A stretch of 63,747 nt of DNA, counting the filler, from Bipalium vagum (taxonomy: Eukaryota), in the NCBI GenBank assembly GCA_037834085.1. It is 3 parts of 3 records of this genome, joined end to end, with 100 filler letters (N's around TTAATTAATTAA, not from the genome) between each part and the next. Parts side by side here need not be neighbours in the genome. Positions count along the whole stretch, not along the records: positions 1 to 24,507 come from JBBMKC010200385.1; 2 more parts are not named here. One strand, 5' to 3'. The notes under the pieces were generated by a model. It saw only the letters and a list, made by a program, of their open reading frames with translations. It made no database searches and was not told the DNA's origin. Position numbers and translations under genes: made by a program. Below are positions 1-63,747 of the stretch, piece by piece. Position 1 is the first letter of the stretch; the number at the start of each line of letters is the position of its first letter.

Positions 1-1275
1 TTCCATGAACATCCTAAGGCATGATGCAAACTGCGACCTGACATGAAACTACTACCTAGTCCTTTTAATATTTGGCATATGAAATATATTCCTTAAAATC
101 CGGCAACCCATGTGCCAAAAGTATTGAAACCTCCCCAAATATATGTGATGACATGTTTTGCGGCGTGTATGTAATGATCAGCGCCGAATAATAAATTGTA
201 GTCCATTTTTCCTTGTTGGGCATTATAAATTTTCGTGATCATTTCTATTATGCCTCTCTCTTGTGCCTGAGGAAAGAGTATTACTTTCCTGGCTTGATCA
301 ATGTCTTCTGGGGAGTATATTCCTCCTTCGTTTATAGAGGGTAATGGTTTGAATTCAACCATGTTCTGCATTTCTATGGCTTCTATCGTTTGTACCTTTT
401 CTCGGGGTGGTTTTCTTTCTGGTAAAGATATCCATTGTTCTCCAATTTTATATAAAGGAGATATAATGGGACCACACATAGCTAATTTAGGCTGTACGTG
501 TACTTCCAATATTATTCGAGTTAAAGGGGAAACAAATCGTAGTTTCTTTTGATAAATAATGAGTAAGTCGCTGGTGCATTCGTTGAATTTTGCTAGAGGA
601 ACGTTTACTTTTTCACATTGGTATGTATACAAAGCTTCACCCATTTTCGACCAAAAACACCATCTTGTACTAATAAGGGTGATGTCAATTCAGGATTATT
701 AATAGCTAACAGTAAACGATTTTTCAATATTTCTCTTCCTAATTTACAATCATTTAAAATGGTTTCTTGATATACATCCTTCAATTGTGCCTGTAAGTCG
801 TGATATAGATAATCTATTTTATTATTTAAATAGATATTTAACTTAATGTCGGAGCTATCCTCTGGCATGGCTTTTGCTACTCTGTCCTTAGTAACGTATA
901 TGCCTTTATAATTCGTTTCGAATACTGCGACACCGCATTTTACCACTTGTTTCTTAATAATCAATCGGATTAGTTCTTTTTTATCCGTTGTTACTAAAAC
1001 AGTAGGTGTTTTTGCCTCATCTATGGCAGAACTTCTTCTAGGAGCCGTTCGATAATTGTCTGGAATTTTTGTATATTCGTGTTGAATGGGGTTTAGTCGT
1101 ACACCTGTTACTTCTTGAAAGTTTGTCAATTTCAGACTTCTCAGGTTACAATGATCTTTATTATTATTCTATAATAAAGTCGCTTCCTGTGTAACACAAT
1201 ATCCCTTTTTCAAATTGCAGCTGGGTTTTGATAATAATTCACCGGTAATTACATCAAATACACCTTCATACGTAA
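1..1275 (-). pseudogene. Endogenous viral element: chuvirus-like (class III fusogen-type) glycoprotein, disrupted; runs off the window start
   Basis: ORFs 605-1129 and 93-644 join by a frameshift into ...NDCKLGREILKNRLLLA...GVFG/MGEALYTYQCEKVNV...CTSDL...FVSPLTRII...CGPIISPLYKIGEQWISLPE...GGIYS...GGFNTFGTWVAG. The in-frame upstream part reads CNLKKGYCVTQEATLL*. A hydrophobic TM-like stretch follows at 1-95. The Cys spacing matches Chuviridae-like glycoproteins as I recall them. No introns. Confidence 0.75.
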
Positions 1276-1364
1276 GCAGAAGCGTAAAAATTATTTTTAA
1301 TTTTCATGTATTTCAATTTTAAAAAATCATGGTTGTCATAAATTAAACAAGCAATATTTTTGTA

Positions 1365-1555
1365 AATAGGACCAGAAATTTCATCCGGTATTGACGAAAT
1401 TCCGGATTAAGAGAAACCAGATTAGACAATATAATTTATAGGAGTTTTATGGTCAATTAATGAGGGACCAAAAATTTTATCCGGACTTGACGATTTATAC
1501 TGTAAATATTTAGGATTTTACAAACGTTTCATATTCACGAGGTTTTACTGTACTA
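1365..1555. mobile_element. Tigger/pogo-type non-autonomous terminal fragments
   Basis: Repeated gg(g)acca(g/a)aaattt(c/t)atccgg motif and ...tactgta termini (CAGTA-type TIR plus TA). These truncate the viral glycoprotein. Confidence 0.45.
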
Positions 1556-2558
1556 GATTATCCGATATCATTTTTATTGATTAATTATATTTCTTTAATG
1601 ATTGCTTATTTATTAAGTCCATTAAATGTTAAAATATATAATTTTAAACAGTCTGAAGTAAAAATATTTAATCTTTTACTAATGTCATAATTCTAATTCA
1701 AAGATATCTCAAAATTTTGTAATCTGCTATATCTTTATAGAATTTCGAATTTTATTATACTACATAAAATAATTTCATTGAAAATAGTTTTTCACAACAA
1801 TTCTAATCAGTATAATTTTAAAACCATTTTTTATCCTTAATTTTAATAAAATTCAGTATTTTTTAAAGAATTTGAAATTCACAATATCATTTTTTACAAG
1901 TAATTTTTATTTTGGCATACAAGTTGTGTACGAGACTAGTTTACGAAGAGAGCATCGAAAATATTATTTTTAATAAATAGGTGTGCTTCAGTAATCGTAT
2001 CTTTAGCATATCTCAAATTAGTAAACCAAAGTAAGAATATTATATGAAATTGCGGAACCAAAATGTAGAAAAATTTTACAGTAGTACAAATATAATGAAA
2101 ATAATTTAATCCTTTAATATATTTAAAGAGCGTCGTAAGAAATGCATCGAAAACTACAGAAAAAATTTCAGGTAATTATAATCCTCTCAAACCAATATCA
2201 AATTAGACTTTGTGATCCCACTCAATTTTCTGTTTAAGATTATCGAGTTTTCAAAACAAATTATGGATTATTACCAAACAAAACCAAGTTTAAAAAATTG
2301 TGCAGATAGGAAAAATAAAATAACTTAAAAACAACAAGCATTCGATTTCCGTTATTATTTGCTTATTAAGAAGTGTACATCACATTTGCATCAGTAATAA
2401 TATGGAAAATTAATAATAAAAATCCGATATCTGTGTTGTGTCCACATAAAGCCGCATAAGGACAAACCTGGGACCAAATCAATGTCATAATTGTGTTTAA
2501 TCATAATAAAATAGCAATGATAGAAACAATATCATAGATACTACTTCGATTTCATTGG

Positions 2559-5500
2559 TTACGATGTGTACGCATATTCGGCTTTGTTGTGCATCATTAA
2601 CACGTTGTTTACAAAATAGAAGCTGTCCGATTTCGTTTCGTTGGGACTTCTGATCATTTCTTCAACTAAACAGTATAGAATGAGTATAAATTGGAAATAT
2701 TTTCCATCGTTATTTACTTTCAGAATCCGTTAAGCTCGGAAACTCATAAATGTGCTCGACGGTGTTTTCAGAATCTGGCATAATGAAACCGAAGTCAAAG
2801 TCGAAACTTTTCAATAATTTATCCTTGAAATAATGGCGCTCAATCATTCGAAAGTTTTTGATTTCTTCACTACCAACCACAAATTCTACACTGGATTAAA
2901 TTAGTAAATCAAAATAAGCTTCACCAAAACAAAAATGGTAATAAAATAAATAATAATATCAACAATAATAATACTGTTATAGCCCTGTGAAAGCAATAGT
3001 TTTATTTTAGAATATGCACATCTTTATTATAATTTCTTATATTATAATACGTAGGTTGCTCGACATTTATTGCGAACTGACAATATTACAATACCTATGT
3101 TTGATTTGACTGATTTATCATAAAGTTTAACTTTGTTTATCTACATTAACAAATTTATATATCAATTGGATTATTTAAGATATAAATAAATCAATACCAA
3201 AGTTTACACTTCTCGGTATAAAAATGAAATTAAGTCACGATAATTTTCGTGGTATGATTTATTATGATTTTTGACGTGGATTATCTCAGCAACAATGCAT
3301 CAAACAGCTTATTTTAACTTTTGGCGATGAAGCTCCACACAAAGTCACTATATATCACTGGTTGGTACTAATGGAAAATACCCCTCTAAAAAAAAATTTT
3401 TTGGTAAATTTTGAATAAATAAAACTAGATATTTATTTAATACATTTTTATACATGATACATATTTTTAATATGCCTCACAATTGTCTCAAAACGCTTAT
3501 TCTGATGTTGATATTTCCACAAGAAATCGATGATATATGAATATAAATGAGGTTTATGAGTAACATATTTGGCTCGGTGCTTATTTTTTAATTTCTGCCA
3601 AATTGACTCCATGGTACTAGTGTTAGCTCGCTGGATATAAGTTTCAGATCCTTCGCAAATTGAATTGATGATTTCACACATGTAGTTTTATTGTAAATTT
3701 CGCAAAATGTCATTTCAGCCATTTTAGAAATATTTTTAATAAACTTGATAGGACGGTAACCGAAATCTTTTAAAGAAAAATATCATTTTAAAAATGATGT
3801 ATATGTGATTTAATTCAGTTATTTTGAAAATTATCAATTTAAAATTATTTAATAAAAAATCAAAAACAATTTTTTGTGGGGTATTCTCCATAAGTGCCCA
3901 CTGGTTAAATGAATTTAAAAATGGTCGCAGTTTAGTGACGGATAAAGAAGGCCGTCCAAAATCAGCTGTGGTGCCAGCAAACATTGGTGCCATCCGAGAA
4001 ATGATAAAGTTTGATTGTCATTTTACTTACCGCGAAATTCAGTTCTCTTTGGCATATATAACTAGCATATATTCCATATTGCATGAACATTTGGATGTAA
4101 AAAAACTTTGTGCCAGTTGAATCCCGCATAAGTTAACGATTGCTCAAAAAGTGGCTCGTGTGAATTGATCCAAAGAAATTTTAAAGAAATTCAATTCCGG
4201 TTCTTCACCAGCGTTTTACGACATTGTTACAGGTGATAAATCTTGGATATATGCGTATGATCCGGAAAATAAACGGCAGTCGTCTGTATGGGTGTTCCAA
4301 GAAGAAGCACAGCCAACAAAAGTGATTCGTAATCGAAGCACTTCAAAGAAAATGGTCGCCTGTTTTTCGGATAATCTGGGCATGTTGCAACTGTGACTTT
4401 AGAGCTTCAAACTACAGTTAATTCTGCACGGCACATAAATACTTGCTTGCAAGAAGTCTTTGGTCAAATAAAGAAAAACAATTCACAGCACACATCATTT
4501 TTCATTATGATTACGCCAGCTCACACAATTCACAACAAACAACAAACTTTTTGAACACCCAAAAATAGAAATTATGAAACATCCTATATATTCTTGATTT
4601 GGTTTTAATGATTTCTTTCTATTCCCATGAGTGAAGAATAAGCTGTGTGGACAACGATTTTGCACACCAGAGGACGTGGTTGATGTCTGGAAAACTCATG
4701 TTTCTGAGATACCTAAATCATTATAGATAAAATGCTTTGAAAATTGGTTCAAGCATGTGCAGAAATGTATTGACCAAGGAGAATATATTGAAAAACAATG
4801 ACAGTTTATTATAGTTAAATTTTAGTTTTAGATATTTTTTTGTTTTTTGAAATACATATCAAGCAACACAAGTATATAAAATAAAGAAATAAAATAAGTA
4901 TTTTTAAAAATTAATGAAAATTACGAATAAATAAATAATTTTTATTTATTAAATATCTAAGTCTGCAAGTTCCAGAATATAAAACTTAAGAAAATTTAAG
5001 AAAAAATGCTTTGGTAAAATATTATATAAAATTCTAAATATAAAGGTGGCCAAAAAAGTAGTGTGTTATATTTTGAAAGGTTAAAAGCTCATATTTTCAA
5101 TAAATATTTACAATTTTAATTGAATCAATTAACAACAAATTTTTTTGCCATAAAGAGGATCCTTTTGACTTTCAGAAAAATTTATTAATGTGGATAGATC
5201 CCCATATTTCCTCAAGTTTTTCAGGCATGCTAAGACCCACGGATGTTGCGAGCCATAAACTTCAATCGCATCCAATACCGACATCACAATTCTAGATTTA
5301 TGAAATCTGACATTTGTTTGTTGTATCGTCAATTATTCTCTACAAAATTGGTAAGACATGTGACAAAACAATTCTAATTAGCGTTTAACTATCATCATAT
5401 CTGAAATAACAATTTACGACTATTCCACCGGCCTCTGCCATCACAATGGTATAGAATATAGAATATATATAGAATATAAATTGGCCTAGTAGTCGATGTT

Positions 5501-8500
5501 CAATTATCTAACTAGAATTCTGCCATCATGAAAATCTAGCGCAGATCTGAAGTCGTCAACCCTTAATGTGTTTTGACACTTATTAACTTAGTTTTAATAA
5601 ACAGGAGCTCAGTGTAACCTATCCATTCTTTGAGAATGTCCATGAGGAATTCTAAGAGCATGATAGCGTGATTTATATCCCAAGTTCAGCACTATTCTCC
5701 TTACATTACATAATGTGCAGTTTAATTTCTCGTTCATAATCTATTATTATCGAAAACAATTTTTTTTTATTTTTTCAGACTAGTTTTGGAAGGATGACCA
5801 GATTCAATTTGCCTGTTAACATTACTTTCATTTTTATAATTACTTTATATCAATTTCTGCTCTTTTTGTGGAATGCAGTCTAATACCGGCCTCCAGTAAG
5901 CGACACAATCATCCTTTCTGTAATTCTGATAATCGAAATAAGACCAATGTAAAAAAATATGAAATATAAAAAACTGAAAAATGTCATATCCCATAAAGTG
6001 AATTCTATATAAGAACCATCAATAGCTTTAGACAAAACAGACTCCAATTCCAACTGGAGGACGACCAATATATGTGGTAAAAAGTACCTGTTGTGTGTAT
6101 GGTGGGATAGGAAGCAAATTTTATATATGGAGGTGCTTGATTTTGGGCAATCTGCTAATCCACTCTTGCAAACTCGACCAGATTTAGTCAATAGAAAAGT
6201 TGTTATCCTCCTTCACGATTACGCTACTCCACACACCTTCAAAGTTAATAAACAAAAGATTAGTGAGTTGGGCTATAAAATGTTGTCTCACTCTGCTTAT
6301 AGCACTGATATCTAGCCATCAGATTATTATCTTTATCGATTTTTGCACTACTTCCTTAAAAGTAAAAGGTTTGTCAATAATGATTAAAATTGAGCTTGCA
6401 ATCTTTTTGATAAGTCTGCTAAAAAAAATTCCATGGTATCTAGTGCCTGGTGGCAAAAAAGCAGATGATTGTCAATAATGACATATTTGATTAATATTTT
6501 TGTATATTAAAAATCTTAAAATTTTACTTTTGAGCACTGGTTTCTTTTTATTGTAAATAAATTACCACAACATAATACGCATTAATCAAAAATATTTTAT
6601 TTTAAGTTAATTATTTTATTTTTTCTTAGTTTGTTACTTTTTTAGTCACTCCTATATTGAAGTAAAAAAATTTAGACACCAAATATAAACTTTTTTTGAG
6701 ATTTGACAATATAATTAATCAACAGATTTTAAGAGGAGTTACAACTCAATTATTCTATTTCTTTCTGTGATTAAACAGTATTTAATCATAGAAAGAAATT
6801 TTCACCTAGGACAACTAAAGTAAAACTTTACTCAACAAACATTACTCAATTAACGAAAAATAGAACGGTTACTTCGTGTTCACTAAAAATCAATGAATAG
6901 AAATGACCGATTAAACAAAACGTAATTCTCTGATCGTCAGTATACGACCAAAACTATCAATATATTTGCCATGTACTAAAGATTTGTTTATTGTACATTA
7001 TTTGATTTTAAATTTAATTATCTCTAGTCACCTCTATTCACATATATATTCACATGTATATATATCAAGATTAGGTAAACTCAGTTTTCTCAAAAATTAA
7101 TTTTCACAAGACAATAAAACTGAATTTATTAAAATAACGACCGATAATATTTATTTTACTGAATGGACAATAGTACAGACGGATATAGAATATTATTAAA
7201 AACCGATAGTTATGAAAAACTAATCTTCATTTATTAAATGAATTTTGAAAACAAATATTTCATGTTACATAATTGTGGAAAAGATTATTATAAGGAGTTC
7301 AAATAAATAATGCGGATTTATTTAAAATAGATTTAGTGAAATATCGAAATATCTATGAAAAAGGAAAGGTATATGAATATAAAAATGATCTTCGAAATGC
7401 GATTATTCAAGAATGGTCGACTATTAAACGCGGAACCATTCAAAAGACTTTTCAAAACATGAAATCTCGTGTTTATGATTTAATTTTTAAAACATGAAAT
7501 TTATATTAATAAGTAGTTTGCATTATATTTTAAAAATTTATTTTATTCTTTGTAAATCTAAATATATTAATAAATAATATTTAGCGTCAATACTTTTAGA
7601 AAATTTTGAAATTTTGATTAAAATTATTAATTTCTAAAATTGTTAATTAGAAAAGTTCTTTTGGGATGACATCATAAATTTACTGAAAGATGGAAGAAAT
7701 GTGTGGATAACAATGGTCATTATTTTGAATAAATTATTTTTTATTTTTGTTTCGAAATTACCATGCTTCGGTTATTTAAAAAAATCCGTATTATTAGTTT
7801 GTATACATAATATGTGTGGGCTGCATTAGAAAATGTTATTTTTAAAAAATATTTTAAGCTCCTAAATAATAACCAAACATGATAATTGATCACTTAAAAA
7901 TAATAGATAGTAAGAGAGAATATTTTTAGAAGCTGCTTAGCCAAATATATCTGTTCATAATAAGTGTGGACAAGAGTGGTATAATGAAAAACTGTTCTTG
8001 AAATATTCTATTAATATTTAACTTTTTAATTAGTCTAATTTTAAAAAGATAATTTTAAAAGATAATTTTTAAGTGTTCTTCATAATTACTCTCATTACAT
8101 TTTTTGCAAAAATTATTAGAATTATTAATATTTCGAAGTATCAAATGATGTTAAGCTCATGTTGGGATCAACGTAAAACTGGTAAAAAATCAGACATATC
8201 AAACACAAACCTCCAAGAAAAAGCTTCCAGATATCGCGGACGACATCAAGAAACCCCAGGATTCGATGAAGAGTGGTGACAGCTATCCGAAATTAATAAT
8301 CGATATCGGGAACATTTGAAATATTTGAATTTAATTTTACATTTGATATGTGATTTACGTTTAATTGATTTTAATGCGCATGAAAAGGCTTTGTAAAGTC
8401 TACTTTCTTATTTTAATTAATTCGCAAAAATGAAAGTTCATTTGTATTTTGTGTGATAATGAATAAAGTTATTTCAATAATATTCATTTAAAAATATAAA

Positions 8501-10511
8501 GTAAAATAAAATATGGAAAAACTTGAGTTAAAATATTAACCCACATGATAAATTATTATTATGGTAATTAAGTAACTTGCTATAAAAAAAGATGTGGAGA
8601 TGAAGTTACTAAATATAGTAAGTTCTATAAATAAGAACTTACTTAAAATAGTAACTACCTACGCAAATTATATTATTAGGAAGAAAAACTTACTTAAAAT
8701 AGAAACCGTCCACAGAAATTTATATTTAGTAAGTTAAAATAGACCCATTGAGAATCTCTAGAATGTGGAAAACATGAGTATATAAACTCTTGGTTTTCAC
8801 ATTCAAAATGCCCTTAATAATTTAGAATACGATTTGATATATATTTGAAAAAGAGTTTAAGCCGCCAGTAATAATAACAGGTAAGGAATCTTTATTAATT
8901 CCAAGTGTTCAACCGATCTAGTTAAGCTTAATAAACAATTAATTAATTAACATTTATTTAGCGATAGAAGGAAATTCTTCTCATCACCAACTTTAATATT
9001 TTTCTTTATTCTTTTTTAAATATCTCTCGCTTATTCGATTCTGCTTCGCCCTAGGCGACAGAATACGCATTTTTGTTAACAGGATTTCTTTGACTATCGT
9101 ACAGTCAAAAGTATTTTTATTAATTAAACAATTGTTTGTAATTTTGAATATTGATGATTGTGAAATAAATTTCTAACCATGTATGTGTGATAACAAATAT
9201 ACCTTATTTTGTTAATCGCTTTGCTTATTAGTGAATTTTCTATTACTTACACTTCCCTCCATGGAGTTGAAGAACCCAGATATAAGCCCCCTTGTAACAA
9301 GTTAGCTTGCGACCTAGACCATTACACTCATATCAGTGTTGACTCAAAATCAAGTGGAATAATAGAAATTTTTTTGTCAAAAAAAAATTTGGCATATTTA
9401 TTCTAGAATTTTTTTTAAAAATCAATTTGATGACTGTTCATTGACATTCCTAAACGCCCAATTTTTCGAATTATCTATAATTACTAAAAATTATCAATTG
9501 CCGAGAATTAAATAACGAAAGTTAATCTTCAATATTTTAAATCGATAAAATTAATAATTGATTATTTTTAATAAATTAATAAAACGAATATTTAAAAATT
9601 ATCAATTCATTGTGAACAATGAATGATTTTCAAATTCTCGCCTTCCCAATTAATTGTTGTGATCATTATATTGATTAAAGTTTTCAAAATATTTATCAGC
9701 CATATCAGGTGAGACAGAATGATACTAAATGCTAAAGTCAATTAGAATGAAAATGTCTTTGCAATAGTAAATAATTAAATTCACATTTAAGTTTTGGTTT
9801 CGTAAAGAGTTATATTTAAAGATTTTGTCAACATGAAATTAATCTTCACATATTTTTAATAAAAATATATACATACCAATTATGTAGTTTAATTGATATT
9901 TCTAATGGTTAATGCGACATGAGCTTAGCGTTTTTACTAAATTTTACTAAATAATTTTTTATGACCTCCAATAAAAATAGAAAAAAGATTTAATTTAATT
10001 TTAAATTCATAAAATGATAAACGGAAATCAAAATGTCATTACGTTGCTCCGACTGTTTTCAGGCGGAGAAAATCAGCTGTAAATTGATAACGAACGAATC
10101 TTTCAGCATTTTGATCAGTCTTTTTCTGCGTTTCTTCAGCTTTCCACTCTAAAAATATTTTAATAAAAAGTCGATTAAGAAAAATTAACAAATTTCATTT
10201 TACCTGCTATAGATGGTTTTGCAACTTCAAATAGTTTGACATCAGTTTCAGCATCCCTTAAAGTGAATCTAGTAAATTCAATACCGTAAACATTGGAGTT
10301 ACTGGAACAAAAATATTCTAGAACAATTTCAATTAGTTAGAATTTTAAATAGTAAACTTTTGGTTGGAAGTTTCAATTGCAACACATCATTTGGACTGAT
10401 GACCTTCTTGCTCATGATTATTTTTTCAATATCATCAACTAAGTCCTCTTTTCTATCGGTTTTAAATTGAGAATTTTGATGCTTAGCATAAGAATTATTT
10501 ATATTTGACAT
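2559..10511 (-). CDS. unc119: UNC119 myristoyl-cargo chaperone; 5 exons: 10511-10358, 10317-10204, 10148-10043, 2890-2718, 2665-2559
   Basis: Spliced translation contains [93 protein letters not shown] and [24 protein letters not shown]. All introns are GT-AG and in phase; intron 3 is ~7.15 kb. Confidence 0.96.
3048..4874 (+). mobile_element. Decayed full-length mariner element interrupted by a Merlin element
   Basis: Imperfect TIRs (tacgtaggttgctcgac / tcaagcaacacaagta). ATG at ~3223 ([16 protein letters not shown]), then [29 protein letters not shown] and [15 protein letters not shown], with stops and frameshifts. Confidence 0.85.
3364..3898 (-). mobile_element. Merlin (IS1595/ISXO2-like) internally deleted DNA transposon
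   Basis: 21-bp imperfect TIRs ggtactaatggaaaatacccc / ggggtattctccataagtgcc. Exact 8-bp TSD cactggtt at 3356-3363 and 3899-3906. C-terminal transposase remnant [13 protein letters not shown]...[11 protein letters not shown] (ORF 3448-3681). Confidence 0.88.
5039..6654. mobile_element. Decayed Tc1/mariner element containing a mariner transposase fragment (~5900-6480, + strand)
   Basis: Imperfect TIRs (tataaaggtggccaaaaaagta / tacttttttagtcactcctata). Mariner motifs [27 protein letters not shown] and HSAYSTDI. Confidence 0.65.
6655..7600 (+). mobile_element. Highly decayed Tc1-like remnant
   Basis: Degenerate C-terminal Tc1 text ([24 protein letters not shown]...[12 protein letters not shown]). 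Confidence 0.45.
8150..9080 (+). repeat. Dispersed repeat copy A (piggyBac-like end), inverted relative to the copy at 13068-13930
   Basis: Shares collinear blocks with the reverse complement of 13068-13930, e.g. gagtatataa(a/g)ctcttggttttc(a/t)cattcaaa and attcgattctg(c/t)ttcgc(c/t)ctaggcgacagaa. Confidence 0.7.
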
Positions 10512-11489
10512 TTTCAGTTACATAGATTGACTAATTTAAACAATCTCAATGACTTTTTCAATTTAATTAAATAAATATATATAATCGGGTACTTAATTAA
10601 ATGAATAATCGTAAAAACGTTAATTTATATTTAAATACTTTATGAATAAGATATTTTGTCAATCAATAAGTAATTTTATTAATATATTCACATCAACACA
10701 GGAAAAATATTAAAATATCAATCTATATCAAAAAAGAAATTTTTTATCTCCATCGCACTGGACATTTGGTGATCATCTCTGTGATAGCACTTCATTGCCT
10801 TTGTGATAAAATTTAAGTTTCTTTGAGTCGCAAAATGCCGAGATGACTTCTTTAGTATCTTTTCATTTTCAAATTCACAGTCCATTCAAAAAAATATGAA
10901 TGAAATTGATACCCCAATGAATTGACGCCAGGAAAATATGTTGGATATGGTAAGAACTCCCATAAAAATATCTATATCTTTTCCTAAGTGAATTGAGCAG
11001 TATTTGATCTCGCATTGTCATGTTGCAAAATCACACCTTTTCGTTTCTTAAATTATTTTGATATTTTTACTCAGTCTCACACAAAATGAACCCTATGTAT
11101 ACCAACACTTTTTTATTAAAAAACAGGTCCTAAGGCATAAGCCTAAAAATATATTTTTTTTTAAAATAAAATCTATAAAAAACACGAAAAATATAAAAAA
11201 TACAAAATTTAATAAAATAAAAATATATGAAATATTCAATATTTGAAATATACAAAATGTATAAAAAATGACAAATAATTAAAATACCTAAAATATTTTT
11301 TTAATAAAAAAGTGTGCTTACAAATAGAGTAAACTTTGTTTACCTTATTTGTAATATATAAAAGTCACTAAAAATAAAAAATCAAAAAATCAAATTTTTT
11401 CTTAAAAAATAGAAATAAAAAATTCACTAATAATATTTAAAAAATAACTAAAAATAAAATACTCAATTTTTTATGTTTTCTTTAAAAAA

Positions 11490-12190
11490 ATGAAAAACCG
11501 AAACATGATTACAGATTCAATCATTAACTTTGATGAATGGCAAGCGATCAACAATGTTTTACCTTTTGCAGAATGTTCTTTTTCAGATGATTTATTTCAT
11601 GATGATTATCATCTAAGATCTCTAAATTTTGATGGTAATAAAATTACTTATTTAAATTCTCATTATTATAAAAAACATTTAGGTATAGTTTATAAATTTA
11701 AAATTTCTTCGGAGGATATTACGGAAAGAACCATTAATAATTGTTTAAATCATATTTTAGAAATCATTAGAGATAATAATGATAATTATAATGTTAAACT
11801 AACACCTTAATACCCTCTATTTTTTCAGGACAGTTGTTTTTCTTTTTGTAAAAAATATGAAGTAGTAAATAAATTTTTTACAAGATTAGAAAAAATTTTA
11901 CAATCAGACCAAACATTAAATATTGAAGATGTAACTGTTGAATTTTCAACTATTCCAAAACTAAAAGGAGAAGAAAGAAACTATTTTAATTTAGTGGTAA
12001 TAATTCTAAAAGTCTAATAATTCAAAATTTTCCATTAACATAATTCAAAATAATAATACAATTTGTTTAGCTAGATCAATAATAACTTCTTTAACTTATG
12101 ATAATGAAACAAATAAAAAATATTTTAATTTTGGAGAAAAAGATAATAGAATAAAATATATTAGAAGAGGTGATTCGACTCAAAAAGCCC
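11490..12190 (+). pseudogene. Polinton/Maverick- or adintovirus-type protein-primed DNA polymerase B, N-terminal fragment
   Basis: ORF 11490-11810 continues through a stop and frameshifts into RLEKILQSDQTLNIEDVTVEFSTIPK...ICLARSIITSL...IRRGDSTQKAL. This matches the xLQS...CLARAI...Q.xxA pattern of animal Polinton pPolB N-termini. No catalytic domain is present. Confidence 0.6.
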
Positions 12191-13010
12191 TCTTTTGGTG
12201 ATTGGTAAATCAAAAAACCCAAGCTGTTTTTGGGATATAAGGAATTTCCTATTTCTTACCATAATAATGCAATGATGACTTGGACATTTTTAAAGTTGGC
12301 TTCGTCAATGGGATGTGGAATTTACTTTAAGCAAGCGGAAAATTGTTCTAATTATATATAATTGCTCTGTACATGCCATTTTTATACTATTACTTCACAT
12401 TGAGCTAGTATATTTAACTCCAAATGTCACTGCCTTGTTTCAGCCATGTGATCAAGAAATAATACATAACTTAAAGTGTAATTACCAGAGTATAATATTC
12501 ATTAAGTTTTTGGCAATTTGTATTCTATAGAAAATATTTCTGCAATTAAATTGTGTCGTAAAATTGATTTATTGTCTTCTCTTCGTTTACTAAAAGAATC
12601 GTGTGAAATAAATAACAGTAACACTATTCAAAACTGCTTCCGAAAATCCGGATTCTGTCGTGACAATGACAAGACATTACCAGATGATCCAAGTACATTT
12701 AATATATATGACCTGGAATTTAATTTTAAAATTTATGTTAATATTGATCGAGCTAAGTCAGCGTGGAACCATTAGAAAATGCAAATTTTGTACCAGTCCT
12801 TCTAGAAAAGAATGGTAAGACTGTTAAAAATGTGTCTGATGACAAAGATTCAGAATCAGAAAATTCTACAACAAATATCACCAAACAAAAAGCTTTATCA
12901 GATTGGAAACATGTTAATCAAATAGAAAATCAAATTCATCAAACGATTTTGAAAAATGCCACGAAAACGAGCCAGTTAACACTTGATAAGTGTTTTCAGA
13001 TGTCTTAATA
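12190..13010 (+). mobile_element. Tigger/pogo (DDE_1) transposase remnant
   Basis: RKIVLIIYNCSVH...IELVYLTPNVTALFQPCDQEIIHNLKCNY, TIQNCFRKSGF and a C-terminal QLTLDKCF. Confidence 0.85.
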
Positions 13011-13067
13011 AAATTTAGCTTATTTTATAATTTTTCTTCTCAGTATCAGTTAGTATAAAAAAACAGC

Positions 13068-13930
13068 ATTAACCTTTAATCGGTTATTATCCCGAAACAT
13101 GATATACGTCTTCTGTCGCCTAGAGCGAAACAGAATCGAATTGCCAAGATAACAAAAAACAGAAACGAGAGAATATAATAAAAAGTACGTATTGCAGAGT
13201 ATTTGCTCTGAATACGTTAATGATTATTTAATTATTTAGAATTTTCTCAAAGAGATCGAAATACGTTTTAAATAGCTGAAAAGTAATTATTAACTTTTAA
13301 CAGCTTAACTTGTCGATGCGAAGTTAATTGCGATTTGAATGAGAAAACCAAGAGCTTATATACTCCTTATTTTCACATTCCTGATCTCTTGATTGGTGGA
13401 AAATAAAACTTTCCATTAATAGAGGAATATGTGGGATTTTACTATTTTAGGAAAGTTCCTATATCAATATTATAGAACTTACTAAATATAGCCTCCCACA
13501 TATTAATATTTTCTCATACTAATGTATTTTTAGTAAGTTTTATTTTCTTATTCATTATTACTCATTATAATTATTTTTACCAATTTTGTGGGTTGTTTTA
13601 ATTAACTTCAACCCACAATTTATATTATTATTATTTTATTTATTTATATTAATTAAAACGAATATATAATTTAAATATTATTATTTTTTATAAAATATAA
13701 ACTGAAATATATAAAATCACATAAAAAGAACCAAAATATAAAAGAAAGTAAGCCTATCAAGGCTTTGTCGTGCAAATTTTCACAATTAAAATGTGTATTA
13801 AGTGTCCATTATGAGCTTTGGAGAATCATTCTCCATAAGTTCTTGTTCTGGCTCCTTTGCGAGCTTTGAATTTGAATTGACGGGTGCTGGGACCTCTTTT
13901 TCTGTGGATCCCAACAATAGCTTCTACATA
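13068..13930 (-). repeat. Dispersed repeat copy B with a piggyBac-like terminus
   Basis: Terminus ttaa|ccttt at ~13068 (TTAA plus a CC start). Homologous to 8150-9080. Confidence 0.6.
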
Positions 13931-14902
13931 AAAAAAAGCATTTTCTTAGTGCGGCAATAATTAGTTGGAGCACTGTATATATCTTGGAGTAAGAAGAAAG
14001 CTATTTTAAGAGTCGTTAGAATAAATTTTAATATTCAAAATGGAAAATGTTTGTCTTCAAAAAAAATAGTTAGGAGATCCGACATCAAGAAATGGGAAAA
14101 GAAAATCGCTGAGCAGGAGTCGATTAAGTTCAAAGCATTTAATGAATGGCTAAAATGATTTCTGAAAAAAATTTATTTACAACGCAAAGGTTTTTTTACT
14201 AATGATAGATTAATCAAGAGAACATTTATTTTTATTATCCATATCCATAGTATTACTTTTTAAAATGTCACTAACTTATTTCCGATCCTGTATATACATA
14301 TAACATAATAATTGCAAGATAACAATCAGTTACATTAATATTTCCCTTAATAATTTTACCTACTACTAGCATCTATTCATTTGAGAGCTTAACAAGTTTA
14401 TTCGAATATCTAACTTTTCAATATTTCTTACCATGGCAATTAGTCTATTAATCATTCATGAATATAATTTATATTGAAAAAATTACTGTTTGGTAAAACC
14501 AAACACAAATGAACAATTAATTCTTTTTAAAATGAACTCTTCCACACAGTATTGAAAATATATATGGAAACCATGTGGAGAAATAGACTGAAATACATAA
14601 TTCACTAGACCATAAATACTGGAAAACCTATGAAAAATGGTTCCAGATATTAGTTCTCCGTTGTGAATATCTTTACTATTTTTACAAATTTTTTCACAGT
14701 TTTCGGAAGGTTTACAACAAACAGTATAAATTTAAACTTTTAAATTTCTAAGAAATTCACTTTCTTTAAATTTCCTAAGTCTTATAATACTGGTAAATGT
14801 TTTGGGTCATTAATACTATTTTATCCAGTAATACTTATTTTGATAATTTCAAAAAATACAAGATAAAAATCAAAGACGATAACAGTTTTTTTTTATTTCA
14901 AT

Positions 14903-17900
14903 TTACCAATTCCGAGAGATCGCAGAATCAATTCCGTGGACCTCGTTTTTGAATATGATTTTAGACATCACTCTGTATTTGGTATTGTTGACATTTACCG
15001 ATATCCTTTCAGCCACTGTTTCACCCAAAAGGGTGATGAGTTTGTTCCGCAACCTGTCCATGGATCTTTGAACAATAATTATCTGGAAACATAAAAGCAA
15101 AAAACAATTATGGACAACATTATTCTTCAGATATCGATTGAACAATTACCGCGTTGGGGCTTAGCCTATCTTTCGACATCATCTTGTATCGACCACAAAC
15201 CGTTAACAGGTGATAAGCTGTTACCAAGCAAGAAGCGATTCTCCAAATGGCGAAATCTTCATTGGGTGTGTTCTGGAAAGTTATTGACAAAATAACACAA
15301 AACTCGGTTGTTTTGAATGTGGAAAAATCGCTTACAAATCCCGATTCCGAGAGACCCATAATGAGCTCCTTTTGCAAAAACGTCAACAAATGCTTGATGG
15401 AGTCGAAATTCTTATCGATCTCCAAATGTTTTAAAGACCTTGGATGAACCGACATTCGACAGAAATTCAGCTTCCACAGATGATTGTTATCGGCCACGTG
15501 GTTTAGTTTGTAAATATCGTCACTGATTTCTGGGATGATCTTTTGCAAACTGACTCCTCCGACAAACAAACGCAACAAATCCGCCGACCCCTTTGTTCTG
15601 AATTAATTTATTCTTTTCGATTTATTATTGCTTCCTTACCAAAAAAGAGTCCAGAGCTCGAATTTTATTTCTCAAACTCAGAAAGAATTCTACATTTTTA
15701 TTTGACTCCTGTGCGATATCGATGCAATCACTCACCACTTCAAGAGCTATTTCAGAAGCATGGATCTGTTTAAGAATGATAAAATTAAAGAGTCAGGTTA
15801 ATGAAAAGAATAATAATATTAATAATCTTTTAAAATGATCTAAAATCAATACGAAACAATAAACATGAATATCCAATGAAAGATCGAATCAATGACAATG
15901 AAATTTTTACTTTTAAAACCGCATTTTGAATGGCAAAATTTTCAGTCGACAATTGAGAGTTCATAATATTTGTTGTAAAATAAATACTGGTATCCAGCTC
16001 GAATATTTTGGACGCCCAATCGACAATTTTGTCGTTTACATAAGTCGAAGAACTCAATTGAGACTGTAATGAGATTTCGTGTACCGCCTCTTTGGCAATA
16101 CCCAACAGAGACGATGCGACAGCGAAGCGGGCGCAGTTTTGAACTTCGTTCGCAATCTAAACAATATATAGAGAGTAGATAAATTTTGCAAAATAAATTC
16201 CAATCAAAATAAATTGATCGAAAATCGAAAGATTACTTTAAAGCCGTCTCCGATATTTCCCACCAGTTCAGCGGACAACAAGGAGTCGTTGAAAGCAACT
16301 TGAAAAACTGAAAAAGATTGAAAAATCAATATCAAAACAATCAAGAGTAACGAAAGAGAGGAAAAAAAATTAAGAACCGTTTGGAACATTGAAGATATTG
16401 TATTGGACAGAGAGATGGACATTGGGTCCCTCCAAAGGTTTGTCTATGAGAAAGGCAGACAAGTTGTTTCCCGGTTTCTGAGATCGATAAGGATTATAAA
16501 CAAAGAGCAAAGTAAAAAGAAAGCAGCCAAAGAGAAAGAATCAACCTTGCTCTTGACCTTGACAAACAAAACACAGAAATCCATATTCTTGGCATTGTAA
16601 ATCCAATTTTTGGTCGATGTTACCTTTAAGCGTTTTGTTTCGTGACAATATTCTGCGACTCCTTCCATCATTTGAATATGACTTCCACTAAATGTGGATG
16701 AGAAAGAATCAATGGATTTCTTGATGACAGAAGCAATAACATAAAAAGCAAACCAAACCTAGAACTCTCATTTAAACAAAATCCCCCAACCGAATGACCT
16801 TGGACAATTTTCGGCAAATATTTTCTCTTCTGCGCCTCAGTTCCGTATTTTGAAATGACCTTAAAATTAAAAATCTCTGTAAAAAAACAAGTTGTTTTGA
16901 ATCTAAGTTATTTTTCTGAGAAATTCCTTCATTAGACCATTAGACGATCTTCGTTATTTAGTGATTCGTCTTGACATTTATAGTCTTCCTTAGTTCTTGA
17001 TCGATAAATATTTTTCTTTCTTTTTGACACTAAAACGCGTGAAATTTGATTTAACTAACCCATTTATAAGTTTTTTTATTGATATATAAGGTTGAGAGAA
17101 AAATATTGTCGCTTTTTTTTATTTTCCATTTGAAGCAAAAATATGTTAAGATTTCGATTAATATTTTACTAATTATTGAATTATTATATGATAGATAAAC
17201 ATATTGAAATAAACCTTTATTTTATTCTTTTAGATGTTTGAATAATACAAAACTTGACATAAGAAACAATGACAACAGTTAATATCATTAATTATTTTTG
17301 GAAATACATATAAAAATATATATATATTATATTATAATATTATATAAATACAAAATTTTATTTATTTTAATGAAATCTTGAAATATGTTTTAAACGTTTT
17401 CATTTAAGTCTTCTTCAGTCACTTAATATAATTGTCAATTATTTCGGAGAAATTCAAACAACTCATTCAAATACAAGAAAAAATAATAATAAATAATAAT
17501 AATTTAGAGTTAACAATCAGTTTTAATTTGTCGAAATCTTAGAAATTTAAGACGAACATAATAGTTATTTTATTTTTTGAATTTATATAAAATTTGCATG
17601 TCACATTCAGTTTTTATATCTGGCAGAATTTTAAAAAATGTTTCATTCGAATTGTATTTATCTTCGAGAGGATAAGTATTGAATTCGGTTTTATTATATC
17701 TTCATTGTATCTATCTGTAAATCCTGTAACTTCTGAAACTTCTTTTTCTTTAATTATATACATATTAATATAAATCTGTGAAGTCTCATTATCTTTATGA
17801 ATTCCAAACAAGCATTTTTAAACTGTGGATACTCTCCATTTGAAACTTTTGATTTAGCTTTACTTAACTTCAAATCTGTCATTTTAAATATTTGCATTTT

Positions 17901-20900
17901 TCTTCAAATTACAAACACTAGTTTCACTTTTACCATATTCCGCAGCAATATCTTTTTTGTTTTTTCAGTTTATCATAGAGTAATTTTAGAATTATTGTCT
18001 TTTAAAAAAGCTAATTTTTTGTTTTCGCGATGATTCCAATTTTTTAGCATAGTTTAAAAGTACAGTTTCTTTTAATTTTTTGCAATATTTAAACAATATG
18101 TTTGGTTATTTGAAAATTCAGAAATATTGCTCAAAGAACTCAATTTTATTCAAATAAATGAGTTAATTGTAATTTACTAAAAGAAATTTGAGTTCAAATA
18201 TCTAAGTGTAGTTCTAGCCTTCTAGCTAAGACCCTCTGTAGGACCTGTTCTTCCCAGTTAACCAAACAATGAACGCTGAACACAATGAGATGTCTCTCGA
18301 GCTCAACCGAACACGATCTGATGGAGCTCCCTTCAGTTATTATGTAATCAAGCTAGTTCTCCAGTGCTGGCTGGTCACTAGCGAAGTCTCGGAATCCGGA
18401 TCCCCGATAATTAAGCTATCGCGGCTTAGGCTAAGTTTCTTTAATTTTGATATTACCATAATCTTACCTTTTTTGTTACTAGAATCACACTGATGTCTTT
18501 GGAACCAGAATGCTTCACTGCTTCGACTTATGCCTCTTTTTGGAGTCATAAAAGAGCAGGGAAACAACACCCAAGCATGGTGGATGAGTGTACCATCCCT
18601 CCGGAGCGGCGAAACAATTTCATACTCTCTAATAGAGTCCCTGAAATCTGTTTTATTCCCTCAAAACAAGTCGGAACTCTGCGCAAATTTTTTCCGGATG
18701 AGCCAGAGTTCTACCTCGGTCGGATCGCTTTCCATCACAGCTTTGTATACTTGTGTAAGAACTGTTCCACTCAGTGGGTACACGAATGAGAAACGTAACG
18801 AAAGAGATCCAAATATTGATTTGGTCAGTCGATTTCCGAGTAACCCCTTCCCTTCCCGGGATCTCGGATCCAAATGGGTCAATTAAAGGTATATATTGAG
18901 ATGTCATTCTGCTCTAACTTTTTCCGTAATAGTCAGAGGGAAAGTGGAATGATGATCGAGAGTATTCTGGACCCACTATGGTGATGAGACGATGGAGTTG
19001 GGAACCCGGAAGCGGAGTTTTCACACTACCCGTTGCCGATAACACCGTCAGCCCCTATCTCTCTGTTTGGGTGTGCAGAGATAAAAGCACCCACTCCACA
19101 GTTCGCCATGGGGTGTTTCCTGTTACTCCTCCGCCCCATCAAGTGGATATAAATGCCCCATTAAATTGGAGGAAACGCTCCAATGAGGACCGTTCGTGCT
19201 GCCCCGTGACCGACGGGTATGTAAAAACGGCCGCTAGTACGTCAATTAATAATTTTTATTGCTATCCACGTGATCCCGGTACTAATGCCACCATTTTACT
19301 AAAAAATCCTATGTCATATTTAAAGTCTAAAAACCAAATCCTTAATATTCCACCGGGACCCGACACTTTAAACTACTCGATTTCAAACGTTTACTCTAAT
19401 ATTAATCATTTCAATCCGTTAAAACTAAGTACTTGCTTATTAAACATGATGTATCTAAAGAAAAATAAATTAAATGCAAATCACTCTAACATTGTCCCTT
19501 TGAATGTTAACCTGACAAAAAGTTTGGTAAATTATCATATTAAATTAATTTCTAATATCACGTCAATATCAATCTCCTTAAACAAAACCAATTTAACCAC
19601 GAATCGTTATGAAAAGTACAAAATAAACTTTGCTCAACTCGTTAATAATAAATCAAATACTTTGAAATTTATTCCTTTATATAAAATGGCACACTGGAAA
19701 CACATAATTTTGCCAATTCTTTGGCACCCAAACCTCTGGATTCTTTACCTAGACGACAAATCTAGAAAAAAATCGTTTCTCCTCGACCCAGCCTCACAAT
19801 CACTCAACTCTGATCAACCTTACAAACATCACAAATAAACTATGCTGCACCATGGACAATGAACTCATCGTACCAGACTCAATACCAAATCTCCCCACCC
19901 AATGAATCGACATGAACTGCGGTTTTTTAATCCTGCAATATTCTGTAGACTATATCCTTAACAAACAAACCTCCAGAGCTCCATTAATTGAAAACATCAA
20001 GGAAGAGCTTACAAACATCATCCAACGAATACTTGAATCCCGAAAAACACTCCCAGATCTTTCAAAAACGAAAAACACCCACCACATACTCAAAGAAGCT
20101 CTCATCCAACTCAAAAATGAAAACCACGACATCACCATGATTCTAGAATATGCACAGAGCCACAGCTCAACTTTTCCCATCGAAATTCACCCCAATTGCA
20201 AAGAAAACCCCTACTCACAGCCATATTGCCCAATCAACCACCTCATCATTCACTCTACGAGCCAGATATGAAGCAAATCCCAAAGATACCTATCTATCAC
20301 TACTCCCATCCAGAAAACCATCATCATTCCCAACTATCGAAGAAATTATCCAACACAACTCTCACCAAACCCCACCTCCAATTAACAGAAATCTCCACCC
20401 AACATTACCAATTTCCAACTATGAAGACCTCAAACCAATCACCAAAGATGAAATCAATCACACCATCAAAATCACAAAAAAATCAACTGCGGGTATGGAC
20501 AAAATTACTTATAAAGACTGGAAGAAAATCGACCCCCAATTCGAATTCCTCGAAGCATTTTTCAAGAACGTATTAATTTTCCAAAACATCCCCCAACAAT
20601 GGAAGAAATTCAAAACCACTCTCATCCTAAAACCGGGCAAAGAAGAACAAAGCCATCAAATATCCTCATGGGGACCCATCGCTATCCTCGACACCTCAAC
20701 TCTTCTCACTCATCCTGAACAATAGATTACTGTCATGGTTAAAGCAAAGTAACCTTCTAAACAGAAACCAAAAAGCCATTTTCTCCAACATCGAATGCGG
20801 CGAACATAATGGATACATCAATGGAATCCTCGAAATGTGCACATTAAAAAAACAGAAAGTACACATCTGTTTCCTCGATCTCGCAGAAGCTTTCCCCAGC

Positions 20901-23080
20901 CTACCTCACGAACTACTCTGGCTAACCCTTCAGAAATCAGGTCTCAATGAAATTAACATCAATCTCATACAAAAACTGTACCAAAACACCTCGACAGCTT
21001 TCATTTGTCACTATCTATCCACCAGCTATATTCCAATCAATAAAGGAGTCAAACAGGGCTGTCCCCTCTCGATGATCCTGTCATGCCTCTCCATCAACTA
21101 TCTCATCACTCAAATGGACCAATAAGAACCTAAATTCACCATTATTAACTCCCAAATATCTGCACTAGCGTACGCAGACGATATTGCCCTCATAACCCAA
21201 ACAAAAGCTGACCTACAATCCATGATAAATAAACTCACTCTCCTCTCCGATGAAATCCATTTAAAATTCAGACCGTCAAAATGCGGTTATTTCATGAACT
21301 CAACAGAAGAACCACCAACCATCTACGACCAGTCAACAGTGAAAACATTAACAAATACCTTGGAGTAACACATGGATCCAAAATGAACAACGGCAATGAA
21401 TCACTTCTCGAGAGAAACCTTATTGACTTCGATTACATCTGCAAGCAAACCTTCACCCAGCCCAAATGATCCACGCATACAAAACATTTCTTCACCCAGA
21501 TTGCCCTTCCATCTAGCCAACAGAGCCGTGGACACACAACTTCTATCCTCAAAAAAGAAAGAATAACCCATAATATCCGTATCGCACCCCAGAGAATACG
21601 ACAACGAACTCAGAGAAAAACTAGGAAAAATATCAGACACAAATCTTCTACGATGAACAAACAAAGCCTATTTATACTCCCCAACAGCCCTTGATGACTA
21701 CCACATCAGCAGTATTATCCAAGCACTCCGATTCCTGACCAGCAATGACAAGAAATTTCAAAAATTCTCATCACAATTCCTCCTCCACATCACCAAAACC
21801 CCCCAGAATGAAAACTCCGACATGGAAATCGCACTAAATTGGCTATCGGACCGCCAAAACCTTCCCATCCAAGCTCACGGATCATGGTGGAACAAAGTCA
21901 GAAAATCCTGCAAAACACTGAGAATCCAGAATATCGACTGCTCATTTCAAATCATAGAAAACTAAATCAATTTACGAGTCACAACCGAAGGCATAACTGA
22001 GCCCCACATACATTTTTAACAGGGATAACATCAAATTTGTGTACCGCAGAAAAGAGTAGAGATTAATTTAATCTTAATTTTAAGCAGATGTGCCTAGTCC
22101 CGCATAACTATGCTTTTAATCTTTTGGTTTAGCAGAAATTATCCGGGAACGATGCCACGGACGCAGAGGATGAGAAAACAGTTTGAAAAATGCCAACAAT
22201 CCAACGAGAATTCAAAAACAAATCACTATCTTATGATAGAAATGTGTTATAAATCTAATAAATTTTGGCAAATCAAAAATTAACTTAATTGTAATAAATT
22301 ATTAATAATAATTTAATAACAATCAATTAATTTAAAATATTGATATAATATTTTCACTCTATATTATCTATTGTTTGTTATCAAAAAAACGGGAAAGATA
22401 AGCAAAATAATACTTCAACAATTAGATAGTGTCAGTGAACTAAATGATTTAGGAATTTATGTTAATTTATTAATAATTATCACGCATATTGTTTTGATTT
22501 AAGTATAATCTAATTTATCAAACACGTAAGATTGAATAATTACATTGTGAACAATAAATAAATTTATTAACCTCTGCACAAAGGAGCTGATTTATAATGA
22601 TATCATAGGATAACATAGTAGCAGACGGTAACTTTTCCATCAAATAAGCACAACTGGAATAGTTTTTACCTAAACCATTGTATTCTTTAGATATAAAAAT
22701 TCCAGAATAATTAATTTGCTGTTTCTTTATCAATTCATCAAAATTTTGATTATCTTTAATATTAGCAGAATCTGAAATTGATTTAATAAGTATATCATTA
22801 TTCTTCACAAGTACAATACCTAAAAAATTTATTATTTCTTTATAAATATTTTTATAGTCTTGAATAGGTACGAATTTGTAATTTTCCATATTTGAATATA
22901 CCTAAGAATATGTAAATTATTGATTACAATTTAGTATAATACTTGATTTATATTCGATAATAAAAGTGAACTAAGAAAATTTAAGTCTGAGTCTTTTGCC
23001 AATTTTGAATAATTACATTTTTGTTTTATAAAATTAGATAAAAAACAACGTGAAATTTTACTGTAAAATATAATATTCAT
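14903..23080 (-). CDS. acad9: ACAD9/VLCAD-like mitochondrial acyl-CoA dehydrogenase-fold protein (complex I assembly factor type); multi-exon, with a ~5.7-kb intron 2 (22571-16860)
   Basis: Exon 1 (23080-22943) has a presequence-like N-terminus. Exon 2 (22901-22572; ISKEYNGLG) splices in phase to [36 protein letters not shown]. Later motifs are TKNWIYNA, LSAFLID, LVGNIGDGFKIANEVQNCARF, DLLRLFVG and the VLCAD/ACAD9 C-terminal extension ending AISRNW*. Confidence 0.88.
17600..18060 (-). mobile_element. Tigger/pogo N-terminal (CENP-B-type HTH) remnant in ACAD9 intron 2
   Basis: Degenerate KKDIAAEYGKSETSVCNLKKN...YPQLKNACLEFIK with stops. Confidence 0.55.
18204..22020 (+). mobile_element. Utopia/NeSL-clade site-specific non-LTR retrotransposon (Ulp1-like protease + RT); decayed, with the 3' RLE endonuclease missing
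   Basis: RT motifs STAGMDKITY, WKKFKTTLILKPG, ISSWGPIAIL, GEHN, FLDLAEAFPSLPH, KGVKQGCPLS, LAYADDIAL and KYLGV. An upstream C48/Ulp1-like pattern reads IILPILW..NLWIL..LLDP...MNCGFLILQY. U2-like 5' end; multiple frameshifts and stops. Confidence 0.85.
18212..18259 (+). ncRNA. Diverged U2 snRNA 5' fragment at the 5' end of the retrotransposon
   Basis: 18217-18259 aligns without gaps at 33/43 nt to the conserved U2 segment GCCTTTTGGCTAAGATCAAGTGTAGTATCTGTTCTTATCAGTT (recalled sequence). It is preceded by aagtgtagt (18204-18212), also a U2 word. No Sm site or 3' half is visible. Confidence 0.65.
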
Positions 23081-23394
23081 TATTTAAATTTTAAATATTT
23101 ATTTATTATTTAAACATTCATAATTTATTTTATTATTTAAAAAATTGTTATTTTATGTTTAAAACCATTAATAACTTTCATTTCTTTTTATTAATTATGA
23201 TTTATGTGAAACCACATCTGTTTAAATTATACAATAAAACCTAGTGAAAATTAACAAAAATTAAGAAAACACTAAAATAATTATAAATGATATAACCCAT
23301 CAAATGACAATGATTGACAAGCTGAAAAATATCCGAATTAAGGTTAATTTATTTATTCAAATAATAATTTTCTCAACTATGGTCAATAAGCACT

Positions 23395-24418
23395 AATAGG
23401 TTGTTCAGTATGAAATTGCGGATTTTTTATACTAATTTTCAAATTAAAGTTAATCACAAACATTAACAATAAATTTTTTGTTTATATATACCAAATTAAA
23501 GAGTAACTTTCAAACTGTAATATAAATATAAAAGTAAGCATATTAATTTAAAGTAAAAGTTTTTTTATCGTTCTTTACCAGGCTTGGTTGATCAACAAAT
23601 TCGAATATACATATTATACGAGTTCAAACTTGACCACAATGCATCAGAAGCAACTCGAAACATTATTGCTGCATGGGGTGAAGGTAGTATAAGCGAAAGA
23701 ACAACACAGATATGGTTCAAAAAATTTCGAGACGGGGACCTAAGTCTCCACAATCAAGACCGCGGAAGACCCCCTCTTAAATAAAGCCCAATTGAAGTCA
23801 GCTGTCGAAGAAAATACTCGAACAAATGTGAGAGAACTTGCTCAAGTTCTCAATGTATCCAAATCAACAATTTCCACCCATCTAAAAGAGATTGTTAAGG
23901 TTATGACGCTTGATTCATGGATTCCCCATGATTTAACAGAAAATCCACAAAAATATCGATTGCAAATCTGTTCGTCATTAATAAATTGGAACCAAATTGA
24001 TCCCTTTTTGTCTCGTATTATTATGAAAAGTGGATTGTGTAAAACAATCGTAGACGATCAGCGCAATGGTAATATGCTGATGAGAAGCCGAAAACCATGT
24101 CTAGACCAAGCCTTCACCCCAAGAAGACCATGATAACTGCGTGGTGGTCTGAGGATGGCTTAATACATTACAATTTCTTGAAATCAGGTGAAACTATTAC
24201 CACACAGTCATACTTTCAAGAAATTGATGCTATGCACACAAAGCTGATTCAAAAACAACCAGGTCCTGTAAACCGAAAGGGGCCGATCTTGCTTCAGGAT
24301 AATGCAAGACCACATGTTTCTAAAGTGTTTCTAATTTTCCAGGACCAAGATGCCATCGAAAAAGATATCGCTCAATTTCTCGATTCAAGGAGTTCGGAGT
24401 TTTACCAAAAAGGTAATT
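23395..24418 (+). mobile_element. Decayed mariner element, 3' end cut by a piggyBac-like end (ttaa|ccct at ~24417)
   Basis: IRIYILYEFKLDHNASEATRNI, WIPHDL, LHPKKTMITAWW and LLQDNARPHV; 5' TIR ataggttgttcagtatgaaattgcgg. Confidence 0.9.
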
Positions 24419-24507
24419 AACCCTAAAGCTCAAAACAGAGCCTACCAGTCTCTATTTAAAATTAAAATGCTTTTAACTTTTTTAATATTTATCCATTCTT
24501 TATAAAA

Positions 24508-24606
24508 NNNNNNNNNNNNNNNNNNNNNNNNNNNNNNNNNNNNNNNNNNNNTTAATTAATTAANNNNNNNNNNNNNNNNNNNNNNNNNNNNNNNNNNNNN
24601 NNNNNN
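24508..24606. other. Assembly gap with artificial six-frame-stop spacer TTAATTAATTAA
   Basis: N-run / ttaattaattaa / N-run; the same structure occurs at 47915-48015. Confidence 0.95.
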
Positions 24607-24607
24607 N

Positions 24608-24679
<72 letters not shown>

Positions 24680-24708
24680 CTGATTATTATCTGATTATTA
24701 TCTGATTA
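24607..24708. repeat. (TAT)n microsatellite followed by a short tctgattatta tandem
   Basis: Read directly from the sequence; abuts the gap. Confidence 0.95.
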
Positions 24709-24977
24709 AAACTATTATTATTAATTAATTGTCGCTATTTTACAAGACTGAAATAAAATGGATATCTGGATAATTGTTCCTTGATATGGTTTTTTGACTG
24801 TCTGATAAATTTTTATTTAACAAGTTAAGAATAAAACTTTGGAAATGAATAAAAAAAATAAAAATAATAAAATTACCTAATTTTTCTGTTGACAAAGAAA
24901 GAAAAAACCAGAGACGACATATCCAGAATCACCTTTGTACAAAAATCTAATGATGAATACCAGTCTATTGGTATGAT

Positions 24978-25176
24978 ATGCAACCAGAAAACATCCTTAC
25001 AACTGAAAATGAACAGGTAGCGGACACCGAAAAACCATTCCAAATTCTCTCAAATAATAAGGTTTCATTGACAGTTACGTTTTTTCTTAAACGTAATTTA
25101 CTTCTTTATAAAGGCAGTTAGAATCCAGTCAAGACAGCGTGGAAAAGGATTTTTCAAAAAACAGAAGATCCTTTGA
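24978..25176 (+). CDS. Candidate two-exon 48-aa microprotein with an IQ-like motif (24978-25061, 25114-25176)
   Basis: A phase-0, 52-nt GT-AG intron gives MQPENILTTENEQVADTEKPFQILSNNKAVRIQSRQRGKGFFKKQKIL*. Confidence 0.3.
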
Positions 25177-26593
25177 GACGTCTCGATAAATAATTAATAT
25201 AATAATTATTATTATATAAAATGAATCTTATAAAATGTAGTTTATCTAAAGCCAAACCATACAAAATCTGTTGATTAATGAAACATTTTTCGTTTTATTT
25301 ACCATTTCGCAGAATATATTTAAAAGAATTTATGGATGAAAACCTTCAACAAATTGGGATTTTTAAAAACAGTATAATTTTAGATTCCGAGTGAGAATGG
25401 TGCTAATTTTTAGAAATATAAAATATTAAGATTAAGTGCTAAAAAGGTGAATATTGAAAATTAATATGAAAATAATTTCAGAAAAGATCTTTATGTCAAA
25501 TAATTTTAAGTTAGATTTTTGATTGATCAGACATTCTGGAAATGAAAATATAAATAAATAATATCAAATCATAAAAATTAATTTTTGACCAATAAAATGT
25601 AATAAATATTTAAGGATTTCATAACTGTTAGATTATAATAACAGATTAATAAAAAATAAATATCCAACATACATTATATCAGGTTCAATGTTTGTTGAAT
25701 TAGCAAATCCCTTATCTCTTATGAAATCGGTAGGGAAAAAGTTATATTGCAAAAATTGTTTATTTAAATAAATTTAAAGTATAAAACATAAAATTATTAA
25801 AATAAAATAAATCACAAAAATTAAATCAATTTTGTTTGATCGAAGTAATAATAAATTTTTTAACAAAAAGAACCAAATGTATGAGAGGAAGAGTAAGGGT
25901 AATAATTATTTATTTTTAATCCTCAAACATTTTGATTATGATATGAAAATTTTATTGGAAAATTTTTTAATTAATATTGAATTATAAAATAAGATTAATT
26001 AAGACTGATTGTTTTTAAAAAAAAAAGCACACAAATATAAATTCCGAAGATATAAAATTTTACACATTACTTGTATTATATTGTTAAATATTAATAATTT
26101 AATTAATTAATAATATATTTCAGTTTTTTTATGTGATCAGTATCTTTCACTATTAATTTTTCTTCTAAATATTTTGGATATTACAACATTAATATATATT
26201 ATTAATATTATATAATAATAAATTCTAAAATATTTACGCAAATAAAGTTTAAAAAACTTATAAAAGTTCTGTCAATATTTTGTTGCTTTTCTGTGATGAT
26301 ATTAATAGAATGTTATGATAACATTTAAAATAAAATAGGTCATAAATTTACCATTTTTTGAGGTAAATATTTATATAAATGTAGCATCAAATTATGTGCC
26401 TAAAAAGAGATTATGTGAAAAATATTGAGGAAAAATTAACGATGGATTTTTAATGATAATTGGGTTATCAAACATCATTTTGTTTATTTTATATATTTTT
26501 AAATGCTAAGTAGTACAGAAATAATTTTGTTTTGTTTGCTTTATTACTATATTTTTATTTTCAAATTTTTTGTCTTCTTGAAAATCTTTTTTA

Positions 26594-27822
26594 TTAGGTT
26601 GGCCAAATGTCTTTTTATCAAAAACAAAATTTATTTCAGTAACGATAATTAAACAGTTTCAAATCAAAAGATATTCGCCATCTTTGAGACAAAGAATGAA
26701 TGCCATTCTTATAAAATTCTTATGGCGGTGATTCAAAGAACTTGACAACCATATTTTGATCTTCTTGTTGTTCTTGAATGTTTTATTGTCAAAAAATAGC
26801 TGCATCGACCTGGATAAGTGGTAATCCGATAAAGCTAGGTCTGGACTATATGGTGCCTGACACAAAACTGTCCAGTCAAATTCCTTGAATTTTTGTTGGT
26901 TGATCTCTGCAATTTGCGGGCAAACGTTATTATGGAGAAATGTTATTTTGGATGTATTTATAACGAAGGCGCAAAGCTTAGTCCATACGAATGTGTTGTT
27001 CTGCGTATAGTTCTGTATAAACCGCCTGAACCCTATCCAGTAACTAAAAATATACCAACTCTTTACTGTTCCACTATACACAAAGCATGAATTTAAATTC
27101 ATGAATATTTGGCTTTGAAGTCGATTGTAGATGTTCATCAACATCTATCCACTGTCTTTTGCTTGTCTTATTATAGTATGATATCTGTTGACGTCACAGT
27201 GAAATCAAGAAATCCGCTGTTCTTATGTTGACGAAAAACTTCAGTAGTACTCGCGACGTCTTTTTGTGATGCTAAGCTCGTGCGGAGCCCGTTTTCTGCT
27301 TTCTTTTAATTTTCCAATTGCGTGCAGATGGTTTTCAATAGTACTATGAGTGCAACCAAACTTTTATGCAAGCTCGCTAGTAGCTTGGCAGGGATCCAAC
27401 TTGGTTTCTTTCAATGCTTCATTTTCCATAACATGAGGACAACGTTGATGTTTATCGTTTACAAGATTTTCATCACCATATCAGAAACGTCGAAACCACC
27501 CCTGACATTGGCGTAATACTGGAACATAATTTTGGAATATATGACAAAAATTGTGATGTGATTCAGCGTTTTTCTCTCGTTTTAATTCGTCTAACAAACA
27601 AATTCGCAATCTATTTTTGTTCTATCATTTTCTAAATATTAATAAATATTATTATTACTAAATATTATTTATTAATTCAAAAATAAATAAATTTTAGCTA
27701 AATAATATATCAAATGACTAGATTAAAACAACTTTATCCTATAAATAAATTTACATAAAAAAATATTTTATAATAGCAAAATTTAAAACGATAATACTTG
27801 GCTACTTTTATATTCAGGCAAC
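26594..27822 (-). mobile_element. Decayed full-length mariner element
   Basis: TIR ttaggttggcc. Motifs FLHNNVCPQ and APYSPDLALSDYHLSRSMQ. Confidence 0.9.
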
Positions 27823-28422
27823 CTTGATATTCTGAAAACGTTTTTTTCATCTCATCCCTGTCTGCTATTAAAAATTATTGTCAATAGAAAAATAATATTT
27901 GCTTCTTGTGATAATATTCTCATTTTTAAAAATTATATTAAAATTTCATTCTTTAATTTAATTTTGAAATAAAGAATTGTTCTAATATTTAATAATAAAA
28001 TAGATACATATAAATTAATGAATCTCATAAACCCATTTAAATATATTAGTAGAAATTTTAGACTTTTTATAGATACTTTATATTGATTTTATTATAATTT
28101 TTAATAAATATAACTGAGCTTAACTATGAAACAACGACTGAAAGCAATTCAGATTTTTTGTGGAAATTTATGTTAACATATTATGGTTTCAGAAAATTTT
28201 TAACTTTTTATAATGTTTGATAACCTTGAATAACTATTGTATTTATGTTATTTTTTGAGTGCCTTCGTAACTTATTATTAAGAATCTAGGATGAAATTTT
28301 ATAATATTATAATACAATTTTTGTTTTCATTAAAATACGGATGTATTAAAAAATTTTACATGTTTATCAAATAATTTTTGAGAACCTAATTAATTTTTAA
28401 ATATTTAAAAAAATTTTTAATA

Positions 28423-29148
28423 TTAGGAAGGTGAATTAATTCTGTCCGTTTTTTAAAATAAAAAATATTCTATTGTGAAAACACAAATATGTGTACACTA
28501 ATCAAAATATTTTCTATCGTTTGCTATTATTGTTCCAACCTGAATAACGAAAAGACGACTTATATCAAAGTGATCAATTCATTGAGTCATTATTTTTATT
28601 TCTTCATGTGTTGAGGTGCTGCTCCAAAAGTAAGTAAATTATTGATCAAAAGAAATAAAATATTCCAAACAAGATCTTTCTAAGTGACCTTCACAATCTT
28701 TGCAACTTGTGGCCTGATTTATAAATATTTCTTATGGCTGCAAACGCACAGAAATTATTCTATCAATACTTAATCTTTATTGATTACCACCTTTAATTCA
28801 TTGTTCTCGAAATTTTTCGAGATGAAATTTGTCTGTGCTTTGAATTCTTGAAACATCTAAACAATTCTTTGTAGGCTTTATCGCTCGAAGCAATTTCTTC
28901 ATAAGCATTCGATAAGCCTCAGTCTTTCTCAAATGGAGGAAATTATCTGAGCGCCTCAGTAAATATTGTTTTTGTGATTCACATTTTGACCTTTTAATTG
29001 AATTTAAAAAGATGTTATTGTTACAATTTCAAACAAAAAGTATTATATTATATTTACTAAAGAAGAAATAAAAATAAATCTGGAATTTTAATGCTAAACA
29101 TAATCAATAATTTACATAAAAATGGAGTGAATTAATTCACACACCTAA
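28423..29148 (-). mobile_element. Internally deleted mariner element
   Basis: TA-flanked TIRs ttaggaaggtgaattaattc / gaattaattcacacacctaa. Confidence 0.75.
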
Positions 29149-29545
29149 TATTATATAGAATAAAAACAAGATTTTAGTATTTTCTCATTTCTCAGAATCC
29201 AACAGCAAAATGAATTGTAAATGTAAATAATATTAAATTATGTTCGACATTTTGTTTATTAATGTCAAATGGCGTCCCACTCATTAGGACGTGTTGAAAA
29301 GTTCAGTTTGACATTTTTCCCAATGATAAAGAATATTAACAATTTTTTTCACAATATTTATTAATTATATTAATAAAATATTTGTCAATAAATGTTGTTT
29401 TCTTTATAGATCAAATCAAAAAATAAATAATATGAAATTATGTTTTACGTTATTTAAACAAAATTTATTTTTTAGAACTTTATAATTTTACTAGTCTTAA
29501 AAATTTTATTAATTTTTATATGAACTTAATATTTTTATTTTTCAG

Positions 29546-32500
29546 TTGTATCCCTGATGATAAAATAATCTCTAAATCGCATTTGAATGAAGCGTCAATT
29601 TCTCAATTAAAAAAGTTTGAAAGCAATATCCAAGAGGAAACACAGTACATTTTGTTTGTTATTTAACTTTTATGTTATTCTTGTAGTGAAACATTCAGAC
29701 ATACGGAAGATGAAGAGCAAGATCACGCTCCTTACTTCGACAAGGGTTTACAAGATATTACAATAGATGAAGGGAATCCAGCAAAATTCATTATTAAAAT
29801 AAATAGCCACCCAAGAGCAAGTATTGTTTGGTCAATTAATAACGAAGAAGTTAACCCGGTAATTACATAATTTGCTATTTTAATCATCTCAACATTATTA
29901 ATATCATTTAAAGTATACAAAAAAAATCTTATCCCCTTCAAATTATTAAAATTATTTTTCTCAAAGTCTAATTTCCTAATATATTTATTTACATTAGCTA
30001 ATTTAATATTAAACTATTAAATTTAATTAAAATCAAAGAAGTTAAAAAATTAAAATCAAAAAGATGATCAGAATGTTGTGAAATCAAAAATATATTTTTC
30101 AATTAAATAAATATTACTAATTAAGAAAAGCGATTAAAATGGTTCAAAAATTATGTAAACTGGATCTTAGATGAATGGATAAATCATATGATAAAACGAA
30201 TCACCACAGATGTCAAACTACAGTCTAGTTAACGAGTTATGAGACCTCTCAAAGAATGTTATTGTGAACCATCGATAGAGGAACAATGAAAGATGAAAGA
30301 AAAATCATGATTTGGGAATGTGTGTTCGGGCTGTTATTATTGAAGAGAAAGCGAATAAATGTATTTTGGGTAAATATTGGGTTGGTAATAAAACTCGTGT
30401 GTTTTTAAAAATTGGAATTTGTAAATCAAATTTTCATATACTAAACATTTGGTTGTTGTTTAAATAATATAAGAGTCTTATGCGATAATTAAAATATCAT
30501 TATGCAAGATAAAAAATGCATTTTCGTCATATTTTTTTGTTCTATTTTGAAAAAGGTAAGTAATATGTTATTTATAAATAATATATTAATTTTGAAAAGG
30601 TAAATAAGCCTCGGATGCAAATAGGAAAATATTTAAAGTATATGGAGATTATGATTTATCAATAAAAGTATGCCAAAAATGTTTCGCTAAATTCAGTTTT
30701 AGTGAATTTGACATGAAAGATGCATTCCACTCCGGACTCCCATCTCAAATTGATCCTACTGAGTCTATTATCGAAAGGAATCCATCGAATACTTTTCGGG
30801 AAATAGCAACTAATAACATTACCTACACCGGTATAAAATACCCCGCGTTATCTGGGATTCGTTTCGACACTCAATGTCTGGGTAGCAATGAATTAACAGA
30901 GGTCAATTTATTTGCACGTATATCATTATGTGGATCATTGCTGAAATAGCAAGAAAACCATCCATTCTTGAAATAATTGACTATGAGTGATGAAAAGCGG
31001 GTTTTCTATGACAATATGTTCCGCAAAAAGTCGTGAGGTCTTTTTGATGAGCCACCAAAATCGTCATGAAAAGCAGGAATGCACCTCAAGAAGATCATGC
31101 TTTCTGTTTGGTGGGTTTTGAAGGTATAATTTATTAAGAGCTGTTATCATCTTGCCAAACAATTAATTCGAATATGTAATAATAATGGTGAACATATAAT
31201 TGATTAAAATTGTTTTTGTCAATAAAATATTTTGATTTTTCTTTTCCTTAAAAAGAGCACTAACTTTCTTGCCAATCCAATATTAATTAGACAAATGATA
31301 TCACCATTTTTTTATATCCAGTTGGTGTTTAAGTTTTCCATCACGTTAATGATTTCAAATATAAAATGTATTTCTAAATATTAATTGAGAAAAAATATTT
31401 CAATCTGTGACTGCTCTTTTCAAAGATTAAATCTAGATTGAAAAGGAAACCTGTACATTCCTGTTAAGAGACAGGAATCCAGAAAGTCAGGACCAACTTT
31501 TTCAAGACTAAAAAATAAATTGAAAAACATATTTTACACCTTGGTGACCCAAATTATCAATGAAGAATACCAGCGAAAAAATAGGATTGTTTTGAATTAA
31601 ATTTAAATATAAATGCTAAATGTTGAAGGTAATCTTTGTATATTGTTTACTGAATAACAAAATGTTTTCACAATCAACAATTGTAGGATTTATTATCACT
31701 GATAATATCTGTTGAAGATATATGATAACAGCCAGTCAATTTGTGATTAGATGAAGATATGGAAATGTTTGGACTGTTGTCATAGCCATCACACATTCAA
31801 TATTCTTCATGTGAAATCACATAGCGTGAGAGTTTTAGACATTTCTGATTATCTCCTGCTATGATATTAACAGAAAAGTCAAAAACTTATCAAGATTCCC
31901 AAGCTAGCTGTTAGTTATAGGATAACCAAGAGTCATTATGTACATTTTTTAATTATTCGAATGGCTATGTATAATTGAAACTGCACAATATATGATTAAA
32001 GGAAAATATTCTAGAGTATTTTACAGTATATTTCTAATTTTATCAATCATAAAAAATAAAAAGCTTTTATGTTAATTCTGTTTCATGGTATAAAATATGA
32101 CTTCCGTGTCTCTCTTTAAATCAATGCTTCCATTGAAATATTTAGGCTGCACCAAAGTAAACAAAAACAATAAAGTTCAAGTTACCAAGTCATAGTCAAC
32201 ATTTTCTGAAGCTCGACAGCAAAATTTTCATGATAACATTCCGATAATGACATGTTTTTTCCTTATAAAGTTTGAAAAAATAAATAAATATTGATAAATT
32301 GACAAATGGAAAATATTAATACATGCCCCATGTAAATGTAAAATATGTTTTAGTAATTATCTTTAAAATCGTGGCTTAGTTCAATTAGTGTTTGAAATTG
32401 TTAAATAAATCAAGGTTTTCCATACTTTTTAATGAAAATAATTAAGATAAAAATTAACATTTTTTACTACTGATAATATAATATTGTCATCATTACATCC

Positions 32501-35500
32501 AAATATGTTTCGTCGACATTTTCATTTTTTGCATCTACTTTATGAATTTAGAAATATTGTTCCATGGAATGACCGAATATAATAAAATTTACATTAAATA
32601 TCACAAATGTCTGTCGAGATTCAAAAGTTTTCTCATTCCAGTTTCACAGAAATCTTTGTTAGTGAATGTATCTTATCTTATCTATTCACTGAAAACGTAA
32701 ATCAAACATAATTGCAAATATTTAGGTGGCCAAACAATTCTGTCAAATACTTTTTGTAATTATAATTTTTTCCAGTTTTCTATTGTATACGTCTGTAAAT
32801 TAAGTAATGAGATTGATTTTTTCCCTATCAAACTGACAACACTGTAACTTTGAGAAGTAGTTATATGTTTATCCAAACAGCTAATCAACAATGAGTATTA
32901 ATTTCATCAATCTATTATTGTCGTGTGACTATTAGTCATCAGTCTATTTCTGTCATGTTTGAGTTTCAAAAAATGAGTGAGAACAATTACTAAAAAAGTC
33001 AAGCAAACAAATTTTGTGTTAAACTTGTTTTTTATTTATCTTTATAATCAGTAATTTTAATTTTAAAAAAAGATATTGAACAAGATTTGCTGATAAAAAA
33101 TCTATCGTATTACATATTATCCTAGTGTTTCGTTTAATTTTAAAGAAAGATTTAAAATATGGATGGTATAGAATATTAAACTTAAATATTATTAAAGTGT
33201 TGATAAAATAAATAAAACTTAAGGTAAACTTCACCAAATCAATCTATTTCATGTTATATAGACTGTCTACTTTTATACATAACATGCGGTCTGATTTCCC
33301 AATAATTTATCAAACTGGGATTTCATATTTGAATCTGATTAAAAAAAAAGAAATTTTATTTATAAATTACTTTTATACCCAAGACAGATTCTAGAAATAC
33401 ATTCCATCATATTCCTAATTGGTAAGAGGCTTGAAATTTTATTATATAAAACAGAATCTGATGCTTTTGGCCACTTATTACTTATCTATTTCTCTTCCTT
33501 TTCAACTGATGATGATTTAGTGTTAAAGGGAAAAAATGTCCCAAAGCAATTTACATAATTGCAACGAATCTCCTTATATGAACGGCAGTTAATGTCATTT
33601 TGGCAATTTCATAAATATATAATTTCCAAAATGTCAAACCCTTATCAGTAGTAGATTGTGAAATCAGTTGTATCTATTATCAATTTATTGATAATAAATT
33701 TTTCTGGAAGAAATTTTATAAAGAAAATATAGATATTACAGATATGATCAATATCAGTGTGATATTTATGCCAAATATAATTATTTATGATATTTAGATT
33801 CATTAATGACACTGATATAATTAATATAAAATTGTATTAAATAAAACATGTTGCATTGTGTAATTCATGACGAATAAAAACTTCCCATAATAATAAAATA
33901 TAGATTTAAAACTAATAAGAATATAATAATATAATAAGAATATAAATACAAAATAAATAAAATATAAATATAAAATTAAAAAATATAAATATAAAATTAA
34001 TAAAATATAAATATAAAATTGATAAAATATGGGCATTGAAAATACTATTTTCATTATATATATTGAAAGAATATGTACAGAAAAGATTTGACAATTAAAT
34101 ACTGATAAAAAAAATTTATCAAATTCTATAAAAGGACAGCAAATGTCACCTTAAGTCTTTCTAACAAACGATTTACAGAAGAAACTTTTATCAGATATAA
34201 AATATCAAAGACACCATAAATCAAAATATCGACATTATATAAAATTAATAAAAATATTTTCCTTTTTAAAATCTGATAGAATTAATTTAAAAATAAAAAA
34301 TCGTTAACCTTAAATATATATGTTATTCGCTTTATAAATTAATGAGGTAATTTTTTATATTTGGTCATTGGATTTTTGCTTAATTATAACACTTTTTAAA
34401 CTTCACCTGAATTTAATTAGATCTCTTGAGGAAAAGTATTTTATTAAGAAATTGAACGTTTTTTCTAACATTCTCTATTAAAAATATAATATGAAGTATT
34501 AAATTTAATTTGTAATGACATTACAAATGTTTATTACTTTTTCGCAATGGATATTTTACGAATTTTATTATTTTGATTTATTTATTCGTTTTTATCTTGT
34601 TATAATTTAAGATTACCATTTTTTCATTAGAGAAATCTTTATTCAAATTTTATGTTTATTGTTAGTTTCGAATTTTTAATTGTATATTTAATTTTATATT
34701 CATTGATTAATATTTTTACCCCATTAAAAATCCATTATTGTTTAAAATAAATGAAACCATGAAAAAACAAGACATAAAAAGCCAATTTTATCACACAAAA
34801 ATTATATTTAATACTTTTTTTGCGAACTGTAATTAATATTGGTAATATTATTAATAATTTTACGCCTTTTAGTGTATTATTATTATAATAATATCATTTT
34901 ATAATTAAATTAATTGATAAGAATATTTATAGGATTCTGTAAATAAATTTTACATTGACGGTACCATAAATTATCTGGAATTAAGTCGTTATACTGAAGT
35001 GGGTAAGCATCAGATTAGAGTTGTTGCAACAAACCCCTTTGGACAACAATCATCTGATTGCTTTTTGACCGTTAATGCAGTCAATAATTATGCCCAAGAC
35101 CTAAAGCATATTGCTCCGGGTAAATAAGAAATGTCTAAGATTCATTTTATAAAAAATTTAATTTCAGAGAATCCATACAAAAAGATGGCTGCATTGAAAA
35201 AAGTTGATTGCACACCAGAATTGACAACCGCGCTTACGAAGCCGAAAGCATCTGCAGAAAAAATCGTTAAAATTGAAAGAAGTCTGATAAAATATTTATT
35301 TGTTATTCTTTTGATTGATAATTATTAATACCAATTGGCTTACTATCAATAAGACGACATTTTTCGATTAAATTTCTTACGTAATAAACAACTAATAATT
35401 AAACAAATTTTCGCAGACCTCGAAAAAATTTTTTTTAATTTTAAAAATAAGTTAATTTTTTAAATTTTTCACTTACATATACTTTAGAAATATTTTACAA

Positions 35501-36930
35501 TATTAACTAATACATATACTTAATGTGGATAAAAAGTCCTTAGACTTGTTTAAAAATATATTAAGAATTTCATGAAATTTTAAAAATTAATTAATATATA
35601 TAGGTAAATATTATTATATTTGTTTTAAGTTGTAAGCTTTTGTTGACGACCTACAGAAATTGAGAAACAAAAATTAGAAAAATTGAAGATAACCATCAAA
35701 GAAGAGAGGTAAATTACCCAGTTCAGCTAAACATAATTTAAGCAAGAACTCTGTGCAGAACATGTTAGAAAGTATTGGAGTCAGAAAATTATCTAACAGA
35801 TTTGTCCCACGATTTTGACAGCGGAGAAGCAACAAAAGTGAATGAAAGCATGTCAAGAAAATCTGGACCTATTTCATTATCTTGGACGAGTTTGTTGAAG
35901 AATTTTGTAACAGAGGACGAGAATCCATCTTTAGATTCCATACAGTAGGCATGGGTCTAGTGAATGGGTATTTCCTGAGGAAAATATACCAAACATGCTT
36001 CGTTTAAGGACATCTCACCGGAAATGTCTGATTCTCAGTGTATTCTGGGATGCAAAAGGTGTAATCAAAATTGACTTTGTCCAAAGGACACATCGACTCT
36101 CACTACTACTGTGCACTGCTTAGTGATCTGAGAAAGTTGTGACCGAAACTAGGGAATCAACATCTATTTCTCTTCATGGATAATACTCCAGTTCATACAG
36201 CTAACCAAGCTGAGGGTATTATACGTATTATAATCAAGATTTTTTCAATGAAAAGCCTTCGAAAAGTCTCTTTTCTGTGATAAATCGATGGACGAAATGC
36301 CTGGAAAAGACGAAAACTTTTGTACTTAAAACAAATAAAGTTTCTAATAATGCTTAAAAATATACATTCTTTTCATTAAAAATATTACTTACCTTTAATA
36401 TCAATTTTTGTCCTCAAATAGCTGACGCACCCTGTAAATGGTATTGTAAGTTTGACTGCAAGCTAATATATAATAATTAAAAAGATTTCGTTTCAAACTT
36501 AAAATGAAGCAGATAAATGATTATAAAATGATATTAAATTTTTTAAAAATTCTTTATAATTTATTTTCCGTCTTGTTAAAAATATTTCAGTTATAGGAAT
36601 CCAGGTAACGGTATTGAATTTATTTAAGTTTCTTTTTTAATGAAAGTATTTTAAAACGAAACTGAAATTTTTGACAGATGTGGAAGTAAAAGCTCGTCAT
36701 TCAAAGACTGCCGATATTAAAGAGGCAGAAAAACTGTATGACCAAGTGGCTACAAATCTGAAAAGCAAAGGGAATATTTCAACCGGAAGAAGAACAGTAA
36801 TGATATATTTAAGTCATCATTTTTTAATAACAAATAGGCCGGAGTTTCGAAAAACCCAGCGAATTCTGAAAAGTCAGAATGGGGAGTCGATCAATCCGAA
36901 CATAGTTTCTCTATTGAGCTCGATGATTGA
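29546..36930 (+). CDS. 3' portion of a kettin/titin-like I-set Ig protein (29546-29644, 29687-29858, 34933-35119, 35168-35281, 36678-36796, 36838-36930); 5' exons not found
   Basis: In-phase splicing gives a kettin-style linker (DKIISKSHLNEASISQLKKFE) and an I-set Ig domain (APYFDKGLQDITIDEGNPAKF...IVWSINNEEV...YLEL...IRVVATNPFGQQSSDCFLTV), then a C-terminal tail to TGA. Confidence 0.75.
30377..31280 (+). mobile_element. Decayed mariner element in an intron of the Ig gene
   Basis: TA-flanked TIRs ttgggttggtaataa / cttgccaatccaa. Motifs MSDEKRVFYDN and MHLKKIMLSVWW. Confidence 0.85.
35515..36435 (+). mobile_element. Decayed mariner-like remnant
   Basis: RFVPRF*, FVTEDE, LSVFWDAKGVIKIDF and MDNTPVHTA. 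Confidence 0.75.
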
Positions 36931-37912
36931 AGTGGCTTAATCCTTTCATTTGATTTATTTTATGGATGCTCCTTTCAAACATTTTTTAATTTCTTTAGTC
37001 AATTTTATTTACAATGTAGGAAAATTTATTGAAAATAAACTTTTAATCCCTGCTTGATTTAATAAATTTCCTTCGTTTCTGTTGTTCGTTGAACTTCATG
37101 GATATTGATTATTATTTATTTTAGGAAATTTTCACCTTAGGTTCTGATAGATAAATATCGAATATCAGATCGTTTGTCCTTCCATTAATTTATTAATGGA
37201 ACTAAAATGTATGTAGTATTTCTAGATAAAAATGTATTTAAAATCTTTAGTTCGTCCATAAATGAATCAAGATTTAATGCCACTGGTGTGGGGATCATAC
37301 AAAAAACCGAAGACGATCTAAGTCTATTAATATATTTTTATTTTAGTTAGTGTGATTTAAATTTAATTTAATTTTTCCCCTAAATCCTTAATAACGGAAG
37401 TCATAAAAAGAAGATCTTTTGCTGCTTCGAATCACTTCATTATCAACAAAATGAATATCATTTCCGTTTTTTAAAAATATTTTTTCATTTATTAATACTA
37501 AGGAATAAATTATTCAAAAGTTCCTTATTCTACTCCCAACCAAACTCTACAAAATAAAGTGCGTTAAAACAATAGAGTACAGAAGCCAAGAGTTCGTAAC
37601 ACAAATATTTCATTTCAATAAATGTTAATAAATTCAATGTTAATAAATCCTTGACAATCAAGACTTGGCATTCATTTTATTATTAATTGGTTATATTTAA
37701 CTTTATTATATGAAAGCATCAAAACAACGAAAAAATATTATTTTTAGTTCAAAGTCAATTAGAATTATAAGGGCCTAAAGCTGAGGTGTCTGAAATACAT
37801 ATTTTATTATTCATATAAAACTCATTAATATGATAAAAATAATATAATATTTAAAAATAATAAATATTAGAATAAGAGTATATTATGAAGTGTAAATCGA
37901 ATTTTATTGTTT

Positions 37913-38901
37913 TCAGTTTGCTACATAAATAGTTTGATATCTTTCTAACATTTCTATATCCTTTTCCAATTCTTTCATTTCATGTTCCATCCACTCCTTT
38001 CTATTCTTTTTTGGTAAAGTATCTACAATCACCGAAAGGGATTGGTATTGTCGGTAAATTGTATCCCAATTTGTTTTAAGTCCATGAAGAATTTCCTAAA
38101 TGAAGAATATAATAATTAATTATATTAATAAAAATAATAATAATAAACATATTTATAAAATTAATATAATAATAAAATTACAAAAATTTTCATTTTTCAG
38201 TTTTTATATTAATTTATATATTATATTAATACTAATAAAATAACTTGAATTTCTTCTTCCTTCAGTTTACGCATTTCACCTTTTCTTTGCATTTCTTTTA
38301 CATAATCATCATACTCTTGTTGCATTTTTTGCAGCTCTTCTTTCCTGTATTCTAGATACTCCGGTGTCTTACCATAATCTTTTTTAGTAACATATACAAC
38401 ATCTAAGCCAGATGGCTCTAAGTTATATTTATCTCCTTTTCGTGTATCAACCACGTATTTTTGAGGCTTTCTACTGACCGCCATTATATTATCCGCAGAG
38501 TTTTGAGCTATAAAGTTCTTATTAGTTTTTATTCCCATTGGTGGTGGACTTTCATTGTGTTTTGGAACTGGTGGTTTACGTCTTTCATTGTGTAAATCGC
38601 ATAACACTTCTAATTAAAATAATGAAGAAATATATTATACAAAGCTTACTTTCGTTATTTAATTTCTTATCATTCTTTTTTAAAAAATCTTTTGGATCAT
38701 TTAGCTTACTTTCTGCCTCACCCATAGTTTTATGAGAATATTTAGTTTTCTTAAATTCATCTTTAACAGCAGGTGTAAATTGAGATGTATAGCTACAACG
38801 TACTGATAATAAGAAAAAAAATTTTAAATGATTTACGTCAACTTTTCCTTTTCAGGAAGAGGTGCTTGTGGAATTAATCTGAGTATATTTTCTTTCTCCA
38901 T
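37913..38901 (-). CDS. enkur: Enkurin (ciliary/flagellar axonemal protein), 4 exons
   Basis: ENILRLIP, YTSQF, KTMG, RKPPVPK, KNFIAQN, VDTRKGDKYNLEPSGL, KKDYGKTPEYL, ILHGLKTNW...YQSLSVIVDTLPKKNRKEWME...LEKDI...IYVAN*. Confidence 0.95.
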
Positions 38902-40699
38902 ATTAAAATTGGTAAATTATAATTGTTATAGTAACTGATAAGTAAAACAAATGATAAATACATTTAAAGAATTAACAAAAAATAAATAATTGAAATATAA
39001 AAAATTAAGTCACGTTTTATTTTGGCAATCTAAATAAAAATTAATAAATTTACTTAAAAGTCTAATTAAATTAGATTAATTTAACAAATATAAGTAATTT
39101 GATTAAAAATAATTATTTTATTAATACAATTTTATAGGTCTATCAGTATTCTAGTTGTATATTTTCAATCTTTTGTTCAACTCTTTTATATTTCAGCTAT
39201 ATATAAATAAGTTTTTACTCAAAATATTAATATTTGCATATTAAACAACCTGATGTATCTAACTCCAAAGTCTTTGGTTACGGTTAGGTTCACATTAATT
39301 CTACGGATAACAACAATCAGCTTTATTAAACTACTAATCGAAAATAAACAAATTTTACAGTCAATTATAGTTAATTTACTCCCCGAGTTAATAATTTCCA
39401 CCAATACTCTACTCAATACAGCGTTAATAACGAGATATCCTAAATATAAGAAAATAATTTCAAAGGAATTTCCCTAAATAATAAACAAAATAAATTATTA
39501 AATTTTACTTTACAATAAGAAAAGTTTTATGATTATATTACGTTACACACAAAATGAACCCTCTCGTCGTATAGATTAAGGTAGGACTATGGACAATCCA
39601 CGAAATCCCTTGCAGACCAATCAAGGACGTTCAAGCTCGACGGAGTCTAACCAACAAGAAAATCTTAAAACCATATTTTTTCCAATTATTCGCTATCTTT
39701 CTTACAATCACAGTATTTTTTCTTTTTAAAAAATCAATAACAATCTTTTTCTCTGTAATTCGAAATCAATAATAAGTTTTTTCTCTCCGTTTTTAATCTT
39801 TGAGCAAAATTTGAGTTATGTTTTTAAATTATTATTATTATTTTAAGTGCAATTAATATGATTACACAATACAACCCCAATCAAAATTAAATTAGAACTA
39901 ATTTAAATAAAAAATCTGTAAAATGAAATGTCATATAAGAAATAAGTGTTAAAATTAATTAATTTTTTATATTTTCCAATTAACTGTAATTTTAAGAAAT
40001 TAAGAAGCAAATTATATACATATACATATATTTATATAGAAAGACTCCGATAATCCATGGATGGATGCTACTAAGCCAGTAACTCCTCACTGTGTATGGA
40101 AATGAAGTCGTGGAATTCTTCTTCAAAAATTGGTGGTCTTTCTGAAATATGGTGACCGGGACAAAGCCCTCTTCATTCTACGCCAACATCTAGTCAGATC
40201 ATGAGTAGGTACCGCGATGAGAAGGTTTTAAAATCTCAATTGGTTAAGTAAACGCTTAAGCAAAGGAATGCATTATACATATTATAATATTTATATTTGT
40301 AATATAGAATGTGTTTAAGATATAAGGTATACAGAAGGGTAAAGAGTTGCTAAAATCCCCTAATCTTGGAGTAATTAAGGAAACTTTTCCTACAAAATTA
40401 TTGTATTTTACATCGTGAAATATTAATAATTTTGTTGTGTATAAAAATAAAATTGTTTCTTAATTTTTAAATAATATGTAGTAAAAAATATGATCTTGAA
40501 TTTTTTCATAAACCTTTGTGATAATTAGTCTTGTTTGGTTTTAATAAGTATTTAAAGATATTATAATAATTTTTATTACTAAATCCAAATCTTAATCGTT
40601 TGACTGATAATTTCAATTTGTATTTGCCTATGAATTATCATAAATATAAAGTGATTAAATAATCATCGTAATGATCATAAGATGACTGCGCTCAAAGTG

Positions 40700-41400
40700 C
40701 AGTTCACATAACTCTTTTTACTTTATTAACTTTCTTCTACCAAATTTTAAATAAGATATCTCCTACGAACTTAATTCTTTCATGATTATTCAGTGTTCAT
40801 TTCCACAAATCTCCTCCGTGAAATTTTTATATTTTCAAGATACCATGGACATATCAAAACTTTTGCACACAATCCTGTATTTATAACAAAAAGCAAATGA
40901 TAACTACAAATTTTACAGTTCCCCATAATCACCATGCACGATAATGCATTTATTCCACTGTTCCTCAAGTTTCTTCAAATTATTTAGAAGAGAACTACTA
41001 CATGAAGTTCTTCACAGCTGCCTTTATCTCACATTCACTCGTGAAATGAACACTTCGGAGGGGATCTTTCATGGGACTAAATAGGTGTTAATCGTTAGTT
41101 TCTAGGTCTGGAAAATACGTAGGGTGTAGAAACAATTGCCACTTCTCTTCAAGGATTTTGGCCATATAAATGTCTATGTTATGGATTCTGGCACTGTCTT
41201 GTGACAGAAAAGGTCAGTAAGAAAGCTTTCCGGAAAGAATTCCTGAAAAATTGTTGCGCAAAGTTTGAAGCAAATCGTTGTAATAGGCACTATCGATGGT
41301 ATGCTTTGAAGGACAGAAGTCCACGTGAATAAGTCCAACTGATATTTTCCAACTGATGGGACTGACTCGGCATGAACCAAGCATTGTTCACCAGATTAGT
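40700..41400 (-). mobile_element. Decayed mariner-like remnant
   Basis: Reverse strand shows KWQLFLHPTYFPDLETND*HLFSPMKDP, a degenerate HPPYSPDLAP.DY.LF motif. Confidence 0.7.
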
Positions 41401-42345
41401 GTAAGTACTAAAGTACAGTGTAAATACTAAAGGCATTGGCGCTTGTTTTTAAAATGCATTATTGTGGCAAAATTGTTTGTCAACGACAGTAATGCGTCTT
41501 ATTTCTTATTTATTAGTCTTTTTAGAAGTAAAATGTGTAGGACATTTAAATACCAAAATTTTATTTTCTAAGATAAATTTTCTTCACAGATGTACTCCGT
41601 CGATGTTAATCTGTACAGGCATGGTTATCTTTTGTTGAATTCCGATAATTCGATTTCATTAGAAACACCAGAATAAATAAATCTTCCCACTAAATTCCAC
41701 ATTTATTTTAAAAATAGTCATTCTTTTTACGAAAAAAATTATTCAACCAGACTCTTAAATAATATTATACTATATAATAGTTTGAAACTATAATTCGAAA
41801 ATTAACTTATAAATATAATTAATATTATTTGGTAAGTTTTTCCAGGATCAGGTAAATAAAACCCGCATAATTTATAACTATTAAATAAATCTTAATAAAA
41901 GTATAATAAATTTTTAATTTGTCATTTAATTTAAGACGTTCAACTTTTTAATTAGATAATTAAAGTTGTTAAATTGATATATTCTCTAAGAATAGACGAA
42001 AATGTTTGGGAATCTTTGCTTATTTAATTTTTTAATAACGCTAAATACTAATTTTAGAAACAGTGGTGTCATTATCCATCCAGGGTAAAACAATAGGTAA
42101 CAAAAATATAAATTAGTTTTCCATTGATTTGATATTAAATATATCAATATTTATTTCTAATTGTCATTAATCGGTTGATCTTTAGCATATTGGATCATCA
42201 GTATTGAGTAAGTACTTAAGTGCATTAATAAAATTCTCATAACTACTTATTTTATTAATATTAAGGTTACTTACGTAAAAGTTATTTTAATATCAATAAT
42301 ACATTTTATTGCAAACATATTTGATGATAATATAATAAATTTAAT

Positions 42346-45300
42346 ATGAAGATTTTATATATTTTTCCAGTTGGTTTCATATTGAATTTGATTTTCGTTT
42401 TCGAATTCCATAACTGTGCGTTTTTTATTAACTGGTTTTATTTGCTTATGTTATTTAGGCTTCATCAGAGTTAAGAGGATAATTGGAGGTGAACCAGATA
42501 ATTCTACGGATCATGGATTTATTGTTGCTTTAATTGGCAAAAAAGGATATTCATGGGACGTACTTAACATATGGGGTGAATATCGTGAAGTTTACTGTAG
42601 TGGAGCATTAATAAGTGATCAGTGGATCGTTACAGCTGCACACTGTTTTAATGCTATTAAAGAAATCGAGGAAGGAGATAACAATTATCAAAATGACAAA
42701 TATCACAATGACGAAGAGGAAGGAGATTATGAACAGGAAGATGAAAAGCTAAGGCAAGTTCAAAATGGACAAAAAAAAATTAAAAAACCTATAAAAACAA
42801 ATTCTTTACCGGATATTATTGAGTATGTTAACAATGTAAATTTTTCCTTTAGATTTTAATCTGTTCATTTTAGTTTCACAGTTCCTAGTTACTGGAAGGT
42901 CAGGGTAGCAGTTAAAAATCTTAAGGTTAGAATTTACATCCTATGGATATGTTATTAAAATAACTATGGTTTTTATAATACTTTAAAGTGTTTTTTATAA
43001 ATTAAGAAATTTAATAATATTTTAATATAATATTATTTTATTTCAATATTTAAATATATCACCTGCACGTAAGTAATTGTATTACAAAATTATCGAAAAT
43101 TTTAACTTAAATTTCTTTTCTCAGATCTTTTTTTATCAATAAAATATATTTATTTTTACAGAGCACTAATTAATAATTATTATATTTATTATTTTCTATT
43201 AAACTATTGGTTTAACAAATTATTTTAGGTATAATTTGTAAATGTTCTAACGTCAGAGATTTGTAGTATACTTTTATTATGTATTACGTAAAATAGACAT
43301 CATTACTGTTCTGTTGTATTTTTAAACATAAATTTTTGATGTTGAATATTTTCTAACATTTTAATTCTAAAAAATTAAAATCGCTTTTAGAATATTTTTT
43401 CATAAGTTCATCAGTAAAATCCACACTTGACAGCGGTTAGTTTATAATTTATTTTTAAGTTTTTTAATAGTTTCATTTAAATAATATTGATATAACCATG
43501 TTTATTAATTTTGGGCAGGTAAAGTTATTACGAAAAACAAAGAAAGTGGAATTTTTTTATTTATCTGTAATTTTTCAATTTAATATGGTTGTACTTTAAT
43601 TTTTTAATATATCATTTCCCAAATAAAAAAATGATAAAAAGCGCAACCATTGGCTTGTTAGAGGGTGTTTTATCTCAAGCTGTGATGGCACGTAAATTGG
43701 GACATTCAAGATGATCTGTCCAGTATGGTTGGACTAAATGGTAAACCATAAATGCAAGCAAAAATCATCATAGACCAACCAAGCTGCGTGTGACTTATGA
43801 TAGAGATGAGTGGATATTAGTGAAAAGCATGAAACATAATCGATATGTTCCATTTCGAATTCTAACTACCAGTTTTGTTGTGAAAATGTTATTAGCATTT
43901 AGTAGGCGTGCTCTAAAATTTGGCTACCACTCTAGGCGATCATTGATTAGATTTCCCTGTCATATTCTCATAAGCATGATCATTTAATGTCAATCAAGGA
44001 GCGAATGAAAAAAGAACAAGTACATTTGAATACAATTATTTTTCTGACGAACTATGTTTTAAATTGAACTTTAATGATAAAAGGGTCCAAGTGCATCGTC
44101 AAATTTCTGACAGGTTTAATTAACAATGCATTGTACAAAATGACCCCTATGTTGTAAGTAGTGTTATGGCTTTGGATGCTATTGGATATAGCTTCAGATG
44201 AATATTGATTTTTACTTATCGAGTTCTAAATGCAGATCCGATACATTTGGAAAGTTTAACTGTACCGGTTTTTCTCTGTTGGACATTATACTAAACCTAT
44301 AATTTGCGCTTTATAATCAGAGTGGACTTTCCGCATCGTTCTCACAAGACTCATTAGAAGAAATATGAATCGTAATTCTTCGATGACTATACCTCAACTT
44401 CAGTTTTGTTTATTTCTTGTTTTTTTGTAATAAATGTTATCTAACACTTATGAACATGAATATATTTTTTATGAGAAAAAAAACAAACTTTTACTAACCT
44501 AATATAATATTTAACGTAAATAAAATCTTATTTAGATTCAACATGAAATTTACTAAACTGAAATGTAAAATAATTCAGAGAATTTATATAATTATAAAAT
44601 TTTAATATAAAAAAATTAAATAAACATCTCATTAATTATAAATTTTATTTTTCAGCCTACTATTAAGGAAACCGTTCTTAATTTTATAAATAAATTCCTT
44701 CACAAATCCACTCCAAGTACATATTATAAAATATCGAAAATAGTTCAACATCCAGGATATTCACCATGTAAATTTCGTCGAAAATGAATTAAATATTTTA
44801 TTGTGCATAAGTAGGGCATTTAGAAAATGATGTGGCCTTGGTGAAATTGAAGCACAAATTGAAAAATTTCAATGACACAAAATATCAAATTATTGCTCTA
44901 ACAAATTTTAGTCAGAATGAAGAGTGGCCTTCGCCTGGACAGGTACTATTTTTACTTTTGTAACTATTGTGTAAAAATATTTAATATAATAAAATTTACA
45001 TATTTTAATGACTAAAAATGTCACACGTGTTTAAATAAGCTATAATGACTTACAGATTTCCGTTTATTCAAAACCATCATCACATTTTTCATTTAATAAC
45101 ATTATATAATAAATAATAATAAAGCCATTTTTCTTTCAATATCAATAGACATCAGTAAAAAGAAAATTGTCTATTAAACATAATAAATTCATAAAATAAT
45201 TTTTTACATTTTATTTGAAAAAAATTGAAAAATTGTTTAAAATAAACTAATAACAGTCAAAATAATCTTTTGTATAATTTTTATTCTCAAACTTTTAATT

Positions 45301-46775
45301 AAATTTAAAATGAAATTCATCAGAAACTAAATTATCAAAGATCTCAAAATATCAAAACCCTTATTTCAAAGATATTATTAATTTAAGCCTTATTTATTAA
45401 CTTTTATTTATTTATTAATTATTTATTAATTTTTTTATTTCTTAATTTTATTATTATTATTTTTTATTATTATTATTATTAGAAATGTAAATTCCCTTTT
45501 TAGACACTTATCGTTAAATCTTTACCTAATTGTGGACCCTGACCTAAGATTTTAAAAATATTATTTGATTATTATTTCATTTTTTTATTATATCTATTAT
45601 TTCTCCAGATCCTTTAGCGGTCTTACTATTTGATGGGTTGAAGGGATGTGCCTTTGTCCAACCTATAAATCGCTTATCGTAATTGGTATCGATATTGTTA
45701 AATGAACCTCAATGAGCTTTTGAAACTCAAAAATTTTGATACTATAAGAAACTCAGGATTAAAGTTGAAACTTAGACAAATTTTTTGTCACTTTAATTTT
45801 TAAAAGTTTGACTTAATTTTTTGGTTAGAATTAGCCTGGACATCAATTGTTTGAATTACTTTTCGACTTCATGTGGTATTTTTATTAATTTTAAAATTAC
45901 TTAAGCAGGATCTTGCAACCATTTCTGAAACACGAGTTCTTTTTACTAATCAATTACGCAATTGTTGAGTAACTTTAAACGCACTTGGATTCGCTCTTTG
46001 ATAAAAACTCAGAGTTCTACGTTTCATACTGATGTATAATATATAAGCATAAATAAACTTTCAATAAAAAAAGATTAAGATAACGTTTTAACTAGATAAT
46101 AACAATTATGTTTATAAATCTTTAAAAACTAAAAAATTACGAAACATTGTGATTTGTTTAAAATTTAATTAATTTCTAATTAATGAAAACATATTAATTA
46201 CTAATTGATTAAAAATTAAAAATTATTTCAAATATTTTCATAGTATTAAATATTTTATATTATATTACTTTTATAATATAATATATTTTATTTTATTATT
46301 AATTAATTGATATATTATTTTCTTATGAAACGAAATACTAAAACAAAATCTCGGATGGTTTGACTTTAAAATTTAGGTATGCAAAGTTATCGGATGGGGC
46401 TGCACGAAATTTGAAGGTCCCATAATGAATGAGCCTTATTTTGTGGATCTCCCTGTTTTAAAATCCGATTACTGTAGACGAATTTATCGCACTGATATTA
46501 ACTTGACGGATTCTCAAGAATTTTGTGCAGGTTATTATGGAAATAATAAAGGAATTTGTTCTGTTAGACTAAATTTTAAACTGAATAATCGTTTTACTAT
46601 TTTATTATTAAAGGGTGACAGTGGAGGTCCACTTTTATGCAAAGAAGGAGATGTTTCAGTATTAGCTGGGATTGTATCTGCGACTCACATACTGAATCCA
46701 AGCAAATATCCCGGGATTTTTTCTAGAATTACTTATTTTAAAAACTGGATAAACGATGTGATAAGAAACGACTGA
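42346..46775 (+). CDS. Secreted S1A (chymotrypsin-family) serine protease, 7 exons (42346-42415, 42459-42822, 42874-42925, 44656-44767, ~44815-44943, ~46377-46562, ~46614-46775)
   Basis: Signal peptide, RVKR|IIGG activation site, CSGALISDQWIVTAAHC, ENDVAL, VIGWG, FCAG, ICSGDSGGPL and YPGIFSRITYFKNWI. Splice phases are consistent. Confidence 0.93.
43510..44502 (+). mobile_element. Decayed Tc1-like element in a protease intron
   Basis: IIGLLEGVLSQAVMARKLG HTH text and IIFSDE; end tactaacctaata. Confidence 0.7.
45480..46000 (-). mobile_element. Tc1-like transposase fragment
   Basis: Reverse strand shows a decayed ESKCV*...VARSC HTH region and a KRFIGWTK (DE-motif region) remnant. Confidence 0.45.
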
Positions 46776-47914
46776 TTGTAACGAGAGAAATACAAAATAA
46801 ATGTAAATGAATATCGAACACGAAATTATTGCTTTCTTTCTGATACTGATCGAGTTGCAAATTTTCTTGTCTTAATGCAAATATTAATGAATATTTTAGA
46901 TATAGAAAATAATGATAATAATTTTTTCAATTTATAGAAAATGTAAAATTCTTAAAAATTATTTTCTTATTTTTCAATTTTTTTTCATTTTCCAATTTTT
47001 TTTTAAATCCCAAACACCGCAATATGCTCCCTTAACCCTTAATTATTTCTTATATTTTGTGATTTTTTCCCATTGACATACTAACATTTTAAACATTATA
47101 ATAAAAAAGAAAAAATATCAAAAAATCAACATTAAACATAAAATTTTGAATTATTACAATATCTTGATCTTTTAAAGCATCTTGATTTATCTATTATTAT
47201 ATACCCTATTGATATATTTAATTAATATAATAACATATTAATCTATAATAATCTATAATATTTTAATTGATAAAACGAATTTTATTTTATTTATGAAAAA
47301 ATGAATAGTTTAAAGTTCTTAATAAAAATATTTTCCTGCAAATTTTGTATTAATACAACTTTATTAATTTTGATTGAATATAGAAAATATAGATTTCCTT
47401 TGAAAGTTATAATGATAATAAAAATAAAAAACATGAAATCAAATTTCCTTTAATTATTAATCATCAAAAAAGGTTGGTTTTATTAAAAAACTTTATTTTG
47501 ATTCACATGGATTATTGTCTATACAAGAAATAGAAAAGTGAATATAAAATTGATTTTCAAAGTACAAATAATAAAATAGACTTCGAGTTTTCTGGGAAAT
47601 TGACTTTGTTGTTCCGAAAACTTGATACTTTAAATGAAATAAATATAATAAATAAAGTAATTAAACCATTTTAAATAATTATTAAATATCTCTATTTCCG
47701 TTTGATAAGATATTTTCTTTAATAAGATAATTTACTTATCTTTTGAAAAAAATATTCTCCCAATAACTAATTTTATTAAATTTTTTCAAATTTTATTCTG
47801 CTCTTAAAGGTCTTAAAGTTTTCAAAAATAAAAAATTTTAAATTTTTTGAATTATTTAAATCAAATTAAAAAATAATAAAGCAAATTATAAAATAAATAA
47901 ATAAATAATAATAA

Positions 47915-48015
47915 NNNNNNNNNNNNNNNNNNNNNNNNNNNNNNNNNNNNNNNNNNNNTTAATTAATTAANNNNNNNNNNNNNNNNNNNNNNNNNNNNNN
48001 NNNNNNNNNNNNNNT
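47915..48015. other. Assembly gap with artificial TTAATTAATTAA spacer
   Basis: N-run / spacer / N-run. Confidence 0.95.
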
Positions 48016-48510
48016 TGAATAATCAATCTTCCTGATCTATAATGGTTCTCATAAAGGATGATACAGTATTTGCGAATTTTAGCTGATGCGAATATGGTCG
48101 CAGAAATCTGTAGGCAATACCTCGTTCTGTCAGCAACTTAATAACCTGCAATTGGAACCTGCAATTATCCATCACCAATACATCCCAAGGATTTCGATCG
48201 AAATGATTACACAGCTTGTCACTAATAAAGTCCATTGAAAAATCCGTCTTTGATTTCGAAGCATAAAATGCCTGTTAATTTGATTTAATAAAAAACAGAT
48301 GACAAAACACTGAAACCTGACATTTTAATAGCAACGGTGCAGCTGATATTTTTGGCTGACTAAAATGTGATCAAATTTAAATAAAAAAATCGAATCTTTT
48401 TCTATATATTTCTGAATAATTTTCTATATATTTCTAAATAATTTTCTATATATTTGGAATAAATTTATATATATTTTGAATATTTTTCTATATATTTCTG
48501 CATAAACCTG
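48016..48510 (-). mobile_element. IS630/Tc1-like element fragment, same family as 59986-62220
   Basis: VLVMDNCRF...FLRPYSHQL. TIR ...tttctatatatttctgcataaacctg|ta with tandem subterminal repeats. Confidence 0.8.
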
Positions 48511-48591
48511 TAATAAGCGATTGTTAAATTCTAAATAGACTTATTTGTTTATATAATATATTAATATTAATTAAATTTTAGAATTATTTAA

Positions 48592-51500
48592 ATGAATACG
48601 ACTTTAGATAGTAATAATCTTTATGAAGGTGAAGCAGAAAGATTCAATCACATAGCAAACTATCTTGATATTTTTGCTGACATAATTGAAAAAATACAAA
48701 ATGTTACGGAAAAAGAAAATGCCAAGAAAGTTTTAAGTCGATTTGAAAGTTAATAAATATTATAAAATTTTAAGTTTTATGTCAATTAATATATAGATGC
48801 TGTCTTACAAAGTCCTGAATGGATATATAAGGATGGGATATCCGGTATAAATTTGGTTAGTTTTTTATTCAAAATTGTATATGAAAAAAAAATGTAGGGA
48901 ATATTTGGAACACCAAGTAGCGGGTGGAAAGAAGTGCTTACGAAATTTCTTGATAACCATTATCTAGAAGGTATTGAAGGTAATTTGTATTTGTTTCTTG
49001 ATCATGTTTTTCAATTTTTGTAGAAATGGGAATTCGTTTTAAACACGTTTTAAAATTATCTGATAAATCTAAATATTTACTTCTTATGAGACATGAGCGA
49101 GAAAGTATTCCAGATCGAAAGTTTTGTAAATGGGTAGATTGTGGAATGTTTGTTTTCAATTTGACAAATGAACGAAGTTTCAAAGACGCACTACTAAGTC
49201 ACAAAGAAGTAGTGTCCCATGTCAGTGACAGATCAACAACCGCTCCAATGGTTTTGGTTGGATGTAGAGGTAATTTGTTAGATGATTTTTAAAAAGATAA
49301 CAAGCAATACTTTATCAAAATATGATCAATTTTTATTTTACAATTTTTTCTAGTAAGCTCGTAGAATTTTTTTCTACGAATTTTTCTCTATCTTATTTTA
49401 GACTAAGCATAATTTTTTGGAATTTGTTTTTTATTAAACAAATCTTTGACCACCAGTGAATTTATTTTTATGTTTATTTATAGTCAATGAGGTTTTTTCA
49501 ATTCAACCGACAGTCTTTTAATTTATCTTTGAAGACCATGAAATCATTCTGATCACGATTGTATTAAAAATCTATCAAATCTAATGTTTCACTTGTTTTT
49601 CAATCTGAACTTGGTTCTCATTGTTGTTTAAATTACGACAAATGTGGGATTTATACTATTAATTATAGAAACCCTGCTCATGGAAATGTTTTTACAACAT
49701 TCTATTTGAGGTGTTTTTTGTCATTTAACTGATCGAGGTCTCATTGTTGTTAAAGTCTTAAATTATTGATTTTTTAATTGAACAATGTATTTGAATCATT
49801 GAATCGATTATCAAATAGAAATCGATTTTTAGTTTCCCGATAACAATAATAGATTGATCCTAGATGGGATAAGCGAAGAAACTCCACGAATAAAAACCTT
49901 CGTGGAAATGAAAGCCATTGCTCAACAATATGGGTTCGACGAATATATCGAAGTTCGACACGAAGAGGGATATAACATATTTTTCCTGTTCGAATTTTGT
50001 AAGTATTTCAATAATTAAGATTTTATTGATTTATCTCTCACTAAGGTACTCTAATCGCCAATAAATGGAAAAATAGTTCACGCGTTTTGTTAAGAAATGA
50101 AAATGTTCCCGTTCTCGGTTCAGTGATCGATATTGATTCCAGTTTGAATATGAAAAAGCGCAAAAACATAAAGCGTAAAACGTGTATTGACGAAGACTTT
50201 AAAACCCCTTCGGTAAAGATTTTTTTTATATAAAAAACTGATATGAAATAAGATTGAACCGTTTTCATTTCAGGCTCCTCCACAATTTAAAAAGGTATCC
50301 GATAATCGATTACCGGTACATTGTGATTTTTAATTTGTCTTTGCTTTTTATAATCCATTTTTAAACATTTTTTTTTCATTTCACAATTGAATTTCTTTTT
50401 AGAATGCTCCCAGAATAAATTTTCCACCTGAAAGTCCTCCCAATGAAAACAACGAGGTTTGCTTTGTATATATATATATATATCTATATAGTGAAATTAT
50501 TTTTATTGTTATTCTCTATCTTTGTGTTATTATTGATTATGATGACGGAAACTATGGCAGTGGAAACCACACCCTTGGATATGTTTTGATATCAACTTAT
50601 TTTTTCATCAGATTTTTCCTAGGTTTTATGGAGAAAATGTAGTAATAATTTCTGTTAATCATTGATTTTAATCACATGGAAGTTGGAATCTTTTTTAAAA
50701 CTATTTTTACAACATTTATGTAGTAACATTCAAATTCACTCACCTTACGAGATTTATCGATTTTTCAATTTCTAAAAATGTTTCTGTGTGTGTTTGTGCG
50801 AAATTGATCTTTTGTTTTTATTATCGATCGACAAACAATTGACTTTAGAGAAAAAATCAATGAAAACAAGCTTTTCCAAATATAGGAAATGATCAAGTAA
50901 TGATCATGGAATTTTGTCGACTGACATTATTTGATCACCTGCTGGGAAATATTTTTATTTACAACATTGATCAAAGGTTCACAACAATTTTTTCCTGTTC
51001 GAAAATCAATATTTTTCACAAAGAAATGAAATTAAAAGTACATGATTAAATACCATTTGTGATAGAAAATTGAAATTCTTTTCACTCATTGATATTGATT
51101 AATTTTGTTGAATATGTTTGGTGAATGTAGAGACACTTTTCGGAACATAATCTTCAAAGGATTGACAATGGGCAAGAGATAAAAGTGAGGATTTGTTTGG
51201 CTGTTTTTTTGCTCCCGTTTCTTAAAAATAAACTCGATAGTCATTTTTTGATTGAAAACAATTGTTTCTCGTTTAAAATTTAAAAACAAAATTAATTGGT
51301 GATACATGTTCAATTGGTGTTTGATCATTGACTGATCTCAATTGGTCTCACCTGGCTACCAATTATTGATTATTTGTGAATCAAAAATCAGTTTTAATTT
51401 TTGTTCGATAAGTTTAATATTGAATGTTTCGATCAAATTGATCATGGTGAAGTGTGCAGTAAAATATCAATATATTCGCTTATATGAAATATCGATCTGT

Positions 51501-54352
51501 GTCTGATTGGAATTTTTTGTTCAGAGAAGACAATCCTTTAACTTTTTCAAGTCTAAAAATAAGTCTTTACCGAGACCATTGGCTGCCGATATTAGTAGCT
51601 CATTCTCGTCAAGTAGCGATCTATCAGAACAGGTAAATGTTAATTAATTAGATTAATTAAACGTAGTTTTGTGTGGAGTCAGATATATCCAAAACTAAAT
51701 CGTCGCTATGTTTCCATGATACAGTTGCCAAACAAAAAATCACCTTGGCGATTTTTCCATCGTAAAAAAGGTGTAAGTAGCACTAGCATTGTATAATGCA
51801 ATGAACCTTATATCTGATCCGTGTGAAATTTGCATGACAAAATTTACATGTTATCACAAATCGTCATTGAGAGAGACAGAGGTTCCGTTTACATCATTGT
51901 CATCATCATTATAGTTAAAATCGTGCACATTTCACACCAGCTTCACAATAATTATTTGCCTTTTGGCAAGTGCTTTCTCATTCATCGCTGCACCATATTT
52001 CCTTTTTCTGTAGAGATTTGTTTGTCTTTTTTTCTGTGCATTATTTACTTTTGATCACCTCAAATAAATTGTTTTTTTCAAAAATTTTGTTGTTGTACCT
52101 GCTTGTATAGATTCATGAGATTATTGGCTACTTATTTTGATTTTGATTTTATAGATTTTAATATATTATTATTATTATTATTAGTTTATTTTTATTATTA
52201 AAATTATCGATTATTTCTATTATACTATTAGTTTATTGTCAATTGTTAATATTATTTTTACAGAGCATTGCAAAAGAATCGTTTTCTGATGAGAATGTTA
52301 TTATGCAAGGAAGCCTATATAAAGGGCGAAATAAGAAGTGGGTCACGATCACAAAGGATGCGAAGATGTTCTATCACAAAACATCTCAGGTTCAATAAAT
52401 GATGATTGGCTTGATTAATTTCCACTGTTGACTTTTTATGGGTTTAGGAATATAACAGTGGTGTCTGTCCAAAATATATCGATTTGCAATTTTCAAATGT
52501 CAAAGTTCCAGGTAATCACAGTCAAAATGGCCACTTCTCACGAGCCACAAGTACATATAGTTTTCACCGTGTTATAATGTGTTTTATTGATTGACCATTT
52601 TTAGAATTAACTCGTAAAATTAAAGATGAAGAAGGTAGACTTCGTTTTTTTTCTTATTATTCCTGAAATAATCAATGTTTTTCCATTCAAGAATCGAAAA
52701 GCATCATCATAAACACACATAATGGGAAAAGTCAATATATCACCCGAGTTTACAAAGCAAAATCCGAGGAAGATCGTGACAAATGGATGGCAGCCATATC
52801 AGATGCCATTTTCCACAATTACGAAAAGACAAAAATCGATAAAAAGTTTCCGATGCAAGATTCAATGGATTCTGTAGAAAACGATTTGTCACAAATTGTC
52901 AAACAGTTCGGAAACGACAAATGTGCCGAATGCGATGCCAAGAATCCGAATTGGGTGGTCTACAATTTTGGCATATTGGTGTGTGACCGGTGTTCCGGGG
53001 CTCACAGAAATCTGGGAGTAGAAATTAGCAAAGTGTGCTCTTTGAAGCTGGACGCTTTGGAAAAAATCCGCATTCAGTTTTTGAAATCTTTCGGAAACTA
53101 TCTCACAAATTCCGTAATGGAAGCCAGACTACCACTGACGGGTGATGTGAAGTTAGTTTGGTCTTTTTTTCATAGAACTGCGATAAATCTTGTTTTATAT
53201 ATTTTTTTGTTTTTATGTTTTTTTTAACTATTTTTTAGAAACGAGAAATCAACTTTTAATTGATTGATTTTATCATTAATTATTATATATGATGTCTAAA
53301 AGTATGATCTAATATTAATTTGTATTTAAAATTAATTTATTATTTAGTTTTTCATAAATTTTAATAATTATAAATATCAATTTATTTGTTTAATATTTTG
53401 AATTCAAATCATAAAATTTATTATTATTATTAATCGATAATTAAAAATGTACTTCGTAAATTTTTTTACTATTATGAAATTATTTAATTTATAATAATTA
53501 TTTATTTTTGATTTGCTACGGCCAATGTTTTTTAATCAATATAAATAAAAACTTGGTTTTATTACTAATTTTTATTTTTAAATTATTTATTATTTAGTAA
53601 TATTAATTGATATTTAATTTATTATTCTATTAATTAGTATTAAGTAAGGTCTTTCATGACTTATTATTTGTGAGTAATTAATAAGAGTAGAAATGACAAT
53701 GAGAAAAAGTTTTATGAAAGATATTAATGATTGTACATTTTCCATAAATAATATAATAAAAATTTGAAAAAGATAGTTGATTTTTTGCACAGACCTACTC
53801 CAGAAACTCTATCTATTGACAAATGGCTGCAAAACAAATACGTGTTACGGAAATATATTCCACCATTACCTTTGAACTGTGAAGAAATTCAGAAACAACT
53901 TGTTTTTGCTATACAAGTGTGCGATCGTCGTTACCAACTGATCTGTATCATGAACGCAACGAAAGACCAGCTCAATAAGTATTACGACGTGGAAAAAGAT
54001 TGTCGAACGGCATTGATGATTGCATCGCGAGTCGCTGACGTGGTTGCAGTTCAAATGTTGTTGTGGGTATGTTCTCTATAATGATGATATAATAATAAAA
54101 AATGAAAAAAAAATAATAATAATTAATGATAAATAATAATCGATTTTATTTGTGTCATTTCAATAGGCCGGAGTGGACACTTCAATCAAAGACGGCAACG
54201 GTCTGAATGCGTTGAGTTTCACATCGATAATTCTCGACAATAATGAGCAGCCGGAGGATACGGAAAAGTTGCTCGAGATCCAAGAAATGCTGAAACGATT
54301 TCGAACTCCCATTCAAAGACTGTGCAAAACCAGTTTGCCGGAATGCACATGA
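48592..54352 (+). CDS. agap1: AGAP/centaurin-gamma: GTPase-like domain + PH + ArfGAP + ankyrin repeats, multi-exon
   Basis: AVLQSPEW, GIFGTPSSG, RFKHVL, YLLLMRHE, FCKWVD...FVFNLTNERSF, PMVLVG. PH domain: IMQGSLYK...KKWVTIT, VKVPG, EDRDKWMAAI. ArfGAP: GNDKCAECDAKNPNW...GILVCDRCSGAHRNLG. Ankyrin region: RTALMIA...QMLLW. The domain order is diagnostic; exact orthology is uncertain. Confidence 0.9.
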
Positions 54353-55769
54353 AACAACAACTGCGACAACAACGACTGCGTGTGTGCCCTGACCCCACGG
54401 GTATTGTTTTTGTGGTTTGCTTGAGATTCTGTCGATTGATTTCCGTTTCACAATAGAGCGCAGAGATTTATTATTATCGCAGATTCAGTCCGTTGTTGTT
54501 GTTGTCGTTTGTGTTGTATGAAAAATATATAATTAAATGTAAATGAAGAAACCCGATCAACAGTGTGCTAGTTTCGGTTGCGATCGGTTGATTGATGTGT
54601 GAATTCTGTGTTCAATAAATTTTCTGGATTTGTTTTCCGTTGCGTTTGATTTACAGTGATGGTGATGGTGATGACGACGACGAAGGTGATGGTGATGATC
54701 GTGATCGAGATTGTATTGTTGTTGATCATCTGTGGTGAGTCTGGAGAATCGCTCAGATCATGCAATGCCACACGTCGCGCGCGCTCTCTGTGTCACGAGT
54801 TGAGATTATTATTATTATAATTGATGATGATGATTTGAGATAATATCACCGTTACCATTTTTCATGAGATTTTCACTTGTGTTTTATTTTGTTTTTTCAT
54901 TTGATATCGTCGTCATCGATCTGGAAAACGTGGTCAGGACATATACTGGGAGTTATTTTTTCTAAAAATGTACGGTTTCTTTTTCGCTGTTTTCTCTGAT
55001 GTTGTTATACACAATGTAAATTTTTCTCTGTCAGCAAATAATTTATAATATATTTTTTATCGACTTTTTTCTGTGATTTTGAATGATTTTGTAAGAATTT
55101 TTTCCGTTATGCACTAATTTTGGGAAAGGCTTATTTTTATATTATGAAATTTCGTTCTTGAGGACGTGTAAGGCGTGTGGTACGAATTTTGTTGTAAATA
55201 TATAATCTTTGAAATTGATTTTAGAATTTCTGAAATTTTTTGAATAAATATTAAAAATATATAATACAACGTTGAGATGATGTATAAAAATGAAATTTGA
55301 AGGTATAAAGTTTTTATTTTATAAAATAACTTAAGCTCTGCTAAAAAGATGTCTTGGTCAATGTTAAAATAATTTTCTTACTATAAAATTAATGTCTCTG
55401 GGGTTCTGCAATAATTTGTGAAGGTATATTGTCTTAGTATCGATAAAATATGTTGATCTGTAATGAATGACTAGCTCTTGAAACCTTTTACAAACTTTGT
55501 AAATAAGAATATATTAGCTGCTACCCAGTGTAATTGAATTATGTGTGAATTGATATGTTACGGGATATATGAGATTTACGAGTATTGATTATTTGATTTG
55601 AGTGATCAAATAACTTAACTGATTATCCTTAACCCAATATGGAATGACTGAAAGCCGTATTCCTAAACATGAGAATGGATTGTCGGGATAACTACATATA
55701 TAAGAAATATAATATCTTGATTTAATTTTTATCACAAAAAATATACTCGTAATAATTGTTGTTGATTTG

Positions 55770-56800
55770 ATTTGTTTTTTTCACTCAATTTGTGTAGAAC
55801 CCGCCGATCATGGTTTAATACTGAATATGGTTTGCAATGCTTTTACGTTGAACCTTGAGAATTTTGGCAAGTTTACGTACTGTTTGGAAGGGATCAGTTT
55901 TAATGTGGTCTTTTAAAATTTCATCGTCAAGATCTGGTGGACGTCCTTCACGAAGGTTTTGTTCAAGTCCAAAATCTCCGGAACGAAAAAGTACAAGAAT
56001 ATCTTAAAGCACATGTTTCCACAAAAATATTTTGAAAATAAAATTTTTTAATTGTAGGAAAAGAATAAAAAGAAAACATGATTTTGTTAGTTATTTTGAA
56101 TAAAAGATTTTAAGACAATAAAACATATTTTATTAACATTTACAGCTATGTTACGCATTTCAATAAGCAGCCTACTTCAAAATACTTAAAAAATAATTGC
56201 TTATATCACACCTTTATTTTTTATTACTTCCCTTATCCTTCTTGGCATGCTTATATATATATAGTTTTAGAAACTAGAATCATTGCCCACTCTTCCTCCA
56301 AAACCCTCAAAGTGTCTCAATATTGGCCGGTCTACAGCTAGCAATCAGCTCACAACGGCACAATAATGTTTAGATTTTTTATTTATGTTTTATACTGAGC
56401 CAGCCAATCACTGAGTACACATAATTTTGACTTTTCCAAGAATGATGATACCAATCTGGATTTATGGCATGAAGCTCCATCCTGCTGAAATATATTTTGT
56501 CGCTCATATATTGGCAACAACCCTTTCTTTAATACGTTCTGATAGGAAAAAAAATTCATGTCATTGGGACACCTTATGAGAATTCTGGTGCCATCTTCTT
56601 TTATATCATTCGAAACAAAAAAACTCTTACCTCAAAATTTAACAGTTTTTGAGATATATTTTGGGCTATATCTGAATCTTTGTGATATGCGAACGTATTC
56701 TCTTCTTCGGGAGAAAAAATGATCTCATCCCGAAAAGAAGGAAGCAATTTGCCATAGTCTTTGCATCACTAAGCGATTTTTTCTATGTCGCTCATTTAAT
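55770..56800 (-). mobile_element. Adjacent decayed mariner (55770-56020) and Tc1-like (56190-56800) fragments
   Basis: FRSGDFGLEQNLREGRPPDLDDEILK; IFQQDGASCH and SMPRRIREVIK. Confidence 0.7.
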
Positions 56801-58496
56801 ACTAGTTTCTTTGCTGAAATATATATTTTAGATGTTTTATATTTAATTAATTAATTATTATTATTATTATATTTGGCTCATAATGAATGTGAAAATGAAA
56901 AAAGAAAATTATTTAAGGGTCTTTTCAATTAATTTGTTGATATTTCTAAATTTGTAATTTATTTTTACACTACGTACTTGACCAAATTATAATTCGTTAA
57001 AGATTGGCGTTTTTATTGATCTTTGTTTAAGAATTTATTAAAAAATGTTCAATATTTTTAAAAAAAATATATTTTTCAATCTACAGGGTAGAAAAAAAGG
57101 TATTAAAACTTTTTGAAAATTGATATAATTAACAATTTTCAGTCAAATAAAAGCTTTATAATCTTTTTCAAATGGTTATTATGATAACCTGGAAATGTAG
57201 GAATGATCTTTAATTAACACTGAATTCGTATTAAAAAATGTTGAAATAAGAAAAATAATTATTTCATTTAATATGTTTTTACAACCCTTTCAAATTTTGT
57301 ATACATTTATTAAGTAAGTTCATATATTTCTAAATATTACATTTTTAATGTAACTTGTTTTGTAAATGCAATTTAATATGTTTAGTTTAATAATGTATAC
57401 TACATTTTTTCGAAATGGTTAAAATAAGTATCGACATATTTGGTATTTTAATCAAATTATGTTGATTGCCAAGTCTTCATATATTCTTATAAAATTTTTT
57501 TATCTTAGCATTCGGGTACTCCAATAATACAAATTTATATAACACTTTAAGGCTATTTAATCTTTAAAATATTGATTTTAGTAACTTTTTGTATTGTCAC
57601 TAACTTATTTCCAACCCTGTAAAGAATTAGCAATCAACTATTTAATCGAAAAAGTGTTCGCGAAATTCTTAGATGTCCTTATTACTCAATCGTATTTTGC
57701 TTTCATCACTTGGTCTGTCAAAATTTTAACTTTAACTCATAAACAAATAGTTGGAAGTACTTTTTACTAGCGTTGATTTACTTAATTATAAATACTAATC
57801 GAATGAGGAACAACCTTACTAATCGATTTCAGGTTAAACTAGAATCTGTCTTCAAAAGATTCACTAATAAAAAAACAAAGAAACTCATTTTACTGCAACT
57901 AAAATATATTTATAATGTAAAAATAACAAACTGAATAATAATTAATAAGGTAAAAATATCTCACTTTGAAGGTAAGTAAAAAGGCTTTCTGATAAGAACT
58001 ACGTTTTAACCTACTAATTCAATGGAACTACAAAATTGACAAAACAGAAGAAATAAGTAAAAAATAAACTATTAATTAGTTGAATCGATTAGTTCCTATT
58101 GACTCAAAACTTATTCTTAGTACTGTCAAGAAAATGCTGACAGATCAATACTTATCACTCTGTTGATTCTATGGTTTACCCTTGAGTGGGCTCATGATGA
58201 TGCATCTCAATCTACATTTCGTCACGATCGATTTTTTAAAATTGATTAATAATTAAAATCAAATTTATTTATTTATATATTCTTATTTAAAATTGATTTT
58301 GTTATTCTTATTTAAGGTGTTTCTCAATACTTTATGAACTGAGGTTATCAATTATATTTATTTACAATTTATTTTCTTCTTTTTTTAAAGTCAATGCTTC
58401 TTAAATTAACTTTTTCATACACAAAATTTACATAACACAAGCATAGTTGCTTAATCACGAAATAAACTAAGTTATTTTTTACCTGGAAATGTTATA

Positions 58497-58685
58497 CTGT
58501 AAAATCCAGAGTATAAGCTGCAGCGCGTATTGATGAAAAGTGTGATGTTGAAAATTGAAATAAATAATCTTATCTTCGATTTGAATTGTTTTTTAGTTGT
58601 ATAAGCTGCACATAATATTAGCTGCAATTCAAAAATGTTGCCTTTATGTACGTATTAGCTGCAGTTTATACTCGGGATTTTACAG
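58497..58685. mobile_element. Tc2/pogo-type MITE (189 bp)
   Basis: 26-bp TIRs ctgtaaaatcc(a/c)gagtataa(g/a)ctgca, TA on both sides, and internal repeats of ta(a/t)gctgca. Confidence 0.85.
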
Positions 58686-58699
58686 TAATATCAAAAAAT

Positions 58700-59370
58700 A
58701 AAACATCAAATTACATAAGAAAATAAAATCAAAATCAAATTGAACCAAGAATTTTCCATATAAGTGTTTCTTAATTCGTTGCGGATATTTTTCGTACATT
58801 ATCTTGGCACGACCTCAACAGATGAATTAAAATTTAGCCAAGGAAAACTTGTGGTGAACCATTTATTATTATATAAACTCATCATTGGTTGTCTGCAAAG
58901 GATTCAATACCGCAAACTCCAGAACAGTAATTGCTACTTGTATGTACAGCAACCTGAACGTGTCAAGGATATGCTGGTTCAAAAGCAACCAGCTCTAATC
59001 AAGAGAAAGAAAGTTGTGTTGATCAACAATAACGCAAGGCGACATAATGCAAAAGTCACCAGTGAAAAAATCTGCATTAAATTGGGAAATTCTGCCACAT
59101 CCACAATATTCTCCCGATATTTCTCCAAGTGACTACCATCTGTTTTTGGCCTTAGACAATCTTTCAGACAAAAGCAATCCAAAAATGGAAAATAAATTGA
59201 AAACTTTTTCACTTCAAAAGACTCTACATTTTATTAAAACGGGATTTATTAACGGGATTTATTATTATTTATTTTATCTGGTTGGAAAAATGTGGTAGAT
59301 TGTAATGGTGATTATTTTAATTAATAAAATTTCAGAATAAATACATCAGTTAGCACATAACTTATCTCAC
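58700..59370 (+). mobile_element. Mariner 3' fragment
   Basis: VVLINNNARRH and WEILPHPQYSPDISPSDYHLFLALDN. Confidence 0.85.
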
Positions 59371-59985
59371 TATAATAATCTTATGGAGCATAATAAGAAA
59401 GAGAATAATAGACTTGTAAGTCTAAAACCTTATTCAGTTGGTAAATAACACAAAAATAATCAAATCAGTGTGTTAAAGCTTCACAAGAAAATAATGTCTC
59501 TCTGTATGCCCGGGATCGAACTGATCAAAAATATCAGTGGCTCAAATACCTAAAACCAACTACGAAAACCAAAAACTCTTAATTACTACGTCCATTACCA
59601 AAGTTAACCAATCAATAAAATAGTGAATAAAAACAAAATGAAATACAGAATCCATCGACATTTTAGAATTTAAAATCATCTATTAAAATCATCGTCCACT
59701 TTCACATTTCAATATCAAATCAAAGCCAATTAATTTTAAATTGAATTTCTTCTTTAAATCATATTTTAACTCACCGATTCAAAAAAATTTATTATTATCT
59801 GTTTTTTCTCTCATGCGATTTTTTAACATGAAATTACTAGGGTGATGCAAAAGTTTTGAAGATTTGAAAACAATATTTACTTAGATTCAAACACTTACTA
59901 TCAATATTTAAATAGATGATTAATTGCTACTTTAAAAACATTATACATTTTAAACATTAAATATAGCTATTAAAATTTGAAAATA

Positions 59986-62220
59986 CAGGTGTATGCAGAA
60001 ATATATAGAAAATATTCAAAAAACATATAATTCCATGCAAAAATATATAGAAAATCATTCAAAATATACTGGTCGGCATAATTATTTATACTTATTGTTT
60101 CTTTAAGTGAATTTATCTCAATTAAGGAATTTGCTGTTGGTTCAATTTTAAAAATATGCCTGTTGTTATCTTCTAGGTACTGATATATATTTCTGAATTG
60201 GAAATATATTATTTTGTAATTTTGATTATCAATAATGAAATAAAGGACATAACTTTTTATACCACGAGCTTAATTAATTATATTTCCTTTTTTAATCAAC
60301 ACATTGACCAACCTATTTCTAAAAGTTTTATACAGATTAATAATTACCTGTCGTTTAGTGTTATTATCATATTTGCAGCCTGATTGATTTTCTGTCGCAG
60401 TTCAAGTAGGTTTTTCGGCTGCTTTTCAGCATAAACAAAGTCACTGAGCATCTTCCAGACGTTTTCAACTATGTTAATGTCTGGTGACCTCGAAGGCCAG
60501 TCGATGATATTGATATCGTTGGTCTAATAACTTTCTTGGGCGATTATGCATGTGTCTATCTGGCAATTATCTTGCACCAAGTTTGCTTGATTCCCCACAT
60601 TCAAACGAATTGATGGCGCAATTAAGGTATTGAATGTTGCTTTGTATTCCTTACCTTTCTGAATACCTACTAACTCACGAAGTAAAATTAGGCTATTAGG
60701 AAAAGTGATGCAAAACTACATCAATCCACCACTTCCTTTTTGTTTTCGCTGACGGCATACAACTTTTTTCCCAGCACTGTATGTAAACCTAATTTTCATG
60801 CATTAAAATAATATTAAAATAATATTTTACTAATTATCGGGACCATCTAAGGAGAACCGCTTTTCTTCAACAAAAGTAGTATTTTCCCATACAGTATTTG
60901 TGGATATCCATGAAGATACTTTAAAAATTCTATCAACTTTATGTTTAGTGCATAATATGATAAGTTTTGCTTCCTTTTGGTAATGGAAATCATGTCGCTG
61001 TAACCATCTGGAAACGGTTCTTTTGGAGACTACTAAATTATTATTTCTAAGAATGGTGTTCGCATTCACCTTAATAACATTTTCGTTTTCTTTTGATATA
61101 TATCGCCGTAAAATTGTTGAATTTCTTTTATTTATTTTGAATTTGGGACCTTGTTTCTTTTTGTGCCAAACTTTTTGATAATTAGTTAAATTTTGAATGG
61201 CAGACTTCGTTAATCCTAAAATCTTTCCAATTTCTGTATATGTCTTGCCATTTTTTCTTAATTCAATTACCGTTCTCTTAATTTCTTTAGAATACATCTA
61301 TTTAAAGTTATAATTTTTGAATTTAATTATCAAAACTACTTACGGTATAAATAGTTATGTCCTTTAAATTGTTAGGATAAATTGTAAATATTGCAAATTA
61401 TATAAGCAAAAGAATTATAATTAACTTGTTTGAAAATTCTTAACAAATAAATACATCAAGTTATCATATTTCAGGTTTCATATTCATTTTTATAAAAGTA
61501 AAAAGTTAATTAACATTTTTTAATCGTGGTATAAATAATTATGTCAACCAGTATATATAGAAAATTATTCAGAAATATATAGAAAAAATATTCGACTGTT
61601 TCTATTTGAATTTGATCGAATCTTAGTCAGCTAAAGTACTGCGTCAAGAATTTTACGTGATAGGAATTATACTAGGAAGCGATTAGTCAGAGTTCCAGAA
61701 GAGAGAAATAATAGTAAAAACATTGAGGCTAGACAGTTTTATACGAGGGACATTGATTACATTGAAAACTGTAAGTTGGTTTACTTAGATGAAACAGGAG
61801 TCAACTAACACCAAACCAGAAGTTTTTGTCACCTTACTCGCCTCAATTAAACCCGATCGAAGAGTTTTTCAGAAGCTTTAAGTCTCAAATATCATCCATT
61901 ATGAGTACCATTATAGGCCGGGACAATTTAAAAGAATTGATTACCCAAGTACTCATGCATAACGATATCGATCTAAATGGTTATTTTCGCAACATAAAGC
62001 CTTGCTAAGACAAGAATTTCTTCCCGTAATGTTTTATTGTTTCTATATGTACATTTCCACTCGTGTATTTGTTATGAAATTTTTTTCCTATATATTTCTG
62101 AATATTTTTCTAAAGATTTCTGAATATTTTTCTATATATTTCTGAATAATTTTCTATATATTTTGAATAATTTTCTATATATATTTTGAATATTTTTCTA
62201 TATATTTCTGCATAACCCTG
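59986..62220 (+). mobile_element. Internally deleted IS630/Tc1-like element with repeat-rich TIRs; hosts a nested Tc1
   Basis: TA-flanked TIRs caggtgtatgcagaaatatatagaaaa / ttttctatatatttctgcataaccctg. Motifs LVYLDETGVNL and LSPYSPQLNPIEEFF. Confidence 0.88.
60069..61551 (-). mobile_element. Near full-length Tc1-like element with an intron-containing transposase, inserted in the left TIR region of the host element
   Basis: TIRs ctggtcggcataattatttatac / gtataaataattatgtcaaccag, TA-flanked. ORF 61297-60830 (HTH; FVEEKRFSLDGPDN), a 42-nt GT-AG intron 60830-60789, then VQDNC and WPSRSPDINIVENVW. Confidence 0.88.
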
Positions 62221-62999
62221 TAACAGTAAAACCTTTTATATTCTTGAAGAGATGGGAAAGTGTCATTTCATAAACTAGCCTATTATTATTCCAACCGGAA
62301 GATGGTGGACAAGAAAGGATAATTTGCTCAATAAGAACAATTTATTAAGAATGGAAAATTTTTAAAGTATTATTGTTTTAAAACTCATTTAAAATATATT
62401 GTTCAAATTATGACTGATTTTGTTGATATCGCTGCTAACAATAATAATATTAATTAAATTTTTTTAAAGAAAACGGAATTTTTGTAATGTTAAAAAGCCA
62501 TATCAAAATCTCGCCGTGAAGATTTTGATATATTAGGCTAATGGGATTTTGACATAATGAAGGATAAAAGGGATATGAGTCCTATTTACTTGTCTTATGG
62601 TTTGATCAAACTCCATCTCGGCCGTCTCTAAGCGTAGGGATTAGTGATCGTATATCAATCTCTAAGACAATATAAGGAGACGGCTATTCTCACAAATGGT
62701 CCAGAATATTATCGTCAGAAGAAGAACCTTTGATTTGCAGAGAGCTACAATCGTTCTGCCGAAGACAGTTTCAGACCTAGTAATTATTTTAGTTTATTTC
62801 CAGATGGTAATGTAAGAGGATTTATCAAGAGGAGCCAGCTAGTTTGGGAATCCAAACGTTTTGTGCAGTGACAATAGAATTACGAACAGAGCACATTAAA
62901 GTGTGGAGTTGTTGATATACGAGTGCAAGTACTTTCAAGGTATAATAGTAACAAATTTATATAGCATGTGGCTATTTTGGGCTTCATTATTTTCCTCAA

Positions 63000-63430
63000 C
63001 ATTTTTTTAAACCCGTTTATATAAAATAATTTTTCTTTGAAGTGGTCATTACTGATGACAGTAGCCGTTCTTTTATGGTCATAGTTTTCAATGTTGAGGA
63101 AACCAGTTTTAAATTTCCGACAATATCGCTAACACAACCATCACCCTAAAAGAAATTAATATTTCCAGTTTCTTCTGTCACTTTATGATGAAGCCTGAAC
63201 TCATAAAGAATGCAAATTCGAATATGTTGTTTAACTATGTTTTACAAAATGTAAAAAAATATTGTGTAATTTCAAATTGAACTTAATTTTAGAATTATAT
63301 GAAATGTGAAATTTGCATTCCAGTTTGATATATTAAAACAATTATTATCAGAAAAATATCAAAGAATAATAAAACAAAAATAAATAAATTCATGTCGGAA
63401 AAAGTTTTATTAATATTGGTTAAAAAAGAA
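63000..63430 (-). mobile_element. Mariner 5' fragment
   Basis: QHIRICILYEFRLHHKVTEETGNIN on the reverse strand. Confidence 0.75.
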
Positions 63431-63747
63431 AAGAATATAAATAAACAAAACATTATTATTTTTTATTCTTCAGGTTTCTAAAGGAATTAAAAACGCAAAT
63501 GGTAAATAAAAGTTTTAAAAATGTAAAATTAATAATGACAAATAATCCGTGTTCAAATGGGAGTTCTTCAGAAAATTTTCTAGAGATTGCATCTTGCTGA
63601 CAATTACATGCACACCTGGACAAAAAATGAGGCTTACATAACCTATATCATATATTATGACAAAATTTATTTTTAACAATTTTACAAAATTTTTCAAACA
63701 ATATATCATTAACTAAATAAAAAATATTAATAAGGGATATATTTCCA

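What the first reader, a model, noticed from the sequence alone, without database searches (positions are those of the whole stretch)
18200..18262. Retrotransposon begins with its own variant U2 snRNA 5' segment, behind a U2-like junction word
Seen: at the sharp AT-to-GC boundary is aagtgtagt, followed by a 43-nt ungapped U2 match (33/43) that can still form a stem-loop-I-like hairpin (tagc/gcta). The branch-point-recognition region is changed from AAGTGTAGTA to CTCTGTAGGA. Known: Utopia elements target U2 snRNA genes close to this sequence. Inference: the element carries a U2-derived leader. It could guide 5' joining, be co-transcribed from a U2 promoter, or have its target bases altered to avoid self-cleavage. 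Here it sits in a protein-gene intron, not in a full U2 gene.
Basis: partly seen in the sequence, partly recalled or inferred. Interest (0 to 1): 0.75.

Follow-up and report, generated by a model that had tools for sequence, protein, structure and literature searches.

The report
Retrotransposon carrying a U2-derived head
A decayed jumping gene of the kind that normally lands inside U2 snRNA genes sits here at an ordinary site and still carries, as its own first 50 bases, a copy of the front end of a U2 gene, which shows how such elements can take their landing site with them.

Summary
The U2-like stretch at 18213-18262 is real, but this window alone does not prove it. Rfam's U2 model gives no hit, and whole-window shuffles reach the same alignment scores. 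The proof comes from other copies. Eleven further 5' ends of the same repeat family, each at a different flank, carry the same head. In three of them it matches nt 1-60 of a variant U2 gene family of this genome at 44/51 to 51/60. The element is a non-LTR retrotransposon with Ulp1 protease, RT, CCHC and a restriction-like endonuclease. Two protein relatives on metagenome contigs are followed by U2 from about nt 38/39, the defining Utopia junction. The window copy runs from about 18213 to 22278 and has lost 1,038 nt, including the endonuclease. Only 2 of 27 family 3' ends abut U2-like sequence, so target specificity is weak. A second U2-like head lies inside the element at 18723-18776, and in another copy a different Utopia-type element has inserted exactly at its target position. 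Most likely the head was picked up by transcription from the U2 start site of a U2-resident master copy. Template switching onto U2 RNA is the main rival. This is a new structural variant of a known kind.

The parts
18200..18212 (+). Junction zone holding the U2-like word AAGTGTAGT (18204-18212). It is either flank, meaning a U2-like half target ending at the Utopia cleavage position, or the first bases of the head. The exact 5' boundary lies somewhere in 18200-18213.
   Evidence: One search gives the sequence; one occurrence against 0.12 expected; the 5' half of the window head has no sibling in the genome, so copies cannot fix the boundary. By my own reading, the 15 bases 18198-18212 match 13 of 15 with canonical U2 at about nt 24-38.
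18213..18262 (+). Outer U2-derived head (head 1), equivalent to U2 nt 6 to about 57. It covers stem-loop I, the altered branch-point word and the Utopia target word.
   Evidence: 39/51 to variant U2 and 39/53 to canonical U2; alignment with 10 other copies; fold.
18263..18722 (+). Spacer module S between the two heads. A frame opens at the ATG at 18269. An almost invariant block lies at about 18365-18410.
   Evidence: the frame stays open to the end of the aligned stretch in 5 of 7 copies (103-155 codons); minimum substitutions by codon position are 58/48/52, so there is no third-position excess; 26 predicted pairs, 1 compensatory. L012/L029 share S only up to 18697.
18723..18776 (+). Inner U2-derived head (head 2), equivalent to variant U2 nt 1-54.
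   Evidence: 32/43 ungapped against a shuffle maximum of 29; 42/55; conserved in L026, L027, L028 and L040. By my reading, L028 and L040 share 23 consecutive bases with variant U2 (nt 32-54); in L061 another element's 3' end sits exactly in front of the CTGTTCTT word of this head.
19671..19838 (+). Remnant of the Ulp1-like cysteine protease domain, at the C-terminal part of ORF 18978-19838.
   Evidence: One search gives the translation; the homologous ORF of copy L037 hits PF02902 at 2.3e-07; the best relatives carry PF00078 plus PF02902.
20150..21469 (+). Reverse transcriptase, broken over several frames.
   Evidence: PF00078 at 5.3e-10 for 20835-21125; the 702-codon open frame of copy L064 hits PF00078 at 7.8e-28.
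22036..22038 (+). Internal deletion point. 1,038 nt present in copy L038 are missing here, including the CCHC finger and the restriction-like endonuclease.
   Evidence: The L038 ORF 1214-2014 and the L064 frame show the CCHC and the PD..D.K-like motifs.
22038..22278 (+). Last 241 nt of the element (3' UTR), with no poly-A tail. The flank begins at about 22279 and is not U2.
   Evidence: 87% identity to the 3' ends of L038 and L060..

Best explanation
Window 18213-22278 (+) is an old copy of a Utopia-lineage non-LTR retrotransposon. The domain order is Ulp1 protease, RT, CCHC, restriction-like endonuclease, and a full-length copy is about 5.1 kb. This copy has an internal deletion and lies at a site that is not a U2 gene. 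Its first 50 nt or so are not flank. They are a head that the family carries with it, derived from nt 1 to about 57 of a U2 gene of the variant type that serves as the landing site for Utopia-type elements in this genome.

The most likely origin is inferred, not shown. A master copy sat inside a U2-type gene, behind about nt 57. This requires a top-strand cut roughly 20 nt downstream of the bottom-strand nick, as published for reptile Utopia. The master was transcribed from the U2 start site. The whole read-through RNA, U2 head included, was then reverse-transcribed at new sites.

The same thing happened at least twice, because a second U2 head lies about 510 nt inside the element (18723-18776). 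The simplest history is this: an element that already carried a head landed in the 5' region of another head-bearing element, and the composite was then transcribed from the outer U2 start.

The head contains the Utopia target word. At true U2 targets its cDNA could pair with the upstream half of the target to complete the 5' junction. At other sites it creates a new target. The window copy landed at a U2-like half site, its 5' flank ending in AAGTGTAGT, which fits weakened but not lost target preference.
For: SHOWN.
1. The head is borne by the element. All 12 5' ends (window; L012-L019, L023 and L024; L108) share the target-word part of the head, including a family-specific C in TTCCCAG where U2 has T or A. 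Their upstream flanks are unrelated. Four copies of one subfamily (L013, L016, L017, L108) share an identical-type head at four different flanks.
2. The head is U2-derived and starts at U2 nt 1. Identity to variant U2 L003 is 51/60 over nt 1-60 for L014, 51/60 over nt 2-60 for L024, 44/51 over nt 10-60 for L023, and 21/21 over nt 2-22 for L012.
3. The variant U2 looks like a real gene family. L003 is full length at 120.5 bits in Rfam. L003 and L010 share the proximal upstream motif.
4. The variant U2 is a Utopia-type target. L010 has nt 1-38, then a 412-nt insert, then nt 39 onward, in one contig. Of 20 further sites with the variant target word, 17 have an A-rich retroelement 3' end directly in front of CTGTTCTT. 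L005, L006 and L007 show the same.
5. The lineage is Utopia. RT (7.8e-28) and Ulp1 protease (2.3e-07) are found, and the CCHC plus PD..D.K-like motifs. Relatives L120 and L127 are followed on the same strand by U2 from about nt 38/39 (U2 model 104.4 and 47.6 bits).
6. The window site is not U2. The 3' flank at 22279 onward is unrelated.
7. Head 2 is U2-like and still serves as a target.
8. Three independent U2 heads end at nearly the same place: nt 57 (head 1), nt 54 (head 2) and nt 60 (a ~330-nt SINE-like unit). That position is where the paper (PMC4640811, Results read in full) puts the far edge of the 20-bp duplication in reptile Utopia.

INFERRED: transcription from the U2 promoter, and a role of the head in 5' joining.
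Against: - There is no RNA evidence. The only run found is not on record as RNA and is kept as Logan contigs.
- I found no master copy with a U2 promoter, a head, the element and the rest of U2 together in one contig.
- The one complete insertion in a variant U2 gene that I saw (L010, another family, possibly 5'-truncated) has its 5' flank ending at nt 38 with no duplication. A read-through from such a site would give a 38-nt head, not a 57-nt one.
- In subfamilies A (L013 type) and B (L018 type), only nt 33-57 or so is detectably U2-like (23/25 and 19/21). By my own count, the 5' half of the subfamily A head matches variant U2 at about 10 of 31 positions, which is chance level. A full U2 nt 1-57 head is therefore shown only for the L014 group and, more weakly, for the window copy.
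- The 5' half of the window head has no sibling, so for this one copy it could in principle come from the target.
- Only 2 of 27 family 3' ends abut U2-like sequence.
Confidence: 0.6

Rival explanations
1. Template switching. At the end of reverse transcription the enzyme jumped from the 5' end of the element RNA onto a U2 (variant) snRNA molecule and copied it to its first base. The chimera became a master copy, and the same thing happened again later to give the second head.
For: The SINEU paper (PMC4494074, passages seen) describes recurrent addition of U1- or U2-derived sequence to the 5' ends of crocodilian SINEs and attributes it to template switching. This route also gives a head that starts at U2 nt 1. 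Two stacked heads fit 'recurrent addition'. The variant U2 genes L003 and L010 share an upstream motif, so they may be expressed and could supply the RNA.
Against: The three independent heads end within 7 nt of each other (nt 54, 57 and 60), instead of at the U2 3' end or at scattered positions. They end where a staggered Utopia cut is published to lie (PMC4640811). The heads are of the variant U2 type that is the landing site, not of the canonical type (L001, L002) that I would expect to be the abundant snRNA. That expectation is untested.
Confidence: 0.22
2. The U2-like stretch in the window is flank, not element. The copy landed in a pre-existing U2 pseudogene fragment at this locus, and only the conserved target-word part belongs to the element.
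For: The 5' half of the window head (18212-18243) is unique in the genome. It is intermediate between canonical and variant U2. A further U2-like word lies just upstream.
Against: The 3' flank at 22279 onward is not U2, so a U2 fragment would have to have been cut off exactly at the insertion point. Every other copy carries a head at an unrelated flank. The order upstream, about nt 24-38 followed by nt 6-57, is not collinear with a U2 gene.
Confidence: 0.08
3. Chance resemblance of an AT-poor 5' UTR to U2.
For: Shuffles of the window reach the same local alignment scores. Rfam U2 gives no match. The hairpin is no better than shuffles.
Against: Sibling copies match variant U2 at 51/60 from its first base, and one matches 21/21. 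Head 2 shares 23 consecutive bases with variant U2 in two copies. The protein lineage is U2-targeting.
Confidence: 0.02

Closest known systems
Utopia (U2 snRNA gene-targeting non-LTR retrotransposons, NeSL clade; Kojima & Jurka 2015, PMC4640811)
   Same: Both have RT, CCHC and a restriction-like endonuclease. Protein relatives sit in front of U2 from nt 38/39. The same junction is used many times in this genome. Families with weak specificity whose junctions keep short U2-like words are described for crocodilians. Tandem Utopia-Utopia arrangements are described for Nasonia.
   Different: Here the front end of U2 is part of the element itself and travels to non-U2 sites, and it is present twice in the element. 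The words promoter, ribozyme and template do not occur in that paper's main text. The paper says arthropod Utopia make no duplication. I did not establish the host group of this genome.
Utopia-1_TSP and NeSL-1 of nematodes (Ulp1-like protease upstream of RT)
   Same: An Ulp1-like cysteine protease domain lies N-terminal to RT (PF02902). The best database relatives carry PF00078 plus PF02902.
   Different: NeSL-1 targets spliced-leader genes. No reference sequences were at hand, so I did not test how close this family is to them.
R2 elements in 28S rRNA genes
   Same: R2 is an RLE element that has no promoter of its own and is co-transcribed with its host gene. Host-gene sequence at the RNA 5' end is thought to help form the 5' junction.
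   Different: R2 trims the co-transcript with an HDV-like ribozyme. No such ribozyme family scored in the window. R2 copies outside rDNA carrying a 28S head as a stable part of the element are not the rule.
SINEU (crocodilian SINEs with U1/U2-derived heads; PMC4494074)
   Same: SINEU elements have a U2-derived sequence at the 5' end of a retroposon, recurrent stacking of such heads, and an open question of how they are transcribed (passages). This genome also holds a ~330-nt SINE-like unit behind variant U2 nt 1-60.
   Different: SINEU elements are short, have poly-A tails, and are thought to be moved by Tx1-type (APE) LINEs. Here the head sits on the autonomous RLE element itself.
L1 5' transduction and U6-L1 chimeric retrocopies
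   Same: In both cases upstream or foreign RNA sequence is copied in front of a LINE.
   Different: Those are sporadic single events. Here the head is inherited by a whole family and contains the family's own target word. This rests on my own knowledge.

Membership tests
Utopia | Non-LTR retrotransposon encoding RT followed by a zinc finger and a PD-(D/E)xK restriction-like endonuclease | tested here: met
   Family copies: RT PF00078 at 7.8e-28 in the 702-codon frame of L064, and the CCHC finger plus the RPD..ILDLK-type motif in L064 and L038. The endonuclease motif was read by eye; it has no Pfam hit. The window copy itself lacks this part because of a 1,038-nt deletion.
Utopia | 3' end abuts U2 snRNA gene sequence starting at nt 39 | tested here: inconclusive
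   For this family, 2 of 27 3' junctions continue with U2-like sequence (L091 and L106). The 27 are 6, 20 and the window. An exact pattern search found no family end at the U2 word; its 1 hit belongs to another family. Relatives L120 and L127 do abut U2. This fits the paper's class of weakly specific families.
Utopia | RT groups with Utopia families in a phylogeny of the NeSL clade | not testable with these tools
   No named Utopia or NeSL reference proteins were available, and the best 23 hits are unnamed. Indirect support: the only two relatives with a 3' flank in hand are U2-inserted.
Utopia-1_TSP / NeSL-type architecture | Ulp1-like cysteine protease domain N-terminal to RT | tested here: met
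   PF02902 at 2.3e-07 in the L037 ORF and 1.3e-12 in relative P0001. A remnant lies in the window at about 19671-19838.
U2 snRNA gene (Rfam RF00004) | Scores with the U2 covariance model | tested here: not met
   No match at E <= 10 in the window. The genome's real U2 genes score 184 bits (L001, L002) and 120.5 bits (L003). The window holds only a diverged U2 nt 6-57.
R2-type co-transcript processing | HDV-like self-cleaving ribozyme at the 5' end | tested here: not met
   No ribozyme family at E <= 10 in 18100-18500. The invariant block in S shows no covariation: 1 of 26 pairs is compensatory. A new ribozyme type is not excluded.
SINEU | Short non-autonomous element with an snRNA-derived head and a poly-A tail | tested here: not met
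   The window element is a ~5.1-kb autonomous-type family without a poly-A tail. The separate ~330-nt unit behind variant U2 nt 1-60, which has an A-rich tail, does resemble this kind.

The most novel reading that the evidence does not exclude
The U2 head is a portable landing pad. By copying U2 nt 1 to about 60, which holds the whole Utopia target word, in front of themselves, Utopia-type elements and a SINE-like passenger seed new target sites wherever they land, and later insertions then use those sites.

Three observations bear on this. Head 2 of copy L061 is hit at the exact target position by another family. Of 17 junction sites at the variant target word, 8 lead into a head-bearing unit and 7 into a U2 gene body. 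Units also insert into each other's heads (C24953).

This would ease the puzzle stated in the Utopia paper of how several families persist on a handful of U2 genes. It would make the head an adaptive part of the element, used both to join the 5' end and to multiply targets.
Probability: 0.3. Interest if true: 0.7.

Novelty: new variant of a known kind. Interest (0 to 1): 0.5.

Why it matters
Target-specific retrotransposons that live in low-copy genes such as U2 face a shortage of sites. How they are transcribed, and how they finish their 5' junction, is largely unknown outside R2. A family that stably carries the U2 start, twice over, bears on three points. It is sequence-level evidence for expression from the host snRNA start site, or for repeated template switching. 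It offers a natural substrate for testing how the 5' junction forms. It also suggests a way in which these elements create their own new targets. The same genome holds a variant U2 gene family with an altered branch-point word that is heavily colonised, which may interest snRNA biologists. None of this changes the classification of the element: it is a Utopia-lineage element with a new 5' architecture.

Tried and rejected
1. I did not take this as refutation, because only about 50 of the model's 192 positions are present.

2. Whole-window shuffle tests did not make head 1 significant. They did turn up head 2.

3. Head hairpin stability is no better than shuffles for any of the 5 heads folded. 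I rejected it as evidence of selection.

4. I first read the sequence behind variant U2 nt 60 (L072, L079 and 8 tandem sites) as the 5' end of another Utopia LINE, and as proof of a 20-bp duplication. Searches showed it is a ~330-nt unit without RT, so I withdrew that argument. No locus with U2 nt 1-60, an element and U2 nt 41 onward in one contig was seen.

5. L076 (C215616) looked like a copy of this family in a U2 site. Only its last 26 nt match, so it is another family.

6. Coding test of module S: the frame stays open in 5 of 7 copies, but substitutions are even over codon positions (58/48/52). The question is unresolved.

7. A possible ribozyme in the invariant block of S has no support.

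8. RNA evidence: the one run found is not on record as RNA and is kept as contigs. Its contigs only confirm the junction.

9. The 'gene intron' claim was not verified.

11. I did not try to name the organism.

12. Supplementary figures S1-S4 of PMC4640811, which list individual junctions, were not seen. They may already show head-bearing copies.
Full report
THE WINDOW

The piece is AT-rich (GC 0.17-0.30 over most of it) with a GC 0.34-0.44 block from about 18200 to 22000. A Logan contig of 1426 nt from the only public run that holds this DNA covers 17700-18563 without a difference. The junction is therefore not an artefact of this assembly, though that run may be the assembly's own source.

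IS THE U2 RESEMBLANCE MORE THAN CHANCE?

Judged from the window alone, no.
- Rfam's U2 model finds nothing at E <= 10 in the whole piece or in 18100-18500.
- The best local alignment scores to this genome's canonical U2 (31) and variant U2 (37) lie within what block-wise shuffles of the window give (maxima 32 and 39).
- The stem-loop-I-like hairpin forms in the minimum-energy fold but is no more stable than shuffles (z +1.09).

The junction word is a different matter. It occurs once in the window against 0.12 expected, and it lies exactly at the edge of the element.

WHAT THE OTHER COPIES SHOW

The 5' region of the block is repeated in the genome (15 matches including itself).

Aligning 10 other 5' ends, plus one more found later (L108), shows that all 12 share the part of the head equivalent to U2 nt 33 or so to 57. 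This includes a C in TTCCCAG where U2 has T or A. The sequences upstream of the head are unrelated from copy to copy.

The genome's U2 genes were found with Rfam (17 matches, 14 over the cut-off). Besides canonical genes (L001, L002, 184 bits) there is a full-length variant, L003 (120.5 bits), on an AT-rich contig. It has a changed stem-loop I and a changed branch-point word.

The heads of one subfamily match this variant from its very first bases:
- L014: 51/60 over nt 1-60
- L024: 51/60 over nt 2-60
- L023: 44/51 over nt 10-60
- L012: 21/21 over nt 2-22

The window head matches at 39/51 (nt 6-55) and is intermediate between canonical and variant U2.

In two other subfamilies (L013 type, 4 copies; L018 type) only nt 33-57 or so is recognisably U2 (23/25 and 19/21). 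The 5' half is of similar length but, by my count, matches at chance level.

So the head is inherited with the element, it is U2-derived, and where it is complete it starts at U2 nt 1.

WHAT THE ELEMENT IS

The window copy has broken RT frames (PF00078 at 5.3e-10 for 20835-21125).

Homology to other copies runs to 22036 and resumes at 22038. Compared with L038, 1,038 nt are missing there. The last 241 nt (22038-22278) are the family's 3' end, which has no poly-A tail.

Better copies carry:
- a 702-codon open frame with RT (7.8e-28), a CCHC finger and an RPD..ILDLK-type restriction-like endonuclease motif (L064);
- upstream of RT, an Ulp1-like protease (PF02902 at 2.3e-07 in L037).

The best database relatives (31-42% identity, about 1100 aa) also carry PF00078 plus PF02902 and are unnamed.

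Of the 80 related loci kept from metagenome contigs, three cover the endonuclease end. Two of these, L120 and L127, are followed on the same strand by U2 that begins at about nt 38/39 (Rfam U2 104.4 and 47.6 bits; junctions). The third, L119, ends before any flank.

That junction is what defines Utopia. According to the paper (PMC4640811; abstract and all of Results and Discussion read), the 3' flank starts at U2 nt 39, the 5' boundaries vary, arthropod families make no duplication, reptile families make 20-bp duplications, and weakly specific families keep short U2-like words at their junctions. An Ulp1 protease is reported for Utopia-1_TSP and for NeSL.

HOW SPECIFIC IS THIS FAMILY?

Not very. 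Of 27 3' junctions, only L091 and L106 continue with U2-like sequence. The 27 are 6, 20 (chosen as the 0-1 mismatch hits, not already in hand, out of 56 pattern hits) and the window. An exact pattern search found one retroelement end abutting the U2 word, and it belongs to another family.

The family's 3' ends stop at variable points within a terminal AAAACTGTA. Its last bases repeat the start of the U2 target word.

The window copy's 3' flank is not U2. Its 5' flank ends in AAGTGTAGT, the U2 bases just upstream of the Utopia cut. This looks like insertion at a half target. However, the 5' half of the window head has no sibling in the genome, so I cannot exclude that the word belongs to a rearranged head. 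The boundary lies within 18200-18213.

THE U2-TYPE TARGET SITES IN THIS GENOME

L010 holds, in one contig, variant U2 nt 1-38, a 412-nt insert with an A-rich end, and variant U2 from nt 39 on. That is a precise insertion without duplication. L003 and L010 share the sequence just upstream of the U2 start. The upstream flanks of the other U2-type heads examined (L072, L079, L014, L024, L012) are unrelated to one another and to L003.

I inspected 20 further sites with the variant target word:
- 17 have an A-rich retroelement end directly in front of CTGTTCTT;
- 2 have intact nt 1-60;
- 1 is cut off by the contig end.

Behind the target word, the 17 go on as follows:
- 7 into the U2 body;
- 8 into a shared non-U2 sequence;
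- 2 are unclear.

That shared sequence is not a LINE 5' end, as I first assumed. It is a ~330-nt unit with an A-rich tail and no RT, with 40 other matches in the genome. The unit is preceded by variant U2 nt 1-60, and its own tail sits in front of another unit's target word (C24953). It is a SINE-like passenger with a U2 head.

A SECOND HEAD

The shuffle test turned up a better U2 match inside the element, at 18723-18776. It scores 32/43 ungapped against a shuffle maximum of 29, and 42/55 to variant U2 nt 1-54. It is conserved in L026, L027, L028 and L040, two of which share 23 consecutive bases with variant U2.

In copy L061, the 3' end of yet another element lies exactly in front of the CTGTTCTT word of this inner head. 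By eye, that element is of the same kind as the one at site L082. The carried head therefore works as a target.

Copy L012/L029 shares head 1 and the spacer only up to 18697 and then differs. This fits a composite origin of the 5' region.

The spacer keeps an open frame in 5 of 7 copies but shows no third-position excess. It contains a nearly invariant block without covariation. Its role is open.

MECHANISM

Shown: a Utopia-lineage family carries a U2 head that starts at U2 nt 1 and ends at about nt 57. A second head ends at nt 54, and an unrelated passenger's head ends at nt 60.

Inferred: the heads come from transcripts that start at the U2 start site of a gene in which the element sat behind about nt 57-60. 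That is the structure a 20-bp staggered cut would give, as published for reptile Utopia.

Against this: no RNA data exist, I saw no such master locus, and the one complete gene insertion (L010) has no duplication.

The main rival is template switching onto U2 RNA, the explanation given for the stacked U1/U2 heads of crocodilian SINEU (PMC4494074, passages). The clustering of the three head ends, and the use of the variant (landing-site) U2 type, make me prefer read-through, at about 0.6 against 0.2.

What the head does now is conjecture. It may pair with the upstream half of a U2 target to finish the 5' junction, it may supply new targets, or it may do nothing.

COMPARISON AND NOVELTY

Utopia, its junction, its weakly specific families, tandem arrangements and the Ulp1 variant are all known.

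What I did not find in print is a Utopia-type LINE that carries the U2 front end as a stable part of itself, twice, and whose carried head is reused as a target. The Utopia paper's main text does not contain the words promoter, ribozyme or template. Full-text searches gave nothing on the point. The supplements were not seen, and subscription journals are not covered.

I rate this a new variant of a known kind, of moderate interest.

Noticed in passing
L003 (G000:C245753:420-610, -), L010 (G000:C118115), and about 24 further sites listed: A variant U2 gene family with a changed stem-loop I and a changed branch-point-recognition word. It is full length at 120.5 bits in Rfam and has a shared upstream motif in L003 and L010. 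Most copies seen are interrupted at the Utopia site. Whether it is expressed or functional is unknown.
   Followed up: partly
L201-L204, L199, L200; for example G000:C202838:7390-7800 (-): A SINE-like unit made of variant U2 nt 1-60 followed by a ~330-nt body with an A-rich tail and no RT. It has 40 other matches in the genome. Units sit in each other's U2 heads. It resembles the crocodilian SINEU idea but appears to depend on Utopia-type machinery.
   Followed up: partly
L004 (G000:C227334:1552-1722, -): A canonical-type U2 that begins at about nt 38 behind an unrelated A-rich sequence. The canonical U2 genes are therefore hit at the same site, on contigs of higher GC (0.44-0.51) than the window.
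   Followed up: no
window 18365-18410 and the same block in 7 other copies: A block of about 45 nt in the spacer between the two heads is almost invariant across subfamilies that differ by about 20% elsewhere. It shows no covariation and has no Rfam match.
   Followed up: partly
window 93-1129 (-): Two adjoining ORFs match a viral fusion glycoprotein family (PF24664, 2.4e-27 and 1.1e-16), probably an endogenous viral relic. Observed only.
   Followed up: no
window 23792-24133 (+): An ORF with helix-turn-helix (HTH) matches. By eye it has the look of a mariner/Tc1-type transposase N-terminus. A similar fragment lies in L199 422-751 (-).
   Followed up: no
L035 (G000:C270631) against window 21874-22279: This copy is only 75-79% identical to the window copy, yet it seems to lack most of the same endonuclease region. 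If the deletion is shared, an endonuclease-less derivative may have been mobilised in trans.
   Followed up: no
L119 (metagenome contig) 3-761: The closest relative with DNA in hand has an open frame of at least 253 codons upstream of the protease-RT-endonuclease ORF. An upstream ORF may be usual in this lineage, which bears on whether the window's spacer is coding.
   Followed up: no
L120 3577-3607: In this relative the last 30 nt or so of the element, in front of U2 nt 38/39, themselves resemble U2 nt 15-38. This is either a decayed duplicate of the target's upstream half or chance.
   Followed up: no
window 18510-18725 and 18940-19265: The summed word depth of the Logan contigs is 15 to 100 times the single-copy level of 16.4. 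Parts of the 5' region are therefore far more abundant in the reads than the assembled copy count suggests.
   Followed up: no
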